Origin: a phage
Reading direction: 5' to 3' (one strand)
Sequence record: NC_101838.1
DNA length: 64,000 nt
In this document: positions 1 through 64,000 of the stretch, in pieces
How the letters are laid out: each line of letters begins with the position of its first letter
Numbering within the stretch: the stretch's first letter is position 1
Notes under the pieces: generated by a model
What the model was told of the DNA's origin: nothing
Databases searched by the model: none
Seen by the model: the letters and a program-made list of their open reading frames with translations, nothing else
Position numbers and translations under genes: made by a program

Positions 1-584
1 CAGAACGTGTATTTCAATCTGTTGCAATTGGTGGTGGTGCTAAAATAAAGAGAAAAGAAACTATCGAGAAGTCAAAGAAAGATAGGGATAAGGTCTATGT
101 ACATCCAAATGAGGATATTGAAGGATTTTATATCGCAAATGGTAGGCAAATGGTCTTTTACTCCAATAGGCTTTTGGAAATTGACGGGAAAATGCAACCT
201 GCGGAACTAATAACTGATGTTTGGACAGACATTAGTTGGAATGGAATAGCAAATGAAGGCGGCGTTAGTTTCAAAAATGGGAAAAAACCAGAAGCGCTTT
301 TGAAGCGGATTTTCGAAATGTGTACGCGAGAAGGTGATTTGGTATTGGATTCATTTGGTGGTTCGGGAACTACTGCTGCTGTAGCTCACAAGATGAAAAG
401 ACGTTGGATCTCAATCGAGCTAGGTGATCATTGTCATACCCATATTATTCCGCGCTTGGAAAAAGTGATCGATGGTGAAGATCAAGGTGGTATTTCTAAG
501 TCTGTAAACTGGCAAGGTGGTGGTGGTTTCCGTTATTACAAACTTACCCCGACCTTAATTGCGAAAGATAAGTCTGATCAATAA
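1..584 (+). CDS. DNA N6-adenine/N4-cytosine methyltransferase (beta-class), C-terminal part; 5' end lies outside window
   Basis: Frame open from window start; SAM-binding motif DSFGGSGTT near C-terminus. Confidence 0.7.
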   Translation, partial: ERVFQSVAIGGGAKIKRKETIEKSKKDRDKVYVHPNEDIEGFYIANGRQMVFYSNRLLEIDGKMQPAELITDVWTDISWNGIANEGGVSFKNGKKPEALLKRIFEMCTREGDLVLDSFGGSGTTAAVAHKMKRRWISIELGDHCHTHIIPRLEKVIDGEDQGGISKSVNWQGGGGFRYYKLTPTLIAKDKSDQ

Positions 585-597
585 AGAGTACAATCAA

Positions 598-903
598 ATG
601 ATGAAACGTTATAAACCATACACTTTTGAAATCGATTTCGAACTTGACGATATGTTCACTGTGGAAGCTCAGGCAGTTGTCCAGTTGCCAGACCCAGAGT
701 GCCGTGATTCTGATGTTGACTATTATGGATTTAGACAGATCACTGATGTACATGTTTACCACAACGGCGAAGAGATTGACTTCCACCAACTGCCAAACGC
801 TGTGCGCCACTCAATTTACAAACGTGCAGCCCGTGAACTAGAGTCCTATCTGGATGCAGCTACAACAGCGGCTGCATTTGCTGAAGAAGTAGGAGGTTTC
901 TGA
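598..903 (+). CDS. hypothetical protein
   Basis: ORF track 559..903; internal ATG chosen; start uncertain. Confidence 0.4.
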   Translation: MMKRYKPYTFEIDFELDDMFTVEAQAVVQLPDPECRDSDVDYYGFRQITDVHVYHNGEEIDFHQLPNAVRHSIYKRAARELESYLDAATTAAAFAEEVGGF

Positions 904-1298
904 TGATTACAGGTGTGAAGGTTATCCAATACCACTTAACCAAATTGGAAGATGCTGAAAAAGAGCTTGCAGAAGTTCTGAACAGCGGGTATACTTTTCT
1001 ATCATGCGCCTGCTCAGACACCTACGTTGTGTGGACACTTATCCGGAAGGAAGAGCCTGCAGGGATCTTGGTGCCAAATCCTAAGATTATTAGTGAGGTG
1101 GATGACTACTCTCAGGACGGCCTGCCAGAAGGTTGGGAAGTATGGGAAGGTGGTGAAAACCCTGCACCAGGTAAGTGGGTAAAATACAAACTACGTAGCG
1201 GTGCACAGTACGCTGACTACTCTGATGACCTAGACTGGAGTCATTCTTCACCAGGATCATCTGCAAGTTCATATGATATCGTAGCTTTTCAGGAATAA
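903..1298 (+). CDS. hypothetical protein
   Basis: ORF with AGGAGG RBS upstream; ATGA overlap with previous stop. Confidence 0.55.
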   Translation: MITGVKVIQYHLTKLEDAEKELAEVLNSGYTFLSCACSDTYVVWTLIRKEEPAGILVPNPKIISEVDDYSQDGLPEGWEVWEGGENPAPGKWVKYKLRSGAQYADYSDDLDWSHSSPGSSASSYDIVAFQE

Positions 1299-1310
1299 GG
1301 AGAAGAAGGT

Positions 1311-1793
1311 ATGTCAGATTTTATGTGGAAAGTAGGTTACGCAACCCCTGAAATGTGTGAGGCTTGCTTTGTTAAAATAGGCCGCGAGGATATCGACAAA
1401 GTGATCCTTAAGTTTCGTGATGTGGCTGTGATCGGCAACCGAGTGCTTAAGCACTTAAAGAATCTGAAGCTCACCAAAAAGAAGTTCTTCGGACTTTTCG
1501 AAGAGAAGGTTGATGCTTGGACTCATTGCATTCAGGAAGCCAAATCCCACTACAGTGCCATCGTTACTCCAGAACGGGTAGCAAAGATGGAAGGATTCAT
1601 CAACAGCACAGAATTTGAGTGCCTAAAGGCTGCCCTTGATAGCTATCCAAAGTGCCTCAAACACCTTGACAAGTATGCAGAAAAGGATGGTGAAATGTAT
1701 CTCACCCTGGACGCATATTATGAGATGCAAGAAATTTTAAATTTAGATTTGACATTGGTATCCACCGAGTATACAATAGGTATCCGGGTTTAA
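1311..1793 (+). CDS. hypothetical protein
   Basis: ORF with AAGGAG RBS; followed by intrinsic terminator. Confidence 0.55.
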   Translation: MSDFMWKVGYATPEMCEACFVKIGREDIDKVILKFRDVAVIGNRVLKHLKNLKLTKKKFFGLFEEKVDAWTHCIQEAKSHYSAIVTPERVAKMEGFINSTEFECLKAALDSYPKCLKHLDKYAEKDGEMYLTLDAYYEMQEILNLDLTLVSTEYTIGIRV

Positions 1794-1801
1794 CACTAGG
1801 C

Positions 1802-1826
1802 CCTGCCCGAAAGGGTGGGGCTTTTT
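1802..1826 (+). terminator. rho-independent terminator
   Basis: Hairpin CCCTGCCC-GAAA-GGGTGGGG followed by TTTTT directly after stop at 1793. Confidence 0.6.
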
Positions 1827-1844
1827 GCATTAGGAGACAGCAAA

Positions 1845-2609
1845 TTGAAATTTATCTACAAAGAACACTACCACAAAGGTGTTGTGTGGAGTCTATTTGA
1901 CGGGTCTGGTGGTGCAGTCATTGACTGGGCAAAAGCTGGGTACCTGTGCCTGTGCTTTAATGCAGAAGGTGCTGATCACGGCAGTTATGCAGAGGTTATA
2001 ACCGATCATCCCAACATTCACTATGTGGATTATTGGATTGACCCATGGTTCCCTCAGGAAACTTTTTGCATGTACCCAGCTCCAGACTTTATTCTTGCAT
2101 TTCCTCCGTGCACGCATTTAGCGGTATCAGGTGCTGCACATTTTAAGAAAAAGCTGGCTAAGGACCCCATGATCCAAATTAATGCTGTAAAGGATGCTCG
2201 GGTTGCGGAAGAGCTGGGAGAGATTTACGATTGCCCGTGGCATGTAGAGAATCCTGTGGGTGTTATGTCCACACTGTGGCGTAAACCTGATTACCGTTTT
2301 CATCCTTCTGACTATGGTGGGTATTTACCGGAGGATGATGTAAACCCTTGGTTTCCTGAATTTATAGCTCCACGTGATGCCTATCCAAAAATAACTTGCG
2401 GCTGGATAGGTAATGGATTTATAATCCCGCCCACAAAACCTGTCCCGCAAATAGTTGACGCGGTTAGCGGGTATTCCATGCAACACGCCAAGCTGGGTGG
2501 GAAGAGTGCAAGAACGAAGATGATCCGAAGCCTCACACCACGTGGCTGGGCAAAAGCTGTATTCTTAGCAAACGAGCCTGTAGTAAGGAGCAGAATTAAT
2601 GGGAAGTAA
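1845..2609 (+). CDS. DNA cytosine-C5 methyltransferase-like protein (short form)
   Basis: Motifs LFDGSGG (motif I-like), FPPC (PC motif), ENPVG (ENV-like); no ATG, probable TTG start after AGGAG RBS. Confidence 0.45.
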   Translation: MKFIYKEHYHKGVVWSLFDGSGGAVIDWAKAGYLCLCFNAEGADHGSYAEVITDHPNIHYVDYWIDPWFPQETFCMYPAPDFILAFPPCTHLAVSGAAHFKKKLAKDPMIQINAVKDARVAEELGEIYDCPWHVENPVGVMSTLWRKPDYRFHPSDYGGYLPEDDVNPWFPEFIAPRDAYPKITCGWIGNGFIIPPTKPVPQIVDAVSGYSMQHAKLGGKSARTKMIRSLTPRGWAKAVFLANEPVVRSRINGK

Positions 2610-4677
2610 ATTTATGGCATCTGCATACAACCGTTTCGGTGAGCCAAACCCGAAAGCAACTAAGTATAAAAGCGGGGGAAGTGTGAAACGAGACTATCGT
2701 GATGAAAAAGAAGTTGAAACTGTAGAGACTGTTTTAGAAAATACTAAAATTGTCCCTGTCCCACAACAAAATATCGGTCTGATGGCTGCACAATATTTTG
2801 GTGTGCGATCAGCATTGTCCCAAGAAGACGGTGTGACAGTCACTGCAACATATTTCCCATATTACGACCGCTACGGAAATCTGTCCGGTTTCAAAAAGCG
2901 CGACTGGACGATTCCTAAAGAGCAAAGGGGCCATTTCTCCGTTGTTGGCATAGTAAAGGCTAACTCTCAGATGTTTGGTCAAAAGCTGTGTGCATCTTCC
3001 AACAACCGTAAGCAGATTAACGTTTGTGAGGGAGAAGGTGATGTTATTGCAGCATGGCAGGCTGCATATCAGATACAAGTAAAAGGGATTCTCACCAACG
3101 CTAAAGCCCCGGCAAAGGTGAAGCAGTGGGCTAAAGAGGTCCAGGACGGGATCGACGCAGTTATCAACGGTGGTGATCTGGCAGGAAAACCCTGCCTGCC
3201 TTTTGTTGGAATTAACTGTGGATGTGCAAACGCAGTAGATACTTTTGCAAACAATGAGAAGTTTATCCGCAGCTATGGAACAGTTGTGCTGGCAATGGAT
3301 AACGATGCAGCTAACGAGGTAGAGAAGCAAAAACACGTCATTAAAGGTGTTGAGGCCACGCACAATATCGCAGCATTTTTGATGGCTGATAACGTTTACC
3401 ACGTAGAATACCCTGGTGAAGTAAATGACCCTGACGGGGTAAAAGATATCCGTGACATGCTGAAGGCTAAAAAGCTGGAAGATATTGTCAACATGTTCCG
3501 GCACCCTGTTAAATATGTGCCTGATGCTGTGTCGGATTTAGAAGACTTCTCTATCGAGTCTTTGCGGAAAAAGACTTCCAACGGGGTAGATATCAGCGCA
3601 GAGTTCCCAAAACTGCAAAAAATGCTAAAAGGCTTGCACAAAGGGACACTCGTAATGCTTACAGGGCCATCAGGGGGCGGTAAAACAACTGTAGCTAAAA
3701 AACTGGAACATTGTATTGCAAGATACCTAATGGACCCGACATGCCCGAAGGCTGATGACTATGAAGAGGATGATCGTCTATGTATGATCCATCTTGAGGA
3801 GGACCCAGAGGAAGCAATTAACTCCTTGTATGCAAACCAGTTAGGGTTTGATGTTAAAGAGTTTGTTGAAGATCCTAGCCAGTTTTTAACTGATCAAGAA
3901 CACGCAGAGATTCACCAATCATGGGCAAAAGCTGGAAAAATCAAAGTGTTCAAACATTTCGGATCTATTCCGGTGGACGAGTTGATTACCAAGCTTAAGC
4001 AAATGGTTTGCCTGTACCATTGCCGTTATATTGTGCTGGATCACCTGTCCATGGTAATTTCAGGGCTTAATGTTAAGGATGAGCGAAAAGAACTGGACAT
4101 GGCTATGACTCAGCTGGCTGCGTTTTGTAAGCAGTTTAACGTGTTTATCTTGGTGATCGCTCACCTCAAACGTACAGAGATTGTGCCTCCTAAGGACAAG
4201 GATGGTAACCCGTTACCTTTCTGGTATCCTGTGCGAAAAGAGAATTTGCGAGGATCGGCGGGGCTTGAACAGTTGAGTTGGGTAGTCATAGGTGTCGAGG
4301 CCGAAGAAATGGTGGATCGTTCTCGTGGACGTGTCCGTCTGGTAGGTCTTAAAAACCGTCCAGCAAAAACTCTAGGTATTGCTGACACTTTGGTTATGGA
4401 CCCGCACACAGGTAAGTTCCATGATGCCAGTAATTGGTACTGGGACAAAGAAATGCAAATGTTTACAGACGGAGAAGGTGGGGAGGTTGTTTGGAGACCT
4501 CAGGCTATGTTTGAGGATCAGGAGCATGCAGTTGTAGAAACACCTATGGGCAAGGTTGTGGCTGATAAGGTTGTAACTCCTACTGTTAAGCCTGTTGACA
4601 CGCAGGAAGACCTCCAGTACGATGATCCATCCTCTGACCCGGTCCCTGGTTTTGAGGATGATGAAACGCCTTTTTAA
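2599..4677 (+). CDS. DNA primase/helicase fusion (toprim primase + DnaB-like helicase)
   Basis: Toprim motifs CEGEGD and MDNDAAN; Walker A GPSGGGKTT; Walker B IVLDHL; acidic C-terminal tail EDDETPF. Confidence 0.85.
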   Translation: MGSKFMASAYNRFGEPNPKATKYKSGGSVKRDYRDEKEVETVETVLENTKIVPVPQQNIGLMAAQYFGVRSALSQEDGVTVTATYFPYYDRYGNLSGFKKRDWTIPKEQRGHFSVVGIVKANSQMFGQKLCASSNNRKQINVCEGEGDVIAAWQAAYQIQVKGILTNAKAPAKVKQWAKEVQDGIDAVINGGDLAGKPCLPFVGINCGCANAVDTFANNEKFIRSYGTVVLAMDNDAANEVEKQKHVIKGVEATHNIAAFLMADNVYHVEYPGEVNDPDGVKDIRDMLKAKKLEDIVNMFRHPVKYVPDAVSDLEDFSIESLRKKTSNGVDISAEFPKLQKMLKGLHKGTLVMLTGPSGGGKTTVAKKLEHCIARYLMDPTCPKADDYEEDDRLCMIHLEEDPEEAINSLYANQLGFDVKEFVEDPSQFLTDQEHAEIHQSWAKAGKIKVFKHFGSIPVDELITKLKQMVCLYHCRYIVLDHLSMVISGLNVKDERKELDMAMTQLAAFCKQFNVFILVIAHLKRTEIVPPKDKDGNPLPFWYPVRKENLRGSAGLEQLSWVVIGVEAEEMVDRSRGRVRLVGLKNRPAKTLGIADTLVMDPHTGKFHDASNWYWDKEMQMFTDGEGGEVVWRPQAMFEDQEHAVVETPMGKVVADKVVTPTVKPVDTQEDLQYDDPSSDPVPGFEDDETPF

Positions 4678-4693
4678 TGTTTAACAAAGAGTG

Positions 4694-4724
4694 GGAGGGG
4701 TAGTACAACCGCCTCCCCTTTAAG
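4694..4724 (+). terminator. hairpin between helicase and polymerase genes (weak terminator/attenuator)
   Basis: GGGAGG...CCTCCC stem followed by short T stretch. Confidence 0.3.
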
Positions 4725-4735
4725 GAGAACTGTAT

Positions 4736-7513
4736 ATGAGTATGTGGTCTTTCGATTTTGAGTCATCCGGTTTGCTGGAAGACCCAGATCTTTATTATCA
4801 CTGCGGTCTGTTTAAAGAGCTGAATAAGAACCGTTTTATGCTGTTCCTTCCTCTAAATGACCGCACACACTACTCCGAGGAGGATATAGAAAAGGCTAAG
4901 AACTTCATTCTGGCAAAGAAAACTCTTTATAAAGATTTTGAAGTTCGCATAGCAGATTTTTCGGAGTTGGAAGGTTGGCTTACAGGCAATTCTGACTGGT
5001 CACCAACAGCTTTGAACTGCCATAACTGCTACAGTTATGACTTTATGCTAATGGAAAGATTATCCGGTATTCATTTTGATATGTTCCGTGATCCTAAATG
5101 CATGGGGACTATCAACGACCACCAGGTTAACCTGTTTGATACGTTGGCGATGAGCAGAATCTTGTGGCCTGATCGCCCTTTACCAAAAGGTTGTCCGGAC
5201 TCTGTATTCAACCCGGTTACTAAGAAAATGCAGCCTGTTGGTCCTCACGGCCTTATGGCATGGGGCTACGCCCTTGGTAACCAGAAAGTTCAAATTGATG
5301 ACTGGCGAGATCTTCCGTTGTGGAAGTATGTGGATCGTGTATTCGAGGACGTTATCATCCAGGAGCTGCTCTGGAAAGAGCTGGTAGCGGAATCAAAAGG
5401 TGTATTCTACGGCAAATCTGACATGCAGAACTTTATGTACGATCCAGCCAAAGAGAAGCCGAAAGGGTTCAAGAAAATCACCTGGAAGAACGCATTACGC
5501 CGAGGCATGCTGCAGCACTTCCTGATGGAGCTGCAGGCCCGTCAGGGTGTGTATTTCGACATAGATGGGGCTATTGCTTTACGTGACCGTTGCGATGCGT
5601 GGATGAAAGAGATCGCTGATCGTGTTGAACCTCAACTTCCTTTAAAAGAGTTGTCAATGTCTCAGCGGCCCAAGTTCCCTGAAAAGCCGTTTAACCAAGA
5701 TGGGACAATCTCCAATAATGGTTGGAAATGGTTAAAAGATAAGCTTGGCTATCCTGTAGACATGAGCGCTTTAGAATTCAAAGCCCCGCCTAAGCGAGCA
5801 TTTACCTCCACAGGAGATGTCAGCAAGATGGGGATAAAATGGTGCGAAGAGATGGGCTGCAAAGACCCCGACAAGATGGCTGATTTCTTGAGAGGTTATA
5901 TTAAGGGCACCTCCACACCACAACCTTTACCTAAAGAGCTGATGGATCAGGCAATAAGTGATCTGCAGCAGAAGCGAATGCCTGACTGCAAGATACCTAT
6001 GAAAATCAGCAATCAGGACGACATTAAGCGATACCTGATCAGTGCTGGTTGGCTTCCGACAATGTGGAGAACTAAGGATGTAACTAAGGACAGCAAGAAG
6101 AAAGCTCTACCTGATGCAGATGTTGATGCACGAGTATATGCATACATGGACGAGCTTTTAGAGTCAGAGTATTGTGACCTAATTATCAACTTCTGGAACA
6201 AAACTGATGCTAAGTTTCAGACAACAGTGCACAAGTTCCGAAGCTTTCCTAACTCCGAAAGGATTAAAAAGGAAGTGTTCGGGAAAATACGCAGAAAAGC
6301 CAGGGCACTTATTACTTCTCCGCAACTGAAAGATACGTTTGGACACCTATGTCCGAATCTTGAAAAATTGAACGGAGAGATGGCTAAAGATATCGTCTTG
6401 TGGTTATCATTGCGAAACCGCAGATCGGTCCTTGATCCAATCAAGGAGGATAAGGTTGATACTGGTCTTCTTAATCACCCACGTTTGAAGATTGACCATA
6501 AGCTTCCTGCTAAAAGCTCTGGATTAACAAACACTTCCCGACAGAAACACAGTATTTGTGCAAACATGCCTAAACCATCTCCTAAAGTGGTTATGGGTAA
6601 AGAGATGCGTAGCTTGTGGGGTGTTCCTCCTGGATATTTTGAGATCGGTATTGACGGGTCCAACTTAGAGCAGCTTATCGGGGCTTGGGGTGCCTTTGAG
6701 TTCGACAACGGCTTGTACTATGATGTTGTAAGTAACGGAGACGCACACCAAAACAATGCTGAGGCATATACAAAAGTAGCAGGCAGAGAGGTGTCTCGTA
6801 ACGACGGTAAACCTATCACGTATGGGGTTATGTACGGGGCACAAAAAGATAAAGTTGCAGATATGCTGGATATCTCCCCAGAGTTGGGGCAAAGGGTGAT
6901 CGATGCACTTTGGGATGCCAACCCCGGTCTTAAGGGGCGCAAAGAGGATCTGGAGAAATTCTGGGAAGCAACAGGTAAGAAGTTTATCTACTCTTTTGAT
7001 GGTCATGCTATCTGGACCCGATCTAAACACTCTTTACTTAATGCATACCAACAAAATGGTGGTGCATCGCTGTGTGACTTAGTTGGGATACTCATGCACC
7101 ACCAAATGGTGAAGCGTGGGTGGTACGATGAAGGTGTCCGTCGTATTATCTATTACCATGACGAATATCAGCTTCAAGTGCCTGACACACCGAAGTATAA
7201 GACTGTGTACACCTTCGACACAATTGAAGAACTGGAAGCATTTAAGGCAGAGCAGGAAGCCAAACTTCATGTGTTCGACGGTCATAAGTACAAAAAGGCA
7301 CGCAAGGATGAGGACGGAAACGAAGTGGTTGACAGAGACGGAAACACGGTGTACGATCCTATCCTGAACGATGACGGAAAGCTTGAACTTATCTGGAGCC
7401 CTGTGGGTGAAATGGTGGTGCATTGCTTCTGGCAAGCTTCTAAAATGATGGGAGTCCCGTTCCAGATCACAGGTGAATACTTGTGTGGTCGTAACTGGGG
7501 TGATTGTCACTAA
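4736..7513 (+). CDS. DNA polymerase, family A (Pol I-like) with 3'-5' exonuclease domain
   Basis: Exo I motif FDFESSG; Pol A motif B KPITYGVMYGAQ; motif C YHDEYQ; AAGGAGA RBS. Confidence 0.9.
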   Translation: MSMWSFDFESSGLLEDPDLYYHCGLFKELNKNRFMLFLPLNDRTHYSEEDIEKAKNFILAKKTLYKDFEVRIADFSELEGWLTGNSDWSPTALNCHNCYSYDFMLMERLSGIHFDMFRDPKCMGTINDHQVNLFDTLAMSRILWPDRPLPKGCPDSVFNPVTKKMQPVGPHGLMAWGYALGNQKVQIDDWRDLPLWKYVDRVFEDVIIQELLWKELVAESKGVFYGKSDMQNFMYDPAKEKPKGFKKITWKNALRRGMLQHFLMELQARQGVYFDIDGAIALRDRCDAWMKEIADRVEPQLPLKELSMSQRPKFPEKPFNQDGTISNNGWKWLKDKLGYPVDMSALEFKAPPKRAFTSTGDVSKMGIKWCEEMGCKDPDKMADFLRGYIKGTSTPQPLPKELMDQAISDLQQKRMPDCKIPMKISNQDDIKRYLISAGWLPTMWRTKDVTKDSKKKALPDADVDARVYAYMDELLESEYCDLIINFWNKTDAKFQTTVHKFRSFPNSERIKKEVFGKIRRKARALITSPQLKDTFGHLCPNLEKLNGEMAKDIVLWLSLRNRRSVLDPIKEDKVDTGLLNHPRLKIDHKLPAKSSGLTNTSRQKHSICANMPKPSPKVVMGKEMRSLWGVPPGYFEIGIDGSNLEQLIGAWGAFEFDNGLYYDVVSNGDAHQNNAEAYTKVAGREVSRNDGKPITYGVMYGAQKDKVADMLDISPELGQRVIDALWDANPGLKGRKEDLEKFWEATGKKFIYSFDGHAIWTRSKHSLLNAYQQNGGASLCDLVGILMHHQMVKRGWYDEGVRRIIYYHDEYQLQVPDTPKYKTVYTFDTIEELEAFKAEQEAKLHVFDGHKYKKARKDEDGNEVVDRDGNTVYDPILNDDGKLELIWSPVGEMVVHCFWQASKMMGVPFQITGEYLCGRNWGDCH

Positions 7514-7562
7514 TGTAAACTATCAGCACAGGGAGGTGCTGTTGAGCAAAGAGGAGACTTTT

Positions 7563-7847
7563 ATGGTAGTAGAGCCAACAAAAACATTTACATCCATGAC
7601 CATTCCTGTTATTATGCAGGTGGAGTGTGTTCAGGTATCTCAAGTGTGGCCTGGCACCAAAATCCCAACAGGGCCTGATTTCTTTCAGGTTGGGAAAGTG
7701 TACAATGTCTGGAAGGCACCAGATTGTTACCCTTTCATTAAAGATGACCGTGGGATGCTGTGGTATCTTGGAAATGACTTGACACTGCACCTTGGGAATG
7801 CTATTATTGCAGTATTCAGACTTAACAAGAAGGAGACCGATCAATGA
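7563..7847 (+). CDS. hypothetical protein
   Basis: Internal ATG with GAGGAG RBS chosen over track start 7473. Confidence 0.45.
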   Translation: MVVEPTKTFTSMTIPVIMQVECVQVSQVWPGTKIPTGPDFFQVGKVYNVWKAPDCYPFIKDDRGMLWYLGNDLTLHLGNAIIAVFRLNKKETDQ

Positions 7848-8071
7848 CGACTTTGGTTAAAGCTACCTTTGTAGAAGAAAAGATGACAGACCTGTCATTC
7901 TTTAAAGAAGGAAAGACCTACGAGGTTTATTACGATAAAGCTCGTGCAAACAAAATGATTAAAGACGAGGAAGGGGTTGCCTGGTATATCTCTCACCTGG
8001 CAAACGGTGAGTATCATATCTACGGAACCACTTTGCTTGCCAAGTTTGTAGTTGTTGAAGAGGACCTATGA
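7844..8071 (+). CDS. hypothetical protein
   Basis: ORF, ATGA overlap with upstream gene. Confidence 0.45.
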   Translation: MTTLVKATFVEEKMTDLSFFKEGKTYEVYYDKARANKMIKDEEGVAWYISHLANGEYHIYGTTLLAKFVVVEEDL

Positions 8072-8262
8072 AAGTAAAGTATCTTGCTGAAGGTATGAAT
8101 AGGTATTTTACCCTTGGGGAAGAATATTGGCCCTTTACAAACAACGGTGATGTCTACGTGAAAGATAATTTCGGCACGCCGTGGTTTCTGCACTCTAATG
8201 GGCTGGGATACTCCATTTACTGCGGTGCAGTGAACAACACAACTCTTGCAGAGTTCGTTTAG
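8068..8262 (+). CDS. hypothetical protein
   Basis: ORF, ATGA overlap with upstream gene. Confidence 0.4.
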   Translation: MKVKYLAEGMNRYFTLGEEYWPFTNNGDVYVKDNFGTPWFLHSNGLGYSIYCGAVNNTTLAEFV

Positions 8263-8272
8263 AGGAGGTAGG

Positions 8273-8644
8273 ATGTTAGTAAAAGGTACCCACACAGTCA
8301 AACAACGTATTGAAGTTGAGATTGATGATTGTGAGCTGAAGCATATTTTACGGTCATGCTCCAACGTTTTGCTCCTTAGTATTCTTCAGGAGCGAGCGGA
8401 GAACGAGTTCTTAAATGCATTGGCAGGCCGTCCCGGTGACTTCTGTGTGCGTAAGCGTGGTGACAACAAGTCATGGTTGTGGGAAATCGATGCCGACTGG
8501 GATTACCACAAAAATGAAGGTATAGATGAGCCTATTCGTGAACTGACTGACAAAGAGATTCAGATGTACAATGAAGTTTGTCATTGGGCAACACGCCAAC
8601 AAATTTACCTAGACCCTGTGTGGCTGATTGAAAATAGCCATTGA
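8273..8644 (+). CDS. hypothetical protein
   Basis: ATG after AGAGGAGG RBS (track start 8246). Confidence 0.45.
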   Translation: MLVKGTHTVKQRIEVEIDDCELKHILRSCSNVLLLSILQERAENEFLNALAGRPGDFCVRKRGDNKSWLWEIDADWDYHKNEGIDEPIRELTDKEIQMYNEVCHWATRQQIYLDPVWLIENSH

Positions 8645-8669
8645 CAAGAAGTAAGATTAGATATAAGAT
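8641..8669 (+). promoter_or_regulatory. sigma70-like promoter
   Basis: TTGACA then TATAAG/ATAAGA -10. Confidence 0.45.
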
Positions 8670-8720
8670 GCTTCGCACAAACAGAGTGTTGATTTTTAAA
8701 TAACTAAGGAGACTGCTAAG

Positions 8721-8975
8721 ATGAAAATTACTTTGAAGTCAGAATGCGTTGCAAATGACCGAGCTTTTAAAGATTGCACAGTCGGTGCAATTTATGAAGC
8801 AGAGTTTTGTGAGAACCCTCTGGTAAAAGCCCTCCTGGAAGAAGGGGCCCCTTTATCACAAGAAGAGATCGATGAGCTGGAAAACTCAGCACAGTGCCTT
8901 ACCTTTAAAGATGATGAAGGAGACTCTGTATGGTGCACTGTTAATGAAGTAGTTTTTGTAAAACCTGAACATTAA
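8721..8975 (+). CDS. hypothetical protein, Cys-motif family (paralog of 9039..9299)
   Basis: AAGGAG RBS; motifs DRAFKDCT and GDSVWCT shared with next gene. Confidence 0.55.
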   Translation: MKITLKSECVANDRAFKDCTVGAIYEAEFCENPLVKALLEEGAPLSQEEIDELENSAQCLTFKDDEGDSVWCTVNEVVFVKPEH

Positions 8976-8978
8976 TAC

Positions 8979-9007
8979 TTGACAACAGTGATGGGGCCTA
9001 ATATAAT
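8979..9007 (+). promoter_or_regulatory. sigma70 promoter
   Basis: TTGACA-N17-TATAAT. Confidence 0.55.
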
Positions 9008-9038
9008 GGCCCTATCAAAACGAAAGGGGACCACAGCA

Positions 9039-9299
9039 ATGACCAAACAATACCAACGAATTAAAGCCAAGGTTAAGCCAGACTATCTGGAGAAAGACTC
9101 TGCTTTTCGGGACTGCACAGCCGACAAAGTTTACACAGGGACTGTCCTGTTGAACGATAAACTTGAAGTAGATGTGCTGGGTAAAGAGGCCGTTATCGAG
9201 GATGACAACGGTGACTGTGTTTTCTGCACCACACGGGAGCTAGAAGTCTTAGAATACTTCGGTGAAATCTTCAACTCTTTAGACGACGAGGAAGCGTGA
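9039..9299 (+). CDS. hypothetical protein, Cys-motif family (paralog of 8721..8975)
   Basis: ATG downstream of promoter; motifs DSAFRDCT and GDCVFCT. Confidence 0.5.
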   Translation: MTKQYQRIKAKVKPDYLEKDSAFRDCTADKVYTGTVLLNDKLEVDVLGKEAVIEDDNGDCVFCTTRELEVLEYFGEIFNSLDDEEA

Positions 9300-9688
9300 T
9301 GAAAAATATTTGGGATATTGATATCTTTGAAGCCTCTAAGCTTGACGGTGCTGATGGAGTTATTATGGTGTCTGATGGCAAGGCAACACTAACTTCCGGA
9401 GATATCATCTATGCCTTGGACGAGCTGGCGCTTCTGAAATCTACCGGTAACACTTTAGAGGAGCGTCTTCAAGGCTTCGCCTTCAAAGAAGGTACAAATA
9501 CCGCCATGATGTGCACCACACGGACAGTTCAGGTTGGTAACGGTGTCTATATGATCATTGCGGTGTGTTATAAATTCAGCAACGTCAATAAAGATGATGC
9601 TGACGCTGTCAACGATGTGGTTGTTCTCTTCGTAGGTGACGCTATGGCAGACCTGATGAATGCAGGAGAAGCGGCAAATGAAGACTGA
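9296..9688 (+). CDS. hypothetical protein
   Basis: ORF, overlap-coupled. Confidence 0.5.
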   Translation: MMKNIWDIDIFEASKLDGADGVIMVSDGKATLTSGDIIYALDELALLKSTGNTLEERLQGFAFKEGTNTAMMCTTRTVQVGNGVYMIIAVCYKFSNVNKDDADAVNDVVVLFVGDAMADLMNAGEAANED

Positions 9689-9980
9689 AAACATTACCCC
9701 AGCAGGGTTCTTAAAAGTATACCGTGAACTGCTATATACTACAGAGGACAGTGTTCTAGAGTATCCAGAATATCTTTTGCTGTATAAGTATCTGCAGGAG
9801 GCTGGTGAAAATCTGCCAGTTAGTGCAGAAGGTGGTCCGAACTGGATATACAGCGCATGGAGAAAGGTTGACATTCTCCCAGATCCAGGTAAAGATATGG
9901 TAGTTTGGCAGCTTATCAACAACATTGGGATTCCAATCTTTGATGAAGCTGTTAAAATCTATTTTGAACTTGACGATTAA
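9678..9980 (+). CDS. hypothetical protein
   Basis: ATG after AGGAGAAG RBS (track start 9660). Confidence 0.45.
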   Translation: MKTENITPAGFLKVYRELLYTTEDSVLEYPEYLLLYKYLQEAGENLPVSAEGGPNWIYSAWRKVDILPDPGKDMVVWQLINNIGIPIFDEAVKIYFELDD

Positions 9981-9997
9981 TATCAGGAGACCTTAAG

Positions 9998-10243
9998 ATG
10001 ACTGAAGTAGTTGCTCGCGCAGGACAGAAAGTACGTTGTGTTGAAGTAGGTTTTGGTGGCAAAGGGTGTCAAAACTTGACTCAAGGTAAGGAATACGCTG
10101 TTATTTCTGGTGGTGGCGACGAAAGTATTGTGTTCGAGGGCCACATCCTGGATGCTGAAAACTTTGAAATCTTTGACGACGATGGGGATCCAATCACCTG
10201 CCTGCTGGACGGGAATTGGGGAACTTTCGAAGTGATTGGCTAA
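9998..10243 (+). CDS. hypothetical protein
   Basis: ORF with CAGGAGA RBS. Confidence 0.5.
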   Translation: MTEVVARAGQKVRCVEVGFGGKGCQNLTQGKEYAVISGGGDESIVFEGHILDAENFEIFDDDGDPITCLLDGNWGTFEVIG

Positions 10244-10326
10244 CAAATACCTATTGTAATTTGCAGAAGGGGATGCTAAAATAGTGTCTCCTTCTATGTT
10301 GTTCAAATAAAATCGGAGATTCCATA

Positions 10327-10692
10327 ATGGAACAAATGAACGATCAAGCGTCGGTTGCGATGAACGAGCAAGAACAACCTCAAGAATTTTTCTTAGGGTT
10401 AAGTAAAGATCAAGTGTCTCTTCTACTAGTGCTTTCTTCTTTCATGGGAAGACTTCAGGAGCTCACACAACAACCAGAGGCTGAACAATTATTTCAAGCT
10501 CTGCGTGAAGAAGAAAAATATCGTCGTTTGGACTATGCCTTAGGTTGGGTAGCTCAACAACGAGATATGCTGATGGCCCTCTCTGGGACCACAAGTTTTG
10601 CAATGGGGCTGTTGGCTCAAGTTCAGGACAAATTAATTCAAGCAGGGTTTGCACACACGGCAAACACTAACGAAGAACAAGGAGACAAATAA
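10327..10692 (+). CDS. hypothetical protein
   Basis: ORF with GGAG RBS. Confidence 0.5.
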   Translation: MEQMNDQASVAMNEQEQPQEFFLGLSKDQVSLLLVLSSFMGRLQELTQQPEAEQLFQALREEEKYRRLDYALGWVAQQRDMLMALSGTTSFAMGLLAQVQDKLIQAGFAHTANTNEEQGDK

Positions 10693-11918
10693 TGAGCGTT
10701 ATTCAACAATTCGCTAACCCGATGAATCCGCGTGAAACTGTTTTACTGGCTCACGGCATGATTAAACGTGTCAGCATCAAGCCTATCAAAGGTGCTGATC
10801 CTACAACAGGTATTAAAACCACTGTGTGGCAAGGTAAGAAAATTGAATCCAGCCACACCATCTCTTTACTGATTTCTGAACTGGATTCCTCTGATAACCT
10901 GCTTCAAGGTGGTGAAGAAGTTTGGATCAGCATGGGTGATAAGCTGCTTAAACCTGGTCATCAAGACTCTGTCTCTGTTAAAATTGATGACAAGTGGGAA
11001 ACCGTAACGCCGGGATGGATCGTAAATATCCCTTTGAAGGCAAACGAGCATAACGGTAAGACCTATTACAAAGGCTCACTGGCTAAGATGGTCAAGCTGG
11101 GTGCAGGAGAGGCTCCAGCAGCGACTCAGCAGCAAAAACAGCAACAAGGTGCACAATCACAAGGCCAGAAGCAGAAACCTCAGCAGAATGCCAATCAGGA
11201 CGTTTTACGCATCTATGGCGATGTGACTCAGATTGTTGGCAACGTGGTTACTGTTAATGACCACAAGATTGGCGAAGGTGCTATGGTTGTAACTGATGAG
11301 CAGCTTAAAGACCTGGTGGTAGGTGGTCGTGTTGCAGCCATTGTTGACAAAGACACCGGAAACATTATCAGTGGTTTCAAAGCCTATCCCCCTAAGGCAG
11401 AGAACGGCACTCAAGGCTCCGGTGGCAAGCGTAAATCCTCTTACGACCCTATCGGTGTGGAAACGGGGCATAGCATCAATGCGTTGCAGATCATCCTGGA
11501 TCGCGGGTTTAAGGTAGACGACCCACTGGGCGTGGCTAAAACACTGCACGTAGTCACCATTGAGCTTAAGAAAGAGTATGCTCAAGCCACCAACCGAACT
11601 GAAGATGAAGTAGGTGCCAGTGTCGGTAATGCGGTGTTGAACGCTTGTCGCCGTATTGACAAGAAAACGAAAGTTGATGATTTTGCAGCGGCAATTACTG
11701 CAGAAGCAAAAGATGTCTTGACTAATCTGGCTGAACCGTTGTACGATTGGATCAAGAACGGTGCTGGGTCAACTGACTATCAAGAACCCCAGGCTGCCAA
11801 ACAGGAAGCAGCTCCACAGCAAAACACTGTAGACGCTCCTCCTGTAAATGATGAGGAAGATGACCCAATGGATCAGAATCCAGCACAGTACACCTTTGAT
11901 GATGACATCCCTTTTTAA
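10692..11918 (+). CDS. putative ssDNA-binding protein (SSB-like C-terminal tail)
   Basis: Gln-rich linker and C-terminal DDDIPF identical to the canonical bacterial SSB tail; N-terminal fold not verified. Confidence 0.45.
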   Translation: MSVIQQFANPMNPRETVLLAHGMIKRVSIKPIKGADPTTGIKTTVWQGKKIESSHTISLLISELDSSDNLLQGGEEVWISMGDKLLKPGHQDSVSVKIDDKWETVTPGWIVNIPLKANEHNGKTYYKGSLAKMVKLGAGEAPAATQQQKQQQGAQSQGQKQKPQQNANQDVLRIYGDVTQIVGNVVTVNDHKIGEGAMVVTDEQLKDLVVGGRVAAIVDKDTGNIISGFKAYPPKAENGTQGSGGKRKSSYDPIGVETGHSINALQIILDRGFKVDDPLGVAKTLHVVTIELKKEYAQATNRTEDEVGASVGNAVLNACRRIDKKTKVDDFAAAITAEAKDVLTNLAEPLYDWIKNGAGSTDYQEPQAAKQEAAPQQNTVDAPPVNDEEDDPMDQNPAQYTFDDDIPF

Positions 11919-11934
11919 CATCTAGTTAACATAG

Positions 11935-11961
11935 CCCTGCCCGAAAGGGTGGGGCATTTTT
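11935..11961 (+). terminator. rho-independent terminator
   Basis: Same hairpin as at 1802 (CCCTGCCC-GAAA-GGGTGGGG) followed by T-run. Confidence 0.6.
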
Positions 11962-11980
11962 GTATAAGGAGATCTGAAAA

Positions 11981-12397
11981 ATGACATTAGAAGATATCAT
12001 TGTTAAGCCTGAGAACTATGACCAATACAACCTGTCAACTCAATCTGTAGACCTTGGATGCGCCACGGTCAGTGCGTGGCTGGTTAACGGAAAAGAGCTG
12101 GATAAATGCTTAGAAGCTCACATGTCTATTAACAAGTTTCTGGATGAAAATACTCACTGGCTTGAGGGTGCAGGCGTATATGCTTCATGGTTGGATAGTA
12201 TGGGATTCGACTACCAATCTGAAGAGGGGTGGTGGAGCTATTTAGCTATCTGTCCAGAGACGCTACAATGCTTCATGAAATATTCTGAAGATTTGGAGTA
12301 CCGGGCGGTGGTTGATAGTGCTATTGCCCGTTATAGCCGTAAACCTTTTTCCCACGACATTAAAACTGTGGAAGAATTTGTTGAAGTTTTCTGTTGA
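11981..12397 (+). CDS. hypothetical protein
   Basis: ORF with AAGGAGA RBS. Confidence 0.5.
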   Translation: MTLEDIIVKPENYDQYNLSTQSVDLGCATVSAWLVNGKELDKCLEAHMSINKFLDENTHWLEGAGVYASWLDSMGFDYQSEEGWWSYLAICPETLQCFMKYSEDLEYRAVVDSAIARYSRKPFSHDIKTVEEFVEVFC

Positions 12398-12425
12398 CAC
12401 AGATTGAAAGGTGTGCAATTATAAC
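12394..12425 (+). promoter_or_regulatory. sigma70-like promoter
   Basis: TTGACA with AT-rich -10 (ATTATA). Confidence 0.4.
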
Positions 12426-12493
12426 TTCATAGAACGGGAGGACGTGATGAACGAAGAAAACTGGGATGTATAACTAACAGGAGGCCACTGCCC

Positions 12494-12691
12494 ATGATTT
12501 ATCGAATCCGTGTAAGAGAAGATGCACCAGGCTGTTACTTTGACTGGCGTGGGTGGTGGTTTATCCACCCAATGGATGGACTCACAGATAGAATGCTGGA
12601 TGCTGCCCTTTACACAGATACCGACATAGAATATAATCTCTATCTGAAGGACGGTATAGATAACGGCCTGTTTGAAGCAATTCCTGTGTAA
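12494..12691 (+). CDS. hypothetical protein
   Basis: ORF with CAGGAGG RBS. Confidence 0.45.
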   Translation: MIYRIRVREDAPGCYFDWRGWWFIHPMDGLTDRMLDAALYTDTDIEYNLYLKDGIDNGLFEAIPV

Positions 12692-12759
12692 GAGACTGTG
12701 ATAGCTATGTTTTATGATCTTCCTGTAGCGCCACCACCTGTTGAACCAGGAGAACTAAG

Positions 12760-13185
12760 ATGATCTATGAAATGCCAAAACTGATTCGTGACGATGCCCA
12801 AAACGCTCACACCATTATTATGGGCAAACGCATGGATATTATTTGTCATAAAGATTTCTGGGAAGGAAGTTACTTCACAGAGTATTTTGGTAAACTGGAC
12901 AATGGTCTGCTGATCCAGTTCTACACCGATGCGGAAAACAACATTCCCTGGGAGTTCGAAACTGAAGATGTCCATAAACTTTTCACCTTCCTCGGTATTA
13001 AGGTTAAGGCCAAGTTTGAAGAAGGTGAGTGCGACGATTGTGGATTTTATGAGGTAACAGATTTCTACCTTCCTAGCGGTAAGAACCTTTACTATGAAAG
13101 CCACTTCGGTAACTCCAATATGCCACAGTGCTGGACTGAGTTTTTTGAAATTGCGGAAGAGGAGCTGGCTTACCGTGATTATTGA
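12760..13185 (+). CDS. hypothetical protein
   Basis: ORF with CAGGAGA RBS. Confidence 0.5.
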   Translation: MIYEMPKLIRDDAQNAHTIIMGKRMDIICHKDFWEGSYFTEYFGKLDNGLLIQFYTDAENNIPWEFETEDVHKLFTFLGIKVKAKFEEGECDDCGFYEVTDFYLPSGKNLYYESHFGNSNMPQCWTEFFEIAEEELAYRDY

Positions 13186-13633
13186 TACTGTAGAGGGAGA
13201 TTTAATCTCCCTTTTTAAGAGCGGTGCTGGTCACCTGATCCACGGTTGTAACTGCTTCCACACAATGGGCAAGGGTATAGCAAAACAGATTGCCCGTGAG
13301 TTTCCTCAAGCACTGTCAGCCGACAAAGAGACTAGATACGGTTGCCTAAGTAAACTGGGTGCGTTCTCCCGATGGGAGCACTTATCTCCGGTAGGTATTG
13401 TCTACGGAATCAATCTATATACCCAGTTCTACCCAGGACCTAATGCTGAGTATTTCTCAATCCTGAAAGGCTTTGAGCTAGTCAATGAAGTATTCAGCGG
13501 ATCGACTTTACCATTCTACATCCCTAAGATCGGGTGCGGCATAGGCGGTTTGAAGTGGGAACACGTAGAGGACGTTATTAACCTTGCCACTTTCGACATA
13601 GATATTGTCGTGGTGGAGTACAAAAAGTGTTGA
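13175..13633 (+). CDS. macro-domain protein (ADP-ribose binding/processing-like)
   Basis: Motifs LIHGCNCFHTMGKGIA and IPKIGCGIGG resemble macro-domain signatures; probable GTG start overlapping upstream stop. Confidence 0.5.
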   Translation: MIIDTVEGDLISLFKSGAGHLIHGCNCFHTMGKGIAKQIAREFPQALSADKETRYGCLSKLGAFSRWEHLSPVGIVYGINLYTQFYPGPNAEYFSILKGFELVNEVFSGSTLPFYIPKIGCGIGGLKWEHVEDVINLATFDIDIVVVEYKKC

Positions 13634-13658
13634 CGACCATCTTCTGAGGTGATATAGT
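13630..13658 (+). promoter_or_regulatory. sigma70-like promoter
   Basis: TTGACG-N17-TATAGT. Confidence 0.45.
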
Positions 13659-13687
13659 TTCCACGACAACTAAGAGAGGAGAGCACT

Positions 13688-13858
13688 GTGGAGACTAAAA
13701 TCTTAATTCTTGCTGTGGTAGATACAACCGAAGGAGCTATATTCGAATCTGCAGGAGGGTATTTCTACCTACCATACGGAAAAAGAACTTCCGAGCCAGG
13801 TAAAGATTCAATCCTCAAAGTGTTCCCGTGTGCTTTCTGGCTGGAGATTTTGGTATAA
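13688..13858 (+). CDS. small hypothetical protein (not in ORF track)
   Basis: GTG start after AAGAGAGGAG RBS, 56 codons. Confidence 0.3.
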   Translation: METKILILAVVDTTEGAIFESAGGYFYLPYGKRTSEPGKDSILKVFPCAFWLEILV

Positions 13859-13884
13859 GATTGCAGAGGATTTGGGAGAGAATT

Positions 13885-14079
13885 ATGAGAAACAAGAAAG
13901 AACTTTACTCCGGTGAGTGGATCAACGATCAACAGGTGGGAGAGGTAACCTGCTTCCGATGTTTTACCAGGTACAATCTTAAAACTGCACCAAAAAGTGT
14001 TCCAAAGACTGACGGTTACTACATAAAAGAACCTCATTGCCCAAAATGTAAATGCCGATTGTACTGGAGCAATCTGTAA
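13885..14079 (+). CDS. small zinc-ribbon protein
   Basis: CxxC...CxxC pairs; ATG after GGAGAG RBS. Confidence 0.45.
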   Translation: MRNKKELYSGEWINDQQVGEVTCFRCFTRYNLKTAPKSVPKTDGYYIKEPHCPKCKCRLYWSNL

Positions 14080-14083
14080 GAGG

Positions 14084-14111
14084 TTGACATCTGAAAACTG
14101 CAGTGTATAAT
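14084..14111 (+). promoter_or_regulatory. sigma70 promoter
   Basis: TTGACA-N16-TATAAT. Confidence 0.6.
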
Positions 14112-14142
14112 ATACGCATAAACTAACAGAGGGTGATGTATT

Positions 14143-14334
14143 ATGGTAATTTTTAACCGGGATGGTATCATAGTTAGACAGCACCCGTTCCTTGAATACT
14201 ATCAAATTGAGCAATGGTGCTACGGGGATTGCAGTCACTCCTATGGGCAAAGTTGGGGATATCGTACAGTTTTTGAATCCACAGACCTTGACAAAGTAAA
14301 ACAGAAAGTTTTAGAACTTCTTAACAACAAGTGA
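14143..14334 (+). CDS. hypothetical protein
   Basis: ORF downstream of consensus promoter. Confidence 0.45.
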   Translation: MVIFNRDGIIVRQHPFLEYYQIEQWCYGDCSHSYGQSWGYRTVFESTDLDKVKQKVLELLNNK

Positions 14335-14344
14335 GTATCGTGCC

Positions 14345-14677
14345 ATGGTAACATTGGAAAGACGTAAAGCTATTGCCGCCACACTGGCAGACATCTTTTG
14401 GGATTGTAATTTAAAATCTACCCGAAATTGTGGTGCATCTGTAGATGTATTATTCCCACGGCCTACTATTGTTGCAATGGGCAACCTGCTCGATGTGGTA
14501 TATGGAGCATGGGACAAGGAAGGTGGATTCTATATCTGGCAACCTGACTACGGGACTTGGAAAGAGGTTAGTGGTTCTTCGGACTTCACTCCTGCAGTGG
14601 CTAAAATGGATGGCTGGAAAATCTATGTCGGTAACGACATGGAACTGAAAGGCGAAATTGTTTACTGGTTACCTTAA
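14345..14677 (+). CDS. hypothetical protein
   Basis: ORF. Confidence 0.45.
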   Translation: MVTLERRKAIAATLADIFWDCNLKSTRNCGASVDVLFPRPTIVAMGNLLDVVYGAWDKEGGFYIWQPDYGTWKEVSGSSDFTPAVAKMDGWKIYVGNDMELKGEIVYWLP

Positions 14678-14698
14678 GAAAGTCCAGGAGATAAAGTT

Positions 14699-14944
14699 AT
14701 GAACAAAGGGTGGACATTTGTAGACGGCGTTAAAAACATGCCTCTAGGAAAGTATATTGTAGCCATGGCAGATGAGAATGGCAAGGTTGATTTCGGAGTT
14801 TGCGAGGTTGTTCTTGCAGGATCTGGTGACTATGCTCACAAAACTGGGATAATTAACGGTCATTTCTACTTTGATTACAACCCTGTTGTGGCGTATATGG
14901 CTATGCCAGAGTTCGAGCTCCCAAAGGAAGGTGCAGATGTTTAA
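14699..14944 (+). CDS. hypothetical protein
   Basis: ORF with CAGGAGA RBS. Confidence 0.5.
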   Translation: MNKGWTFVDGVKNMPLGKYIVAMADENGKVDFGVCEVVLAGSGDYAHKTGIINGHFYFDYNPVVAYMAMPEFELPKEGADV

Positions 14945-15134
14945 GCTTAAATCTGCATGGAACATCGCTGTGGGGGACGAGATCCGTATCCCAGGTGGAA
15001 AGACCATTATGAAAATATCTCGTATCGAGTACGAAGGTGATCGTGTATTTCATATCTTTGCAGAAGATGGTCGAGAAATTTATATACAGGCAGGCTCTCA
15101 CATCTATATTCGTAAGAAAGGGGAGGACAAATGA
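14937..15134 (+). CDS. hypothetical protein
   Basis: Internal ATG after AAGGAAGG (track start 14871). Confidence 0.4.
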   Translation: MFKLKSAWNIAVGDEIRIPGGKTIMKISRIEYEGDRVFHIFAEDGREIYIQAGSHIYIRKKGEDK

Positions 15135-15460
15135 CAGAGATCATCATTTCAACTGCAGGGTATGTATTCCTGACAATCATTGCGCTGGCTATTCTGGTGG
15201 CGGTGTATGGATTTGTTATCCTTCCTATCCTTGAGACATTTAGTTTGTGTCGGTGTTGGAGAAAAGCTTACGGTCCACAACCATGGAAGGACTGGCCCCA
15301 CCTGGTGCGCTTAGCGTTCTCTTATGCTTACGATCACTCCAGTAGTGCATGCATAACCGGATACCACGCCCACAACTGGAGCTGGGAAGGGTTGAGGAAA
15401 TGGAATGTTACAAAGACCATACCTCTGCGCATGTACAAACCTAAAAACAAAGACAACTGA
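15131..15460 (+). CDS. membrane protein (N-terminal transmembrane helix)
   Basis: Hydrophobic N-terminus; GGGGAGG RBS. Confidence 0.5.
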   Translation: MTEIIISTAGYVFLTIIALAILVAVYGFVILPILETFSLCRCWRKAYGPQPWKDWPHLVRLAFSYAYDHSSSACITGYHAHNWSWEGLRKWNVTKTIPLRMYKPKNKDN

Positions 15461-15499
15461 TACTTGAAAATTCCTGGCATATCAAGTATAAGGGGGATT

Positions 15500-15960
15500 T
15501 CTAAAATGGATTTCCTCCTTTTGATATTTCACCGGGCTGGATATTTTAAAATTCTTAGAAAATCAGAAAATGGATCGAAAACTAAAATGGATTTTTCAGA
15601 GTAGGCGCGACAAGCTGAATAACTCATCCTATCGTTTGCACCATATTCCAGGCCACCATTATAGATTTCCCACACATGCTAACCTCCCTCTACTAGAACT
15701 TCCTCCACTTACCCTTGACCTTCTATGGTAACAATCTAACCGCTATCTTGAAGTTGCGGTGCAGCTTTCCAGGTACTCGATCTACTTTTCATTTCAGGGC
15801 TTGGATTTTCTGAAAATTTTTCTCGATAAATTTCTCAGTACTCGATCTGTTTTTCGTTTTCTGAATCGGATTTTCTGGAAATCGTTCCGGCTCTCAACCT
15901 GAAATTTTTGGGGACGAAATCGATTTTTCGTTTTCAGAAATGGATTTTTAAAATTTCTAT
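15500..15960. repeat. iteron-like direct repeat cluster (candidate replication origin or packaging-related site)
   Basis: Repeated AAATGGATTT, GGATTTTCTGRAAAT and ACTCGATCT...TTTTCRTTT units in a non-coding region. Confidence 0.55.
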
Positions 15961-16065
15961 ATGGGAATATTTTAGTGGATACTATTTTATAGTAAATTGT
16001 TACGGAGGGTAATTAGCGTGCTAATTAAATTTATTAAATGCGAGGAGTTCTCATTTAGAATCTTG

Positions 16066-16084
16066 AATGATAATCATTCTCGTT
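16066..16084. promoter_or_regulatory. Fur-box-like site
   Basis: GAATGATAATCATTCTC closely matches Fur consensus GATAATGATAATCATTATC. Confidence 0.45.
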
Positions 16085-16197
16085 TGCAGAATAACGGGCA
16101 GGCCCGGTGATTGTCTCCCGGCCCCTGTTGCCCCGGCTTGTTATTATAGTATCACACAGGACAAAGAAAGCAAGGATTTTTTGCATAAATTTTTAAA

Positions 16198-16216
16198 TGA
16201 TAATGATAACCGTTCT
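16198..16216. promoter_or_regulatory. Fur-box-like site (second copy)
   Basis: GATAATGATAACCGTTCTC; about 130 bp downstream of the first. Confidence 0.4.
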
Positions 16217-16473
16217 CATTTTATGCAGCGCTCATCCCTGGTGGTTGTCTCCCCCGTCACCGGTGCCTGCCGTCCTTTCGATAGGTATATTGTGCCACCT
16301 GTCGGGGCCGCTGTCAACACTTTTCAAAAAATTTTTCTAACCTGATGCGCTAACCGCTGCAACCTGGCGGGGCCAGCCTGGCAGGACCTAACTGACCAGG
16401 TGGGAGAGGGTGAAATCTTGCAAACCTGGTAGGCCCATGCTGTAGGGTAAACAATTGAAGAGGAGGTACAAAA

Positions 16474-16611
16474 ATGAAAGGTAATGCTACTCACCTGGGA
16501 AATGTAGTGATTAATGATACAGAAGCGCGGGAACATAAAGAAGAGTACGAAAAAATGGTGGTTAACCTGGCGGGGGGGCGGCAGGTGGATTCTATCATAA
16601 AAATAATTTAA
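16474..16611 (+). CDS. small hypothetical protein (45 aa, not in ORF track)
   Basis: ATG after GAAGAGGAGG RBS. Confidence 0.3.
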   Translation: MKGNATHLGNVVINDTEAREHKEEYEKMVVNLAGGRQVDSIIKII

Positions 16612-16619
16612 AATAATCG

Positions 16620-16649
16620 TTGACAACAAGGTTAATCATGGTATTATTA
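16620..16649 (+). promoter_or_regulatory. sigma70 promoter
   Basis: TTGACA-N17/18-TATTAT. Confidence 0.55.
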
Positions 16650-16697
16650 CCCTACAAGGTGAACAACACCGCACTAACCAGTAAAGAGGATAAATTT

Positions 16698-16895
16698 ATG
16701 AACGCATACGGGATCAAAGTACGTCGCAACACTCGCCAGGTGGTCACCGATCAAATGGTTTGCCAGGTGGACGTAACCATCAACAACGGGCAAGGCCTTT
16801 ATAAATTCCGTCGCGGTCAGAGCTATACCCGGCAACAGCTTAATCGTTGCGCCCTGACAAAAGGACAGATCAACCACTGGTTTAATAAAAAATAA
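16698..16895 (+). CDS. hypothetical small basic protein
   Basis: ATG after AAGAGGA RBS (track start 16620 lies inside the promoter). Confidence 0.5.
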   Translation: MNAYGIKVRRNTRQVVTDQMVCQVDVTINNGQGLYKFRRGQSYTRQQLNRCALTKGQINHWFNKK

Positions 16896-16898
16896 GTA

Positions 16899-16927
16899 TT
16901 GACATATAGTCCGACACCAAATACACT
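16899..16927 (+). promoter_or_regulatory. sigma70-like promoter
   Basis: TTGACA-N17-TACACT. Confidence 0.5.
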
Positions 16928-16959
16928 AAAAGCACAAAAGACACTAAGAGGATAAAATC

Positions 16960-17358
16960 ATGAAAACCACTACCTTTAATTTTGATAATGCGGACTTTTC
17001 TTTTTCTGATGTCAAGAACTGCCGCCGTGATCGTGGATTTTACAAGGCTTATAATCTGGTGGGCCTGGACGATGACAATAATTTGCACGAAGTAGCTGAG
17101 ATCCGGTATTATGCCGCCGTCAGCGGGAACACTCACTACTGCGTGTTTTGGATTCACGACAACAAGAACAATAAGTACGGTTATACTGGCGGCAAGGCGA
17201 GCGGTCACGGTTACGATAAAGCTAACGCAGCACTTGAGAGCGCATTAAATGCTATGGGGATCACTGCCGACGGCTGGATCTACGAAGAAGAGTTTTTGTC
17301 GGCACTTGCTGACCACCTGGGCTATAAAAAACACATTGTAACATGCGCCCACGAATAA
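16960..17358 (+). CDS. hypothetical protein
   Basis: AAGAGGA RBS. Confidence 0.55.
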   Translation: MKTTTFNFDNADFSFSDVKNCRRDRGFYKAYNLVGLDDDNNLHEVAEIRYYAAVSGNTHYCVFWIHDNKNNKYGYTGGKASGHGYDKANAALESALNAMGITADGWIYEEEFLSALADHLGYKKHIVTCAHE

Positions 17359-17364
17359 AAATCA

Positions 17365-17392
17365 TTGACACGCTGCAAAATTTAAGTAAACT
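17365..17392 (+). promoter_or_regulatory. sigma70-like promoter
   Basis: TTGACA-N16-TAAACT. Confidence 0.5.
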
Positions 17393-17440
17393 AGACACAA
17401 AAGGCGGGAATGTTTCCCGCCAGCACAAAGGAAAAAGATC

Positions 17441-17836
17441 ATGAATAAGAACGTACGCCGCATCATGAACGAACTGGCAAACGATGAAAAAATTATTGAT
17501 ATGCATTTGGTCAACATTTGCCGCCGTTGTGTAACATATAACAACCGCGCCGCAAAAGCGCGTGAGATGAACGCAAAAGGCACCTTAAAGCCCTTTCAGG
17601 TGGTTGTAAAATCTATAACTAGCGCAGCAGGCCAGGCGCAGGACCACAACAACGAGAGCGCTAATATTGATCCGTCTTACGTAATGAAACGGATCCGGAC
17701 TTGCAAGAATAAAGAGCAGGTATATAACGTCATAGATTGGCTGGACTCCCTGGGCGATGTGGTTTACAATAGGTTTTCTGCAGCTATCGAGATCCAGCTT
17801 GACAGATTGGACGGGAAAGTACTAAAAACTTATTGA
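17441..17836 (+). CDS. hypothetical protein
   Basis: AAAGGA RBS. Confidence 0.55.
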   Translation: MNKNVRRIMNELANDEKIIDMHLVNICRRCVTYNNRAAKAREMNAKGTLKPFQVVVKSITSAAGQAQDHNNESANIDPSYVMKRIRTCKNKEQVYNVIDWLDSLGDVVYNRFSAAIEIQLDRLDGKVLKTY

Positions 17837-17837
17837 G

Positions 17838-17883
17838 TTTATTTTTAGATGGCCTTGACACCAGGGCCATCAATAAAGTAAAC
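17838..17883 (+). promoter_or_regulatory. repeated palindrome/promoter element, copy 1
   Basis: TTATTTTTAGATGGCCTTGACACCAGGGCCATCAATAAAGTAAAC; palindrome GATGGCC/GGCCATC flanks a TTGACA box. Confidence 0.5.
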
Positions 17884-17916
17884 TAACCACAGTTGAGCGG
17901 AAAAGGAGGCTTAAAG

Positions 17917-18036
17917 ATGAGCACTACACGCCAGCACACAAAGGTAACCATCATCGTTTGCATCATTGGGTACATCCTGGCGCAAATGTTGATGGGTAGC
18001 GCCAACGGTGTCGCAAAATTTTTCTTAAACTTTTAA
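17917..18036 (+). CDS. small membrane peptide (39 aa, not in ORF track)
   Basis: ATG after AAAGGAGG RBS; hydrophobic core. Confidence 0.3.
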   Translation: MSTTRQHTKVTIIVCIIGYILAQMLMGSANGVAKFFLNF

Positions 18037-18064
18037 TTGACAAGCTAACTTAAATCGATATAAT
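18037..18064 (+). promoter_or_regulatory. sigma70 promoter
   Basis: TTGACA-N16-TATAAT. Confidence 0.6.
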
Positions 18065-18115
18065 AAGCACATAAACGGGAAAACTTCCCAGAACACACAA
18101 AAGGAGAAAAACACC

Positions 18116-18457
18116 ATGACTACTATGACCGCCTCAGAAAAAGCTATGCAGATCGCTGAACTGAAAAAACAGATCGCAGACCTTGAGAATAAGATCGATA
18201 ACTTTGAAATCGACGAGGACAAGTACGACGAAAACTATGATGAATGGTTAGACGAGATCTACGGCGAAATTATGATCGGAAACATTTCTTTTCTTCCGTC
18301 GCGTATCCTCAAGGAGCTAGATCCTATCGCTTACCGCTGCGGATTTAGCGACTACATCGACAGCCTGGATATTGAGGACGATGAAGAATACCAGGAATTA
18401 CAGACAGAGTTAGAAGAAGCAAAAGAAGAGCTTGCGGAGCTGGAAGAAAACGAGTAA
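18116..18457 (+). CDS. highly acidic coiled-coil protein
   Basis: AAAGGAGA RBS; Asp/Glu-rich sequence. Confidence 0.55.
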   Translation: MTTMTASEKAMQIAELKKQIADLENKIDNFEIDEDKYDENYDEWLDEIYGEIMIGNISFLPSRILKELDPIAYRCGFSDYIDSLDIEDDEEYQELQTELEEAKEELAELEENE

Positions 18458-18503
18458 GCTTATTTTTAGATGGCCTTGACACCAGGGCCATCAATAAAGT
18501 AAA
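18458..18503 (+). promoter_or_regulatory. repeated palindrome/promoter element, copy 2
   Basis: Same 46-bp element as 17838..17883. Confidence 0.5.
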
Positions 18504-18546
18504 CTTTATACTGTTAACACTGAACTAATGCATAGGAGTTAAAACC

Positions 18547-18792
18547 ATGGCAGCACTAATCACCAAATATTATGCCCCTACCAACACCAAAAGCGCCCGT
18601 ATCATGGTAAAAGGCTTCGGACGTAAAAAGGTGTACACCTGGGATTATGCCTTAGACATGGAAGACAACTACACCAACGCAATGACCGATTTTATTAATG
18701 AACTAAATAAGCAGATCTTGACAAGTTATAAAGTGACCGATATTGCTTATATAGGTGAAGGCGGGATCTGTTTTGTAGGCATTGTGAAATAG
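18547..18792 (+). CDS. hypothetical protein
   Basis: ATAGGAG RBS. Confidence 0.55.
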   Translation: MAALITKYYAPTNTKSARIMVKGFGRKKVYTWDYALDMEDNYTNAMTDFINELNKQILTSYKVTDIAYIGEGGICFVGIVK

Positions 18793-18840
18793 TTATTTTT
18801 TCGGTGGTCCTGGCTGCAGGGCCATCTATAAAGATAATTT
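18793..18840 (+). promoter_or_regulatory. degenerate variant of the palindrome/promoter element
   Basis: TTTTTTCGGTGGTCCTGGCTGCAGGGCCATCTATAAAGATAA. Confidence 0.35.
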
Positions 18841-18866
18841 ATCAACACCATGAAAGGAGAAAGTAC

Positions 18867-19220
18867 ATGATCAGCGGGGCTAGTTTTATTATTGGCGCTA
18901 TTGCTACGGCTTTAATTGTAAACAAGATCCAATCTAAAAACGAAAAAGATAGCAACGCGCTCACAGAATACCCATTTTGGGTATTCAACGACAACGAAGA
19001 CTACATAATCAAGTACAAAGATGAGAGAGGCGACCAGGTAACACCGCGACCGATCCCAGCTTACAAGATGCAGGAAACACTATACCGCCTAAAGGCCGGA
19101 GGCGCAAAGATCGTAGACTTTTGGGGATATGATTGCAAGGATCAGGAGGTCATAAAACGTCGTATCCGGGCGATTCAGGCAAATATTGAAATTAGTAAAG
19201 GGGAAATTTATGAAAATTAA
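18867..19220 (+). CDS. membrane-anchored hypothetical protein
   Basis: ATG after GAAAGGAGA RBS; hydrophobic N-terminus. Confidence 0.5.
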   Translation: MISGASFIIGAIATALIVNKIQSKNEKDSNALTEYPFWVFNDNEDYIIKYKDERGDQVTPRPIPAYKMQETLYRLKAGGAKIVDFWGYDCKDQEVIKRRIRAIQANIEISKGEIYEN

Positions 19221-19407
19221 TTTCGAAAAAATTGTAAAGCGCCCCCACGATTCCGAAGAGCTGCCGGAACGCCGCCAGCGTAACAATAAACTGAATAAAC
19301 CGAAAAGGTTCGGGAAGATCTGGAGGAATCACTATGATCGCAAATTACCGGGCCTGCTTTTGGAACGTGAACGACAGGCGGAACGATACCGCCACAAAGG
19401 CAAATAA
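19210..19407 (+). CDS. small basic protein
   Basis: ATG after AAAGGGG; Arg/Lys-rich. Confidence 0.4.
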   Translation: MKINFEKIVKRPHDSEELPERRQRNNKLNKPKRFGKIWRNHYDRKLPGLLLERERQAERYRHKGK

Positions 19408-19423
19408 CAACCAACGCCCCGCC

Positions 19424-19452
19424 ATTGTGCGGGGCTTTTTATTTCTATCCTA
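19424..19452 (+). terminator. rho-independent terminator
   Basis: CGCCCCGC-loop-GCGGGGC followed by TTTTT. Confidence 0.65.
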
Positions 19453-19577
19453 CGAATAGCGCCCCTGGTTGGCCCCACAAACGCCACAAAAGCCCCTACC
19501 TATGCAATCCCCTTTCTTAGCCTGAAAACATCACCCAGGACCGTTTTATGGTGTTAAAAATATCTTTTATTTAAAGC

Positions 19578-19606
19578 TTGACACCTTGGAATCGCCTGGA
19601 TATACT
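19578..19606 (+). promoter_or_regulatory. sigma70 promoter
   Basis: TTGACA-N17-TATACT. Confidence 0.55.
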
Positions 19607-19641
19607 AACCACATCAAAGCAAGAAGAAAGGAGTAAACGCC

Positions 19642-19902
19642 ATGCGTAAATTAAAAAATTTTGATAAAGTCGATGTTGTCCTGAATAATTTTTACTACTG
19701 CAATAATAAGGCCGTTTGGTGGCGTGATAGTTCCACCGATAAAGTTAAAGCGCGCTTTCTCCAGGGGCACTGGCAAGGCCGCCCAGTGATTAAGATCCGG
19801 GGGCAATTGGTAGCGTTTAAAAATTGCCGCCGTGTTGATGACGTTGAAGAGATTCTAAACATTTTACGCCACAATAATTTAAAAAATAGTGTTGACAAGT
19901 AA
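19642..19902 (+). CDS. hypothetical protein
   Basis: AAAGGAG RBS. Confidence 0.55.
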   Translation: MRKLKNFDKVDVVLNNFYYCNNKAVWWRDSSTDKVKARFLQGHWQGRPVIKIRGQLVAFKNCRRVDDVEEILNILRHNNLKNSVDK

Positions 19903-19920
19903 GCCTCAATAAGTATACTT
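19893..19920 (+). promoter_or_regulatory. sigma70 promoter
   Basis: TTGACA-N16-TATACT. Confidence 0.55.
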
Positions 19921-19976
19921 AAACACACAGGCGGGAAAACTTCCCGCCACTAACAAAGAAAATAGGAGAAAATATC

Positions 19977-20600
19977 ATGACCACCGTTAACATTACCGCA
20001 GGTTACAATTTATCTTTCGACGTGCTGACCGACGAACAAAAAGAAAAAGCCGTTGAAATGGTCCGCGAAAGAGAAGAACACAGCGGGGATAACTTTTTTG
20101 CAGAAAGTGTAATTGAATACTATAAAGAATATGTTTTTCCAGAGTATGGCCTTGAAGATACCGAAGTACATTGGTCAGGCTTTTGGTGCCAGGGTGACGG
20201 CGCGTCAATCAGTGCTGAAAACGTGGATTTAGAAAAATTTTTGCGTAAAGTAAAGGCCCTGACCAAGTTCCGATCAATTCGTCACTTGTTCGGCACAATG
20301 CACGATGGCGAGTTATCAGCCAGTGTTGAGCGTGATCCATATAGCCGCTATAGTCACGAAAACACTGTAAGCGGATACATTGATACCACCTGGCTAGATC
20401 TGACCGCCAAACAAGAAAACAAAGTGGAAGACCTGGAAGAGCTGATCACCGAGACGGTACGGGAGCTATCCCGCAAGGTTTACGTAGACCTGGAGGAGGC
20501 CTATCTTGAACAGTTTACTACCGAAAACCTGATCGGCCTTATTGAGGCCAATGATTGGCGGTTTGATGTGGATGAATATGGCGAGATGACTTTTTCATAA
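19977..20600 (+). CDS. hypothetical acidic protein
   Basis: ATAGGAGA RBS. Confidence 0.55.
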   Translation: MTTVNITAGYNLSFDVLTDEQKEKAVEMVREREEHSGDNFFAESVIEYYKEYVFPEYGLEDTEVHWSGFWCQGDGASISAENVDLEKFLRKVKALTKFRSIRHLFGTMHDGELSASVERDPYSRYSHENTVSGYIDTTWLDLTAKQENKVEDLEELITETVRELSRKVYVDLEEAYLEQFTTENLIGLIEANDWRFDVDEYGEMTFS

Positions 20601-20689
20601 ATAAAGTGTTGCAATAACCTAAAAACCTGCTATATTAAAACTCAAGGGGGCAAGACGTTTGCCCCACACAAAACAAAGAGGAAAACATT

Positions 20690-21070
20690 ATGAAAAACAC
20701 TACCAAGGCTATTGACACCGTTATGTTTAACCTGGTTACATTCCGTGAAGATATGAAAGATCTTCCACGTGAAACAGTGTGCGATCACATTGAAAACTAT
20801 CGCAAACTAATCAAAGAGTTGCCCCTAAAACGTGACCAGTATGCGGCTAACGCTATGCTCAACGCCATGATCAAAAAGATGATCCAGTGTGATTTAACCC
20901 TGGCCTATGACTATGCGGGTGGTCGTTTTGCAGTATACAATCAGCCCGTGCCTGGTATGGGCACCACCGAAGAATTGCACGCGCTCAATCTAAAACAAGA
21001 CGTATGGGATAACATGCCCCGCGTGGTGGTGTGGGCAGAAAGCGGAAAGATTTACGGCGATAATTTTTAA
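20690..21070 (+). CDS. hypothetical protein
   Basis: AAGAGGA RBS. Confidence 0.55.
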   Translation: MKNTTKAIDTVMFNLVTFREDMKDLPRETVCDHIENYRKLIKELPLKRDQYAANAMLNAMIKKMIQCDLTLAYDYAGGRFAVYNQPVPGMGTTEELHALNLKQDVWDNMPRVVVWAESGKIYGDNF

Positions 21071-21079
21071 TCAGGTAAC

Positions 21080-21103
21080 AGGCGGCAAATATGCCGCCTT
21101 ATT
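21080..21103 (+). terminator. weak intrinsic terminator hairpin
   Basis: GGCGGCA-loop-TGCCGCC followed by TTATTGTT. Confidence 0.35.
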
Positions 21104-21134
21104 GTTAAACAGAACTGCAAAAGAGGTACATAGA

Positions 21135-21506
21135 ATGGAATTTATTATTTTGGCTGTAGTAGTTGCCTTGTTCAACGCCTGGATCGCTGGCAAGATGGGT
21201 AGATCCGCCTTTTTATGGTTTATTATATCTATTTTCCTGGGGGTGGTTGCAACTATTGTACTTGTTATCCTTGCAATTGTTGACAAGGGGAATAATAGAA
21301 AGGGTAAAGTATTTTCAGACCTGTACGACGCTCAAACGTTTGTCAACGCCTATTATAGTGATCTTCCAGTCTCCCTACGCTGCAGCCTGGCACAACAAGT
21401 TTTCGATGAGGCTAAAACCAGAGATCAAGCCCATGAGATATGTTTAACTGAGGCGGATCGCCTATTTGAGAGGAATAGAAAATATGTGGGCCAACCGTTT
21501 AAATAA
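21135..21506 (+). CDS. membrane protein (two predicted transmembrane helices)
   Basis: ATG after AAAGAGG RBS; hydrophobic segments. Confidence 0.5.
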   Translation: MEFIILAVVVALFNAWIAGKMGRSAFLWFIISIFLGVVATIVLVILAIVDKGNNRKGKVFSDLYDAQTFVNAYYSDLPVSLRCSLAQQVFDEAKTRDQAHEICLTEADRLFERNRKYVGQPFK

Positions 21507-21705
21507 TGCCACGTTAATTAATCCCTTTAGTGAAGATTTGAAGCCAGCCGCCTGGCGTGATGGATTCAATAACGAACGCTTTATTTTCAAGCCTGATCTT
21601 GAGGAATTTTATAACAATGGATCGAACAACGACAGAGATAATTTTTCTTGTGGTGTGCGTAGTGATGGTACTCCTGGGGGCCATTGTAAACCACGTCACT
21701 ACTAA
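21484..21705 (+). CDS. hypothetical protein
   Basis: ORF overlapping the end of the previous gene. Confidence 0.35.
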   Translation: MWANRLNNATLINPFSEDLKPAAWRDGFNNERFIFKPDLEEFYNNGSNNDRDNFSCGVRSDGTPGGHCKPRHY

Positions 21706-21725
21706 CAGGGGGAAAGGGGGAGACG

Positions 21726-21845
21726 ATGACACCCAAGGATAAGCCCCGCACCGATAAGGCGCGCCGTGTTATGGTATGGCTTGAGATCATCGCCCTTGAA
21801 ATATTGTTAGGGGTAGGGATGTACTTTATCGCTGTAAGTAACTAA
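21726..21845 (+). CDS. small membrane peptide (39 aa, not in ORF track)
   Basis: ATG after AAGGGGGAG RBS; hydrophobic C-terminal half. Confidence 0.3.
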   Translation: MTPKDKPRTDKARRVMVWLEIIALEILLGVGMYFIAVSN

Positions 21846-21849
21846 GAAC

Positions 21850-21878
21850 GGCCCCCCGATCATGGGGGCCTATCTTTT
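21850..21878 (+). terminator. rho-independent terminator
   Basis: GGCCCCCC-GATCAT-GGGGGCC followed by T-rich run. Confidence 0.6.
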
Positions 21879-21904
21879 AAAAAAAAAAAAAATTCTTCCG
21901 GGGT

Positions 21905-21933
21905 GTTGCAATCCGGTCCGGAATGTGGATAAT
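21905..21933 (+). promoter_or_regulatory. sigma70-like promoter
   Basis: TTGCAA-N17-ATAATA. Confidence 0.45.
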
Positions 21934-21989
21934 AACAATCAACGGGGAGCTAATCCCCACCACCACAAAAACCAGAAAGGAGAAACAAA

Positions 21990-22190
21990 ATGAGCAACAA
22001 TATCCGCGTTATTAACTTCAAAAAAGAAGAAAAAATTGCCGTGCTGATTGACGGTCAAGAAATCTTCAAGGGCGACTATGAAGATCATCAAACGGCGATT
22101 AGTATCACTCGCGTGATTGGTTACCATAATTTTTACCCCCAAGGCGCTGAGGCAGCGGTTAAACGAATCAAAGAGATTGTAGGCCTGTAA
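21990..22190 (+). CDS. hypothetical protein
   Basis: AAAGGAGA RBS. Confidence 0.55.
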   Translation: MSNNIRVINFKKEEKIAVLIDGQEIFKGDYEDHQTAISITRVIGYHNFYPQGAEAAVKRIKEIVGL

Positions 22191-22193
22191 AAT

Positions 22194-22238
22194 TTATTTT
22201 TAGATGGCCTTGACTCCAGGGCCATCAATAAAGTAAAT
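22194..22238 (+). promoter_or_regulatory. repeated palindrome/promoter element, copy 3
   Basis: Same element as 17838 with TTGACT in place of TTGACA. Confidence 0.5.
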
Positions 22239-22284
22239 TTAAACCCTGTTAAAAATACCACGCAGTTAACAAGGAGTGATAGAC

Positions 22285-22584
22285 ATGTTTATCCAGGCTA
22301 ATAATCTTTATTTCTTTGATGGTCAGATCGTAGACGGTGTGGAAGTGGAGATCACCGGGTGCCCTGGCGGTCAGGCTATGACTTTTCGGAATAATGCCTT
22401 TGATGATTCTCATATCGTTATGAGAATGGAAGTTACGAAGCTGGACGACAAGAAAACACTTATTGACTATTCTGTGAAAGATCATCCAGACTACCGCATG
22501 ATCCATGGCGATTTGTGCATTGTTGACCGTGACAAGGTGGGCGGCATTGTGATCGCTATTGTGAACGATGTTTTCTCAAACTAA
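22285..22584 (+). CDS. hypothetical protein
   Basis: ATG after AAGGAG RBS. Confidence 0.5.
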   Translation: MFIQANNLYFFDGQIVDGVEVEITGCPGGQAMTFRNNAFDDSHIVMRMEVTKLDDKKTLIDYSVKDHPDYRMIHGDLCIVDRDKVGGIVIAIVNDVFSN

Positions 22585-22601
22585 TTTCAGCAGGTGATTT
22601 T

Positions 22602-22952
22602 ATGAAAGTCAAACTATATTACCTTAATGAGCTTAACCCCCTTGCCCAGGTCCGCGCCCTAGCTAATACCTTGATTTGTGAGAAATCTGCATATTGTGTT
22701 GAGCTTAACGCCATGCGTGAACGTCTCAAAGGGGGTTACTTTGACATCCATGCTGCAATCAACGGCCTGAATATGGAATTTATACGCTTACGTAACAGCC
22801 GCCGGAATCTGGCAAGAATGGAACAAGATCCGGCCCACCTTCGTAAGCTGGTTATTGAAAATCATCTGATGTTTAATGCCGAGGGTGATTATTACCATTT
22901 TCACCGCAAACGCTGGTACCGTGGCGGCAATACAGGCAAGAATGCAAAATAA
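22602..22952 (+). CDS. hypothetical protein
   Basis: ORF. Confidence 0.5.
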   Translation: MKVKLYYLNELNPLAQVRALANTLICEKSAYCVELNAMRERLKGGYFDIHAAINGLNMEFIRLRNSRRNLARMEQDPAHLRKLVIENHLMFNAEGDYYHFHRKRWYRGGNTGKNAK

Positions 22953-22990
22953 GGCCCCAGGCAGGGCCTGCAGCGATATAATCACATAAA

Positions 22991-23021
22991 GGCTATGCGG
23001 TTGCATGGCCTTTATTATTTT
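22991..23021 (+). terminator. intrinsic terminator
   Basis: GGCTATGC-loop-GCATGGCC followed by TTTATTATTTT. Confidence 0.5.
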
Positions 23022-23072
23022 AGCGTTACAGCGGCCCCAAGGCGCTTAAAAAAAAAATTTTTAAAGAAGTAC

Positions 23073-23101
23073 TTGCATCAAGTCCTACAATATGGATAAT
23101 A
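23073..23101 (+). promoter_or_regulatory. sigma70-like promoter
   Basis: TTGCAT-N17-ATAATA. Confidence 0.45.
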
Positions 23102-23157
23102 GGACGTGTCAGGGGGGCGGCCCCCAATCATTAACCGGATAGATAGGAGTTAAAATC

Positions 23158-23442
23158 ATGACTATTGTCACCGTTGGCGATGTAGTGGAAATGGAAGCAA
23201 AATACTTAAAAGCGGGTATGCATATCCTACGGAATGATCAAGAATTGTTATTAACGATGGTAGACTATAATCCCGGCCAGGATTATCCAAGCATCGACTA
23301 CTTTTTTGAGTATGTTGATGAAGAATTGAAAGAGGATGAGGCTTATCAGGGTGAATTCTGCAATTTCTTTTGCCCTGATGAGGTTGTAAAAGTTATCTAT
23401 CAACCTGGAGTACCTTTCCCGCTGCACGCTATCAATAAATAA
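23158..23442 (+). CDS. hypothetical protein
   Basis: ATAGGAG RBS. Confidence 0.55.
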   Translation: MTIVTVGDVVEMEAKYLKAGMHILRNDQELLLTMVDYNPGQDYPSIDYFFEYVDEELKEDEAYQGEFCNFFCPDEVVKVIYQPGVPFPLHAINK

Positions 23443-23496
23443 ACCTGGTGGGGCCGAAAAGGCCCCAATTATGAAAATAAAGAGAGGTAAATCATC

Positions 23497-23730
23497 ATGA
23501 TGGAACAAATTAAACGCGCTGAGTCTATTAATGGCAATGTGATCTATTTTGTCAGCAAAAACGAAAAAGGCGTACCATATGCGGCGGTAATAGTACAACC
23601 TGACGGCGATTATTGGTTTACTGTATACGGATCTTATTCTTTCGGGCGTCCGGTTCATGATAGAATTTTGAAAGTAGCAAATCCGACCGGGAAAAATATC
23701 ACAGCAGAAAAATTTTTTGAAAATAGTTGA
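23497..23730 (+). CDS. hypothetical protein
   Basis: AAGAGAGG RBS. Confidence 0.5.
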   Translation: MMEQIKRAESINGNVIYFVSKNEKGVPYAAVIVQPDGDYWFTVYGSYSFGRPVHDRILKVANPTGKNITAEKFFENS

Positions 23731-23756
23731 CATGACCATATAAGACTGTAATATAT
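23728..23756 (+). promoter_or_regulatory. sigma70 promoter
   Basis: TTGACA-N16-TAATAT. Confidence 0.55.
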
Positions 23757-23807
23757 AAATCAAAGGGGGGGCAACAAGCCCCACCAACCACAAAGAGGAT
23801 AAAAATC

Positions 23808-23987
23808 ATGGCTATTATTGCAAAGACTGAGATCGTAGGCTTAGATTCTATTCTCCTCGCATATGAGGAAGCTATAGAAATGTATGTGGTTTCCTATGGT
23901 GAGTATATTCGTGAATATAAATCTATTGATCTGGCTTTTGAATGTTATATTCGCCAGGTTAATAAAGCGTACGATGATTATCGTTAA
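23808..23987 (+). CDS. small hypothetical protein (59 aa, not in ORF track)
   Basis: ATG after AAGAGGA RBS. Confidence 0.4.
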   Translation: MAIIAKTEIVGLDSILLAYEEAIEMYVVSYGEYIREYKSIDLAFECYIRQVNKAYDDYR

Positions 23988-24077
23988 AATAGTTTGACAA
24001 CAAACAACCATCTAACAAAGCATAATACATAAGGCGGTGGAATGGTCCGCCACCTGGAACAAGAAGAGGAAAACAAG

Positions 24078-24182
24078 ATGAAACAGAAATTAATTGATGC
24101 GGTGATCCTGGTTATTGCCCTGGGTATTGGCCTGATTGCAACCATGGCTAATATGATCTTGTCTTCCAACGGTATCGGGTGA
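24078..24182 (+). CDS. small membrane peptide (34 aa, not in ORF track)
   Basis: ATG after GAGGAAAA; hydrophobic. Confidence 0.3.
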   Translation: MKQKLIDAVILVIALGIGLIATMANMILSSNGIG

Positions 24183-24191
24183 GGTTGGCAA

Positions 24192-24407
24192 ATGATCACT
24201 AACAAAACAGGCAAAACAGAATTTTTACGCAACTTACAGATCGGTAAGTCTGAGATCTGGTATTGCACTAAAACACCCCGTGACGAAATGAAAGACTTCA
24301 CCGCCACGCTGCAACGGGTAAAGATATCCATCACGCAGAAAAAGGCCTTACTAGTGGTGGAAGGTGAGATCCCCCAAACCGTTGTTATAGTTGAGCGTAC
24401 AGCATAG
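24192..24407 (+). CDS. hypothetical protein
   Basis: ORF. Confidence 0.45.
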   Translation: MITNKTGKTEFLRNLQIGKSEIWYCTKTPRDEMKDFTATLQRVKISITQKKALLVVEGEIPQTVVIVERTA

Positions 24408-24498
24408 TTTAATTTATACAGATACCTTAAAATTAACCAACAAAGCATAAACAGGCGGTTACCGCCGCCTTAAACGTAGCAGAAAGAGGATAGACACA

Positions 24499-24783
24499 AT
24501 GAAAAAGATGATCGCAGTTGTTGCCCTGGTTGTTGGACTTAATGCGCCTGTAATGGCTAAAGAGCTGGCAAAAGAGGTTAATCTAACGGATATTCATGCC
24601 GTCAATCAAATAGGGGTTACTTATCGCTTATGCCTTGCCGCTAAAACTTTTAAGGACGGCACAACAGAGTACTACGGCTTCGAGGGTGTCCGGTGCGGTG
24701 AACTTGCTCGCGACCTTAAAGAAGATCCAGACCTGGAAGATCTGCCCATCACCGTAAATGGTAAAGCTTACGTAAACCGTTAA
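24499..24783 (+). CDS. secreted protein with N-terminal signal peptide
   Basis: AAAGAGGA RBS; N-terminus MKKMIAVVALVVGLNAPVMA. Confidence 0.55.
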   Translation: MKKMIAVVALVVGLNAPVMAKELAKEVNLTDIHAVNQIGVTYRLCLAAKTFKDGTTEYYGFEGVRCGELARDLKEDPDLEDLPITVNGKAYVNR

Positions 24784-24785
24784 CC

Positions 24786-24920
24786 ATGAGAAAGATAATC
24801 ATCACCTTGGGGATTGTGGCGGGATCGCTGGCGCTCTTTCTCCTTATGGTTAGGTATGTGCTGATCGGTATTGTCCTGGTAGTCAGCGATCTGTTGGAAA
24901 CGGTTGGCACCTTGTTTTAA
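24786..24920 (+). CDS. small membrane peptide (44 aa, not in ORF track)
   Basis: ATG 2 nt after upstream stop; hydrophobic. Confidence 0.35.
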   Translation: MRKIIITLGIVAGSLALFLLMVRYVLIGIVLVVSDLLETVGTLF

Positions 24921-24932
24921 AGAGCGGTAAAA

Positions 24933-25124
24933 ATGAATATCGAACAAGTTAGAAAGGTATTGGCGGTACTGCGTTATCATAATCATAGAAAGGTCATAGA
25001 CGATCCTGATTATGTCGATTCAAGCCTGGAAGGGGATACACTACAAGCCATAAGTAACATGCAAGAATTGCTAAAGCGCATGACAGAGAAAAACCGACCG
25101 GACTACATAGGCGAAAAAATATAA
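24933..25124 (+). CDS. hypothetical protein
   Basis: ORF. Confidence 0.45.
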   Translation: MNIEQVRKVLAVLRYHNHRKVIDDPDYVDSSLEGDTLQAISNMQELLKRMTEKNRPDYIGEKI

Positions 25125-25140
25125 TCCTTATAAACTACAA

Positions 25141-25172
25141 AACAGGGCTTGCAATGGTCCTGTTTTTTGTTA
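25141..25172 (+). terminator. rho-independent terminator
   Basis: AACAGGGC-loop-GTCCTGTT followed by TTTTTGTT. Confidence 0.6.
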
Positions 25173-25255
25173 TACTTGTTTCACGGCAGGCACCTGGCGA
25201 CGGGGGGGGGAGACAATCACCGGGTGTGCCTGCTATATAAAAACTATAAAAACCG

Positions 25256-25284
25256 TTGACATCTGCCAGGTGGTGGGGTAGCAT
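25256..25284 (+). promoter_or_regulatory. sigma70-like promoter
   Basis: TTGACA-N17-TAGCAT. Confidence 0.45.
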
Positions 25285-25339
25285 TTATCTCGAAGGGGGC
25301 AAAAGCGCCCACACAACAACTGGAAGAGAGGAAAACGCC

Positions 25340-25612
25340 ATGTTAAGCTGGATTAACCAAGAAGTTGAATCACGTTTTAATGCTATTTGGGATCTCATCG
25401 AAAAAGAGGACGGAACATCAAGCCCTTATCTCAATAATCTTGAATTCCATTTCGTGGAAGCGATGAACGCAGAACATGATCACGAAGGTGGTGCGGATGA
25501 ATTCGCTAAAGGATATGGCTTCAACAATGCCAACGAAATGATCGAGGCGGTTGTACTCCAGGCTGAGGAAGATTATCAATTAAAAACGCTTGAATTCTGC
25601 CGCCGTAAGTAA
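25340..25612 (+). CDS. hypothetical protein
   Basis: ATG after GAGAGGAAAA RBS (track start 25256). Confidence 0.5.
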   Translation: MLSWINQEVESRFNAIWDLIEKEDGTSSPYLNNLEFHFVEAMNAEHDHEGGADEFAKGYGFNNANEMIEAVVLQAEEDYQLKTLEFCRRK

Positions 25613-25674
25613 TAAGATAATGACACGGGCCAAAAGGCCCACTAAACAAAAACCACATAAAGAGGAAAAACATC

Positions 25675-25938
25675 ATGAAACGCCTTGATCAGCTCAAATT
25701 AGTTCAATATATGGCTTATCGTGTTCTTGAAGTCCAGAAAGGTAGCAAAAAAGAGGTTTGCGAGAAAGCTTATAAGATCTTCACTCGCAAAAAAGATGAC
25801 TGGATGCTGCGCCAGACTAAAAAGGCTGACATCTTGGGGTACCTGGAAGAAGAGATCCGCCTTGAAGAGCAAGAAGAGATCCGCCGTAGTGAGGCAGATT
25901 ATCAGGCAGCTTGGGAAAACTGGATGAGCAACAAATAA
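25675..25938 (+). CDS. hypothetical protein
   Basis: AAAGAGGA RBS. Confidence 0.55.
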   Translation: MKRLDQLKLVQYMAYRVLEVQKGSKKEVCEKAYKIFTRKKDDWMLRQTKKADILGYLEEEIRLEEQEEIRRSEADYQAAWENWMSNK

Positions 25939-26003
25939 TACAACAAGTTACGGTCAGGGGGTAATAAAGCCCCTTGATCACATAAAAATTATGCTATCCC
26001 TGG

Positions 26004-26032
26004 TTGACAGGGATCGGCAGTTTTGCTATATT
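26004..26032 (+). promoter_or_regulatory. sigma70 promoter
   Basis: TTGACA-N17-TATATT. Confidence 0.55.
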
Positions 26033-26081
26033 CTTTTTTGAAGGGAAGTTGTAAGAAAATTAACTAAGAGGTAAAAACACC

Positions 26082-26501
26082 ATGAACATTAAATCTAATA
26101 ATCCGGCATATAGCTTTGATAACGCTTTTTGTCACGGTCCGGCGGCGAAAGGATTCGAAATCGATGGTAAACTAATTATTGTCAATGTTGACGGGGAAGA
26201 GGTTGCAGTATATCCGGTGGCAGACGTAAAAAGCCGTTTACAATGCCGCATGGATGTTACCGCCTATCAGCTTGATCCGGTTCGCATAGTTGCCCTGGTC
26301 CTGGAAGAAGAAATTAAAGCCATGCACCATAGCAACAGGTTTATTGGTGACGCTCAGGATAATATGAAGGTGTGCCGCCATAAAGTTAATGAAGTGCTTA
26401 AAGAGTACGGCTATAAAGATCTTATGATCAAACGTGATGAAAAATTCCGCTACCGTAACGACCTGGCAAATCGGATTTTTGAAATATACGAATCATTATA
26501 A
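26082..26501 (+). CDS. hypothetical protein
   Basis: AAGAGG RBS. Confidence 0.55.
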   Translation: MNIKSNNPAYSFDNAFCHGPAAKGFEIDGKLIIVNVDGEEVAVYPVADVKSRLQCRMDVTAYQLDPVRIVALVLEEEIKAMHHSNRFIGDAQDNMKVCRHKVNEVLKEYGYKDLMIKRDEKFRYRNDLANRIFEIYESL

Positions 26502-26519
26502 TTTTTTAACTGAATTATC

Positions 26520-26546
26520 AAGGGGCTTAGCCCCTTTCTTTTTGTC
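26520..26546 (+). terminator. rho-independent terminator closing the plus-strand block
   Basis: AAGGGGC-TTA-GCCCCTT followed by TCTTTTT. Confidence 0.65.
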
Positions 26547-27464
26547 TGCTCTTCCCCCTACCATAAACGGCCCTACCTGGAAAGTGGAATAATTGACGAG
26601 CCATCAATCCCACACACTGTACAAACATACATGTAAAATAGCTATTGCATAACCTTTCATTGTGTGGTAGCGGTGCTATTTTTTACCAGTTTTCCTTCCA
26701 AAATTGCACGTAATGCAGCTATTGCATAAATTTTAACCTGATGCATATCTTCAATATCTTGTCAACAAATAAAAATTCTTATAAGTCATACACTTATACC
26801 CCCACAAAAGCGTTCTCTACGTGAAAAATCGGGCATAACTATAGCCGCCAGATCTCAGAATTTACGTACGCTCGCCATTCTATAGCCTGCTAAGTATTTA
26901 TTCCAACCATAGAATAATGGAATAGTCAATACCTGAATAAAATAATTATTCGTTTAAACTGCATAACATAAATCAGCTCAGGTGTCAACATTTTTCGTAA
27001 ACAGTCTTAAATTGTCACTGTGAGTTATCATAAACAGAGAAATCTTTAGTCGTCTAATGTTTACTGTACGTTACTATACTGACTGGAATCATTAGATGAC
27101 TAATAGAAAGATAAGAAATAATTAACGATACAATTATTTTACCTGTAACAATAAGGCAACTATGCAAACGAATGGCATGGCGCGACGGAGTCGCGACATA
27201 ATATAAAAGCAGTAACCATCACCCCCGTGATAGTTTGTCTGCAAACTATTAATCAGATCATAGTTGCCTTGTATTTAGTTAATCATGACATAACAAGCAA
27301 GGCAACTATAGATCTTCTAATAGTTGCCCTGCTTTTATATTATGTCATGCTAATTATAATCAGTGCGATTATTGTCATGCAAACGAATGGCATGGCTTAT
27401 CATCTCTGTGTAAACAATCTATGCGTGAACAGTGAAACATGAAATAATAACAGTCGTTATTGTG

Positions 27465-27520
27465 TCAAGTATTCCGATTGTGTCACCATTGTGTCTAAAG
27501 TGTCATATTGTGTCAGACAA
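27465..27520. repeat. four closely spaced ATTGTGTCA-type direct repeats
   Basis: ttattgtgtcaag, attgtgtcacc, attgtgtctaa, tattgtgtcagac in tandem. Confidence 0.5.
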
Positions 27521-27969
27521 GTTTTTCTCCTCTTTGTCAAGTGCTGCATGAAAAATTTACAAACTGGTATGGTAGCATTTTTGCGGACCTGTTTACATTC
27601 AGGAGTGTATGTATAATCCTTGTTGTGTGGGCGTTTATACGTCTGGACGGTCAGAAGTCTGCAGGTTAATATCTAATCTATTGGCTGCTAACTATATCCC
27701 ACACAAATGATAAGAAATATAATTGTTATATGCGTAAACTGTAACTCATGTTATCAATCCCTGTATGGATCGCCAGTGGTGCGCATAATGGGTATTATGT
27801 TAAATTGCCCGTAATGATAAAGGTTCTCACAATGATAGGTATTCTCATTCACCCTCACAAAATAGATTGCAAATGTTGTGCCACTGTGTGAACGGCCTCA
27901 CCTATTAATTTGCCTCACTGCCTCGATATTTGAGAATTATTATAAGAATGAGAAGTATTCCCATTCCGT

Positions 27970-28330
27970 CCGCCTGGCAGCACTCCTGTAGGTCCTGCAA
28001 GGACTCTAGCTTTCAGCTAGACCCTTCGGGCCTCCCTGTAGGTCAGGTCAAAATCGGGGTAGAATTGGGCCTATTCAGATATTTCTGGCTGACTCTTCAG
28101 GTCTGTGTGGGAAAAGCCAACCTCTCCGGCGGGGCAGGGGGATATCTGCGGGAAAATTGCAGGTCAATTAAAAAATTTACGTGGTATATGAAGCGCTCTT
28201 CAGGTAAGGCATGTATTATGGGATGAAACCCTCTTCAGGCAATGATATTTGTGGGTGTGATATTTGCTGGAAAGCCAGATATGACGGGACTCCCGGCGGG
28301 GCAGGGGTGGTACAGACAGGGAAAATATGA
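27970..28330. repeat. degenerate repeat cluster in non-coding DNA
   Basis: Recurring CCTGTAGGTC (x2), CCGGCGGGGCAGGGG (x2) and CTCTTCAGG units. Confidence 0.45.
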
Positions 28331-29005
28331 AGGATGTGGTTGGGTAGATTGATCAGACAGGTAGAGTATGGAATATGTTACAAGTATGTTAAATATGGAG
28401 GTTGAATATCTGTAGGATTTGTGTGTAAAATCAAAGACTTAAGTGGTGTTGTGGTATTTTCTATAAATAATTCAAGTTTAATAGGCAATATTTGTCTCTA
28501 TCCGCTTTGTGTGGTAAACAGATTCAGATTAGATTGGTTTACAAGTGTATACATAATATACAAATTAAAGATACAAGAAACCCCCCCTCCCCCCTTCGGC
28601 TACCATTCACCTTTTCCTCTGACTGGTACTTAAACACTTATTCAGACTCTTCAGGTTATCACCCATATATCATATGGCAGTGACTGGTGTCCTCCGGCCC
28701 CTCTTTCGTCACCCGTCCGCTTCGCCATGCTAATGCCATAGCTAATGGTTCGGTTGTTCACCCTGTTCACTCAGGTGTATCTCTATACCCCTTCAAACCG
28801 AAGAGAACAGAAAACCCGAATTACTCGGTAAAAGAAAAGAGAAGAACTTAATTTTATCAGGATAGGCAAGAATGTCAAGGTATGACTGCTCACTAAACAA
28901 GCAAACAGTCATGTGTGGGAGGTAAGTGATTGTGGTGGTAGGAAATTTAGTTGAAAGATGTGTTATAGGTGCTTCCAGCACTTTAGCCGGGCAGCTAATT
29001 GTGTG

Positions 29006-29221
29006 TCAGTCCAGCGGTTCATCCTCTACTTCACTGAAATCAATGTTCATGGTCTCTTCCCAACCATCGATCTCAGCACAAGAGTGGAGTTCTTTAGGGT
29101 TTACTCCCAAAGCCTCAGCAACAGAGTCTATATTTAACACCTCTGGCAGGTATGATTCATCGAATTCAAGGTAAATCAGGCCACGAGTGTTGTCAGCTCC
29201 ACCAAATATCTCTATCTTCAT
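29006..29221 (-). CDS. hypothetical acidic protein
   Basis: AGAGGAGA RBS. Confidence 0.45.
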   Translation of the reverse strand: MKIEIFGGADNTRGLIYLEFDESYLPEVLNIDSVAEALGVNPKELHSCAEIDGWEETMNIDFSEVEDEPLD

Positions 29222-29342
29222 AAAATCTCCTCTGGGAATGAAAGTGTGAACAGGGTTTTATACGTTCTAATGCACAGGAATTATACACGTTTGCCTCTTC
29301 AGGCCATGCTTTAGCATGAGGAACCTGTGTGGGCTCGGTGCT

Positions 29343-29555
29343 TCATAGTCTACCACCTCTGAACTCTTCGTGCTCAGGCATAATAGAGAACCAGATATCT
29401 ACGATGTCTTCCCACGTTAGGTCATCAGCCTCAGGATCTACCTGGAGCGAAGATGGAGAATCTTCAGAATCTAAGTTTTCCTCTTTCACTGGCTCAGCCA
29501 AGGGACATATAGTCACTCCTTTGGATGTCTCTTCAGATGCATGTGTGTTTATCAT
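29343..29555 (-). CDS. hypothetical acidic protein
   Basis: ORF. Confidence 0.4.
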   Translation of the reverse strand: MINTHASEETSKGVTICPLAEPVKEENLDSEDSPSSLQVDPEADDLTWEDIVDIWFSIMPEHEEFRGGRL

Positions 29556-29653
29556 GTTCCACCCGTGAGTATTCCGGCAACAGCCGCTATGGACGTAATG
29601 ATCATCAGGATCACCACTAAAACTTCGGACAATGTTCTCATTGTGTACTCCAT
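29552..29653 (-). CDS. small membrane peptide (33 aa, not in ORF track)
   Basis: ATG downstream of promoter; hydrophobic core; stop overlaps next start. Confidence 0.3.
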   Translation of the reverse strand: MEYTMRTLSEVLVVILMIITSIAAVAGILTGGT

Positions 29654-29668
29654 ATTCTACAAACTATG

Positions 29669-29699
29669 TGTGGATACTATCACTGGATCGGTAATGTGT
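29669..29699 (-). promoter_or_regulatory. sigma70 promoter for the last minus-strand genes
   Basis: On minus strand TTGACA-N17-TAGTAT; the -35 lies inside a tandem 17-bp direct repeat. Confidence 0.5.
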
Positions 29700-29883
29700 C
29701 AACAGTCGGTAATGTGTCAACAGAAACGCCGCGAGGGTTTGGTTAAAATCCGAGCGTATGGTGATTTGGGTCAAAACGGACGTGCGTTCTCGCTACGCTC
29801 GAAATATGGAGTTGTTTGTAGGGAGCTCTTAAACGCTCTGTAATGAGATTAACTGCCCAAGGTATGCAATCGTGCACCAGATA

Positions 29884-29912
29884 AAGAAAAGGACGCCACA
29901 GAGCGTCCTAGG
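29884..29912 (-). terminator. rho-independent terminator (minus strand)
   Basis: GGACGC-loop-GCGTCC followed on minus strand by TTTTCTTTAT. Confidence 0.5.
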
Positions 29913-29933
29913 TGTCTTAAATTTGATATTTTG

Positions 29934-30245
29934 CTATACCCACGAGGGCTTATCAAGGTTGGAGTAGCTGAAAGGTGTCAAAAGGTGACTGTCAAAATCT
30001 CTCAAACTATCCAAATCTTTTTCCTCGTCCTGACACCATCTGTGCCTACATTTGTTGTTGTAGTGCATGGAATGCATAGCGTTCTGCAACTTAACAGGCA
30101 CAAGTGATTCAGGAGTAGATAGTATTGTTGGGTATGCCAGAACCACCTCAAACAGTGGAAACACATCGAAACTAAAGTCTACCTCTGCAGAGGTTGATGG
30201 CATGTAGGAGTATTTAGCCGCCTTTGTAGACATAATCCACCTCAC
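29934..30245 (-). CDS. hypothetical protein
   Basis: ORF, overlap-coupled. Confidence 0.45.
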   Translation of the reverse strand: MRWIMSTKAAKYSYMPSTSAEVDFSFDVFPLFEVVLAYPTILSTPESLVPVKLQNAMHSMHYNNKCRHRWCQDEEKDLDSLRDFDSHLLTPFSYSNLDKPSWV

Positions 30246-30574
30246 ACAGGTTTGATAATACCTTCACCGAATAGCTCTTCGTATCTAATCTTGTCCGGAT
30301 CCCACTCCTGGATAATTTCGAAGACAATATCCAACCCAGGGACAATCACTTCTCCAGTGTCAAGCTTAGCAAGAACAAAACCGGAAGGTTGAATGGTTTC
30401 CCAGTTACGGCGATCAGAATAAAATACTTCGAAAATATCACCAACCTCAATCCGTTTCTGTTGCTCAAGATGCTCAAGGTTCTCTTTCATACGGATGCAG
30501 CGTATTTTTCGTGCAGGCCATAGACCACCTGCATCACGTTCATTCAATTCTTTTACAGTGATCGGTATACCCAT
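30242..30574 (-). CDS. hypothetical protein
   Basis: ORF. Confidence 0.5.
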   Translation of the reverse strand: MGIPITVKELNERDAGGLWPARKIRCIRMKENLEHLEQQKRIEVGDIFEVFYSDRRNWETIQPSGFVLAKLDTGEVIVPGLDIVFEIIQEWDPDKIRYEELFGEGIIKPV

Positions 30575-30629
30575 CTCAAATCTCCTTCATAGATAGTAAA
30601 AAGAGGGGCCCAAGCCCCTCTATTTGTCA

Positions 30630-30935
30630 TTATTCTACAGAGCGTTTGAACAGAATGTCTGCCTCGGACATGTGCTCAACCTCTTCTTCGATTTTAGCTC
30701 GACGTTTTTCAGCCTCATAGCGAATATCGAACTCGGTAGCCACCAGAGATTTGATGAATTTAGGAGAATACAGGTGATCCTGCTTCTCAACGAGAATGAT
30801 ATCCTTAATGGCATCTTTCAGATCTTTAATCTGAAGTTGGAGTTCCACCAGTTCTTCGATTGTCTTGCGAAGGCGATCACGCTCTGCAGTGTCAGAAGGA
30901 AGAGAGGTGAACAGTTCAACTTTAGATTTAGCCAT
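30630..30935 (-). CDS. coiled-coil protein
   Basis: Charged heptad-like sequence. Confidence 0.5.
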   Translation of the reverse strand: MAKSKVELFTSLPSDTAERDRLRKTIEELVELQLQIKDLKDAIKDIILVEKQDHLYSPKFIKSLVATEFDIRYEAEKRRAKIEEEVEHMSEADILFKRSVE

Positions 30936-30963
30936 AGTAAGAGTCTCCTTATGTTGTTTTAAA

Positions 30964-31215
30964 TTAACGTTCTACAAAAATACCGTTCAGTTCAATAACC
31001 AGGAATTTCTGGTCTTCACTGTCGTCTCGTGCCAGCACCTCACAGACGTATCGGTCATCTCCATCATCATCGCAGTCAAATACAAGACTGAGGACTTTAT
31101 CATGATAAACCTTCGCCACTACCGCCTCGTAAGTATTGCCGATTGTGAATCCAAGATAATCTCCGATGCATTTGACAACAACATGGTCGCCAGCATTCAA
31201 GTCAATCTTCGTCAT
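30964..31215 (-). CDS. hypothetical protein
   Basis: Internal ATG after AAGGAG RBS (track 30964..31281). Confidence 0.45.
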   Translation of the reverse strand: MTKIDLNAGDHVVVKCIGDYLGFTIGNTYEAVVAKVYHDKVLSLVFDCDDDGDDRYVCEVLARDDSEDQKFLVIELNGIFVER

Positions 31216-31370
31216 TACTGCGCTCCTTGGGTAATAATACTGTATGTAAAACTTTAACCAGAGATGTGAATAACGCCCCAAAACACACCGATAGCGCTAA
31301 AACAGACAAGGCCATCATTAAAGCTTCAGTAAAATCAGTCACTCCTCACCTCTTGTTAGTCACTATACTG

Positions 31371-31634
31371 TCATTTATCCTTGCCGTCAAGAACTTTTTT
31401 AAATCTTTCAGGGATATCGCCTGTTCTTAGATAGCTCATGACCTCACAAGGTTCCCACTTGAATTTCTTACAAAGCAGGGCGGCTGAGATTGTTTCATTG
31501 CGAAAAGAAAGGATATTAATATCCCATTCTGAGAACCCCAACTTCCGAAGGGTAGCTACAGAAATCCTCACCGCAACCCAGCAGCAAAAACATGCAACAA
31601 ACGCCACTGCTATAACCCACATCAGGATGTTCAT
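31371..31634 (-). CDS. membrane protein
   Basis: Hydrophobic N-terminal helix. Confidence 0.5.
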   Translation of the reverse strand: MNILMWVIAVAFVACFCCWVAVRISVATLRKLGFSEWDINILSFRNETISAALLCKKFKWEPCEVMSYLRTGDIPERFKKVLDGKDK

Positions 31635-31723
31635 ACAAGCACCTCACTGAAATACAAGACACAGTGTTAAGGTTACAGACCAGCAAATAATTAACAGTGC
31701 CGTTGCAACCTTGGCAAGATTTA

Positions 31724-32011
31724 TCATAGTGCCTCTAAGATTTCATATCCTTCGGGTCGGAATACAAGCCACTCCGTGGCTCCGTTTGGTCGATACGCTT
31801 TATACAGAACAACCTGATCTCGGCACATGCACATAGCTACATAGTTTTCATCCACACCTGCAGCCTGCATTGCAGCTTCTTCTCCGGCAACTGCTTTGCT
31901 TACAACCTCCTTAGTAGGCAGGTGTGCGATCAGCTCGTCACCATCATTAATTCCAAAATGGCTGAGTTCTCCATTGGTATCTTTAATCTTAATCTTAACC
32001 AGATCTTTCAT
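31724..32011 (-). CDS. hypothetical protein
   Basis: ORF. Confidence 0.5.
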   Translation of the reverse strand: MKDLVKIKIKDTNGELSHFGINDGDELIAHLPTKEVVSKAVAGEEAAMQAAGVDENYVAMCMCRDQVVLYKAYRPNGATEWLVFRPEGYEILEAL

Positions 32012-32340
32012 TAGTCTTCCTCCAGGTTCAAAGGCCCTAAGATTTCATATGCCAGATTAGAAGTTACCAGAGGGTCTTCTGCATCTTTAGTATTATACCA
32101 CCCGTGAATAACCAGAGTCCCACTCTGTTTCATATCTAACTGGAACTGTTCTGCAGTTTCCTCATCCATCTCTAAGATCTCCATAAGGTACTTGATGTTA
32201 GGAAGGTATGCAGCTGTTACAGTTCCCTCTACCAGACCTTCGGGCCAACCTACATCCGGATGACAAGTAGGAACCAGGTTGGTCAGCTTAATGGTGTACG
32301 CTTTTTCTGCACGAGCCTTCAGTAACTGGTCAATCTTCAT
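32011..32340 (-). CDS. hypothetical protein
   Basis: ORF, stop/start overlap. Confidence 0.5.
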   Translation of the reverse strand: MKIDQLLKARAEKAYTIKLTNLVPTCHPDVGWPEGLVEGTVTAAYLPNIKYLMEILEMDEETAEQFQLDMKQSGTLVIHGWYNTKDAEDPLVTSNLAYEILGPLNLEED

Positions 32341-32690
32341 TATTCGTCCTCCTCTTCGGTGCCTGCTTCCAGTAATAAGTTAAGAATATCTTCTGCACAA
32401 GGCTCATAGAACTCTTGGCCTTCATTATCGATGATTTTGTAGTCATCTCCGCGAATAATCAGAGGATCACTCTCAAAATTATCGAGACCTTTAACAACGA
32501 CAACACGATCGATTGCCATCATTGTAAGAACTTTATCGACATCTTCCTCTGCTACACCATACTGCAGCAGAATGTCTTTGGTAGGAGGAACAGCATCCAC
32601 CACAACACCGTTACCAAAACCTTCCGGTAAGTTAGCTAAAATATCTTCCGGAACCACACTAACATCAAAACCAGTAATTTCTACTTTCAT
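32340..32690 (-). CDS. hypothetical acidic protein
   Basis: ORF, stop/start overlap. Confidence 0.5.
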   Translation of the reverse strand: MKVEITGFDVSVVPEDILANLPEGFGNGVVVDAVPPTKDILLQYGVAEEDVDKVLTMMAIDRVVVVKGLDNFESDPLIIRGDDYKIIDNEGQEFYEPCAEDILNLLLEAGTEEEDE

Positions 32691-32951
32691 TTACAGCACC
32701 TCTTCGTCAACTACTTCATAAAAATGGCCTGGGATTGCAATAGCGTTCTCACCTTCACCTACAAACACAGTTCCGTCAAGAATCAACATCATAAGAGTTT
32801 CTGGAATATCCTCTTCCTGAACGTTGCCAAAACCTTTAATCAGCTCGTAGGTTGGAAGATTTACCTCTAAGATGTCACCATCTTTAGAGCGGAAATCAAC
32901 ACCATCCTGAATCTCTGCCATTTCAAGGTTTTTCAGTTTAATCTTCATCAA
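32691..32951 (-). CDS. hypothetical acidic protein
   Basis: ORF. Confidence 0.5.
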   Translation of the reverse strand: MMKIKLKNLEMAEIQDGVDFRSKDGDILEVNLPTYELIKGFGNVQEEDIPETLMMLILDGTVFVGEGENAIAIPGHFYEVVDEEVL

Positions 32952-33027
32952 TCAGTCTCCCGTCTTGTTAAGATGAAGGTATTATTTCACACAGGGTTGG
33001 CGTTGTCAACACCTGTGTGCAAGAAAA

Positions 33028-33423
33028 TTACTGAAACAGTGCGGATAAATTACCTTCTGGTGGGAACTTATCTGCCAAAAACGGTGTTAGCACAGTAGCC
33101 TTCTGAAGATCTGGGGTCCACTCGTTGTTCAGAACATCCCAGTAGTACGCAATGTTGCTGTGTGGGTGCCGCATTACGAACTTTTTCCCTTCGTAGTCAT
33201 CTGAAACCTCTACAGAAGAAATAACAACAGAATCTTCAAGGGTTTCTTCATAGAAAGATCCACCTTCAAATTTCCAACGAGATGCAAGAGCTCCTGCCTT
33301 GAACGCTGCAGATAACGGACTGTCGGCAAGAACATACATTTCTTGCACTCTGTCGCTGCGATCTTTGCTTCTTACGTTGTATACAGTATCTGAGCTATAC
33401 TCAACACGGTATAGGCTTACCAT
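33028..33423 (-). CDS. hypothetical protein, paralog of 35230..35628
   Basis: Shared motif HPxS..YW..W.TWTP. Confidence 0.5.
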   Translation of the reverse strand: MVSLYRVEYSSDTVYNVRSKDRSDRVQEMYVLADSPLSAAFKAGALASRWKFEGGSFYEETLEDSVVISSVEVSDDYEGKKFVMRHPHSNIAYYWDVLNNEWTPDLQKATVLTPFLADKFPPEGNLSALFQ

Positions 33424-33782
33424 TACCGCACCTCCTCAATAACTTCCACATCTGAGCCCACCACAAATGCAAAAGGACAGGTTTCATGAAAGACATCCGG
33501 ATCGCCGCCAAGCTTGCTAACAATCTCTCCACCACTAATAAACACAAGCTCACCGATATTCATCAGATTGCTGAAATAGTACCCATAATGATTAAAGAAT
33601 GCAGCAGGGTCAGGTAGACTAGTAGCCTCAAGCACTACATCAGTTGAGGTTACTTTCTTATCATAACCTCTCGCCTTTTGAGATGCAAGATCTGCAGAAT
33701 CCTCAGGCGACCGGAGATGCACAGGAATTGTTTCACCAATAAAGCGTACTTTCATATTATCACCCAACAACCATAGCTTCAA
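33423..33782 (-). CDS. hypothetical protein
   Basis: ORF. Confidence 0.45.
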   Translation of the reverse strand: MKLWLLGDNMKVRFIGETIPVHLRSPEDSADLASQKARGYDKKVTSTDVVLEATSLPDPAAFFNHYGYYFSNLMNIGELVFISGGEIVSKLGGDPDVFHETCPFAFVVGSDVEVIEEVR

Positions 33783-34023
33783 AAGGGGTCATGAACGAAT
33801 AAACGGCATCATCATCTGCTTCAGGGAATGCTCCCAAAGACTTCATGTCTGAGCCCTTGACAAATACAAGGTTTTGATCAAAAGCTTCTTGAGGATCAAT
33901 CCGATACATATTTCGTAGAATATCGCCTACCTCCTCATCAAGAGGTGAGTATGCTGTGCACGTTTTTCCGATCAAGCTTTGAGAATCAGGGTATCCACCT
34001 GAAGTTTTAAAATAAACAATCAT
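33760..34023 (-). CDS. hypothetical protein
   Basis: ORF. Confidence 0.45.
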   Translation of the reverse strand: MIVYFKTSGGYPDSQSLIGKTCTAYSPLDEEVGDILRNMYRIDPQEAFDQNLVFVKGSDMKSLGAFPEADDDAVYSFMTPFEAMVVG

Positions 34024-34114
34024 ATAGTATCACCTCTGGTAAGAGATTGGGATTCCTTTCCCACAAATAATTACAAACCTTCCTTATCGAGGAAGTATGC
34101 TAATCCAAGCAGGA

Positions 34115-34384
34115 TTATTCCTCTACAATCTCATACACATCCGGAGTTACAATCAACTCTTCTCCGTTACCCGGTGCAACAAACACCACCATGCCTTCAG
34201 GTGTGTGCTTTTTAGCCATCTCGATAACATCTTCTCGCAGAGCTGGCTCCATCAGATCAAAACCTTCACCCAGGGCATCACGAACCACCTTCATATAGTC
34301 AACTGGTTGTGCTTCGACAATCATACCTTCAACCAGTCCACAGTTTTTGTCTGCCAGCTCAGTTTTGAATAATTTAATTTTCAT
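34115..34384 (-). CDS. hypothetical acidic protein
   Basis: ORF. Confidence 0.5.
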   Translation of the reverse strand: MKIKLFKTELADKNCGLVEGMIVEAQPVDYMKVVRDALGEGFDLMEPALREDVIEMAKKHTPEGMVVFVAPGNGEELIVTPDVYEIVEE

Positions 34385-34521
34385 TTAGAGGTCTCCTCAA
34401 TTATTTGATATTAATAGCCGTAACCTAACACATTAACTACAACTGCGATTGCAAACATAATTTCAAAGCATGCAATCTCTACATTTGGGACTAATTTCTT
34501 GATCACACCCATTGTAGCACC

Positions 34522-34839
34522 TCATTCTCTAAAGTCAATCTTTACTTTGCCTTTCCCCTTACCTTTCTTTCCACCGCATTTAGCCAGTTGACGTGCTGCA
34601 ACATCTACCATACGGTCAGTTGCCTCGTAAGCATCACTGCCTTTAGCTTTGGCAATAACTTCTTTTCCAGAATTGTCAAAAATGAACGCCATAACTTCCT
34701 GGTGATCATTTTCAACTTTTACACTCACACGTGCATAGTTGGCAGAGGGATGCAAACGCTCCAGCTTAGACATTTTGTGGGAAATGAAAGACACCATACC
34801 TTCAGTGATTTCTACGTTGCCAGTGATTTCAATTTGCAT
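34522..34839 (-). CDS. hpf: ribosome hibernation promoting factor / RaiA (YfiA) family protein
   Basis: N-terminus MQIEITGNVEITEGM and overall pattern resemble bacterial HPF/RaiA; basic C-terminal tail. Confidence 0.6.
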   Translation of the reverse strand: MQIEITGNVEITEGMVSFISHKMSKLERLHPSANYARVSVKVENDHQEVMAFIFDNSGKEVIAKAKGSDAYEATDRMVDVAARQLAKCGGKKGKGKGKVKIDFRE

Positions 34840-34921
34840 AACGTGTTCCTTTTAAAGAAGAGGGAACCAAACCCTCTTTGAAAACAATGATACTAAATCT
34901 GAAGCGTTGTGTCAACAGTTT

Positions 34922-35212
34922 TTACAGATTGTTGTCGATAGTTTTTAAAATATCCACAGCAAGATCTGCCATTTTTCGAACATACTCTGCAAACTCAACA
35001 GGATCCTTGATCAAAGAATTCACAGGGTCGTACCCTAGAGCGTTCAAAATGGCTGCAGCATCTACAACCTTCTCATCATTTGCGAAGATCTCTCCATCAA
35101 ACTTGTAGGTCCATTTTGAGTCAATCTTGGCAGGGAATGATTGGTCAACGCTTGTTACACCATCCTTTTTAAACGCTCCGGTGTTATCAGTGTCTAGAAC
35201 TAAATCCATCAT
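34922..35212 (-). CDS. hypothetical protein
   Basis: ORF. Confidence 0.5.
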   Translation of the reverse strand: MMDLVLDTDNTGAFKKDGVTSVDQSFPAKIDSKWTYKFDGEIFANDEKVVDAAAILNALGYDPVNSLIKDPVEFAEYVRKMADLAVDILKTIDNNL

Positions 35213-35229
35213 GTTAGTACCTCACCGTT

Positions 35230-35628
35230 TCAGTTTAGCTTTTCTTCAACAACCCCATAGCTCGGGACAGAGTCAAGAGCTTTCTGGTTTAAAAGTGGTG
35301 TAGCAGAATCTGCAAACGGTGTCCAAGTTTTTGTTCTGGCATTCCAGTAATGCTTCACTCTGGAATCTGGATGCACTATAACAAAAACTTTTTCACTTGT
35401 CAACACATTAATTTCTTCTACACCCTTGCTGATAATTTCTCCGTCATAGCCACCAGTCTGGTATCCTTCGTACCAGGTTCTTGCATATGCATAGCCAGCC
35501 TGCCAGCATGCAGCCTCCTCCGAGGTGGAGACTACGTAGAAGTCTTTCTCAAATTCTGGGATACGCCCTTGCTTTACGCTCCAAGCTCCGCGAATTTTCA
35601 TTGTAACTTTGAACAGTTTATTTTTCAC
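35230..35628 (-). CDS. hypothetical protein, paralog of 33028..33423
   Basis: Shared motif VIVHPDSRVKHYWN..TKTWTP. Confidence 0.5.
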   Translation of the reverse strand: MKNKLFKVTMKIRGAWSVKQGRIPEFEKDFYVVSTSEEAACWQAGYAYARTWYEGYQTGGYDGEIISKGVEEINVLTSEKVFVIVHPDSRVKHYWNARTKTWTPFADSATPLLNQKALDSVPSYGVVEEKLN

Positions 35629-35640
35629 AACGGTTACCCA

Positions 35641-35895
35641 TCACAGCTCTACAATCTCTGCATCTGACCCTGCCCCAAAGGCATAATAGGATTCTTCCCC
35701 GAAATAATATTCCGGTGCACCAGCAGCGATCAGGTCTGATCCCAAGATAAACACCACGTTGTGGCCTACATAACTGTGATGTTGCCGCACAGGATCATCC
35801 CACGGCAACCCTTCAAAGTATACCGCAGGAACGACCTTTCCCTTCAGGAAGGATTGTCCCAAGTAGACGTTAGAATCAAGAATTTTAACCTTCAT
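35641..35895 (-). CDS. small protein, MKVK family member
   Basis: MKVKILDSNVYLGQ...DLIAAGA; paralogous to 35885..36112 and 39525..39758. Confidence 0.5.
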   Translation of the reverse strand: MKVKILDSNVYLGQSFLKGKVVPAVYFEGLPWDDPVRQHHSYVGHNVVFILGSDLIAAGAPEYYFGEESYYAFGAGSDAEIVEL

Positions 35896-36112
35896 TCTCG
35901 TCCTCCACTATCTCTACATCCTCACCAAGGGCAAAGTTGTAGGTCCACTGGCTGTCAAAGCAGTCCTGAGATGCACCAGCGGAAATAAGATCTGCACCTT
36001 TTATTTTTAAAAGGTCAGGATAATCTTCGTTAGGGATAGCGGTAAACACTTTCCCCACTAAGGGCTCCTGACCAATATAGAAGCTTGAATCTAAAACTTT
36101 AACTTTCATCAA
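35885..36112 (-). CDS. small protein, MKVK family member
   Basis: MMKVKVLDSSFYIGQ...DLISAGA. Confidence 0.5.
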   Translation of the reverse strand: MMKVKVLDSSFYIGQEPLVGKVFTAIPNEDYPDLLKIKGADLISAGASQDCFDSQWTYNFALGEDVEIVEDENEG

Positions 36113-36396
36113 CGGTCTCCCTCAGGCGGTTGTGGGACGTAAACACTGTTACGAATATCGTCAGCAGTGTAGTAATAAGTGGTTCCAACCCTATCTCGGG
36201 CTGCAATGTACTCTGCTATACCAATAAGTGCCATTGATTTGGTGGCGTATCTTCCCCACTCGTTAGCTCCCCAGTAGAATTTAGACCAGTAGGGAATAAT
36301 ACCGAACAAATATACCTTTTGACGAACTTCCCAGTAAGTGCCTTTTCCGACAAGTTTAAACTCTACTTCACTACTGTTAATCTTTTTCATTATCAA
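36109..36396 (-). CDS. hypothetical protein
   Basis: ORF. Confidence 0.45.
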   Translation of the reverse strand: MIMKKINSSEVEFKLVGKGTYWEVRQKVYLFGIIPYWSKFYWGANEWGRYATKSMALIGIAEYIAARDRVGTTYYYTADDIRNSVYVPQPPEGDR

Positions 36397-36689
36397 TCTC
36401 CCTCTACCGTGGTCGGATTGTCAGTAAGAAATTGAGCATTGGCTGGAGGCACGCCTGACATTTTCCACACAACCATAAGTTTGTAACCAGGAACTCTATT
36501 AAGTGCAGATCGAGTAGAGTTTGTGCACGTATACTTTCGCTTTCCAAACCCGTTCTCCATCATAATCCAGTACCCAGTATCTTTGTCACCAGGTATCGGT
36601 AGACCACCTTCATCAACCCACTGAATGGACCACGGCACGATGGCTACAGCTTTATATTTAAACTTTTTAAACCACTCAAAAAGTTTCAT
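36393..36689 (-). CDS. hypothetical protein
   Basis: ORF. Confidence 0.45.
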   Translation of the reverse strand: MKLFEWFKKFKYKAVAIVPWSIQWVDEGGLPIPGDKDTGYWIMMENGFGKRKYTCTNSTRSALNRVPGYKLMVVWKMSGVPPANAQFLTDNPTTVEGD

Positions 36690-36784
36690 AATTCAGCCTC
36701 GCATAGACATAATCACTATAAACAGGCAAACAATGAATCCGAATGCCACGCCACCCATAAACGTTAATATTGATGCAATCATAG

Positions 36785-36970
36785 TCAATCAGCCTCGCTT
36801 GGCAACTCTTCTACCTTAACATGCCGAAAAGTGTTACCGTAATGGTTGATCCATGACATCAGCTCGCTTTCTTGCTCTTCCTCTGGGATGAACTCTCGAA
36901 TGCTGACAAGTTTTAAGAAAACCCAATCACAATCTGCACCCATTCTACCAGACAGGCAATAGTGCTTCAT
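36785..36970 (-). CDS. hypothetical protein
   Basis: Internal ATG after GGGAGG RBS. Confidence 0.4.
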   Translation of the reverse strand: MKHYCLSGRMGADCDWVFLKLVSIREFIPEEEQESELMSWINHYGNTFRHVKVEELPSEAD

Positions 36971-36987
36971 AAAACCTCCCACCTGGT

Positions 36988-37182
36988 TTAGAATATTGCT
37001 TCTTCCATTGCACCTGAGAGCAACAAAGAGGTGATCTGGCTAACATTCATCTCAGACTCTACTTCCTCCCCTTTGAAAGGTTCGCGGCAGAATAGGACTG
37101 TTTCAGGACTTTTACTTCGAACAATATAATACAAATCATTCAATGTGTTGTAGTAATAAGTGTTAAAACGTAAGTTTTTCAT
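36988..37182 (-). CDS. hypothetical protein
   Basis: ORF. Confidence 0.4.
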   Translation of the reverse strand: MKNLRFNTYYYNTLNDLYYIVRSKSPETVLFCREPFKGEEVESEMNVSQITSLLLSGAMEEAIF

Positions 37183-37466
37183 TTTCTAGTCCCCTTCTTA
37201 GATTTTTGTGTAGAAACGCTTTCTGCAATACGAGACAAACGTTCTTCTGAAGCCTTGCCTATTCCAGGTTTTTTGAGTGGGTTATCTTTATGACCACACT
37301 CCAATTGGATATTGGATACCTCTCCAACCTTGTAAGTCAATTCTAGCAAAAGGTTGTCGTCCTTGTCAAATGTTCTTACGATAAATTTTTTATCGTTCTC
37401 CTGAACTTCGTATCGGGTACCCGCAGTATACAGCATGGTGCCATCCGCATAGGATATCCAGATCAT
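37179..37466 (-). CDS. hypothetical protein
   Basis: ORF. Confidence 0.45.
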   Translation of the reverse strand: MIWISYADGTMLYTAGTRYEVQENDKKFIVRTFDKDDNLLLELTYKVGEVSNIQLECGHKDNPLKKPGIGKASEERLSRIAESVSTQKSKKGTRK

Positions 37467-37810
37467 TGAACCTCCTTCTGCTGCAACAGCATTAACTCTT
37501 TGTTGGAGATTTTTACTGCTGTTTTTATTGTTCCATCTTCACGAAACCACGACCAGAACTCTACAGTGTCCCCACTGTCAAGCAAAGCATACCCGTGGTA
37601 GAAGTCTTTGTCCTTAGACAGTTTCTCATCTATGTCTGCATCGACACATTCGTGATCCATAGCATTTTGCCTGAATGCATCGGTTATACCAATGCACGCC
37701 TTGCTCTCAAGACTGGTATATCCGATATCTTTTAATTCAGTTTCCCAAGTCCAGTACCCTATAAAAGCTAAAACAGCTACCCACATTAATAACGTTTTAA
37801 TCTTTGGCAT
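37463..37810 (-). CDS. membrane or secreted protein (N-terminal hydrophobic segment)
   Basis: N-terminus LLMWVAVLAFIGYW. Confidence 0.5.
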   Translation of the reverse strand: MPKIKTLLMWVAVLAFIGYWTWETELKDIGYTSLESKACIGITDAFRQNAMDHECVDADIDEKLSKDKDFYHGYALLDSGDTVEFWSWFREDGTIKTAVKISNKELMLLQQKEVQ

Positions 37811-37872
37811 TCTCTCTACCTCTTTCTTAGTTTATTTCACTATGGCACATCCTTTGTGCCATATCTCAACCA

Positions 37873-38334
37873 CTACTTAAATAGTAGTCCAAAATAGTGC
37901 AAAATTAACAGAAGTTGAACTACACCTAGTGCAACGGCGAGTATGTTAATCTTAGAATCGAAAAACTTCTTAACTTTTACTCTAAAAGGTTCCTTAATGT
38001 CCTTTACGATCCTATTTATAGATGATTTCATATCCCTGATTACCATCCTAAACATTAGAGACGGATCTTCCTTCTCTGTAATAGAATCGAAAACATACTC
38101 TCTTCGGTCATAAGGGCCTCCAGATCTGCGTATTAACCTCTCCACAGAGACCTCGTACGACACACCTGTAACGTAATCATCTATGATAAGTAGTGACGGG
38201 TCTTTATCGTCCAAGGGTATTAAAGTTATCTTTCCAGATTTTGTTAAAATTTCTCCTTTTTCAAGCAAGGTGTACCAATGCTCTCTACCAAGATTGTTGA
38301 GGCACGTTTTTACATATTTAACAAACATCGTCAC
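37873..38334 (-). CDS. C-terminally membrane-anchored protein
   Basis: C-terminal hydrophobic helix ILAVALGVVQLLLILHYFGLLF. Confidence 0.5.
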   Translation of the reverse strand: MTMFVKYVKTCLNNLGREHWYTLLEKGEILTKSGKITLIPLDDKDPSLLIIDDYVTGVSYEVSVERLIRRSGGPYDRREYVFDSITEKEDPSLMFRMVIRDMKSSINRIVKDIKEPFRVKVKKFFDSKINILAVALGVVQLLLILHYFGLLFK

Positions 38335-38534
38335 CCCTCATCGCACGTCTGATATAACCACTCTATGAAATCTTGATACCATTCGCCCTCTGAGCGCTCC
38401 GTAGGCCAATAATCTTCACCCTCTCGTGCATTAAAATCTGAGTATTCAACTTTCCACTCCTTTACCAGCTCGTGGAGAAGGTTTTCAGCCTGCTCTAAAG
38501 ATTTATTTTTTGCCATTGCTGTCTCCTTTTTCAA
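38331..38534 (-). CDS. hypothetical acidic protein
   Basis: ORF. Confidence 0.45.
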   Translation of the reverse strand: MKKETAMAKNKSLEQAENLLHELVKEWKVEYSDFNAREGEDYWPTERSEGEWYQDFIEWLYQTCDEG

Positions 38535-38735
38535 GATAGTTATACATCAGAACTGCACCACCTAAGATGGCTACCAGTAACAATATCCCAGATAGCATCT
38601 CAATAAACATGGCTTGAAACACTGGAAGGTCTCCCTAAATTAACGCACCATTTTAAATACATGCTCTTTTCCCATAAAGGTGCCTGGCTAAGATCTGCGT
38701 AGAACGCAATCTCTTTAAGAACAGTATAGATAGTT

Positions 38736-38963
38736 TTAGGTGCGGTCTCCATCCCTACTCTCCTTCCTGATATTCTTGTAGTAATCAACTAGGCACATTA
38801 TTACGATGAAGATAACAACAGGCCAAAAAGGTGCAGCAGTGATGATGGTGATAAAATCATCAAACTTCACCCTTCGTCTGGACACGATGCATACACCTGT
38901 CAAGAATACCGCTGTTATAACGGACATTACCAGGTAACCTATTAGCACAACATTTATACTCAT
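38736..38963 (-). CDS. membrane protein (two hydrophobic helices)
   Basis: Internal ATG chosen; hydrophobic segments. Confidence 0.4.
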   Translation of the reverse strand: MSINVVLIGYLVMSVITAVFLTGVCIVSRRRVKFDDFITIITAAPFWPVVIFIVIMCLVDYYKNIRKESRDGDRT

Positions 38964-38994
38964 TGGTCCTCCCCTTTGTAGGTTAAATTGTATA

Positions 38995-39528
38995 CTACAA
39001 ATGGTCGCTGAGGGTGTCAAGAAAATTATCCCGTTCTTTCTCAGAGTTTTCATGTGTGTAGCTGAAAAACATATCGAGAATAACCTTATTGATATATTCC
39101 AGCTCCTCTGTGTTCAGATGCTTAGCAGGATCTACAATGACATCCCAAATATCATACAGACCACACTCATGATACCCATAACGCCACTCAATTGTCAAGC
39201 TGAGCGGCAAATCTTTACCTTCACAAACAACCTTCCATCTACATATGTTGGTATCTGGTCGTACCTGTGCACGGTAAACCTGCACAAAATCCAATTTGAA
39301 TTTGAGGTACTCGTCATACAATTTAAGCACAAAGCTCTCGATTTGTGGAGACACTTTTGCAGCAAACTGTGCGTATTTGTACTTGCACTGGATGATCTTT
39401 CTGCGTTTTGCAGTTAAATTTTTTGCCGCCAGTTGTTCTTCAGTGTATCTCCACCTACGATCAACAAACGCAACAGGGTCTTTGTCCCCATAGAGGTCTT
39501 CCCAGTTAATCAGAAGCATACCTGTCAC
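38995..39528 (-). CDS. hypothetical protein
   Basis: ORF. Confidence 0.5.
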   Translation of the reverse strand: MTGMLLINWEDLYGDKDPVAFVDRRWRYTEEQLAAKNLTAKRRKIIQCKYKYAQFAAKVSPQIESFVLKLYDEYLKFKLDFVQVYRAQVRPDTNICRWKVVCEGKDLPLSLTIEWRYGYHECGLYDIWDVIVDPAKHLNTEELEYINKVILDMFFSYTHENSEKERDNFLDTLSDHL

Positions 39529-39758
39529 TCCTCCACAACTTCAAGGCCTTTACCGCCTCGCTCTGGCAGATTACTTAAAGATAGGTAATACATATAATCA
39601 GGAGAGATCCTGCCAGACTCTGCACCTGCAGCTAGTAAATCCTTCCCTTTAACCAGGACAACATTCTCGTTTGCAGATAGCCGTTTTGCTTCCACAATTT
39701 TACCAACACAGTCAACCAAGGAAGGGTACCCTAAATCTGTAAGAAATTTAACTTTCAT
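39525..39758 (-). CDS. small protein, MKVK family member
   Basis: MKVKFLTDLGY...DLLAAGA. Confidence 0.5.
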   Translation of the reverse strand: MKVKFLTDLGYPSLVDCVGKIVEAKRLSANENVVLVKGKDLLAAGAESGRISPDYMYYLSLSNLPERGGKGLEVVEE

Positions 39759-39795
39759 GCTACCTCCTACCTACCGTCCCTGGTAAGATAAATTA

Positions 39796-40194
39796 TTACT
39801 GAACAGAGCGCGGTGCTGGGAAGGATAACTCTTCTAAAGAGAAGATTTCATTTCCTACCACCCAAGTTGCTGGGTCATCTGGATCAACAGGTTGGATAAT
39901 CATTACCTCATCCGCCTCGCACACACGTTTCCCACCCATAGTAGCGTCAGCCACTAACATACGCGGCTCTTCAGAAATGCACAGGTAGCCACCTCGGCCC
40001 ACTGTTCCTTCCACGGGATCCTGCCCTTTGACCACAATGAATACCTTCTCTCCTGTGGAGATATTACTTTTCACACTAACAGTTTGACCAACTTTAGATG
40101 TACCGATCTTGGTGGCTTCAAACATTAAATCCCGAATTACTGTTGCATAGTTGCCGGACACTTTCTTACCTTCTTTAGTAATCTCAATCTTCAT
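39796..40194 (-). CDS. hypothetical protein
   Basis: ORF. Confidence 0.5.
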   Translation of the reverse strand: MKIEITKEGKKVSGNYATVIRDLMFEATKIGTSKVGQTVSVKSNISTGEKVFIVVKGQDPVEGTVGRGGYLCISEEPRMLVADATMGGKRVCEADEVMIIQPVDPDDPATWVVGNEIFSLEELSFPAPRSVQ

Positions 40195-40463
40195 AATCTA
40201 GGCTCCTTAAATGAATCTATGTAATCAATTAAATCCCAAGCATCCCTATGACCTGTCAGAGGGTATACTTCTCCAAGAGGGATCATAGCAATAAGTCTAT
40301 CAAAAACCCAATCTGGACGCAACATTTTATGGTGATACTCCCACTCACCTTCTACAGACTTTTTCTGAGTGATCAGGATCTCTGTGTAGTGTTTCGCCTG
40401 TCTTGAGTAGATTGAGAATGACTTGTACATAAATGGCCCCCTCTTGTTGAAAACAAAATACAC
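40191..40463 (-). CDS. hypothetical protein
   Basis: ORF. Confidence 0.45.
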   Translation of the reverse strand: MYFVFNKRGPFMYKSFSIYSRQAKHYTEILITQKKSVEGEWEYHHKMLRPDWVFDRLIAMIPLGEVYPLTGHRDAWDLIDYIDSFKEPRL

Positions 40464-40465
40464 TA

Positions 40466-40750
40466 CTACCAGGTCACTGTCAAGTAGGCAACTGTGTTAT
40501 TTTTCTCCGGAGAGATGCCAACAACATCCACCTGCAGACCTCCTGCCCTCAAATCCCCAACAATGTGTGGGAAGTAGTCTGAGAGGTGTGATGGGAGATT
40601 TATCGAAAATCCACATCCCAGAAAGCCTGCTAACGCTTTATTTTGTATCTCCCCAACAATCGCATCATAAATAGAGTTAAGCTCGTCAGGAAGCGTTACA
40701 GGACGTTTTAGCGCTAACTGGTGTAATTTGTCCTTAGCACTCATTTTCAT
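40466..40750 (-). CDS. hypothetical protein
   Basis: Internal ATG giving ATGA overlap with upstream stop. Confidence 0.4.
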   Translation of the reverse strand: MKMSAKDKLHQLALKRPVTLPDELNSIYDAIVGEIQNKALAGFLGCGFSINLPSHLSDYFPHIVGDLRAGGLQVDVVGISPEKNNTVAYLTVTW

Positions 40751-41280
40751 TTCAGGTCTACCTCTGGTGGTGCCAACCACATAAATGGCGGCAAGTCTAG
40801 ACGGTTTTTCTTGTCCCATACAAAATATGCATATGCCTGCCCATCCGTTCTACCATTAGATTGGAATGACGGACGCTTAGATATTGTGATCACAGTGGTA
40901 GGTGCATTATCAAGCCACCATTCAAATCTGGCCTTGCTTTCCAGAAAATTAAGACGCAAAAGCATAATAACTACGTCGGCATCTTTCAACGCCTTGTCCA
41001 CAAACTCACGAGCCAGGCTGTACGGCGGGTTGGTGATAATACAGTCAACATGGTTGTATTCTGTATTCAGATAGTCAACACCTTCTTGGATTTCTCCCCA
41101 TGCAGATCCTAACGGCATACGGGAGTAGAACACACCTGAGGCACTATTCCTGCAAGGCTCTAAGTAGGTCCAGTCTTCTGGGAACGGAATAAGGTCATAC
41201 AGCCCTTCTGCACACCACTCCGGTGTCACATACTCATCGTAGGCGTTACGTTGTTCATCAGGTTTTCTAGCACAAGTCAT
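40747..41280 (-). CDS. dam: DNA N6-adenine methyltransferase (phage Dam-like)
   Basis: Catalytic motif IITNPPY. Confidence 0.7.
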   Translation of the reverse strand: MTCARKPDEQRNAYDEYVTPEWCAEGLYDLIPFPEDWTYLEPCRNSASGVFYSRMPLGSAWGEIQEGVDYLNTEYNHVDCIITNPPYSLAREFVDKALKDADVVIMLLRLNFLESKARFEWWLDNAPTTVITISKRPSFQSNGRTDGQAYAYFVWDKKNRLDLPPFMWLAPPEVDLK

Positions 41281-41331
41281 GCAAATCTCCAGATCATAAA
41301 AGCCCTCCGAAGAGGGCTTTAGAATTAATGT

Positions 41332-42381
41332 TTAAGCTTCTTCGACAATTCCTGCACCCAGGATTTTTTCATTGAGCTCTTTTGCTGTTTTAATAATATT
41401 GTCCACCAGACGCTTGCGAGTCTTATCTTTCACCTTAACCTCTTCACCTCCGTTCAGAGTAGTCTTCAATTGAGACAGAATATCCTGAAGTTCAACGACA
41501 GAGAATCTCTGCAGATCTTCTGAAGTAATCTCACTCAGGGCAATTCTGACGGTCTCGCCACTTTCCATCTGCAGATTCAGGAACACAGTGTGAACATCAC
41601 CTTTCGAACCACCCGCTTTTGCAGATTCAACAGCATGAACTAACTCATCTAAAGATGTGCACTGGTGAATCTCCGGAAGACCTGCTTCACCTAACACGCC
41701 TTCTTCATCACCTTTTGCCAGAAGCTTTTTCGGTTTTTGTCCGTTCTGGATGCGTTGTATGTTGCCTTCATCCAGAATAATAGCTCCAGTGCGTGCTGCC
41801 AGCTCTTCTCCGTCCAACCACACTTCGCCACCAGCTGTGATGGATGCGATCTCATCTTCTGTCAGCACCCCACCGTAGTATTTTTCGATCAGGCGTTCAA
41901 AACGTTTTTTCCAGTAGCTGACCTGAGTATTCATGTTCACACCGTTACCATAAGTGCCACCTTGATAGTAGTGGAACATAAACTCTGTGTCCGGAGCCAC
42001 AGTACGTTCTTTACAACCAAGCCATAAGATTGTTCCAGCAGAGCAGCACATCCCTTCAGCATGTGCAACAACGCTTGCCTGAGACTCTCGGAATGCCTGC
42101 AGATAAGCCATTGCAATGTGCACGCAACCCCCAGGGCTATTGATGATCACCCGAATGCTCTCTTCCGGCTGAGCCATACGGATCGTCTGCAGACGAGACA
42201 TATGATCTTGTAAGTCTTCCAAATCGTCGATATAAAGAACGTGGTCAACAACAGGTGTTGGGTAGCTGTATGTTTCCATGATACCGCCCGGCATACCAAA
42301 CATTTTATTACTCATAGGTTCGAAACCGTTCTGTTTTTCTTTCATGCCGTGTACCATGGTTCTGCGAGGTGTTAAATTCAT
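41332..42381 (-). CDS. ClpP-family (S14) serine protease-like protein with C-terminal extension
   Basis: INSPGGCVHIAMAYLQAF resembles ClpP signature; candidate Ser in GMCCSAG. Confidence 0.65.
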   Translation of the reverse strand: MNLTPRRTMVHGMKEKQNGFEPMSNKMFGMPGGIMETYSYPTPVVDHVLYIDDLEDLQDHMSRLQTIRMAQPEESIRVIINSPGGCVHIAMAYLQAFRESQASVVAHAEGMCCSAGTILWLGCKERTVAPDTEFMFHYYQGGTYGNGVNMNTQVSYWKKRFERLIEKYYGGVLTEDEIASITAGGEVWLDGEELAARTGAIILDEGNIQRIQNGQKPKKLLAKGDEEGVLGEAGLPEIHQCTSLDELVHAVESAKAGGSKGDVHTVFLNLQMESGETVRIALSEITSEDLQRFSVVELQDILSQLKTTLNGGEEVKVKDKTRKRLVDNIIKTAKELNEKILGAGIVEEA

Positions 42382-42441
42382 GAGAAATCCTTAATATTGG
42401 AAGTTGAAAGCTATTTATTTAAACCTGATTCACATTTACCT

Positions 42442-42753
42442 TTATTTAGCAATCACTATGGAATACTTACGATTGTCAGAAGCATCACAACTCAATGATT
42501 GCCAGTCTACCACATACCACGTATCATTGTCAACAATTACTTTATCGCCTGTTCTGTAGCAAGTGCTGCTTTCAATAATTCGAGACTCGATAAAGAATCT
42601 GTGTCGGCGCTCACGTAGCAACGCTAAGTTAATTATATTACCACCGCTGTCCTTGGTCCACACATTCTTGGATCCCTTATTTGCCAAAATTGTCTCGCCG
42701 TTATAGACAAACAGGCAGTATATTTTATTCAGTTTCTCTTGTATTGTAGCCAT
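42442..42753 (-). CDS. hypothetical protein
   Basis: Internal ATG chosen. Confidence 0.4.
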   Translation of the reverse strand: MATIQEKLNKIYCLFVYNGETILANKGSKNVWTKDSGGNIINLALLRERRHRFFIESRIIESSTCYRTGDKVIVDNDTWYVVDWQSLSCDASDNRKYSIVIAK

Positions 42754-42854
42754 ACTGTCCTTCTCTCTGTTTTGTCCGATAATAATATCTAAAGCTTGCC
42801 TATTTGTCAACAACTGTTTTAGATATTTAAGGGTGGAATAACCACCCTTCTGTA

Positions 42855-43643
42855 TTACTCGGAAACAGGGGTCCAAATATGATTTGCACGATCCTCAATA
42901 AGATTGAGTGCGATTTGACGACCCAACCCGGAACGAACGACATCGTCTGGACTATCAAAGCTGATCATTCCAACCTCAGGATCTGGATGACGAGTAAAGA
43001 AATCCGTCACCCATGCAAGGCCAGATTTACCAGGGATGTCACGTTGGCTATTATCACCCATAATTACAAGGGTGGCTTGATCAGAGATCCTTGTGATAAT
43101 TGACAACATTTCTTCAGGGTTAGTTTGCTGTGCCTCGTCAATCAGGACAAAGCATCGCTCATCGAAACTACGACCACGAATGCTTTCAACTTCACAAATC
43201 TCGATACGACTGTTCTGACCGTCTCCCAGCATTGCGGCAAAAGCACCTTTGCCAACACGACGACAAATCGTGTCCATCATGCTTCGAAGATAGGGCCACA
43301 GTTTCTGCATTGCATTTCCGGGTTTAAATCCTGAAGTCTTTCCTGTCTGGACGTAAGGACGTGCAACAATGATCTTATCAATCTCGTTCTTACGCAGAAG
43401 ATCACCTGCATATGCAGATGCCATAAATGTCTTACCGGATCCAAACACACCGTTTACAATAATAATCTTACGTGACCCTAGATAATCAAGATACTTTTGC
43501 TGCTTCTTATTCATTGGTCGGAGAGCTGGAGCGGTGTGCTCTCTTTCGTCAGCAAATTTCTCAGCAGCCTTACGCAGGCGATCAGATTTGCGAGCCTCTC
43601 TAGCTTCATCACGCATGCGTTTTGTTTCTTTAGCTCGACCCAT
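42855..43643 (-). CDS. phoH: PhoH-like ATPase
   Basis: Walker A GVFGSGKT; Walker B FVLIDEAQQ. Confidence 0.8.
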   Translation of the reverse strand: MGRAKETKRMRDEAREARKSDRLRKAAEKFADEREHTAPALRPMNKKQQKYLDYLGSRKIIIVNGVFGSGKTFMASAYAGDLLRKNEIDKIIVARPYVQTGKTSGFKPGNAMQKLWPYLRSMMDTICRRVGKGAFAAMLGDGQNSRIEICEVESIRGRSFDERCFVLIDEAQQTNPEEMLSIITRISDQATLVIMGDNSQRDIPGKSGLAWVTDFFTRHPDPEVGMISFDSPDDVVRSGLGRQIALNLIEDRANHIWTPVSE

Positions 43644-43681
43644 GTTGGGACTCCTTTCAGATTGAGATGTGCCAAGTACTT

Positions 43682-44032
43682 TTACTGCAACAGTTTTTCA
43701 ATAGCCGCTTCCATGCTGCTTGCAACAGCCTGAACTCGGATATTCATCTCTTCTTGGTGGATCAGCTCCTTAAGCTCTTTAATGGTAAATTCTTTAGAGA
43801 AACCTTCCACCATAATCTTGTGCAAGGCTTCTTGCGTGTCTACTTGCAAGAACTTTTCCAGTTTGTTGGCAGAGGCTTCTAAATCAGCCCGAATACGAGG
43901 GTCATCTGTGCGATTCAGCATTAGGCGTAAGCCATCAAGATTAGTAGAAATAGCATCTGCATGTTGAGTAACTAACCGTGGCAAAATGAGATCTACAAAC
44001 TTATTAGCCAAATCGATACGTTCTTGTGTCAC
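43682..44032 (-). CDS. hypothetical protein
   Basis: ORF (GTG start in track). Confidence 0.45.
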   Translation of the reverse strand: MTQERIDLANKFVDLILPRLVTQHADAISTNLDGLRLMLNRTDDPRIRADLEASANKLEKFLQVDTQEALHKIMVEGFSKEFTIKELKELIHQEEMNIRVQAVASSMEAAIEKLLQ

Positions 44033-44204
44033 TGTTGCACCCCCTCTTCATCTTCATGATGTTTCTTTTCACGCTTGTGTTTTTTCTTAAGCTCAAGCGC
44101 AATCTCTTTCTTGTACGCCTTCTTCAAGGCTTTTTTAGCCATTTGGCACCTCCTCTGCTTTCATTACGACAATTATAACCGACTTAACAAAGCTTTGTCA
44201 ACGA

Positions 44205-44678
44205 TTAGTCAACCTGAACCCAACCATCTGCTACCTTTTTAAACATTCTTTGGTTATCACTGCCTCTAAAGGGTTTTTTGGTGGGGTTATCTTTTTCGTA
44301 CTTACCGTCCATAATGTAATCAACACTATCTTTAATGTAATCGGGGACTTCTTCAAACAAATACCCTGTGTACACCCAGATAGTTTTTGTGTTGCCGAAG
44401 TGTTCACGGATAGCGCGAATGATCGAGTACATACCATCAATATTGTAAGGCGCTAAAGGTTCGCCACCGCATAATGTAACGCCAGTAATGTGTTTCGGCT
44501 TTATAGAGTGAAGTATACTCTCAATAGTGTCATTTGTTAACGGTTCCCCTTTAGCTGGTGACCAAACACTTTTGTTTTGGCAACCGACGCAGTGATGTGG
44601 GCAACCAGAACAGAACACCGTTGTCCTAATGCCTGGGCCGTCAACCATGCTACACTCTATAATATTAACAACATTCAT
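44205..44678 (-). CDS. nrdG: anaerobic ribonucleotide reductase activating protein NrdG (radical SAM)
   Basis: VDGPGIRTTVFCSGCPHHCVGCQN: CxxxCxxC cluster typical of NrdG. Confidence 0.8.
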   Translation of the reverse strand: MNVVNIIECSMVDGPGIRTTVFCSGCPHHCVGCQNKSVWSPAKGEPLTNDTIESILHSIKPKHITGVTLCGGEPLAPYNIDGMYSIIRAIREHFGNTKTIWVYTGYLFEEVPDYIKDSVDYIMDGKYEKDNPTKKPFRGSDNQRMFKKVADGWVQVD

Positions 44679-44911
44679 TCCTTATCCTCTTTTAGGTAAG
44701 GATATTCAGGCCCACAATAAGCTCTATCCAAGAAAACAGCTTCTTCCCCTCTGGAATCAGTAGATCTATAATACCCATCACCATGGTAACTAACGAACCA
44801 GTGGCACCCATCATCGCTTTCTACTGTTGTGGCTCTGTCCGAATGAAAGATAATTTCGTAATCCTTACCGAATGTAAACCATCTGTTAGCTTTTACACAG
44901 ACACCTATCAT
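44675..44911 (-). CDS. hypothetical protein
   Basis: ORF. Confidence 0.5.
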   Translation of the reverse strand: MIGVCVKANRWFTFGKDYEIIFHSDRATTVESDDGCHWFVSYHGDGYYRSTDSRGEEAVFLDRAYCGPEYPYLKEDKE

Positions 44912-45231
44912 AAGGAACCTCTCTTCTGTGATGTGCTTCTATTCAAGATAAACCTATAAAAGTCCATTTGATGAAGCCGTATAACTTTTTATACTTACGC
45001 TTCAGTGCTAACAATTTTATCTTGATTTTCTTGATAGATTTCCGCATTTCGACCCCTTATGCTTATAAGTACTCCGCATCGCATTCAGGGCAATGCCAAA
45101 TAAAATCGTCCAGTGCCTTGCACCAACGAAGATTGCAACGACAACCACACTTGCAAATTTTATAAATACCTGATGACATACTGCACCTCCTTAGTTAATA
45201 GCATGTTTAAGATATGCATATCTTTCTACAA

Positions 45232-46164
45232 TCATTTACCACAAATCTTCTTGTATACCTCTTCTACCGTGTCAAACACTTCAGGCCTGTAGTAGAAAAA
45301 CTCAGTGCTACCGTCAAATTTTACAGGAAAGTTTATTTTATACTTGCTCAAGGCCTTATGCACAGATTTTTCTAAATCTACCATGTTTTGAGTTGATCCG
45401 CTCCATGTTTTTACTACGTGAAGAGTGTGGACACCTGCGCCAGATTTACGAGCACTGTTAAGCACCTCATTTTTCCTCCTGTGCATTTTAACGCATACAC
45501 CGATTTTCATAAGTGTTGGCACTTCTAAGTCATCAACCATAATGTAGAGTTTACCGTACTCATGAGATAAGAATCCATTTTGTGCGCATTTACAGCAGCC
45601 ACGACCACTTTTTAGGTTATTAGGTTTAGCAGACCACTTATACCCACAAATTTTGCACCTACATTGCACTTTTGTGTTATCATTGGCAATTTTCTCTAAT
45701 ATTTCTATGTCTGGGTTGGCTTTGTGGATAATTGCAGCGTGCTCCTTATGGGTTAACGCTTGACTTTGCCCACGTCTTAAGTCATAGCACTCTGGGCAGC
45801 CGTTTCTTTGGTATAAGTGGTTTTCAGGGTATTGTTCAAACACACCGTGTTCAGGGCAAACAATTTTTACAGGCGTTCTCATGTTCGCATATTTGACTAA
45901 TGAGTAATCGTACTTGTCCCCATGAACAGCCATAGCCTCTTTTATGAACTCTTCAGTGTTCTTTTTCGCTGACCCACCACACCTTGGACAACCATGATTC
46001 TTGAAAGCATGTGCCACAGGGGTTTGCCAGAACTCACCGTGCTCAGGACAAATTATACACACAGGTGTCTTGTTGTTTTTATACTCCACTTTGAAGTAAT
46101 CATATTTGTCACCATGTATAGTCTGAGCTTTTTCTATAAACTCTTCGGTTGTTAGTCTTCTCAT
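45232..46164 (-). CDS. free-standing homing-endonuclease-like protein (duplicated zinc-binding module plus T5orf172-like domain)
   Basis: Two repeats of HGDKYDY...CPEHG...GCP(R/E)C; C-terminal KIGVC...GSTEFF resembles T5orf172-type domain; own promoter. Confidence 0.55.
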   Translation of the reverse strand: MRRLTTEEFIEKAQTIHGDKYDYFKVEYKNNKTPVCIICPEHGEFWQTPVAHAFKNHGCPRCGGSAKKNTEEFIKEAMAVHGDKYDYSLVKYANMRTPVKIVCPEHGVFEQYPENHLYQRNGCPECYDLRRGQSQALTHKEHAAIIHKANPDIEILEKIANDNTKVQCRCKICGYKWSAKPNNLKSGRGCCKCAQNGFLSHEYGKLYIMVDDLEVPTLMKIGVCVKMHRRKNEVLNSARKSGAGVHTLHVVKTWSGSTQNMVDLEKSVHKALSKYKINFPVKFDGSTEFFYYRPEVFDTVEEVYKKICGK

Positions 46165-46236
46165 TACCAGACCAGACCCTTCCGCTATTCACTTTATATT
46201 GCATACTATAGAAAAGAGGAATAGAAGTCAATAAAA

Positions 46237-46275
46237 ACAAAAAAAAAAATGAGAGCATCCTTGCTCTCCACCTCT
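46237..46275 (-). terminator. rho-independent terminator after nrdD (minus strand)
   Basis: GAGAGCAAGGATGCTCTC hairpin followed on minus strand by a long T-run. Confidence 0.6.
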
Positions 46276-46279
46276 TTCC

Positions 46280-47557
46280 TTATTTACTCAACGGACAACA
46301 GTCTACATTCCCAACATGTTTAACACGTTCGATAACCTCTGCTTGTTTACCTGTGTTATACGGCCTACTGTTCGGGCTGGAGAGATAGCCAGACACTCTT
46401 CGGATCACTGAGATATATTGTTCATCGTGGCATCCGCACGCAGGGCAGCAGAACCCTTTAGCTGTTGCACTGAACTCACCAGAGAAACCACACTTGAGAC
46501 ATTTATCCACAGGTTGGTTAATACCAAAATACATAATGTGTTTATACCCGAAGTCAACAAGAGCCTCTAAAGCATCAAGGTTGTTTTTCAGGTTAGGTGT
46601 CTCTACGTATCCGATGTTGCCACCGGAGGAGATCATAGCAAAACCTTCCTCATACTCCCACTTATCAAAAGGAGAGCTATTGATCCATACTGGCTGATGG
46701 AAACTGTTGGTGAGATATTCATGCTCGTGCTTTAACACTTCTGGATATTCACGATCCAGACAGGTTGCAGCTTTATAGCATAGACTCTCAGAAGGAGTGC
46801 CGTACAAGCTAAATGCTAGTCTACTTTCCTTCTTGTATCGCTCACAAGCATCTCTCATGTGCTGAAGGATTCCAAGAGCTAAAGCCTTGTCACCTTCTCT
46901 GCCCAAAATCTGACAGGTTTCATACACACCAATGTACCCAATGCTGATGGAAGCGTACCCGTCATAGAAGAGTTTATCAATACTTTCTTCAGGATCCAGG
47001 CGAGCAAGAGCGCCTTCACACCACATGATGGGGTTCTGCCCTGCCTTTGTTCCTTTTAGACGGTTAACCCTTACAAGGTGAGCCTCGTATGCAAGATCCA
47101 AGTATTCGTCAAGAACTGCAAAGAAATCAACACCTTCCGTCTTAGCTTTTGCCGCAATCATTGGCAGGTTAAGGCTAACAACGCCTAAGTTAAATCTGCC
47201 AAGGTATTTCTCCTCGCCTGTTTCCAAGTCATTGTATTTGCTAAGAAAACTCCGGCAACCCATGCTCGTTACTTTGCCATCTGTCGAGCCTGTCACTTTT
47301 CTATTTAGTGGTACAGATACGAAGTCAGGATAGATACGTTCTGCACAGCATTCCAGAGCTAATCGTTTCAAATCATAGTTAGGATCTCCAGGGTTCATGT
47401 TGACACCCTCTTCTAGGAAGAACAGCACTTTAGGGAACACAGGTGTGATCCGTTCTTCACCAAGACCCATTTTGTGGACTTTCAAGTAATTTTTGGTAAT
47501 CATTCTACCAAAGACCGAGGTATCCAGTCCTAAACTTAATGTGATGAATGGAGTCTG
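46280..47557 (-). CDS. nrdD: anaerobic ribonucleoside-triphosphate reductase NrdD, exon 2
   Basis: Begins QTPFITLS, continuing exon 1; CCPACGCH zinc site; glycyl-radical motif RRVSGY near C-terminus. Confidence 0.8.
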   Translation of the reverse strand, partial: QTPFITLSLGLDTSVFGRMITKNYLKVHKMGLGEERITPVFPKVLFFLEEGVNMNPGDPNYDLKRLALECCAERIYPDFVSVPLNRKVTGSTDGKVTSMGCRSFLSKYNDLETGEEKYLGRFNLGVVSLNLPMIAAKAKTEGVDFFAVLDEYLDLAYEAHLVRVNRLKGTKAGQNPIMWCEGALARLDPEESIDKLFYDGYASISIGYIGVYETCQILGREGDKALALGILQHMRDACERYKKESRLAFSLYGTPSESLCYKAATCLDREYPEVLKHEHEYLTNSFHQPVWINSSPFDKWEYEEGFAMISSGGNIGYVETPNLKNNLDALEALVDFGYKHIMYFGINQPVDKCLKCGFSGEFSATAKGFCCPACGCHDEQYISVIRRVSGYLSSPNSRPYNTGKQAEVIERVKHVGNVDCCPLSK

Positions 47558-48354
47558 CTGTCTCCTCCCTGTGTTTCCACAGGGCCAGACTATCTCTTAC
47601 TCTACTTCAATAAGATAATAACCCTTTATTGTGAGATGCTTACCTTCGGCATTTCCTTCGATAGCCCTATGAACGTTACCTACGTTCAAATTTAAGGCTT
47701 TTGCACAGGCATAGAGTGAAGGATATTCACCCACCAAGGTTTTCCCTTTGTATGCCTGCACTTTCCTATAGCACTTACCTGGACAAAGTCCTGTTCGGAA
47801 AGCATGTCTCTTATTATCTTCCGGCAAAACCCACTCTAGGTTAGACGGATGATCATTCAATGTATTGCCATCTTTATGATTCACTTCCCAGTTTTCAGGG
47901 TCTTCTGGGACATCCGGCAAACAATACAAGGCAACAATCCTTGAGGTTTGGATTCGAATCTTTTTACCTTTGTGGTTGAAAGAGTACATATAACGGCGTT
48001 TAACATGCTTGTTACCTTTTCCATAACCTCCCCACAATATTGGGTGTAGCATTCCACGTTTCCCGTATACGTTTCCAACCTCATCAATCACATAGTTTGA
48101 TTCTTCACCATTAAGAATGATCTTTTTCATAGAGCCTCTCCATTTCGAAGTTAGTATTTCAACTAACCCCTACACTACTTGGTTCAGAAATGTTTGTCAA
48201 GCATCTCTGCCTTTCGTTAGTCGTTACAACCGTTCCAACTCCTGTAAGAACTAGTCACGGGATTGGCATAGCTTTCGCCTTAGCGTTCCCCGTTAGCCGG
48301 ATTTACCGACCCCTCTTATGAGGTTAGGAGAGTTTTACAACGGCCAGTTTGTTA
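47558..48354 (-). mobile_element. group I intron interrupting nrdD
   Basis: In-frame stop right after exon 1; conserved NrdD sequence resumes at 47557; core-like elements ACGGGGAAC and CAATCCCGTG; exon 1 ends in U, intron ends in G. Confidence 0.7.
47597..48130 (-). CDS. HNH homing endonuclease (intron-encoded)
   Basis: EVNHKDGNTLNDHPSNLEWV HNH motif; GGAGAGG RBS inside intron. Confidence 0.8.
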   Translation of the reverse strand: MKKIILNGEESNYVIDEVGNVYGKRGMLHPILWGGYGKGNKHVKRRYMYSFNHKGKKIRIQTSRIVALYCLPDVPEDPENWEVNHKDGNTLNDHPSNLEWVLPEDNKRHAFRTGLCPGKCYRKVQAYKGKTLVGEYPSLYACAKALNLNVGNVHRAIEGNAEGKHLTIKGYYLIEVE

Positions 48355-49215
48355 ACCGTTGACAGAAGTTAACGTATTGATTTGATAGAGCAAAGTCTGC
48401 ATGCTGTCAAATACGTCTTTATCTGTCATTTGCATTGCAACAGTCTCAGCATCTGGCAACCAATGTTCCTGGCAAAATTTAAGGTTCTTCTCATAGGTCG
48501 CTTCAGCATACTGTGCCAGATAATGATCAATATGGCTCATAGTCTGACCCCCATATTGAGCACTAGCTACTGCACTAGAGATTTGGCTAAGGATTGTTGT
48601 TGCAACCCCTATTGACTTAGGCTTACTGACATGGGCGTTACCAATGTTGAATCCGTTTTCCAACATATCTGGATAATTTACCAAACAACAGTTTGTTAAC
48701 GGACTGATCAAGTAGTCAAGATCATGCACATGGATGAAGCCTCTATTGTGCTCTTCTGAGACACGGTCTGGCAGGATCTGTGTTGATGCAAGGTGTTTGC
48801 TAAGAATGCCTGCAAGCAGGTCACGATGAGTGTGTACATGATTGGTAGGCTTATTTGCGTTTTCTTTTGTAAATTCATCACAAGTGCGATCCAAGAAGCC
48901 ACTAATATCTGCAAGCAGTTTTCCACCTGCCTCTCTGTTATTATCTCTTGTCTGCCTATACTGGATGTATTCTCTGGCTGCACATTTTAAACCCATATCC
49001 ATAAGAGCGTCTTCAACAAGGATATGGATATTTTTTACAGAGATCGTGCACTGGTCGGTTGGTAGATTGTTAGCAACAACTTCATTAACCGCGCAGGCGA
49101 TCCGGTAAGCTTCTTCTTCAGTATGTCCAGACTCAAGTAAGGCGGACTCTGCCGCCTTGATCACCTTAATTCCGTTATAGACCTCTTCTCTACCGTCCCG
49201 TTTTACAACTTTCAC
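48355..49215 (-). CDS. nrdD: anaerobic ribonucleoside-triphosphate reductase NrdD, exon 1
   Basis: ATP-cone start MKVVKRDGREE; NrdD blocks GFIHVHDLDY, TNCCLV, MLENGFNIGNA, PKSIGVAT, QYGG. Confidence 0.85.
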
Positions 49216-49490
49216 TTTTTCTCTCCAAAACCATTCTTAACAAAAGAGATGAAATCGTCGGCACCGCCTATATGGACACTTTCAAGATTACTTTCTAAGA
49301 AGATCTGCGGCAACGTTCTGGGTACGATTGGACTGCACTTCTCAATAAGCTCTTCTTTTGTGTAACCCTCGCCAAGTGTCTTATATACAAAAGGCAGACC
49401 TTTACTGACTGCAAATTCTTTTGCTCTTACACAATGTGGGCAGTTATCTTTACCGTAAATAATAAAGAAAAAAGATTTTTCACAGCTCAT
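49212..49490 (-). CDS. glutaredoxin-like protein
   Basis: CPHC active site in glutaredoxin-like context. Confidence 0.75.
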   Translation of the reverse strand: MSCEKSFFFIIYGKDNCPHCVRAKEFAVSKGLPFVYKTLGEGYTKEELIEKCSPIVPRTLPQIFLESNLESVHIGGADDFISFVKNGFGEKK

Positions 49491-49493
49491 GTA

Positions 49494-50582
49494 TTAAAAC
49501 TCCCAAATTTCTTCTTCAGCGTCATTAACAGTTGTGTTGACGCGGTAGTCAGTGTTCGACATTTCTTGGTTCGCCGTCTGTTGCAATGAAGGTTTCATCC
49601 ACACCTGCATAAACGGTAGAGGGTCCTTTGTTGGCGGCACAAAGTCTTTGTCGATGCCGTAGTAATCATAAATCGGTGAGCAGTTATAGTCAACCCATTC
49701 TTTAAGCAACGGTGAGTTAAGACCTATAATCGCTCTTCCTTCGCTGAAAATATAGTCACTCCAACCGTACTCTTTGGTTCGTACTTCATCAAGAATCTCT
49801 TTTAACTCCCCCTTTATCTCAAGGAAGCTTTTCTCCCATGCGGGATCGTTAAGCAAGATATCAATGATGGCAAAATCACCTTTCGAATGTAGCATTTCGT
49901 CAAGCATGATTTTTTGAACAAGCTGCGCCACCTGAACAAAAATACCCTGTTCAGCTACTGCGAAAGTGCATGCAAAACTTGCAATAAACTCAATACTTTC
50001 CAGGGCTAAAAGTGCAAAAAGCGCTCTAAGAATGCATTTCCGCACAATATCTTCTTCAACACTAGAAGGATCCAGGCGGTATTTTGCACCAATAACCTCA
50101 AGCTCTTGCATGTATTTGACAATAACGCCGGATCTGCTCAGAACGTTTTGGTTTTCCTGAATCTCTTCTATAATCTCACGGGCATTGGGGAGGCATTGTC
50201 TAACAATCTCTGAGTAAGTTAGTGCGTGAAGAACTTCAATCTCTGACTGTTTCATCAATAGAGTGAAAAGCTCACTATTAGTGATGAATGGTGAAAAGAG
50301 GCAGATGATCGATCTTGCCGCAACGCTATCAGCCTCCCATTGCCACATCAAGGTCTGCACCATCACGTCATAAGTTGACTTTGAGCATGTTACAAAATCT
50401 GAAATAGATTGCGACAAATCCACTTCATCCTCTGCCCAATCTTGCTCTTTTTGTTTTTTGTATAGTTCAAACAGTTGTGGATATTTTTTGTTGATAGAGT
50501 CGTACATACCCATTTGCTGTCCCAGAAACAGCGGATAGTCACCAGTTTTATGAGCGGTGTTCTCAGCATTAAATACAGCCAT
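49494..50582 (-). CDS. nrdB: ribonucleotide reductase class I small subunit
   Basis: Di-iron ligand ExxH motifs; acidic C-terminal tail EEEIWEF. Confidence 0.85.
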   Translation of the reverse strand: MAVFNAENTAHKTGDYPLFLGQQMGMYDSINKKYPQLFELYKKQKEQDWAEDEVDLSQSISDFVTCSKSTYDVMVQTLMWQWEADSVAARSIICLFSPFITNSELFTLLMKQSEIEVLHALTYSEIVRQCLPNAREIIEEIQENQNVLSRSGVIVKYMQELEVIGAKYRLDPSSVEEDIVRKCILRALFALLALESIEFIASFACTFAVAEQGIFVQVAQLVQKIMLDEMLHSKGDFAIIDILLNDPAWEKSFLEIKGELKEILDEVRTKEYGWSDYIFSEGRAIIGLNSPLLKEWVDYNCSPIYDYYGIDKDFVPPTKDPLPFMQVWMKPSLQQTANQEMSNTDYRVNTTVNDAEEEIWEF

Positions 50583-50621
50583 TATTCTAACCTCTAAAAT
50601 GGGGCCGAAGCCCCTTTAAAA

Positions 50622-52937
50622 TTATAGTGCACAACTTTCGCAATACTGATCTTCAACTGAACTATCTGCATTCAAAGGATAGTTCTTTCTGGTTTCATCT
50701 TCAGCCTGTTTCTTGGCATGAAGTTCCTCTGCCAAGGAGTCGCCAGCACCAACCCTAGAGTTTAAATAATACCATGTCTTCATTCCGAATTTAGTGGCAC
50801 GGATAAGGTACCCTAGCTGCTCCTTCATTGAAATTTTACCATCTTTCAACTTGGTGTAGTCTATGTACAAATCCGCGCTGATTGCCTGACCTGTGAATTT
50901 TTGAATCACAGCATACATATCGATCATGTCGTTAGTATCAACGTCCCAAGCCGAAGTGTAATACTCTTTCAACTCATCATAGTCAGGAACGATAAACAGC
51001 ACCTGCCCTTGTGGCGACTTTTTAAAGATAATGTGCTCACGGACAGGATAAACCCCGTTAGTGGTGTTTGTTGCCAGCGAAGAGCTTTCATTAGGCATAT
51101 ATGCTTCAAGAACGCTATTACGTAGCCCACCATTCTCAATGATTTCTTTACGTAACCCTTCCCAATCCTGTTTAAGAGAAGGATCTTTCACCACGCTATC
51201 GACCTCTTTGTTATAGGTGTCGATTGGTAACCAACCTTCTGGATATTTTGTTTTATGCATCCACTCGCAGACACCACGCTCTTTTGCCAACCGTAAACTT
51301 GCCTTATGCAAGCTGTAGCTGTGAAGTTCTGCAAGATCGTGAACGAGCTGTTTACTTTCAGGAGACCCGTAAGTAACCTTGTGGCTGGCAATAAAATGTG
51401 CAACATTGGTAAGGCCAACCCCGATGGATCTGCGTTTTTTAACTGTGCTTTCCATATTTTCATACGGATATGTCATGATTTCCATAACATTGTCAATCAT
51501 AAGCACCGTATAGTATGCAACATCCTCATACTCCTCTGGAGTAACCCTCCCAGCTACAAGAGATGACAGGAAGCACAATGCAACCTCTCCATCATCAGCA
51601 TCGTACTTGAAGATATTACGCATATCTGAATAGCCTTTTGTCGGGAGGGCTATTTCTGCACACAGGTTGCTTGAATAGATCACATCTTTAAAAGGTGTAT
51701 GTCTATTCATCTCATCTGTCCAGTATACGTACAGCCTTCCCACCTCAGTGCGCTGCGTGATCAGTTCAACAGCAAGATCTCTAGCTCGGATCCATGTTTT
51801 AGGAATACTGTCATCTTTAGCAATACGATCAACCTCTGCATCAAACTCCTCCATAGACATGGTGAAGATACCCTCATGCAGTTGAGGCGCGTGCTTATAA
51901 GAAACAAGCATCCAATCTAAATTCTTAGCCACACGGTTGATAAACGACCTATTAATACCGATGGAGTAGTCCATGGTGTTGATTCTTTTTGAAGCAACAG
52001 TCATAGGGTTTCTCAAACGGATTAGCTCATCAATCTGCGGGTCCAGTGCAAGGAATGATACTGTTGCAGAACCACCACGTGATTGTTGTCTGTTCTCCTT
52101 AACCCCAGCATCAATACCTCGATAATATGGAATCTTACCCATATGTTTAATAGTGTTACCACGAACACCATCGCCTGCAGATCTTGAGGATAAGTAGTAG
52201 CCGATACCTGCTTGGTTAACCGTCATTGTGTACGCAACTTCACGTGCCACACCAATAGATTTTGCTGTATCGTCAGCTTTTATTACACAACAAGATGCAT
52301 ACCCTGTCTTACCTGTGCGCAGCCCGTTTAAGTACGGTGTTGGGGCATTGATCTTTAAGTCGGACAGATAAGTGTATAATTTTACAACATCGTTGATACG
52401 ACGTTCTTTCGGCATATTCTTCATGACAGCCATTGCTATCCCCATAAACATCATCTGGGGAGATTCAAACAAGGTGTCTTTAAGAGTATCCTTGATCCCG
52501 TATTTGTCGCGAAACTGTTTAAGGACTGCATAGCCATAACCGAGATCTTTACTGTGGTCAATAACAGCGTCTAAAGTGTTTAGCTCGGTAAAGCTATAAC
52601 CCATATCCTCCCAATAACCTTTCTCAACCATGTCATTGTAAAATGATGGTAAGGAAGGGATCTTTGTAAACCCTCCAAAAGCCTCTTTATAGATCTGACC
52701 AATAAGAACACGACCAGCCATACGGGAATGTGCTTCGTCTTTACGGCTAACACAAGAGTCTATAATAGCTTGGTTAACTTCTTTGGTTGTACATCCATCA
52801 TACAACCGCTTGTAGGCATCCAGTGCAATATGTGACCAATTGCCGTTACCATCGTCACCGAAAATAGCTGCCTTATTTAAACGTTCTGGATCGAATGCCA
52901 CTTCACATCCGTTGCTTTTAATTACCTTGGTGATCAA
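50622..52937 (-). CDS. nrdA: ribonucleotide reductase class I large subunit
   Basis: N-terminal ATP-cone; active-site motif SNLCAEI. Confidence 0.9.
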   Translation of the reverse strand: MITKVIKSNGCEVAFDPERLNKAAIFGDDGNGNWSHIALDAYKRLYDGCTTKEVNQAIIDSCVSRKDEAHSRMAGRVLIGQIYKEAFGGFTKIPSLPSFYNDMVEKGYWEDMGYSFTELNTLDAVIDHSKDLGYGYAVLKQFRDKYGIKDTLKDTLFESPQMMFMGIAMAVMKNMPKERRINDVVKLYTYLSDLKINAPTPYLNGLRTGKTGYASCCVIKADDTAKSIGVAREVAYTMTVNQAGIGYYLSSRSAGDGVRGNTIKHMGKIPYYRGIDAGVKENRQQSRGGSATVSFLALDPQIDELIRLRNPMTVASKRINTMDYSIGINRSFINRVAKNLDWMLVSYKHAPQLHEGIFTMSMEEFDAEVDRIAKDDSIPKTWIRARDLAVELITQRTEVGRLYVYWTDEMNRHTPFKDVIYSSNLCAEIALPTKGYSDMRNIFKYDADDGEVALCFLSSLVAGRVTPEEYEDVAYYTVLMIDNVMEIMTYPYENMESTVKKRRSIGVGLTNVAHFIASHKVTYGSPESKQLVHDLAELHSYSLHKASLRLAKERGVCEWMHKTKYPEGWLPIDTYNKEVDSVVKDPSLKQDWEGLRKEIIENGGLRNSVLEAYMPNESSSLATNTTNGVYPVREHIIFKKSPQGQVLFIVPDYDELKEYYTSAWDVDTNDMIDMYAVIQKFTGQAISADLYIDYTKLKDGKISMKEQLGYLIRATKFGMKTWYYLNSRVGAGDSLAEELHAKKQAEDETRKNYPLNADSSVEDQYCESCAL

Positions 52938-53164
52938 TTTGCTTCCTCCACTTCACTAACGTATTTATCAAGGCAGGTATCAGTATCTTGCTGGATAAAA
53001 GTATCCTCTTCTACAGAGATATTTATAATTTTACCTGTATACTCGTCATAATAGACATCATCATACATTTTAATATCGTTTGTCAGGCCATTGAACCAAA
53101 GCCAACCAACATACTCTGCCCGACTTGCAAAACCAAGATCCTTCCACTTGGAGTTATGACTCAT
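52934..53164 (-). CDS. hypothetical protein
   Basis: Internal ATG chosen (track 52934..53242). Confidence 0.4.
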   Translation of the reverse strand: MSHNSKWKDLGFASRAEYVGWLWFNGLTNDIKMYDDVYYDEYTGKIINISVEEDTFIQQDTDTCLDKYVSEVEEAN

Positions 53165-53174
53165 CTTCACCACC

Positions 53175-53675
53175 TTAGCTTTCAATACCGAATAATTTTT
53201 CCAGGCGATGCAGATCTTCAAAATTGAAAGGTTCATCAACAATATGAATATCTTCAGCCTTTTCAGATTGTTTTGTATACTTTCTTACATTAACACGATC
53301 CTCTACAGGGATATCATACGGGAGATTTTGAACAAGCATTGCCTCACCAGGTGCTTTATCTACATCTAAAATATCTACACCGTTATACATTTGTGGGTAT
53401 CTAAAGTCTGCACGCATGACACCAGCAAATACATCTGCCTTTCGATAATGTGTTGGCTTATTTTTGCATCGAACGTTTTTTCCACGAAGAACATCAATAC
53501 TTTTTAAATCAAACCCTACGGCAAAGAGTGCAGCTCGGAGACCGTTTCGTGTGCGAACGTTAAACCCGGGGACGGTAGATAGAAAATCTAAAGTAACTGA
53601 AATAAATGTCTTTTTAGGAATCATAACATTACTCATATCTGTCTCCATTTCTGGCTCACCAACAAAGTGAGCCAT
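53175..53675 (-). CDS. hypothetical protein
   Basis: ORF. Confidence 0.45.
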   Translation of the reverse strand: MAHFVGEPEMETDMSNVMIPKKTFISVTLDFLSTVPGFNVRTRNGLRAALFAVGFDLKSIDVLRGKNVRCKNKPTHYRKADVFAGVMRADFRYPQMYNGVDILDVDKAPGEAMLVQNLPYDIPVEDRVNVRKYTKQSEKAEDIHIVDEPFNFEDLHRLEKLFGIES

Positions 53676-53734
53676 TATTATAGATTATCTAATACTATTA
53701 GTCAACACAAAAGTTACCTATCGCTGTGATAGGA

Positions 53735-54718
53735 TTAACCTTTCACGAAGTGGTTATTAAGCAGTTGTCTGTGCTGAACCCACCCACAAAAGTTGGCAGA
53801 CCAGAATTTACCATCACGGTCTTGATGGGTTACACCTTCCTGCCAAGTACTGATGTCTTGTGTGATTTCACATGAAGACAGGTAGTAGTTTAAACGTTCC
53901 ATTGCGTTATCGTGATCCATAGGTGTTGCCTGGTGCTCGTAAGGGCTTGCATGAATACGATCCCCACCAATCAATTTTTTAGCCACACTATCTGCCTTTT
54001 CAAACGTGCTGTCAATATTTCGATAAGATACTTGTGCACAGCAACTAGCACTGATAGACAGAGCTTCTTTAGTATCGAGAATGCAGAGCTTTCCTTCTGT
54101 GTCACGTACAGCGTAGTTAAACTCTCCGTCCAAATAAACGTGCTCTACATATGGGGTGTGCCATTGACCCGGTTTAAGGATTTCAGGAGTGCTATTCTCA
54201 AGAGCCTCCCACATACAATTAGCTAACATCTGAATCGTAGGATCCGCATCGTGCCAGCAACGGAGGTGGAAAAAATTATTCCACTCGGTGCTTGTTACAA
54301 CTGTTTTCATGCGCTGGAACGGCTCCACTAAGCGGTTACATACTTGCTTATGGTAACCAGCAAGGGCGAACTTCTCTGCATGCCAAGCGGCGTTTTTTGC
54401 AGCTTCTTTCCAAAACTCTTCAGGAGTTAGCTCCATGTCAGTGTACTCTACACGGATCTTTTGATCGTGTTCCCCACCATCTTCCATTCCTCGCTTATTT
54501 ACACCGAAGCGAACTGGCATTGCCGGATTCTCCACAATCTGTTGCAGCATCTTGCCGACAGGTACTGCACGGGAAGACATGGCGTTTCGGCTGAACACTC
54601 GGTGCGTCATAAGCTCTGAGTGAATAATTCGAGGATACTCTAGTTCAAAAGTGGTGATACGCTTACCTTTCTCGGAAATGCTGTCAGCAATAATCTTTGC
54701 AGTGCACAGTTTTAGCAT
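53735..54718 (-). CDS. thyX: flavin-dependent thymidylate synthase (ThyX-like)
   Basis: THRVFSRNAMSS fits ThyX signature (R)HRx7S. Confidence 0.65.
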   Translation of the reverse strand: MLKLCTAKIIADSISEKGKRITTFELEYPRIIHSELMTHRVFSRNAMSSRAVPVGKMLQQIVENPAMPVRFGVNKRGMEDGGEHDQKIRVEYTDMELTPEEFWKEAAKNAAWHAEKFALAGYHKQVCNRLVEPFQRMKTVVTSTEWNNFFHLRCWHDADPTIQMLANCMWEALENSTPEILKPGQWHTPYVEHVYLDGEFNYAVRDTEGKLCILDTKEALSISASCCAQVSYRNIDSTFEKADSVAKKLIGGDRIHASPYEHQATPMDHDNAMERLNYYLSSCEITQDISTWQEGVTHQDRDGKFWSANFCGWVQHRQLLNNHFVKG

Positions 54719-54918
54719 TATTTAGCTCTCCTTGTTTTAATTTTGGAAATTTCGTCTGGGTTTATGTTGGCCTTAAATGCAAGGTATCTGTTGAACATGT
54801 CAGAGCACATATCTTGGGTGATCCTAGAGGCATACACTAGCTTACCTCCTAGATCATACACCTCTAGCCAGTCACCGTATCTGACTACAGGATCGCCACC
54901 TTTAGAACATCTGCCCAT
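54718..54918 (-). CDS. hypothetical protein
   Basis: ORF. Confidence 0.45.
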   Translation of the reverse strand: MGRCSKGGDPVVRYGDWLEVYDLGGKLVYASRITQDMCSDMFNRYLAFKANINPDEISKIKTRRAK

Positions 54919-54919
54919 T

Positions 54920-55513
54920 TCAAATACCTTCTAAAAATTTTCCTATTTTATACCAGCTATTAGCGGTATAGTCAACACTGACCTTTAACTCCTCGAATTG
55001 CTCATAAGGCGTATCTTTTAGGATTTTAATAACTTCAGGTCGTGAAGCGAATTGGTTCAGGTATTCATGCCTGTCGTCAATTATAACATCTACAGCCACA
55101 TTCCCTTTGAAATGTATGGCGTAGAAGCCGTGGCCCTGGGTGTGATCGTCCAGATCCATAAAATCACTGGTCCAACGCTTTAAGAACCTTGATTTAGATG
55201 CAAGGTGACCTTTCTTGCATACCGAGATAAATGCAAGCTTGTGACCACGAGCCACCAAATCTTTCATAACCTCAATAGCCCCCTCTTCAGGCTTAAGGAA
55301 GTCGTAGAGGAACGGATCACTCCAGAAATCAAAAGGTCCTATGATGTTTTCTTTGGGACGATCAGGCCAATACTTTGACAGATCGTAATACATTAGCCCA
55401 TTAGAAGGTTTAGCTACTGTCTTACTGGCTGGACCATACAAACGCTCCAACCACTCCCACCATGCTGTTCCTGAATCTACCAGTGTCAGATCTACATCAA
55501 TTCCGATTAACAT
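54920..55513 (-). CDS. HAD-superfamily phosphatase, probable 5'-deoxynucleotidase
   Basis: HAD motif I DVDLT at N-terminus; C-terminal DDR. Confidence 0.5.
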   Translation of the reverse strand: MLIGIDVDLTLVDSGTAWWEWLERLYGPASKTVAKPSNGLMYYDLSKYWPDRPKENIIGPFDFWSDPFLYDFLKPEEGAIEVMKDLVARGHKLAFISVCKKGHLASKSRFLKRWTSDFMDLDDHTQGHGFYAIHFKGNVAVDVIIDDRHEYLNQFASRPEVIKILKDTPYEQFEELKVSVDYTANSWYKIGKFLEGI

Positions 55514-56121
55514 TCTTCTTGGGCCTCTTTAGCATCAATATACTTGCACACAATCTCCGATGCACACTCCCAAGGTGCACCTTCAGGGTTTACAACATCA
55601 AACTCAACCCCTTTTATTCCGTTCTTTTCCAGACTTAGATAGGTTCTGGAATCATTTCCCCAGTCATATCCTACACGGTGAATACGGAACAACAACAGAT
55701 CTCCACCTGTGCTGTATGCGTACTCGCTAAGGCATGCCAGTTCCTCTTTGAATCCACCATCGGAGTAAACAATAACCCCTTTACTTTCAGGAAAATCTTT
55801 CTTCAAAGATGCGACTGCGGCTTTACCGAAAGCATCTTCACCAAAGATAGGTTTAATCAGATTTTCACTACAATGGATCATCCATTCTCGCGGAGAAACA
55901 TGCTTGCCGTCTATCATTAAGAAAGGGCAAGGCTCTTCTTTGTAGTGGCGGTCATAAAGTGCATTCCAGAGTTGAGGAGTTACACCAGCTGCCTTAATTG
56001 CCACGCTGAAGAGCATTTCCTTAACCTCGCGGTGGTGTGAGTTAGGAATAGCTTCCAACAAGAGATCTGCAATGTGATCCTTACCACTGCTGGGCGGGGC
56101 GTTAAGAACAATAATATCCAT
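55507..56121 (-). CDS. P-loop nucleotide kinase, probable deoxynucleoside monophosphate kinase
   Basis: N-terminal P-loop NAPPSSGKD. Confidence 0.55.
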   Translation of the reverse strand: MDIIVLNAPPSSGKDHIADLLLEAIPNSHHREVKEMLFSVAIKAAGVTPQLWNALYDRHYKEEPCPFLMIDGKHVSPREWMIHCSENLIKPIFGEDAFGKAAVASLKKDFPESKGVIVYSDGGFKEELACLSEYAYSTGGDLLLFRIHRVGYDWGNDSRTYLSLEKNGIKGVEFDVVNPEGAPWECASEIVCKYIDAKEAQEEC

Positions 56122-56324
56122 TAAAAACCTCCGTGGTATTCTTCAACTGCATCAATAATACTTTTACACTTATCTACCAGCTCGTTAGCCACTACAGCAT
56201 CGTCTTCCCAAACAGCCTCCTCAATCTGATCAAGCAATGATCGCATCTTACTCATCATTTCTGGGATAAAGTTTTCTGAAAAGCTGTCTGGAATTGTTAA
56301 CTCTAGTGTCATTTCGGTCTCCAA
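56121..56324 (-). CDS. hypothetical acidic protein
   Basis: ORF. Confidence 0.45.
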   Translation of the reverse strand: METEMTLELTIPDSFSENFIPEMMSKMRSLLDQIEEAVWEDDAVVANELVDKCKSIIDAVEEYHGGF

Positions 56325-56339
56325 TCATACTATACGTTA

Positions 56340-56798
56340 TTAGAAGTTTGTTTTTACACGTCCCTTTTCATCAACCTCGTTGTTAGCTAAAAGCGTTACA
56401 AAGTCTGTGAAACGAACATGAAGAACCCTTTTCTTATCAAGGTATCCTAAAGCCACCCCTGAGAAATTTAGCATCAAAGGGGCTAAAGAAGCTCTGGCAC
56501 TGAAATGCTGTTGTTCTACCCTTCCAACACCCTTAGTGTAGGATGGGTTAAGATTGTAAGTTCTGAATCCCAGTTTTGTTGGAGCTTTAGAATTAAAAAC
56601 GACTTTATAGCGTTTCTTACTCAACTTATGTTCCAGGATAAGCATTCCCTTATCACCTTTGATAAGTTGAAAATCTGTAAAGTGCTCTTTTAAGACGAAA
56701 GGTAGTGCCAGTCCCATCGCCTGTCCTCTTTGTACCGCTGTCTCACCAAAAGCTTTTGCATCAGTAAGTTCTTTGGTCAAGTCTATGCTTTTGATCAT
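56340..56798 (-). CDS. hypothetical protein
   Basis: ORF. Confidence 0.5.
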   Translation of the reverse strand: MIKSIDLTKELTDAKAFGETAVQRGQAMGLALPFVLKEHFTDFQLIKGDKGMLILEHKLSKKRYKVVFNSKAPTKLGFRTYNLNPSYTKGVGRVEQQHFSARASLAPLMLNFSGVALGYLDKKRVLHVRFTDFVTLLANNEVDEKGRVKTNF

Positions 56799-57609
56799 AC
56801 CTGGTCTCCAAAATGTATTGTAGTTCTTTCTTACCTATACTCTTCATTCCAGCAGTCTTACCTGCTTCTTCTTGAAAAGAAGAATAGCATTCAGCAAACA
56901 CTCTGTCAACACCGTCAACTAAAGATTTTATGAAATATGTAGATTCTTCAGATTTTGGGTCATCCTCCCCCAATACTTTTCCAGCATTATACCCAACACG
57001 TCTTACACAGAAGTCGTAGTCATCTGGTGTGCTAAAAGAAAATAACTTATTCTCTCCAATCTCTACAGGATCCCTATTGCACGCCTTTTTCTCCCAAATT
57101 TGGAAAACACATGGCACGTCATAAGGTTTGCCATTAAGTAAAAACGAGTTCTTAGGGCACCTTTCGCTGTAGACAAGGTGCATCGACATGTCCAATTTGT
57201 TTGCAAAAAATATTTTTTCAAATGTCCGTGGCAAGATGAAGGCTATAGCCCCTCCAAGCTCTAGCAATGATGCACAATGGTTAAAGAATTTGCAAGCTAA
57301 GGATGAATTCTTGCCAAATGGTGGGTTACCTATGAAGACATCTGCCTTGGGATGCACCTCTAAGAAGTTTGCCTGAATGCACGGTGTTGGTCCTTCAAAT
57401 TCAGGATCTGGTACTAAATCGTACGACAGTATCTCTGAAAATAGTTTTGAAAAAGAACCCCTTCCAGCAGAAGGCTCAACGTATGCACAATTCCCATACC
57501 TATCTTTTACTTTACCAACAAGATATTCTGCATACTCAGGGTTTGTGTAATATTTGTCGTTGGACTCTTTCTTGCTCAAAGTGCCTCCAAAAGGAAAAGG
57601 GAGGCGCAA
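56761..57609 (-). CDS. DNA adenine methyltransferase
   Basis: SAM motif EPSAGRGSF; catalytic motif GNPPFG. Confidence 0.65.
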   Translation of the reverse strand: MRLPFPFGGTLSKKESNDKYYTNPEYAEYLVGKVKDRYGNCAYVEPSAGRGSFSKLFSEILSYDLVPDPEFEGPTPCIQANFLEVHPKADVFIGNPPFGKNSSLACKFFNHCASLLELGGAIAFILPRTFEKIFFANKLDMSMHLVYSERCPKNSFLLNGKPYDVPCVFQIWEKKACNRDPVEIGENKLFSFSTPDDYDFCVRRVGYNAGKVLGEDDPKSEESTYFIKSLVDGVDRVFAECYSSFQEEAGKTAGMKSIGKKELQYILETRYDQKHRLDQRTY

Positions 57610-57624
57610 GCCTCCCTATAGTTG

Positions 57625-58608
57625 TTAGATTATCTGAATCAGGGTGTTTTTCATTTCTTCTCTGGTGCGGATGTTGTTACGGTCACGAACAACAGATCCA
57701 CAACCTTCGCAGCGGTATGTTTTAAATGCACTCAGTTGAGTATACGCCAAAGCTTCTTCCTCGTGAAGGTGTTCTCCACCACAGCGTGGACAACGAACTT
57801 TTGGCTCCTCGTCTTGATAGTACAATGACATGTTTGGGTGCTGCTTAGCAAACGGGCGAGCCAGCAAATACAGGCCTTCCAGAGACAAGATATCACCAAC
57901 ATTGTACTCCCGCATCTGTTTAAACGCCTCAAGGTCACCGTGAACACACTTGATCCACATTTCAAATGTGTGGTCAATCAGTTTCTGTCGGGCAAGTTGG
58001 AAGTATTTGCATGCATACTCCAAAGTGTTTGCATTCAAACGGAATGCCTTCTTGATCATTTTAAGGGTGTCAACCTCTTTGTAGGGGCTTGTTGGAGGCA
58101 ACCCGTGAAATGCAAATCGTTGGTTGGCCCACCCACAGTCAAAACCTGAATTGTGGGCTACTGCGACATCACATTTATCCAGATAATACCACAAATCCTG
58201 AATCAATTCGAGATCATTGTGAATATCCTCATCCCACATTTTGTAATCGGGAAGAGCGCAGTCAACCACACTAGGACTGTCTAACCACTTACCTGCGAAA
58301 GTTAGCATGTAGGGCATAATTTCAATACCGCAGGTTTGAATGTTGGTCTTATAGTGCCCAAAGAACCAGCCGTTTGTTGGAGATGTCTCTGTATCATACA
58401 CCCAAACTTTAGCACCTTTGTGCTCTTCAAGGAAGCGCTCCGTTGCTTCTCCTACAATCTCTGACATATTCTCCTGTGCACGTTTAAGCTGTAGTCGGAT
58501 CCAGCTCTCACGTGACTCACGGCCTAAAAATTCACGAGCAATTTGTCTATTAGTGTATCCCTGTTGCTTTAGTGTTAAAATTTGCTCAAGAGTTAACTTT
58601 GTCATCAT
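57625..58608 (-). CDS. DnaQ-like (DEDD) 3'-5' exonuclease with N-terminal HTH and C-terminal zinc ribbon
   Basis: Exo I VYDTETS; Exo II AHNSGFD; Exo III YNVGD; CPRCGG...CEGCG. Confidence 0.7.
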   Translation of the reverse strand: MMTKLTLEQILTLKQQGYTNRQIAREFLGRESRESWIRLQLKRAQENMSEIVGEATERFLEEHKGAKVWVYDTETSPTNGWFFGHYKTNIQTCGIEIMPYMLTFAGKWLDSPSVVDCALPDYKMWDEDIHNDLELIQDLWYYLDKCDVAVAHNSGFDCGWANQRFAFHGLPPTSPYKEVDTLKMIKKAFRLNANTLEYACKYFQLARQKLIDHTFEMWIKCVHGDLEAFKQMREYNVGDILSLEGLYLLARPFAKQHPNMSLYYQDEEPKVRCPRCGGEHLHEEEALAYTQLSAFKTYRCEGCGSVVRDRNNIRTREEMKNTLIQII

Positions 58609-58620
58609 CGTTAAGATTCC

Positions 58621-58842
58621 TTAGTAAAACTGAAGAATGTCTTTTAAAGCGAAGTCACGATATTCGCCCTTGTCTACATCGAAGGCACGCATCAACCACT
58701 GCTCTTCTTTATGATACTCTGTAGAGCCAAACCATAAATTAGGCTCAGTAACGCAGCGATCTGCAACAACACCTTTCCAGTTACGGTATTTCATCCTGAT
58801 CAGGACTGAGTCGCAAGGATTGAATACCTTTTTCATCCCCAT
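58621..58842 (-). CDS. hypothetical protein
   Basis: ORF. Confidence 0.45.
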   Translation of the reverse strand: MGMKKVFNPCDSVLIRMKYRNWKGVVADRCVTEPNLWFGSTEYHKEEQWLMRAFDVDKGEYRDFALKDILQFY

Positions 58843-59386
58843 AGAAATCTCTCTCCTCAGTTTTCTTTATAAACTCTTGCATGTAGAACTCAATAGCCTC
58901 ATGCTTGGTGCACTCTGGATTAATGACAATATTGAGATCTGATTCTGCTCGTGCAATGATCGTAGCTTTAGAGCATCTCCTCAAGAACTTTGTCATATCA
59001 TCTCTGTAGTTTTTGTGGAGCGGGAAGTCGCTGTAGTCTTTCTCCAAATAGTCAGCCATCCGGCGCAACGCCTCTGATAAACTGCAATCTGTATACTCGT
59101 TACAGTATTTCATCCAGTATTTAAGCACATACCCCTCAAAGGTATTAGTGCACTGAGACAAAACACCCCTGCAACGACCAGTCAGATGATCATGATCTAA
59201 ACAAGGCTTACGAAGTGGCTCGCACAAGATCGGATCAAGACCATCCTGCTCCTCTGACAATTCTTTTCGAAAGTTGGCTATGTCCTTAGAATCTTTTAAC
59301 CACCCGTTATGAACGGGGGCTTTGACAGCTTTCTTTCTTATTTTACGCTTTGCGATAATCCCTCCAGATGCGCCCTGCCTATCCAA
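58781..59386 (-). CDS. endonuclease VII-like Holliday junction resolvase
   Basis: CEPLRKPCLDHDHLTGRCRGVLSQCTNTFEG matches T4 endo VII core. Confidence 0.7.
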   Translation of the reverse strand: MDRQGASGGIIAKRKIRKKAVKAPVHNGWLKDSKDIANFRKELSEEQDGLDPILCEPLRKPCLDHDHLTGRCRGVLSQCTNTFEGYVLKYWMKYCNEYTDCSLSEALRRMADYLEKDYSDFPLHKNYRDDMTKFLRRCSKATIIARAESDLNIVINPECTKHEAIEFYMQEFIKKTEERDFYGDEKGIQSLRLSPDQDEIP

Positions 59387-59967
59387 TAAGCATCTGCGAG
59401 ATCGGCCTTACCTTGTACCAAATTGATCCCATCTAGGAACCCAGGTTCAGATACTTCGCAGGCCTTAACCATCAACTTTTTATCCATCGTAACAGGTTTC
59501 TTCACAGTATGCTCTTTACCTGTCTTTTTGTCAAGCTTTTTCTTCTCCTCGAAAGCAAGTTCCTCAGGAAGATGACCACGAGCAAACTTTTTGGCAGTTG
59601 TTGGTGTCACTGTGTGGACCTTAAACAGGCCGTCATTTTCACAATCAGCTAAGGCATCCCAAAGCATAACTTCAAGACCGTAAAACAACCCAGCCAGTTC
59701 ACGTGTGGCATCCCCGCGTGATCCAAAGGAAAGCCCTTCCATAACTACAGTGTCAACGCCGTGCGTGTGGATATAATATCTGACCTGTTTGCAGATCCAG
59801 TCAATACGCTCAGCAGCTGTTGCAAAAGAAACCGTCCCTGGTTTCTTCTCTTTTGCAGATGAGCTTTGAGTTCGTAACACAACCTTATGAACAGGCTTTC
59901 CATCGTCCCATACAACGCAAGCTGTGTGTGTCAACGACTGGTCTATGGATAATAGACGCTCTCTCAT
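59338..59967 (-). CDS. putative RuvC/YqgF-like (RNase H-fold) nuclease
   Basis: N-terminal LSIDQSLTHTACVV resembles RuvC/YqgF first motif; weak. Confidence 0.35.
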   Translation of the reverse strand: MRERLLSIDQSLTHTACVVWDDGKPVHKVVLRTQSSSAKEKKPGTVSFATAAERIDWICKQVRYYIHTHGVDTVVMEGLSFGSRGDATRELAGLFYGLEVMLWDALADCENDGLFKVHTVTPTTAKKFARGHLPEELAFEEKKKLDKKTGKEHTVKKPVTMDKKLMVKACEVSEPGFLDGINLVQGKADLADAYWIGRAHLEGLSQSVK

Positions 59968-60299
59968 GCTTCCTCATCCTCCTCTCCTTCATCAGGAGCA
60001 TAAGCCTTATCTTTGAACAATACGAGAGAGCAAAGCTTAACATCTGTTTCCACACTGGTGAACATGCATAACCGCTCGCCCTCAATCAGCTCACAATCCT
60101 CTTTTAAAACAGCAGACCATACACGGTCATCTGCGTAATCATCCGTGTACAGGATGTATGAAATGGTGTCATCTTCATACAACCGCCACATACCTGTGGC
60201 AACAACGAATGTATTTTTTGTTTTAAGTGTCCCTGTTGTGTGATCATCCTCAAAAACAGCTTCCATAATTGCGTTATCTACAGAATTTTTAGTCATCAA
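59964..60299 (-). CDS. hypothetical acidic protein
   Basis: ORF. Confidence 0.5.
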   Translation of the reverse strand: MMTKNSVDNAIMEAVFEDDHTTGTLKTKNTFVVATGMWRLYEDDTISYILYTDDYADDRVWSAVLKEDCELIEGERLCMFTSVETDVKLCSLVLFKDKAYAPDEGEEDEEA

Positions 60300-61435
60300 A
60301 TTGCTCCAACATTTCTAAGAACGTTAACAAGTTTTGTTTGATCATTGAATGTTCGCTTCATATACAAACAGTCAAAAATTATACTCATCCATTGACCTAC
60401 GGAGATTCTACGATCAATACCATTGAAGTCAGTATACTTAACAACACCTTTCGGGAACCACTTCTTGTACTGATCAATAATAGCCACCCACATCTCCTTT
60501 GGAGTGCTGCACTGAGACAGTAGGTAGAATGCTGAGGCATCTCCGAACTTACCCTTACCGATAAGTCCTTGATACGGCTTGATATTGTCAGCAGAGTCAC
60601 CACACAGCATTTGGTATCCGAAGAACAGCATTCCGTAACCACCAACCTCTCCATTAGGCTTCATGAAGATGTTTCCCATACCGTTATCGATCAGCATAGG
60701 GGTTTCCCTTACAAAATCTCCCTTATCGTTTCGCATGGGATCGAACACAAGCCCCGGTAGTGTTCTTTGGTCCTTATCAATAGAGATAATAAACTTGTTG
60801 AACTTACCTGTTTTTTGGTAGTGGTTCCAACCTTCAAATTGCTGGATAGCTAACCAGTCGTCAGCCTCGATACCGTTGATCACTTGAGCATTATACTGCT
60901 TTTGGAGATACTGTCTTGCATCTCCAAGCAGCAGTGGTCGAAGAGTATTGTTACGGTTGGCTTTGTATCTTTCCGGCATGGGAAGATCTAGTCTGAAATT
61001 ACCTGTGCCTCCAAGTACCCCCACGCACCGATCTTCCGGAATACCGAGATAATTAAGGACTGCATTAGCTTTACACTTAATTGTGTGCAAGCAGTTCTCT
61101 ACAGGATCAGGGGTTTGGATATCCAAGACATCGAAATCTTCTCGTGTCCACGGAATAAACTCCTTGCCAGCCTTTTTACATGCAGCTTCACGGTTGGTAT
61201 TCTCAGCTTTTAACCAACCACCAACGGTGTTCTTCTGCCGCCCCCAGAACTCTGTTCGTGTTTTAAACATCTTCTTACGTCCGGAGGCTTTGTGTGTTAC
61301 CTCAATTGTCCTTTTTTCACAACTTGCTGCAGCTTGATATGCAACCTGATCGAAGTCATAATAAACTATAGCGTCAGGTTCAAGAAGATCAGCCAGACAA
61401 TCTATGGACTCAATAAGTGGATATTCTCTACTCAA
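60296..61435 (-). CDS. 5'-3' exonuclease / flap endonuclease (FEN family)
   Basis: GIEADDWLA and ISIDKDQRTL match FEN motifs. Confidence 0.75.
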   Translation of the reverse strand: MSREYPLIESIDCLADLLEPDAIVYYDFDQVAYQAAASCEKRTIEVTHKASGRKKMFKTRTEFWGRQKNTVGGWLKAENTNREAACKKAGKEFIPWTREDFDVLDIQTPDPVENCLHTIKCKANAVLNYLGIPEDRCVGVLGGTGNFRLDLPMPERYKANRNNTLRPLLLGDARQYLQKQYNAQVINGIEADDWLAIQQFEGWNHYQKTGKFNKFIISIDKDQRTLPGLVFDPMRNDKGDFVRETPMLIDNGMGNIFMKPNGEVGGYGMLFFGYQMLCGDSADNIKPYQGLIGKGKFGDASAFYLLSQCSTPKEMWVAIIDQYKKWFPKGVVKYTDFNGIDRRISVGQWMSIIFDCLYMKRTFNDQTKLVNVLRNVGAI

Positions 61436-61736
61436 AGACCCTCCTGTTAGTTATTCTGCAAGATGGTTGGATGCTGTAATGGAAGGCATCATCACTCTCT
61501 GCAATAAGTGACTCAACATCCCAATACTTTTCAAAAAGGAACGGATTAGACCCCCAGTGGTGGGTTATTTTCATCAAGGAGTCTGGTATCATATAACCAC
61601 AGATCTTAATTACATCGCCAGGTTGAATTGTGTTTTCATGAAGGTTGCTTGCCTTCTTCAGAATCATACCTTTATGATTCTCGTTTGCATACAACTGGAC
61701 AATATCTTTATCTTCAACAATAAAAATTTTAAGCAT
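61428..61736 (-). CDS. hypothetical protein
   Basis: ORF. Confidence 0.45.
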   Translation of the reverse strand: MLKIFIVEDKDIVQLYANENHKGMILKKASNLHENTIQPGDVIKICGYMIPDSLMKITHHWGSNPFLFEKYWDVESLIAESDDAFHYSIQPSCRITNRRVFE

Positions 61737-61795
61737 ATCTAGTTCTCCTAGTTTATAGATATCTTACCGATAATATCAGATTAATAACACTTTTG

Positions 61796-62089
61796 TCAAG
61801 ACTCTTTAGTCTTTCTTGGAGAGCTTTTTGTTGATCTTTTCCTTTTGTGGTAGATTCCAAGTGCAGCGTTTTCTTGGGCGCACGTTTTAACAGTTCTCAG
61901 ACAAGAACTTTCAGCTTTAGGCAGGTTTAACTCCCACCAACCAAGCCAGTAAAGTTCTGATTCAGACAACTGCTCAGATTCAGCCTTCCGATACAAGGCT
62001 TGCATACCTCTGATGATATCGTCCAGAGGTGTATCGAATACAAAAGCTGTCTTATCGAATTTCTCTTTTACAGGTTTCTTAGCCATCAA
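61796..62089 (-). CDS. hypothetical protein
   Basis: ORF. Confidence 0.45.
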   Translation of the reverse strand: MMAKKPVKEKFDKTAFVFDTPLDDIIRGMQALYRKAESEQLSESELYWLGWWELNLPKAESSCLRTVKTCAQENAALGIYHKRKRSTKSSPRKTKES

Positions 62090-62543
62090 GGTAACCCTCT
62101 ATCCACGAAAAGTCAGTCTTCCACTCTGGAACTTTACTAAGCTCACGCCACTCTGCAAAGCAGTCTCGGTAATACGCCTCTGCCATACCTTTGGTGATCT
62201 TATTCACCTTAGCCAACTGATTAACTGCCTGAGCATACTTTCCACGAATATTTGCTAACCCAGGATGCACCGATGTGTGACAATCTGGGCACAACGCTAT
62301 CAGTCCGACAAGCCGGATCACTCCCTCTTCGAAAGTGTAAAGTTCATGACACTCCACTGGATGTTTGCTGCCTTTACCGCCGCACACCTCACAGGTGTAG
62401 TTGGCTTCTCTATAGCACTTCTTGCGGATCTTATCCCACTCACTCTTCTTTACAGCGTTTCGGAGGTTATTATACCAAGCTGTTTCTGGGATCAGTTGCA
62501 CAATAAGCCTGCGTTCAGACTTCATTAAACGTCCGTCTTCCAC
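62079..62543 (-). CDS. zinc-binding protein, possible HNH-type nuclease
   Basis: CEVCGG...ECHE...CPDCH arrangement. Confidence 0.4.
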   Translation of the reverse strand: MEDGRLMKSERRLIVQLIPETAWYNNLRNAVKKSEWDKIRKKCYREANYTCEVCGGKGSKHPVECHELYTFEEGVIRLVGLIALCPDCHTSVHPGLANIRGKYAQAVNQLAKVNKITKGMAEAYYRDCFAEWRELSKVPEWKTDFSWIEGYLDG

Positions 62544-62552
62544 GTATCCTCC

Positions 62553-62759
62553 TCATTCAAAGAAATGGGTGCGAGGGCAGGAACCTGCCTCTCCTTGTTT
62601 CACAAGTTCGTAGAGCTCACCTTGGCTTGTCTCATAAAGGCAAATACGTTTACCATTGTCCCGATATACATCGACAAGATACGCTGTTTCACCTGCAAAC
62701 ACTACACCACAGGCCAGACATGCCGCCATGAACAAAATTGCCAACAGAAAATCTTTCAT
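62553..62759 (-). CDS. small secreted or lipoprotein-like protein
   Basis: Hydrophobic N-terminus with Cys residues (LAILFMAACLACG); directly downstream of endolysin. Confidence 0.45.
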   Translation of the reverse strand: MKDFLLAILFMAACLACGVVFAGETAYLVDVYRDNGKRICLYETSQGELYELVKQGEAGSCPRTHFFE

Positions 62760-62822
62760 GGTTAAACCCTCTCAAACATTTTATGAGGTGACAATACCAC
62801 GTCCGTGTGGTTATGTCAATGA

Positions 62823-63293
62823 TCAATCCAGGGCAACACCGCCTGCCTTTTTAAACACCTCGATCAACTTCTCGATCTTCTGTTCATGCTGACCATATCC
62901 AGCGCCGGGTAACGAAGCCCAGCGGGAACGGCATTTGCGGATAGCTTCGTGGATACGCCCTTCGTCAATGTCGGCGAGAGCCTTGCACTCACGGATCAGT
63001 TGCAACGCAATCTTGTCCTGACTGGCAGGGCCAAAATCTGGTAATCCTAACTGTTTCATGTAGTGTTTAGCAAACTTCTCCAAAACCTGGTAACGACCAG
63101 CAGCGGAGGAGGTAAGTTTAGCATTTAGCTTAACGTAAACACCTGGATGCTTGCTGTAATCGCTGAACAGCTTGCCGCCGACTATGACATCGTACCCCCG
63201 ATCCTTGGTAGGTTGTCTACCATTATCTGTTCCTTCCGAATATGCGATCATATCCAAGAAAGCTTTTCGTTGAACATTTTTATCAAGTTTCAT
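62823..63293 (-). CDS. endolysin, lambda R-like lytic transglycosylase
   Basis: QRKAFLDMIAYSEGTDNGRQ...GYDVIVGG...WASLPGAGYGQ closely parallels lambda R. Confidence 0.9.
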   Translation of the reverse strand: MKLDKNVQRKAFLDMIAYSEGTDNGRQPTKDRGYDVIVGGKLFSDYSKHPGVYVKLNAKLTSSAAGRYQVLEKFAKHYMKQLGLPDFGPASQDKIALQLIRECKALADIDEGRIHEAIRKCRSRWASLPGAGYGQHEQKIEKLIEVFKKAGGVALD

Positions 63294-63417
63294 TTTTCAT
63301 ACTCTCCAGTTTGCTCATAACTAACCCGATCAACAACACTGCATAGTGTGGTTATGTAGGTGCCAATTGAAAAACCATCATTCAATTGGCTACCGTTACC
63401 TACTAAACCATCCTACA

Positions 63418-64000
63418 TCATTCCAGAACCTCCCAAGTGTCTGGGTTAACATTTCGGACGCAGATACCGACAGGGAATTGGTAGTTGTTGTCTTCTGTCC
63501 TTGCTTGATATTTGAAGGTGACAAACTTGCCGATCATTTCCTGCATCCTGTCATAGCTACGCTCCTCGTGCGTGCCTTTCATCTTCATTTTAACAACAAC
63601 ACCTTCCTTGTCAACACAGATAAGAACACCTTCATCATTCTTATCTTTCTCAACGTCAATAACTTTCACCTCTGCGTCGTTGAACTTTTTCCATTTCAAT
63701 GCTTCAGATGTTCGCTGACCATACTCATATTTACCGCAGAAGTTACGCATAATGGTACCTTCATATCCTTCAGACATAAATATACCAACAGACTCTTCGC
63801 ACCGATCAACCGTATATGCAAGCTCTGCATCAACAACCTTAATATGATCAAGCATCAAAGAAGTAATAGCACCGTTTGCCTCCATAAGATCCTTACAGCG
63901 ACCAGACTCTGTTTCAGGATCCCACCACACCTTATCGCTAGGGATATCGAAAATATGATACTCTAGGTCGTAGCTGCAGTACCCACCGTAACGCAAATCA
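63418..64000 (-). CDS. ATP-dependent DNA ligase-like protein, C-terminal part; N-terminus lies beyond window end
   Basis: Frame open to window edge; motif IV-like EGYEGTIMRN; motif V-like ALKWKKF. Confidence 0.5.
   Translation of the reverse strand, partial: DLRYGGYCSYDLEYHIFDIPSDKVWWDPETESGRCKDLMEANGAITSLMLDHIKVVDAELAYTVDRCEESVGIFMSEGYEGTIMRNFCGKYEYGQRTSEALKWKKFNDAEVKVIDVEKDKNDEGVLICVDKEGVVVKMKMKGTHEERSYDRMQEMIGKFVTFKYQARTEDNNYQFPVGICVRNVNPDTWEVLE

Follow-up and report, generated by a model that had tools for sequence, protein, structure and literature searches.

Xer sites have the resolution of multimers as their established role. Recombination by XerC and XerD at chromosomal dif normally requires FtsK at the septum, and cer and psi depend on PepA/ArgR/ArcA and on some 180 bp of accessory sequence. 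Exploitation of Xer has so far been known for small integrating ssDNA phages and for plasmids. Phage P1 encodes its own recombinase, and its lox site lies within the terminal redundancy in only some P1 virions, while ColE1 RNA II, T4 oriF/oriG and the mitochondrial CSB II G-tract are RNA-primed origins. For T7, the part of PMC4281155 that cites Chung & Hinkle 1990 describes a hairpin intermediate and duplication of the terminal repeat.

The phage DNA analyzed here (64,000 nt in all, hereafter the window) was assigned to Vequintavirus, the rV5-like E. coli myophages, by a megablast search that returned 146 Vequintavirus records, 96 of them covering at least 80% of the query. Between its convergent gene blocks lies a gap, 26547-29005, corresponding to a box that the 2013 rV5 paper labels "non-coding" and leaves unexplained. 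By comparison with related records, this gap is the Vequintavirus genome-end region, evidently present here in joined form (concatemer junction or circle). The location of the direct terminal repeat (DTR) in these phages is already known. A 458-bp terminal redundancy has been reported (PMC6563267), the 459-bp DTR of Gotham was recognized by its 2x read coverage (PMC7471380), and a 514-bp DTR and T7-type packaging were called by PhageTerm in KPP-1 (PMC9862379); for Gotham and KPP-1 alike, doubled coverage with sharp read starts at the DTR boundaries is reported. The reading of the gap that we favor, at a probability of roughly 0.55, is that of a T7-type terminus with cis-acting arms, at which host Xer recombinases would join the two DTR copies and beside which a ~255-nt non-coding RNA would be made. 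The component features are listed in Table 1.

Table 1 Features of the gap and its left border (window coordinates)
Feature	Position	Strand	Description
Intrinsic terminator	26520..26545	+	stem AAGGGGC-TTA-GCCCCTT, then T-run; closes the plus-strand early-gene block
Distal left arm	26547..27145		conserved non-coding DNA, 35% GC; 0 indels and 89-97% column conservation in 19 genomes
Branched palindrome	27146..27346		four GGCAACTAT sites in alternating orientation
Short-repeat arrays	27397..27515	+	adjoin the left DTR boundary; last unit stops at the cut TGTCA^GACAAG
Direct terminal repeat (DTR)	27516..27974		459 bp; single copy in the window, at both DNA ends in virions
dif-type XerC/XerD site (predicted)	27778..27805	+	GGTGCGCATAA-TGGGTA-TTATGTTAAAT; within the DTR; 11-6-11 layout
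Variable junction	27975..28073		outside the right DTR boundary (cut GTCCGCC^TGGCAG); 1-3 cassettes beginning CAGCACTCC
Two degenerate modules	28074..28340		each with CTCTTCAGG and CCGGCGGGGCAGGGG motifs; repeat families D3, D5, D7
AT-rich spacer	28341..28580		30% GC, ~95% conserved; downstream of the G-tract along transcription
G-tract	28581..28595	-	C7TC6 on the plus strand, G6AG7 on the minus strand, then UUUCUU; marks the end of the invariant block
Near-invariant block	28590..28844	-	~255 nt, downstream of the promoter; candidate early non-coding transcript
Sigma-70 promoter	28851..28878	-	TTGACA, 16-nt spacer, TGaTAAAAT; 11/12 consensus positions, extended -10

The sequence-only reading had placed a repeat-rich, non-coding region between two converging transcription blocks, and this outline holds. 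The last plus-strand ORF (26082-26501) stops at 26501 and the last minus-strand ORF (29006-29221) at 29006; both match PHROG families, and a Pfam search with them gave no informative domain. An equivalent of the terminator that closes the plus-strand block is annotated in HdK5, Gotham, Alma and Murica. No convincing ORF occupies the gap, as had been stated: across a 19-genome panel, frameshifts or stops break most of its 26 ORFs of at least 30 aa, and the few intact ones lie within near-invariant DNA and have no third-codon-position bias. Five of these 26 ORFs were compared with PHROGs, with 0 matches. The DTR ORF 27748-27891 resembles a KPP-1 DTR ORF only at E = 0.028 over 19 aa, because the dif DNA is common to both. 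Repeated 9-mers have a density of 0.072 in the gap, against 0.039 +/- 0.011 across 114 windows of that size taken from the whole 64 kb, and just 2 of these reach so high a value. The promoter-like boxes and homopolymer tracts that had been pointed out are likewise genuine, with 20 promoter-like sites against 10.2 +/- 2.7 in shuffles and tracts such as C7TC6 at 28581-28595; terminator-like sites number 6, against 2.1 +/- 1.5 in shuffles. The covariance-model scan that had been proposed gave no Rfam match, the 64-kb window scoring 0 hits at the gathering threshold, and for the gap at E<=10 Rfam 15 returned three matches at chance level (E 1.7 to 9.9), all in the palindrome area. A tRNA/tmRNA scan found none.

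Among four roles listed without a choice (structured non-coding RNAs, a second origin, a packaging or terminus site, a host-factor binding platform), a list that is in part supported, the packaging or terminus role is borne out by the records of relatives, which place the DTR, and hence both physical DNA ends, within the gap. The first 459 bases of HdK5 equal its last 459 bases (100%) and map to window 27516-27974, and the annotated repeat_region 1-459 of Gotham corresponds to window 27974..27516. Other records besides those of HdK5, EdH4 and Gotham carry the 459-bp DTR at their termini, and EdH4, ECP2309 and YN3 have two DTR copies per record. The boundaries are fixed, at least seven records beginning or ending exactly at the equivalents of 27516 or 27974; EdH4, ECP2309, Pr121LW, Aya, bov11CS3 and bov25_3 begin or end at DTR boundaries. 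The repeat is free of indels in 19 genomes. By the relatives' records, virion DNA therefore begins at 27974 (read leftwards) and finishes at 27516. Each cut site is set in a conserved context, the two contexts being copies of TGYCA^GRC in opposite orientations, and just outside each cut are hypervariable short-repeat arrays. KPP-1 and Hena1 keep the motifs at the boundaries; in six lineages the end motif GTCCGYC^TRRCA stands 190-236 nt 3' of dif, and the convergent-gap architecture recurs in KPP-1, Hena1 and PVP-SE1.

To the left of the repeat, the distal arm carries GCTATTGCATAA twice (26641, 26718) and a conserved 13-bp inverted repeat at 27047-27102. The palindrome that follows is closed by a perfect 18-bp inverted repeat (27195-27212 / 27329-27346) and bracketed by 20-nt direct repeats at 27162 and 27377; as ssDNA it is predicted to fold at -55.7 kcal/mol (z = -7.9), with sliding-window z down to -11.3. 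It is nearly invariant in 18 of 19 genomes and is deleted between the direct repeats in FV3, so that there, at least, it is dispensable. In KPP-1 the same arm holds a palindrome of its own, analogous but unrelated (z = -10.65). The arrays between palindrome and repeat consist of GT(A/G)AAC(A/T)nT units with a period of 15-16 nt and (T/G)TGTGTCA units with a period of 9-11 nt, and contain four copies of ATTGTGTC against 0.23 expected; copy number and length (112-219 nt) differ among the 19 genomes, and the cores are retained. The motif GGGNAGGG, considered in connection with KOPS, occurs three times in the gap against ~0.3 expected, but its orientations are mixed and it was not relied on.

On the right, the junction next to the repeat varies from 47 to 132 nt among 19 genomes. 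The hairpin CTAGC-TTTCA-GCTAG, cited near 28005 as an example of UUCG-type tetraloop hairpins, is real and occupies 28005-28019, within this junction. It belongs to an optional 50-nt cassette found in 7 of 19 relatives, with one more, L139, holding the cassette inside a longer one, and its loop is inverted in this window relative to the other six cassettes. The structured-RNA proposal is plausible only for another element, the minus-strand block 28844-28590, this hairpin being in a dispensable cassette. The modules beyond the junction are weakly similar to the KPP-1 arm (E = 7.6e-4); CCGGCGGGGCAGGGG was too unspecific as an IMG/VR scan pattern and returned high-GC phages. Self-BLAST did not support a real duplication behind an apparent ~170-bp tandem module in the right arm, and apparent insertions of 175 and 399 nt arose from MAFFT placement and an exact 546-bp duplication in the I29 record.

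Within the DTR, a dif pattern search found the predicted XerC/XerD site with 0 mismatches, and 0 of 100 shuffles matched. Its arms equal those of E. coli UTI89 dif (GGTGCGCATAATGTATATTATGTTAAAT), which was read beside a filamentous prophage (Zot/GspD), at 22 of 22 positions, and only the 6-nt center differs. The 48 nt around the phage site give one match per genome in 5419 of 5426 E. coli genomes. In the panel the site is present in 19 of 19 genomes and invariant save for one base of the center, and it persists throughout the subfamily, in Vequintavirus, Mydovirus, Henunavirus and Seunavirus records. Homologous sites were found in KPP-1, in Hena1 (inside the annotated DTR), in PVP-SE1 and in other large phage contigs, and in each of the three genera whose DTR has been mapped, the repeat encloses the site. 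The terminus regions of Vequintavirus and KPP-1 resemble each other in just three islands, of which this site is one. Ten further phage lineages all keep the XerD arm unchanged, and none has TGTATA as its center; the center reads TGGGTA in this phage and NGTGTA in other genera. Records of HdK5, YN3 and UPEC06 hold two dif copies each. The dif query also matches the 'left dif sequence' of TLC-Kn1 and microvirus records. The terminus of PVP-SE1 was reached through its dif site; a synteny walk to Seunavirus failed, the 101-aa protein not being near the terminus in GAP31. The suggested host-factor platform gains support from this predicted site, which the sequence-only reading had not seen. Its presence in the DTR appears to be new: we found no literature tying Xer or dif to these phages and, in the searchable literature, no account of Xer acting on them. 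A phage FtsK-gamma activator was not found. The 87-aa ORF 25675-25938 is called 'DNA translocase FtsK' in some records, without an FtsK Pfam match, and gave no BLASTP alignment to an E. coli FtsK gamma-domain sequence.

The second conserved element is the minus-strand promoter with the block downstream of it. The window has 21 near-consensus promoters (2.3 expected), each pointing the same way as its gene block; only the one at 28878-28851 lacks a downstream ORF. Its hexamers are invariant in 23 sequences; the spacer has eight substitution-variable positions and a 2-nt insertion (L071). Among 23 distinct sequences the block has only 11 substitution-variable columns, and the interval 28596-28950 (block, promoter and upstream DNA) is 96-99.7% identical in all 117 phage records. 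At 98.4% invariant, the block is equaled or bettered by only 4 of 2080 other 255-nt windows in 50 kb, three of which adjoin it. Folding as RNA gave z = -1.97 for the minus strand and -0.51 for the plus strand. In the predicted minus-strand structure the 5' end pairs with the 3' end, and 8 of the 11 variable sites are unpaired (P = 0.013). The block gave no Rfam match, no PHROG or ORF signature, no E. coli homologue and, by nhmmer, no KPP-1 homologue, and scans of IMG/VR and JGI data for further copies returned only nine loci, all near-identical. Relatives have a G-tract of the form G5-7 A G5-7 in the 19-genome alignment, and conservation drops immediately 3' of it. The promoter and its almost invariant block appear to be new, and a search for transcriptome or non-coding RNA literature on Vequintavirus found none.

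From the near-exact host dif in the DTR we infer that the phage may use host XerC/XerD to join its ends, that is, the two DTR copies. Packaging would be of the T7 type, with terminase cutting both DTR boundaries of the junction and DNA synthesis duplicating the repeat, and the flanking arrays and large palindrome would be cis signals for these steps. After injection, host XerC/XerD would recombine the two directly repeated dif sites, one per DTR, to turn linear DNA into a circle with one repeat, as Cre/lox does for P1, and the altered center would stop productive recombination of the phage site with chromosomal dif. The strong early promoter at 28878 would yield a ~255-nt non-coding RNA running towards the DTR, which might act in trans, or might prime or activate either replication or the processing of ends. 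Circularization is not indispensable, since a phage that has a T7-like polymerase and primase-helicase is able to replicate its DNA in linear form and to concatemerize via its terminal repeats. We propose more tentatively, and with the odds somewhat against it, that Vequintavirinae combine a host-type dif in the DTR, XerC/XerD end joining without a phage integrase and an insulating center, to which Vequintavirus adds an early non-coding RNA, ~255 nt long and invariant, from a family not yet described.

Against Xer joining stands also the usual need of XerCD for septal FtsK, no FtsK-gamma-like phage protein having been found; homologous recombination could also join a 459-bp repeat, and Xer acting on concatemers would work against packaging. 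The dif-type site could instead resolve or unlink replicated DNA, taking multimers and catenanes to monomers like cer, psi and dif, and have no part in circularizing the incoming genome. It shares the 11-6-11 architecture of dif and psi, and every concatemer junction would hold one copy; however, resolution does not need a site within the DTR, where it is found in all three mapped genera, and monomerization would oppose concatemer-dependent packaging, and we consider this distinctly unlikely. Highly improbable, in our judgment, is a decoy whose copies titrate XerC/XerD or stall FtsK and disturb dimer resolution or division, or else a purposeless captured host fragment. Arms that copy the host arms perfectly and a dif copy number that climbs with replication would suit a decoy, but the position, orientation and distance to the cut are conserved across genera with otherwise unalignable repeats, which argues for a role in cis, and blocking dimer resolution would profit a short lytic cycle little. 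We find it barely credible that the phage is, or descends from, an IMEX integrating at host dif via XerCD, with the site as its attachment site. Filamentous phages and microviruses with dif-like sites do integrate in this way, TLC-Kn1 and microvirus records match the dif query, and the UTI89 dif is occupied by the Zot/GspD prophage. Yet these phages are described as strictly lytic, and in every lineage examined the center is unlike the E. coli dif center TGTATA, which is common to the hosts of the other phages too. An invariant 325-nt phage block has 0 matches in 5,426 complete E. coli genomes, and there is therefore no integrated Vequintavirus on record.

For the right arm, it is possible, if doubtful, that the block encodes a genus-specific early RNA acting in trans, for example in host takeover or anti-defense, and is unrelated to end processing. 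The strong early-type promoter bears the conservation signature of a real one, few windows in 50 kb are as conserved as the block, its predicted fold joins both ends and leaves variable sites in loops, and it stands at a varying distance from the DTR, which speaks against a DNA site dependent on spacing. On the other hand, there is no canonical terminator, the U-run after the G-tract is lost in L127 and L128, the folding energy is modest (also in 150-nt windows), with z = -1.97 marginal against shuffles, and the RNA has no Rfam family. We think it unlikely that the arm is an RNA-primed or transcription-activated origin, at which RNA polymerase would start at 28878, the transcript hybridize or stall at G5-7AG5-7, and DNA synthesis begin in the 30% GC stretch. 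The order of promoter, invariant 255 nt, G-tract and 240 bp of 30% GC DNA fits this, as do the halt of conservation exactly at the G-tract, the T7-like polymerase and primase-helicase of the phage (PMC3606486), and a cumulative GC skew that peaks at ~29 kb; but the skew changes where transcription switches direction, a coincidence already remarked on by the rV5 authors (PMC3606486), no initiator gene adjoins the gap, KPP-1 lacks a homologous block and has an equivalent arm of only 334 bp, and the RNA downstream of the G-tract is G-poor. No DnaA boxes (<=1 mismatch) occur in 26547-29005, and the gap repeats, with 7-9-nt cores of variable number and spacing, do not have the form of an iteron/DnaA-type origin. 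That the arms (the repeat itself aside) are non-functional remnants, decayed small genes and slippage-prone spacer, is very remote. Broken ORFs are many, array copy number is variable and FV3 does without the palindrome; yet comparison with relatives, a check that had been proposed, finds two blocks exceeding the neighboring genes in conservation, another genus keeps the palindrome architecture without sequence similarity, and repeat cores are kept while copy number changes.

Applied to the databases, the terminus assignment would allow rV5-like records deposited as 'circularly permuted' with arbitrary starts, rV5 included, to be re-oriented; these phages are widely used in O157 biocontrol and in the BASEL collection. 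If the dif-type site is what it seems, exploitation of Xer would extend to large virulent tailed phages, and end joining by Xer, if true, would provide RecA-independent removal of free DNA ends, the target of RecBCD. The invariant block behind the promoter may represent a new phage RNA or an origin element. EdH4 has already been subjected to editing and knock-down with RNA-targeting Cas13a (PMC9712115, PMC11879866).

Several known systems resemble parts of this locus. The right arm, with its promoter, candidate conserved transcript, G-rich tract and AT-rich DNA, recalls ColE1 RNA II, the R-loop origins T4 oriF/oriG and mitochondrial CSB II, and the T7 primary origin is also comparable; the element is absent from the sister genus Mydovirus. 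With cer, psi and chromosomal dif the phage site shares the order of XerC arm, 6-nt center and XerD arm, its arms being those of dif, whereas its central region is phage-specific. Like the IMEX (CTXphi, TLCphi, gokushovirus prophages), the phage carries on its genome a dif-like 11-6-11 site matched to host Xer; the IMEX phages are small, have ssDNA and integrate into the chromosome, whereas this is a large virulent dsDNA phage with the site in its terminal repeat and 0 integrated copies in 5,426 E. coli genomes. As in T7, virion DNA carries the same short repeat, exact and with fixed boundaries, at either end; each junction holds a single copy, short-repeat arrays adjoin it and a promoter points towards the junction. 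Unlike T7, this phage is a myovirus of 137 kb that relies on host RNA polymerase for transcription; its repeat is flanked on either side by ~1 kb of non-coding DNA and then by gene blocks that converge on it, and the repeat holds a host recombinase site, which T7 lacks. As with P1 Cre/loxP, two direct recombination sites, one per terminal copy, would permit RecA-independent circularization, but here the recombinase would be host XerC/XerD, and the site is present at either end of the DNA in every virion.

The non-coding gap at 26547-29005, between the convergent gene blocks, is a genome-terminus region with a 459-bp direct terminal repeat (DTR), and we put the probability that the genome ends lie within it above 0.95. 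Several GenBank records break inside the gap at two recurring points, query positions 970 and 1428. In the HdK5 record bases 1-459 are 100% identical to the last 459 bases and map to window 27974..27516; the same sequence is found at both ends of the EdH4 and ECP2309 records, and the first base of the Pr121LW, EcoIv14a_Aya, bov11CS3 and bov25_3 records is the exact start of the repeat. The Gotham record carries an annotated repeat_region 1-459 with identical boundaries, and this repeat was detected independently via two-fold coverage (PMC7471380). For EdH4 and HdK5, Korf et al. described "terminal redundancies of 458 bp" (PMC6563267). The terminus role is already documented for these close relatives; the founding rV5 paper regarded the genome as circularly permuted. 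The window holds one copy of the repeat, indicating that its sequence is the joined form, with the two terminal copies collapsed into one. Among 19 panel genomes the repeat has zero indels, and the most variable DNA of the region lies just outside both of its boundaries. A packaging or terminus site was one of several roles that the sequence-only reading had considered for the gap, and the physical ends at 27516 and 27974 bear it out.

Megablast with window 26400-29100 matched 146 phage records, nearly all Escherichia Vequintavirus (rV5-like myophages), 96 of them with at least 80% query cover at roughly 87-96% identity. About 20 UNVERIFIED GenBank records (MG0656xx, among them L127, L128, L142 and L143) carry the label "Campylobacter phage"; their sequences, 85-94% identical to the window, are those of rV5-like Vequintavirus. 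They plainly belong to the same virus group as the other matches, and the labels probably reflect mislabelling or contaminant assemblies.

Both ORFs flanking the gap match PHROG families. FV3, APCEc02, Alma, JeffSchatz and HdK5 lack the last plus-strand ORF, and the final gene of this block thus varies between isolates. The earlier description of the gap as non-coding, repeat-rich and dense in promoter-like boxes stands. None of its 26 ORFs of at least 30 aa is convincing as a gene: in the 19-genome MAFFT panel frameshifts or stops disrupt most of them in the majority of relatives, and the few intact ones lie in near-invariant DNA and have no ribosome-binding site, third-position bias or PHROG match. 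The repeated 9-mer density is 0.072, versus 0.039 +/- 0.011 in equal-sized windows, about twice that of the others and equalled in only 2 of 114. Promoter-like and terminator-like matches are more numerous than in shuffles.

Coordinates of features in and around the terminus region
Feature	Position	Strand	Details
Tandem repeats	15763-15948		three copies, 65-74 nt each
AATGATAATCATTCTC motifs	16066; 16196
49-nt repeat	17836-17884; 18457-18505; 18791-18839		GC-rich hairpin and TTGACA box
87-aa ORF	25675-25938
Final ORF, plus-strand block	26082-26501	+	139 aa
Canonical terminator	26520-26545		follows final plus-strand ORF
Palindrome	27146-27346
Short-repeat family 1	left of 27516		GT(A/G)AAC(A/T)nT, period 15-16 nt
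Short-repeat family 2	left of 27516		(T/G)TGTGTCA, period 9-11 nt
DTR	27516-27974
dif-type site	27778-27805		GGTGCGCATAA-TGGGTA-TTATGTTAAAT
Cassettes	right of 27974		1-3, starting CAGCACTCC, total 47-132 nt
Hairpin	28005-28019		in optional 50-nt cassette
KOPS-like GGGNAGGG	28132; 28299; 28585	+; +; -
Invariant block	28844-28590	-
G-tract	28595-28581		G5-7AG5-7 in relatives
sigma-70 promoter	28878-28851	-	TTGACA-16-TGaTAAAAT; last on minus strand
Final ORF, minus-strand block	29006-29221	-
101-aa protein	30630-30935	-

The DTR boundaries read TGTCA^GACAAG (left, plus strand) and TGCCA^GGCGGAC (right, minus strand), placing both cuts in inverted copies of TGYCA^GRC. The short-repeat arrays on the left vary between genomes in copy number and total length (112-219 nt), and these changes spare both the repeat cores and the last TGTCA, next to the cut. 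On the right, the hairpin picked out in the sequence-only reading sits in a cassette present in 7 of 19 genomes, and its loop in the window is the reverse complement of that in the other six carriers, so this hairpin does not represent a conserved RNA. In Escherichia phage I29 (L132, ON286975.1), 546 bp are exactly duplicated around an inverted junction of 60 nt (panel coordinates 1389-2528), over the equivalent of window 27758-28370; faulty assembly or a terminus rearrangement is the probable cause.

The left-arm palindrome is predicted to fold, as single-stranded DNA, into a branched hairpin with a perfect 18-bp closing stem (-55.7 kcal/mol, z = -7.9); nowhere else in the gap is folding exceptional for both strands. 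Of 19 genomes, 18 retain the palindrome almost unchanged. FV3 (L138) lacks the palindrome cluster through a deletion relative to window 27162-27376 whose end points are 20-nt direct repeats (ATGCAAACGAATGGCATGGC), so the element is not essential there. KPP-1 has the same palindrome architecture in the same arm, built from unrelated sequence (z = -10.65). A hairpin intermediate is included in the T7 model of terminal-repeat duplication (PMC4281155); the palindrome may be likened to it by analogy only.

Comparable termini occur in other genera. The 514-bp repeat of KPP-1 (Mydovirus), T7-type by PhageTerm (PMC9862379), lies within a 1.8-kb gap separating convergent gene blocks; Hena1 (Henunavirus) has a 519-bp repeat annotated at the record start, and PVP-SE1 (Seunavirus) a convergent gap of 2.2 kb. 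In Vequintavirus, KPP-1 and Hena1 the first bases of the repeat are G(A/G)CGGAC, and in six lineages 190-236 nt separate the motif GTCCGYC^TRRCA from the dif-type site. The PVP-SE1 record (L275) carries an end motif, GTCCGTC^TAGCAC, 235 nt 3' of a dif-like site (around 2503-2745), which predicts a fixed DTR boundary.

The dif-type site has the arms of E. coli dif, which is GGTGCGCATAA-TGTATA-TTATGTTAAAT, as confirmed in UTI89. Of 5426 complete E. coli genomes, 5419 have a single match to the 48 nt around the phage site; the UTI89 match is exactly the E. coli dif 28-mer and adjoins a Zot/GspD filamentous prophage, as expected where an integrated phage occupies dif. With both arms fixed, the pattern occurs once in the window and 0 times in shuffles. 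The site is present in 19 of 19 panel genomes, both HdK5 ends and Gotham, varying in the panel by a single centre base in one genome. It is the most conserved stretch of the DTR; similarity to KPP-1 is confined to three islands, of which this is one. Homologous sites in other records and contigs have an invariant XerD arm and differ at no more than 2 positions of the XerC arm; none has the centre TGTATA, which is replaced by CGTGTT in KPP-1, GGTGTA in Hena1 (inside its annotated repeat) and in each of two IMG/VR contigs, CGTGTA in PVP-SE1 and a 120,938-bp contig, and various centres in several other large phage contigs. With respect to the repeat ends, the site points the same way in Vequintavirus, Hena1 and KPP-1. 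No Xer or dif connection to these phages was found in the searchable literature outside subscription journals, and the embedding of the site in the repeat across the subfamily is a previously unreported feature, within that literature, supported by conservation statistics. Two further large viral contigs, L161 (154,976 bp; 276-399) and L185 (261,806 bp; 1286-1420), contain a dif-like site with perfect arms and a second, degenerate one about 100 nt away; Xer sites may thus exist in other large phages. The KOPS-like motif occurs three times in the gap (about 0.3 expected); the copy in the G-tract aims at the XerD side of the dif-type site and the other two aim away.

The right arm contains a conserved transcription unit candidate. 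Near-consensus sigma-70 promoters number 21 in the window versus 2.3 +/- 1.4 in shuffles, with 10 of 10 plus-strand promoters below 26.1 kb and 11 of 11 minus-strand promoters above 28.8 kb, so that every promoter is co-oriented with its own gene block. The last one on the minus strand has no ORF downstream. Its hexamers are invariant in 23 distinct sequences; substitutions occur at 8 positions of the spacer, which one lineage also lengthens by a 2-nt insertion. Only 11 columns vary in these sequences between the predicted start (~28844) and the G-tract, and conservation drops immediately beyond; 28596-28950 is 96-99.7% identical in 117 of 117 records. The block is 98.4% invariant, matched or beaten by only 4 of 2080 other 255-nt windows over 50 kb that include the DNA polymerase and nrd genes, and three of these four adjoin it. 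The predicted minus-strand RNA fold is slightly more stable than that of shuffles (z = -1.97; plus strand, -0.51) and pairs the 5' pyrimidine leader with the 3' G-tract. Unpaired bases account for 8 of the 11 variable sites (P = 0.013, or P = 0.03 in the partition-function control), and a ninth turns an A-U pair into G-U. The block has no Rfam match, E. coli homologue or KPP-1 counterpart. It is a candidate trans-acting early RNA or, alternatively, a candidate cis element in replication or end processing. Downstream lie 240 bp at 30% GC, an arrangement reminiscent of RNA-primed origins; no DnaA boxes were found in the gap. The block stands at no fixed distance from the repeat, since the cassettes differ, and this speaks against a terminase site that depends on spacing. 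This promoter-driven block is likewise unreported in the searchable literature and supported by conservation statistics.

Other motifs lie elsewhere in the window. The 49-nt repeat may act as a terminator/promoter cassette that separates early genes. The AATGATAATCATTCTC motifs resemble the E. coli Fur box consensus; AATGATAnnnnTTCTCA, from the same region (15763-16218), also occurs twice within the DTR (27813, 27831), and ATGATAAnnnTTATCAT four times in the KPP-1 arm. GC content at 15-16 kb is 0.40, with GC skew about 0. The 101-aa protein, named a transcriptional regulator or dsDNA-binding protein by some annotators, might bind the terminus repeats; its identity is at least 99% in 114 records and falls to about 40-58% in other Vequintavirinae genera.

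Each virion DNA carries two directly oriented dif-type sites, one per terminal repeat. Recombination between them by host XerC/XerD would close the genome into a circle that keeps one repeat and would release a linear by-product of 459 bp; the predicted circle has exactly the form present in the window. Cyclisation needs the site within the repeat, where it lies in every genus with a mapped repeat, whereas multimer resolution and titration, the other uses considered for such a site, have no need of that placement. The phage-specific centre would render exchange with chromosomal dif unproductive. The invariant block has 0 matches in 5,426 E. coli genomes, giving no sign of integration, which fits unproductive exchange and a lytic lifestyle.

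Other considerations weigh against Xer cyclisation. The repeat copies could instead be joined by homologous recombination, and phages with a T7-like replisome do not need to circularise. Recombination at dif normally requires FtsK, and a search for a phage FtsK-gamma homologue found none. The 87-aa ORF, labelled "DNA translocase FtsK" in several records, has no FtsK domain by Pfam and gave nothing by BLASTP against an FtsK gamma-domain sequence. We hold the Xer-cyclisation step as tentative, somewhat short of even odds. It has a parallel in the Cre/lox system of P1, in which recombination between terminal sites circularises the linear DNA; Xer cyclisation would follow the same logic, here with an enzyme from the host.

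Follow-up and report, generated by a model that had tools for sequence, protein, structure and literature searches.

What a cluster of short, same-orientation repeats is doing in a gene-free part of a phage genome is the question raised by the locus at 27459–27515 of the window, the window being the whole stretch of 64,000 nucleotides of DNA analysed here. The window belongs to an rV5-like coliphage of the genus Vequintavirus, a 137-kb myovirus, and approximately 120 GenBank phage records were found to match the region, with identities of roughly 80–99%, mostly 90–95%. The repeats are located in an ORF-free zone of about 2.4 kb that separates two convergent gene arms, the plus-strand arm on the left stopping at 26501 and the minus-strand arm on the right starting at about 29000. 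An intrinsic terminator on the plus strand (26520–26536) closes the left arm and forms the left limit of the ORF-free terminal zone. The GC content of the zone goes down to 0.38, and the GC skew switches where the transcription direction changes, which is how the authors of the rV5 genome paper explained the switch; their map shows the zone as an unexplained 'non-coding' box between genes 163 and 164 (PMC3606486). No match was returned by an Rfam scan of 25500–30000 at E <= 1.

Several features were also observed around the zone. The two genes upstream of it, at 25675–25938 and 26082–26501, were deposited as 'DNA translocase FtsK' and 'contains Rel homology domain', annotations for which no Pfam support was obtained, and both genes belong to PHROG families of unknown function. 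A gene of 139 aa just upstream of the zone is present in some relatives and missing from others. About 18 GenBank records named 'Campylobacter phage' (MG0656xx, host C. jejuni) are 90–95% identical to 26500–28500 and probably represent assemblies that were mislabelled or derive from a contaminant. An 18-bp tandem duplication (TCGGTAATGTGTCAACAG twice, with copies at 29689 and 29707) occupies 29689–29724; on the minus strand it represents a doubled -35 region of a genuine-looking, sigma-70-like promoter (TTGACA-17-TAGTAT) that precedes the first minus-strand genes, and it has the GTGTCA core in common with the array, yet is a separate feature.

Reading of the window together with an exact-match scan revealed an array of five units, all on the plus strand. 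Units 1 (27459–27467) and 2 (27477–27485) are exact copies of ATTGTGTCA, unit 3 (27488–27496) is ATTGTGTCT, with one mismatch, unit 4 (27497–27505) is AAAGTGTCA, a degenerate form with a GTGTCA core, and unit 5 (27507–27515) is again an exact ATTGTGTCA. Units and TGTCA cores alike follow one another at distances of 18, 11, 9 and 10 nt. The exact ATTGTGTCA is present in three copies against 0.9 expected, with no others on either strand of the 64-kb window. GTGTC occurs five times within 60 nt at the array, compared with a maximum of two elsewhere in the window, and in 200 Markov-1 simulations of the window the count per 60 nt was never above three; because this density exceeds both the simulations and the rest of the window, the array is genuine and non-random. 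The original prediction had placed four repeats at 27465–27520, of which the array itself was borne out, with the number corrected to five and the span to 27459–27515, as the earlier count had omitted the AAAGTGTCA unit and the true start lies slightly further left. A second plus-strand repeat family of about 15 bp (..RTGTAAACAGT..; TRF period 15) is represented by two copies at 27402–27434, with cores at 27410 and 27425, and the 9–11-bp units and this family together constitute a hypervariable tandem-repeat zone to the left of the direct terminal repeat (DTR).

The final base of the array, 27515, directly precedes the start of the DTR of the virion chromosome, with a gap of zero nt. This DTR, which was placed by homology, covers 459 bp (27516–27974, GACAAGTTTTTC...CGTCCGCC). 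A megablast of 27516–27974 located the segment at positions 1–459 and again at the other end of the records of EdH4, ECP2309 and Gotham, so that the ECP2309 record contains window 27516–27974 at both ends, and both copies are annotated as repeat_region in the Gotham record. The record of Pr121LW (USA) starts at the equivalent of 27516, the G of GACAAGTTTTTC, directly after the last ATTGTGTCA; the record of ECP2303 (China), which has the opposite orientation, ends at the same base; and the record of bov11CS3 (Hungary) has its break at 27974/27975. Published DTR results from PhageTerm or coverage exist for LL12, Gotham and EdH4, and the PhageTerm DTR of LL12 (104966–105424, GACAAG...CGTCCGCC, 459 bp) corresponds base for base to window 27516–27974. 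Because the LL12 coordinates map exactly, the array is taken to end on the last unique base before the DTR, the boundaries of this isolate being those given by homology. Terminal redundancies of 458 bp for EdH4 and HdK5 and a terminal repeat of 328 bp for Schickermooser have been published (PMC6563267). The window DTR shows 95–97% identity to the DTRs of most relatives, and the junction sequences are the same. Two announcements described rV5-like genomes as circularly permuted or headful by PhageTerm, and despite such announcements the bov phage records break exactly at the DTR boundary. A hairpin spanning the junction between array and DTR was no better than chance (z = 0.03).

Differential patterns of conservation were observed when the flank was read in 20 relatives drawn from GenBank phage records (19 distinct sequences); exact-pattern scans for relatives yielded two loci each in IMG/VR and in metagenome contigs. 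The junction RTGTCA/GACAAG, where the slash represents the DTR boundary, is invariant in 20 of 20 relatives, the flank ending as RTGTCA/GACAAGTTTT in each. The proximal units of these 20 relatives measure about 9–11 bp and take the form WWWRTGTCA or degenerate forms such as GTGTATAAG or GTGTCC, with one to five exact TGTCA cores per phage, separated by 9–11 nt or multiples of this distance. The distal units of about 15 bp number two in the window and about ten in rV5_ev147 and typing phage 4; DrSchubert is identical to Alma but for one additional unit, placed directly at the DTR boundary; and bov11CS3 and FV3 contain a single exact TGTCA together with degenerate units. Copy number and unit order differ widely among phages that are approximately 95% identical in their flanks. 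The periodic character RTGT(C)A is nevertheless kept in all 19 distinct sequences. In the last 60 nt the mean autocorrelation peaks at lags 9 and 18 (0.40 vs 0.26–0.31 in controls), the best lag being 9–10 or 18–20 in 18 of the 19 distinct sequences, and in the interval from -165 to -60 a peak appears at lag 15 (0.42). In a 14-sequence alignment the DTR displays a majority identity of 0.92–1.00 per 25-nt bin, with one bin at 0.85, while the value drops to 0.11–0.6 in the array zone, with many indel columns, making it the most variable stretch on the left side of the DTR. The array is conserved in kind, in its periodicity and its junction, with copy number left free, and to this extent the conservation among relatives that was to be expected of a protein-binding array was found.

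The right flank of the DTR (27975–28050) evolves differently, its first 12 nt being conserved and followed by an indel-variable segment in which hairpin-containing modules are lost or gained between short direct repeats. At the hot spot, 27995–28050, CTCCTGTAGGTC direct repeats enclose a module that is about 50 nt long, contains two small hairpins and is present, replaced or deleted depending on the relative. No tandem repeat family was found on the right DTR flank at 27975–28100, and the tandem repeats are therefore one-sided, as the right flank varies by hairpin modules in place of a tandem array. Outside the genus, a single case is available for comparison, the Klebsiella phage KPP-1 (Mydovirus), for which a 514-bp DTR was reported from coverage and PhageTerm (PMC9862379). 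KPP-1 has unrelated two-copy direct repeats on the same DTR flank and none on the other, a one-sidedness that is weakly concordant with the pattern of the window. Farther to the right a 9-mer, CTCTTCAGG, was observed seven times in the window, always on the plus strand, vs 0.51 expected, at positions 28093, 28196, 28231, 28647 and 29295, and also at 54416 and 55283. Five of the copies are situated 0.58–1.8 kb inward from the genome end, with the DTR between them and the array; most copies recur at similar offsets in six relatives, with three to five copies each, and one copy is found within the DTR of KPP-1 (L028 position 1604).

To the left of the array a long, hairpin-capable and near-invariant inverted repeat was identified at 27175–27350, that is, 170–340 nt left of the DTR start. 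It has perfect 18-nt arms (27195–27212 and 27329–27346) and nested ATAGTTGCC/GGCAACTAT arms, and its ssDNA minimum free energy of -55.7 kcal/mol (z = -9.3) indicates that a very stable hairpin or cruciform is possible. The sequence is essentially unchanged in 14 relatives, and because of this near-invariance it offers no covariation signal to score. A 20-nt direct repeat, ATGCAAACGAATGGCATGGC, flanks the inverted repeat at 27162 and 27377. In three relatives (L025, L027 and L023) the equivalent of 27350–27374, which the big inverted repeat borders on one side and the second ATGCAAACGAATGGCATGG copy on the other, is occupied by a variable-number TTAACTTGYTAATYGTTA-like short repeat or a GC-rich hairpin module; as relatives add yet another variable short repeat or hairpin module here, the stretch 27350–27515 is a mosaic of repeat families.

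These sequence comparisons place the array at the terminus-proximal end of a tandem-repeat zone, directly against the predicted left DTR boundary of the Vequintavirus chromosome. Because the last repeat ends directly before the 459-bp DTR, a role in genome-end formation and packaging is suggested, and with moderate confidence we regard the array as a candidate recognition or positioning array for terminase or for end processing. In concatemers, each of the reiterated RTGTCA units would reproduce the left half of the site at which the ends are cleaved, and on the unique side of the DTR the units may load and position an end-processing protein such as the terminase or its small subunit; the cut or nick would be made only where a unit is followed by GACAAG. 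The DTR would be duplicated in a T7-like manner, by nicks at both DTR boundaries and strand-displacement or hairpin-primed synthesis, and the upstream hairpin at 27175–27350 may take part in this duplication. For T7 concatemers, it has been reported that the repeat must be duplicated in a multi-step process, and a hairpin intermediate has been described (PMC4281155). The distal units are proposed to have an auxiliary, cooperative role, and the drift in their number and sequence would be accounted for in this way. Against this reading, bov11CS3 and FV3 manage with one exact TGTCA and degenerate units, so that several good copies are dispensable, and the period of 9–10 nt is a little under one helical turn. 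The variability of the array is also compatible with neutral slippage.

Such slippage is the core of the main rival explanation, in which the array is a non-functional by-product of DTR duplication, whose units come and go at the nick or primer terminus through unequal recombination or through slippage or stuttering of the polymerase, and selection acts on the last unit only, as part of the cut site. The wide variation in copy number and unit order between flanks of about 95% identity agrees with this, as do the single unit that DrSchubert has gained exactly at the boundary relative to Alma and the occurrence of phages with degenerate units only. A pure by-product would sit less easily with the periodic RTGT(C)A pattern retained in 19 of 19 distinct sequences, with the second, 15-nt family maintained alongside, and with the confinement of tandem repeats to one flank when processing takes place at both boundaries, and we consider it unlikely. 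Either recognition or stuttering may also be part of a larger picture, in which a large myovirus would possess a T7-style module for processing concatemer junctions, made up of the array and the invariant hairpin upstream of it, the RTGTCA units being either a loading platform that sets the DTR nick or sequence written by stuttering of the DTR-duplicating polymerase at that nick. This extended proposal is tentative and on balance doubtful. If it is true, the hypervariable array would be a tractable handle on the formation of exact short DTRs outside the T7 group, a process that is, to our knowledge, still poorly understood; and if the units were written by polymerase stuttering, their copy number would record the history of end processing.

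The other explanations turn on what lies downstream of the array and in the neighbouring genes. An operator array, with sites for a phage or host transcription factor controlling a promoter at the DTR start, would be in keeping with short direct repeats that recur about every 10 nt and with a TATAAT (27612–27617) that has a TTTACA (27592–27597) upstream, and transcription very early after entry of the DNA would fit a terminal position. The two hexamers are spaced by just 14 nt, however, a consensus scan returned no plus-strand sigma-70-type site downstream of the array, and TATAAT is changed to TATAAG in Pr121LW and to TATAAC in ECP2303. There is also no conserved ORF downstream, no regulator was detectable in the neighbouring genes, and hypervariability of the array contrasts with conservation of the putative promoter region, all of which makes the operator explanation distinctly improbable.

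Iterons of a replication origin within the ORF-free zone are a still less credible explanation and a highly improbable one, even though the region of the direct repeats is ORF-free and low in GC (0.38), with strong inverted repeats next to them, and the secondary origins of T7 lie near its genome ends. Iterons measure about 17–22 bp, usually with two-helical-turn phasing, compared with units of 9–11 bp spaced by 18, 11, 9 and 10 nt here, and unit number and sequence are not conserved among relatives. Replisomes of the T7 type, moreover, start from transcripts and not from an iteron-binding initiator. The rV5-like replisome is T7-like, because window ORF 4736–7513 encodes a family-A polymerase whose matches are annotated 'T7 like' and the rV5 paper describes a gp4-type primase-helicase (PMC3606486). 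The GC-skew switch that might mark an origin coincides with the change in transcription direction by which the rV5 authors explained it (PMC3606486). No initiator gene is adjacent, the nine neighbouring ORFs being without a Pfam domain and of unknown function in PHROG except for one 'transcriptional regulator' 3 kb away. As to an AT-rich unwinding element with DnaA boxes, the zone has the low GC content given above, and visual inspection revealed no DnaA-box-like sequence in or beside the array.

Host OmpR/PhoB-family sites (Pho-box-like TGTCA at about 10–11 nt), or a minus-strand run of TGACAC -35-like elements binding RNA polymerase, are an exceedingly remote prospect, with the TGTCA core at about 10–11-nt spacing and four weak minus-strand promoter-like scan matches in the array on one side and the lack of conservation of these sites among relatives on the other. 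As a Pho box (CTGTCATAWAWCTGTCAY, 18 nt, 11-nt phasing) the best match reached 12/18, a score of at least 12 being attained at 158 positions of the window, and no -10 element stands at the required distance of about 10 nt; the minus-strand TGACAC -35 candidates match at 9/12, with a poor -10, CACAAT.

Of what the original prediction had proposed about function, the general idea of same-orientation sites for a DNA-binding protein survives as the best reading, the sites being putative, and its two specific versions were not supported. The iteron version is contradicted by units of 9–11 bp that are hypervariable among phages about 95% identical on either side, by the absence of an adjacent initiator and by the T7-like replisome; the operator version lacks a conserved, correctly spaced promoter after the array, the 'promoter-like sequence' that had been noted downstream proving weak, with its hexamers 14 nt apart, no plus-strand scan match and a variable TATAAT.

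The DTR itself is already published, and short repeats beside a phage terminus are a kind of element already known. A preprint on two BASEL phages names the whole ORF-free zone 'terminal repeat region (region of repeated motifs ...)' and does not dissect it, and the literature searched contained no account of how the repeats are built from units, of their ending exactly at the DTR boundary, of the invariant junction or of the likeness to the right end of T7. Phages of the rV5-like group belong to the coliphages that are isolated most often, and typing sets and therapy cocktails include them. Vequintavirus records are opened at arbitrary positions, and in some announcements the genomes are described as permuted; the junction RTGTCA/GACAAG provides a simple landmark for orienting and correctly terminating Vequintavirus assemblies. 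The array is also nominated as a cis element for the packaging or end-processing machinery, with relevance to phage engineering and packageable vectors.

Among the known systems, the iterons of the lambda ori and the octamers of the P4 ori/crr resemble the array as clustered, same-orientation direct repeats in non-coding DNA. They differ from it in unit size and spacing, the window has no adjacent initiator gene, and the window array is hypervariable and located exactly at the chromosome terminus.

In its placement the array resembles the R sites of lambda cosB, the hexamer repeats of P1 pac and the pacL/pacR boxes of SPP1, which are terminase-recognition repeats near cut sites. Both there and in the window a short motif is present in several copies to one side of the position at which terminase cleaves, a predicted position here, and within tens of nt of it, as a plausible platform for an oligomeric small terminase, the binding being putative here. 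The array extends 0–57 nt from the 27515/27516 boundary, on the left flank only, which fits a cosB/pac-type placement (within about 100–200 nt). Those systems produce cohesive ends or headful permuted chromosomes, in contrast to the exact DTR here, and have no sequence similarity to the window array. The terminase genes of the present phage are located beyond the window.

The short repeat arrays of T7 reportedly owe their names, SRL and SRR, to Dunn and Studier (1983), and we know of no established function for them. In T7 (NC_001604), which has a DTR of 160 bp, 12 TAAAG units with a mostly 13-nt period begin 15 nt past the left DTR, and weaker CCTAAAG/CCTAAGG units stand ahead of the right DTR. 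About 190 nt before the right DTR lies the centre of an inverted repeat whose arms measure 19 nt, which gives the T7 right end the same order as the window, namely inverted repeat, short repeats and DTR. The T7 hairpin intermediate is said to map to this inverted repeat (Chung, Nardone and Hinkle, 1990). Both phages are further alike in a short, exact, non-permuted DTR (by homology for this isolate), in imperfect short direct repeats of one orientation in the unique DNA next to it, and in a T7-type DNA polymerase and primase-helicase. The T7 unit, on the other hand, is CCTAAAG with a 13-nt period, compared with the unrelated RTGTCA at 9–11 nt in the window; T7 has repeat arrays on both DTR flanks (SRL and SRR), whereas the window array occupies one flank only; the last unit in the window reaches the DTR boundary itself and supplies one half of the junction; the copy number of the window array is hypervariable between close relatives; and its host phage is a 137-kb myovirus. 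The Vequintavirus terminus may serve as a second system, evolutionarily distant from T7, for studying the formation of short exact terminal repeats.

Follow-up and report, generated by a model that had tools for sequence, protein, structure and literature searches.

The nonanucleotide CTCTTCAGG is a real, selected, lineage-spanning cis-element that forms a one-stranded cluster beside a dif-like XerC/XerD site in a gene-free region of an rV5-like phage genome. Its sequence is virtually invariant, same-strand arrays of its core are found beside dif-like sites in phages of several genera, and it is linked directionally to a second motif, Box 2. The reading that we prefer, at a probability of roughly 0.3, is that the copies are oriented recognition sites for a conserved trans-acting factor and belong to a terminus-like control region.

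The gene-free region and its repeats

The source phage is a Vequintavirus, an rV5-like myovirus of E. coli, whose region of interest is 98 % identical to that of APECc02 and matches about 120 records at 88–99 % identity. In the window (the whole 64 000-nucleotide stretch of DNA that was analysed) the top-strand genes stop at 26501 with a terminator and the bottom-strand genes start at 29006, and between these converging blocks lies a gene-free region of about 2.4 kb (26545–29005) with the highest A+T content of the window. It also holds the peak of cumulative GC skew, the skew being positive across 28–29 kb, where the top strand is G-rich. In the rV5 genome paper this region appears as a 'non-coding' box, with no predicted promoter. 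No conserved ORF was found in the 2.4 kb. The small ORFs (those for MK.SSG peptides and the annotated ORFs of 36–44 aa) were rejected as genes because their starts and frames are not conserved, indels disrupt them and their homopolymers vary in length. The small ORFs near the array have no Pfam domains, the 'FtsK' annotation of an 87-aa ORF is without Pfam support, and the region has neither tRNAs nor Rfam matches at E≤1 on either strand.

Five exact copies of CTCTTCAGG are present within 1.2 kb, at 28093–28101, 28196–28204, 28231–28239, 28647–28655 and 29295–29303, all on the + strand and just as an earlier note on this DNA had recorded them. Copies 1 to 4 are inside the gene-free region and copy 5 lies outside it, in the following spacer, which separates two bottom-strand genes; the intervals between successive copies are irregular (103, 35, 416 and 648 bp). 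The window contains two further copies (54416–54424 and 55283–55291), also on the + strand, and none on the − strand. Both of these distal copies are located inside bottom-strand ORFs, the first reading CCT GAA GAG on the sense strand, and we judge them to be incidental to that coding sequence. The over-representation claimed in the earlier note holds: seven copies in the window compare with a mean of 0.51 and a maximum of 3 in 100 dinucleotide-preserving shuffles, none of which reached seven, and CTCTTCAGG is the top-ranked repeated 9-mer in the region. Only one extra local copy, CTCTTCAGA at 29529, emerged from a search allowing a single mismatch. The complete genome of APECc02 (135.4 kb), the closest relative, has eight copies, five of them inside 1.2 kb, or 0.9 % of the genome; an equal frequency elsewhere, which the note had named as its refutation, is thus not observed.

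The suggestion that the 9-mer is part of a larger degenerate repeat was right. Copies 1 and 3 head two paralogous units on the + strand, R1 (28086–28141) and R2 (28223–28308), the second of which carries insertions relative to the first. Both have the layout CTCTTCAGG .. TGTG(T)GGG .. GGAAAGCCA .. CTCC(C)GGCGGGGCAGGGG, the last part lying in a GC-rich hairpin, and the two are similar at 22/35 nt. Unit R1 comprises copy 1 (Box 1), Box 2, GAAAAGCCA and the hairpin H1, which includes GGGCAGGG; R2 terminates in the hairpin H2. Copies 2 and 3 have in common a 22-nt duplication, ATGAAnCnCTCTTCAGGnAAnG. Copy 1 has an exact orthologue in phage A73 and is followed directly on its 3′ side by TCTGTGTGGG. 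Copy 2, which reads CGCTCTTCA with its flank, is the least constrained of the five, its counterparts being ATCTTCAGG in contig L139 and CTCTTTAGG in A73. Beyond copy 5 there is a hairpin, CATGC-TTTA-GCATG, and then CTGTGTGGG.

Box 2 follows copy 1 at 28102–28111 (+ strand) as an exact match to the 10-mer boxC of rrn leaders, and follows copy 5 at about 29325–29333 (+ strand) with a 9/10 match. Judged by sequence identity, the description of rrn boxC (UCUGUGUGGG located 3′ of boxA on the same strand) applies to it. Among 32 motif instances from six lineages, 11 have TGTGG on the same strand within 35 nt downstream, against a background of 7.4 % (P about 1e-5), and 3 have it upstream; often the sequence after the motif is TGTGTGG, the rrn boxC sequence. 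Phage-wide, TGTGTGGG and its complement are enriched, with 12 occurrences in the window, 6 of these in the region, and the complement CCCACACA is found after a stem-loop in the sense-strand 5′ leaders of top-strand genes at 20663 and 25308.

Copy 4 is included, together with a C7TC6 tract (28581–28594), in a near-invariant block (28575–28935) that is better conserved than the flanking coding sequences and that adjoins a conserved A+T-rich stretch at 28430–28575. At the right end of the block is a strong orphan promoter of the sigma70 type on the bottom strand (28851–28878; TTGACA-16-TAAAAT with TG), downstream of which copy 4 is located; its hexamers are kept in contig L138 despite a spacer of other sequence and a 2-nt difference in length. 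The block gave no indication of a stable ncRNA fold (z −1.05 for the bottom strand and −0.03 for the top strand), and the folding of motif-centred segments was unremarkable.

The earlier note had also described an AT-rich −10-like sequence 10–20 bp after every copy, which is true of some copies but not of all. On the + strand, A2/T6 hexamers lie 8–12 nt after copies 2, 4 and 5, a poorer one lies 4 nt after copy 3, and there is none after copy 1, while the bottom strand offers about equally good −10-like hexamers, at copies 5, 3 and 1. The best spacings range over 4–12 nt on the top strand and 7–10 nt on the bottom strand, where a hexamer is not missing altogether. In a genome of 57 % A+T, such hexamers are no more common near the copies than expected by chance.

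Conservation of the motif and the dif-like site

Among 11 Vequintavirus sequences the motif is exact in 54 of 55 instances. All five copies are intact in eight GenBank relatives and in one IMG/VR contig, and a second IMG/VR contig departs at copy 2 only, where it has ATCTTCAGG. The abutting bases (positions −1, −2 and +1) are variable, and indels of 33–75 nt, bounded by direct repeats of 5–12 nt, are found beside copies 1, 2 and 5; in L138 a hairpin-rich insertion of 46 nt with CTCTT at its flanks abuts copy 5. Because the motif is constant while the bases touching it vary and indels run up to it, selection appears to act on the 9-mer itself. The synteny of a gene for a 101-aa 'regulator' is not kept in distant relatives, and a generic two-copy pattern scan of IMG/VR returned unrelated coding repeats only.

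The dif-like site is located at 27778–27805 on the + strand and reads GGTGCGCATAA-TGGGTA-TTATGTTAAAT, with all copies of the array on its XerD-arm side. Compared with E. coli dif (GGTGCGCATAATGTATATTATGTTAAAT), the arms are identical at 22/22 positions and the central region is TGGGTA versus TGTATA; on these letters, the 28 bp can be read as a putative dif core with an 11-bp XerC arm, a 6-bp centre and an 11-bp XerD arm. Both arms are invariant in every relative, and the central hexamer alone varies (TAGGTA in rV5). In phage A73, a Septuagintavirus, the site is GGTGCGTATAA-GTTGTA-TTATGTTAAAT, and the arms are also kept in PVP-SE1, Av-05 and others.

When IMG/VR was scanned with a dif-like pattern, 55 loci were found. 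Those with the host centre TGTATA are mostly on short contigs (about 2–20 kb) and look like junctions of putative prophages or IMEX with host dif, and those with other central regions are mostly on contigs of myovirus size. Carriers identified by BLAST are PVP-SE1 (Seunavirus), a KPP-1/Mydo-like Mydovirus, a CR9-like Certrevirus and Av-05. The layout in PVP-SE1 is the same, gene-free DNA of 2.2 kb separating the terminator of a top-strand block from a bottom-strand block. The literature searched contained no paper connecting CTCTTCAGG, the gene-free region or Xer/dif to rV5-like phages, and a host-type dif site in a conserved terminus-like region of virulent myoviruses is apparently an unreported observation.

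The array extends across genera together with this site. The family consensus of the core is C[T/A]CTT[C/T]AG[G/A], and for a count across genera we took the core CTTCAGG on the same strand within 2 kb on the XerD-arm side, for which about 0.12 occurrences are expected. There are five in each Vequintavirus, four in PVP-SE1, four in the Mydovirus contig, four in contig L124 and two in the Certrevirus contig; A73 has CTTCAGG once, plus CTCTTTAGG. On the XerC side, on the opposite strand and at host-type dif loci there are about none; in our phage the XerC side has no inverted set, and its one same-strand copy, ACATTCAGG (about 27594), is degenerate. Same-strand arrays are thus present in four other Vequintavirinae lineages, 0.3–3.5 kb from the dif-like site, despite surroundings that cannot be aligned. 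In A73 the region has no blastn match to the source phage, and yet an exact 9-mer lies 325 bp from that phage's own dif-like site (315 bp here). The array and the site are nevertheless separable, since the dif-like site occurs without any array in Av-05 and in a Hena1-like contig.

The settings of the motif are disparate and include gene-free DNA, an intergenic spacer, the loop of a bottom-strand terminator and an overlap with the −35 of a bottom-strand promoter. The retention of one DNA orientation throughout fits a reading that is independent of local transcription signals. Moreover, the motif is constant in phages of Escherichia, Salmonella, Klebsiella/Proteus and Cronobacter, as are the dif arms and sigma70 hexamers, and such constancy over host genera would be expected of a site under constraint from a partner that evolves slowly.

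Possible functions of the array

On the preferred reading, the terminus-like region of the Vequintavirinae, defined by converging gene blocks, the peak of cumulative GC skew and the dif-like site, would contain a cis-element that is repeated and oriented, with CTCTTCAGG (Box 1) as its invariant core. The copies would serve as DNA sites for one sequence-specific, slowly evolving factor, which the host may supply or which may be among the core proteins of the phage, and a same-strand array 0.3–3.5 kb from the XerD arm could lend direction or local concentration to a DNA transaction. Candidate transactions are the control of Xer recombination at the dif-like site, the entry of a fork or of packaging, and transcription into the region. 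We infer that the motif is read as DNA and not as RNA, that a protein binds it, and that it works in connection with the dif-like site and does not simply share an ancestral region with it; the common side and orientation of the arrays could alternatively reflect mere common descent of one syntenic region. This reading is ranked first on account of the single orientation across disparate contexts and a constancy equal to that of the dif arms, and it is compatible with the 'recognition site' that was among the options of the earlier note, whose interpretation as a whole is partly supported. Next in order come bottom-strand transcription cassettes, RNA signals resembling boxA and boxC, and iterons or pac repeats, none of the four being demonstrated. 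The spacing of the copies, irregular and different among lineages, speaks against a DNA-level array, as do the lack of Pfam domains among the small ORFs nearby, the relatives with a dif-like site but no array, and the transcription-signal contexts of several copies, which the rival readings explain more concretely.

The closest parallel is with KOPS and XerCD-dif, or with Ter, where a short asymmetric motif is likewise found on one strand beside a dif-type site at a switch in GC skew; the XerD side occupied by the phage array is also the side from which FtsK approaches in the KOPS/dif system. KOPS, however, have the sequence GGGNAGGG, not that of the phage 9-mer, and are skewed toward dif from both sides, whereas the phage array, having no inverted set on the XerC side, does not converge on the site in this way. 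In addition, the replicon served by KOPS and Ter is a chromosome and not a virulent myovirus. G-runs of the GGGNAGGG type do recur 200–520 bp from the dif-like site in either orientation, but identity with KOPS was rejected, as 8 of 16 KOPS octamers genome-wide point toward the phage site and local orientations are mixed. The Xer sites of IMEX and plasmids (CTXphi attP, cer and psi) are similar in belonging to mobile replicons and in combining dif-type arms with a diverged centre. Their known carriers, though, are filamentous or small phages, islands and plasmids rather than a 136-kb virulent myovirus, and their accessory sequences are on the XerC side, in contrast to the XerD side of the phage repeats.

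A more ambitious and rather improbable form of the DNA-level reading would make the region a miniature 'chromosome terminus' of the Vequintavirinae, with a functional dif-type site for XerCD where the gene blocks converge and GC skew switches, and an oriented CNCTTCAGG array on the XerD side that activates or orients a factor, so that XerCD resolves or cyclises the genome. The array might load, orient or activate an Xer activator independent of FtsK, or a translocase, and host XerCD might then resolve the genome, with its terminal redundancy, or cyclise it, much as P1 employs Cre/lox near pac.

The rival that comes nearest to the DNA-level array, with perhaps one chance in four, places the motif on the bottom strand, as 5′-CCTGAAGAG-3′, within repeated terminator/leader–promoter units of a leftward transcription unit. 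Each cassette would consist of a GC hairpin with a U-rich tail, CCCACACA, CCTGAAGAG at about −31 to −23 and a −10 hexamer, and the motif would be either a −35-proximal box, in the position of the T4 MotA box, or the best-kept part of duplicates resembling PeSLs. Support comes from contig L124 and the Mydovirus contig (L186), whose bottom strands have TTGACCTGAAG(A/T)G-N10-TATACT followed by a Shine–Dalgarno sequence and the ATG of a real ORF, and in which a neighbouring copy forms GGAGCC-UGAAGA-GGCUCC followed by UUUUCUUUU, a canonical terminator. In our phage, copy 5 is 9 nt upstream of TATAAT and ahead of the gene at 29221–29006, copy 3 is 10 nt from CATAAT (in agreement with a promoter scan) and copy 1 is 8 nt from AAATAT, but copies 2 and 4 have no usable −10. 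The occurrence of CCCACACA in the 5′ leaders at 20663 and 25308 is also in keeping with such cassettes, as is the direction of the only strong conserved promoter of the region, and indels with direct repeats of 5–12 nt are expected from recombination between repeated cassettes. On the other hand, L138 has 46 nt between an exact motif and its −10, the CATAAT is destroyed in contig L006, and the motif is missing from the 33 listed rV5 promoters and from all other intergenic regions. Roles as both terminator loop and promoter spacer do not make one coherent mechanism, and in 22/22 comparisons the top strand gives the more stable folding of hairpins H1 and H2. The T4-type PeSLs (promoter-early stem-loops), which are mobile regulatory cassettes, are comparable as short repeated promoter/stem–loop units between small early genes, with indels bounded by short direct repeats, but the phage units are confined to one gene-free region next to the dif-like site and most have no gene following.

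Somewhat less probable, at about one chance in five, is a signal in top-strand RNA, with Box 1 (CUCUU[C/U]AG) as a boxA-like element, Box 2 as boxC and a hairpin sometimes between them as in nut. These modules would recruit or titrate Nus factors and so shield non-coding RNA from Rho or disturb host rRNA transcription. The resemblance to rrn and lambda nut is that of a bipartite, directional and untranslated module in which a CUCUU-type box precedes an exact boxC, occasionally with a hairpin between. The full boxC 10-mer after copy 1 and its 9/10 match after copy 5 argue for it, together with the directional order of the boxes over six lineages. Copy 2 with its flank (CGCUCUUC) is 7/8 identical to lambda boxA (CGCUCUUA), and the CUCUUUAG variants of A73 and PVP-SE1 match the boxA core CUCUUUA. 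A G-rich top strand with the more stable hairpins, the need of long untranslated RNAs for protection from Rho, and a conservation across genera that host Nus factors could explain are all consistent with it. The boxA recognised by NusB–NusE, however, is the 8-nt sequence (U/C)GCUCUU(U/A), in which G2, C5 and U6 are intolerant to transversion, and most phage boxes miss G2 and U8. Copy 2, the least conserved, alone has G2, which is replaced by A in copies 1 and 4 and by C in copies 3 and 5. The conserved core is shifted 3′, such that the best-kept part (CUUCAGG) differs from that read by NusB/NusE (GCUCUUU), and the CACUUCAGG variants that are common in other genera break U4. Unlike rrn and nut, moreover, the phage has many copies, where one boxA per transcript is normally enough, and a convincing top-strand promoter was not found upstream; copy 5 would be antisense to genes, and the genome shows no enrichment of canonical boxA.

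Iterons of a replication origin, or terminase (pac) repeats, beside a site for multimer resolution or cyclisation, as in plasmid ori/cer or P1 pac/lox, are a distinctly doubtful alternative. The copies are direct repeats that all point the same way and occupy gene-free DNA where the A+T content of the window is highest, with the dif-like site adjoining, and the orphan promoter reads via the G-rich/C-rich tract into the A+T-rich stretch at 28430–28575 in the manner of an R-loop origin. These phages also package by a headful mechanism with partial permutation, and several GenBank records are linearised within the region, although such record ends may be the submitters' choice. Arrays of iterons and DnaA boxes, such as the type I 8-bp iterons of P4, are similarly composed of short asymmetric repeats with variable spacing and an A+T-rich neighbour. 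Irregular spacing over more than 1 kb is, however, unlike known iteron or pac arrays, and no initiator gene, Rep protein or other cognate initiator was identified. The array is at a point of convergence rather than divergence, and the GC-skew peak and the convergent transcription indicate a terminus and not an origin.

The remaining probability falls to other explanations and to two options of the earlier note that we regard as very unlikely, namely a top-strand −35-type element for an alternative sigma factor and a T5-type single-strand nick site in virion DNA: the single orientation, the short asymmetric sequence and a TATTAT 9 nt after copy 2 accord with them, but the spacing to −10 sequences is inconsistent on both strands, the genome's other promoters and intergenic regions lack the motif, which in relatives is found inside terminator-hairpin loops, no top-strand ORFs lie downstream, transcription of the phage reportedly depends on promoters of the host sigma70 type, and the literature searched reports no nicks in these phages.

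Several specific identities were rejected. The bottom-strand CUGAAGA matches CUGANGA of hammerhead ribozymes, but no consistent GAAA or helix II accompanies it and the Rfam search at E≤1 was empty. A pseudo-ToxI (type III antitoxin) would need tandem repeats of 34–47 nt, and only 22/35 nt are similar between the units; the pseudo-ToxI locus of phiTE has a different location, next to genes for tRNA and terminase. GAAGAG(G) is reminiscent of a Shine–Dalgarno sequence, UGAAGAGG being in use at some genuine ribosome-binding sites, but the copies have no conserved start codon after them. Mimicry of host DNA was addressed by blastn against 5,426 E. coli genomes, which gave no match, the search being insensitive below about 30 nt.

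Significance for rV5-like phages

Genome maps of rV5-like phages have shown the 2.4-kb 'non-coding' box since 2013 and have left it unexplained. The box is now seen to have a conserved internal anatomy, which includes boxC-type motifs, a host-type dif, an oriented array of the 9-mer and a strong orphan promoter whose downstream block is invariant, and this makes the region experimentally tractable. If the modules are sites for Nus factors or other host factors, they would represent a new way in which phages handle long untranslated transcription. If the dif-like site is functional, virulent myoviruses would exploit the host Xer machinery, which to our knowledge had until now been connected with plasmids, islands and filamentous or small phages alone. 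This would bear on the circularisation and resolution of permuted genomes and on the engineering of phages that are therapeutic candidates. The main value of the finding is that it exposes, in virulent myoviruses, a conserved terminus-like control region with a host-type dif, an observation that is directly testable.

The dif-like site and the G-rich hairpins

Within the gene-free region that separates the converging gene blocks (26545-29005), a dif-like XerC/XerD site is present on the top strand at 27778-27805. Comparison with E. coli dif shows that both 11-bp arms are identical to their E. coli counterparts, while the central hexamer is TGGGTA rather than TGTATA. The site is kept in all of the Vequintavirus relatives, and dif-like sites with other central hexamers are found in A73, PVP-SE1 and the Mydovirus-like, Certrevirus-like, Av-05 and Hena1-like contigs; no description of the site was found in the literature searched. 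A 148,842-bp IMG/VR contig is represented by two loci, L173 and L192, each of which carries the dif-like site GGTGCGCATAA-GGTGTA-TTATGTTAAAT; these may be two separate sites or one site sampled twice. The array of oriented 9-mers with the core CTTCAGG is absent from both.

Two G-rich hairpin elements containing GGGNAGGG are located at 28128-28140 and 28295-28307. Nearly every lineage has hairpins of this type, in one orientation or the other, and their spacing from the dif-like site is similar throughout (+200 to +520 in the related loci). In PVP-SE1 (L195, 4691-4722) a top-strand U-tract follows the element.

Repeated sequences and boxC-type motifs

Several other repeat families are found in or near the gene-free region. 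Nested repeats occupy 27146-27346: ATAGTTGCC/GGCAACTAT appears four times, with both orientations represented; the segments 27195-27212 and 27329-27346 form a perfect inverted repeat of 18 nt; and ATGCAAACGAATGGCATGGC, at 27162 and 27377, is a perfect direct repeat of 20 nt. An indel-rich stretch contains a cluster of ATTGTGTCA-type repeats (27449-27520; TGACACAAT on the bottom strand) with three exact copies and additional variants, and this cluster shares a 20-nt match (90 % identity) with TCGGTAATGTGTCAACAG, a perfect 18-bp tandem duplication at 29688-29723 that overlaps the -35 of promoter P162, as listed for rV5. The corresponding gene-free region of phage A73 has a different local array, with CTCTGTGG(A/G)CAA present four times on one strand (L141, 7215-7310).

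The core of boxC, an element of the rrn leader, is also over-represented about threefold, with 12 sites in the window for TGTGTGGG and its complement CCCACACA together. Examples of the former are at 27624, 28104, 28912 and 29326 (top strand), and of the latter at 20663, 25308, 26609 and 27698. In several top-strand genes CCCACACA is positioned in the sense-strand 5' leader, between a stem-loop and the SD.

Database records and annotations

Among the matched records, several independently deposited Vequintavirus GenBank entries start or end inside the gene-free region; these starts or ends correspond to window positions of approximately 27516 (three records), 27593, 27980, 28438 and 29688. In several phAPEC8-like records the end falls about 1-1.2 kb past the ORF164 homologue. 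Such record limits may stem from a choice made by the submitters, from the behaviour of the assembly or from an end related to packaging. We note that about 19 'Campylobacter phage' records (MG0656xx), with Campylobacter jejuni as the stated host, are 91-97 % identical over the region to the E. coli rV5-like phage described here, and this host assignment looks doubtful. An 87-aa ORF at 25675-25938 (top strand) carries the label 'DNA translocase FtsK' in both APECc02 and navn. No Pfam entry matches it, and the annotation is probably spurious.

An orphan promoter and a C-rich tract

A strong orphan sigma70 promoter (TTGACA-16-TAAAAT, with a TG) is located on the bottom strand at 28851-28878, and no ORF lies downstream. 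After it come a weak hairpin and U-tract (28828-28806) and about 270 nt of near-invariant sequence (28575-28850), where neither strand gave a significant fold. A homopolymer tract, C7TC6, at 28581-28594 (G6AG7 in the bottom-strand RNA) is followed by a conserved A+T-rich stretch (28430-28575) and differs in length among relatives; its bottom strand also matches a KOPS octamer, an oriented chromosome-terminus motif. In human mtDNA the G-rich CSB II element is the site where transcripts prime replication, and the C7TC6/G6AG7 tract resembles this element.
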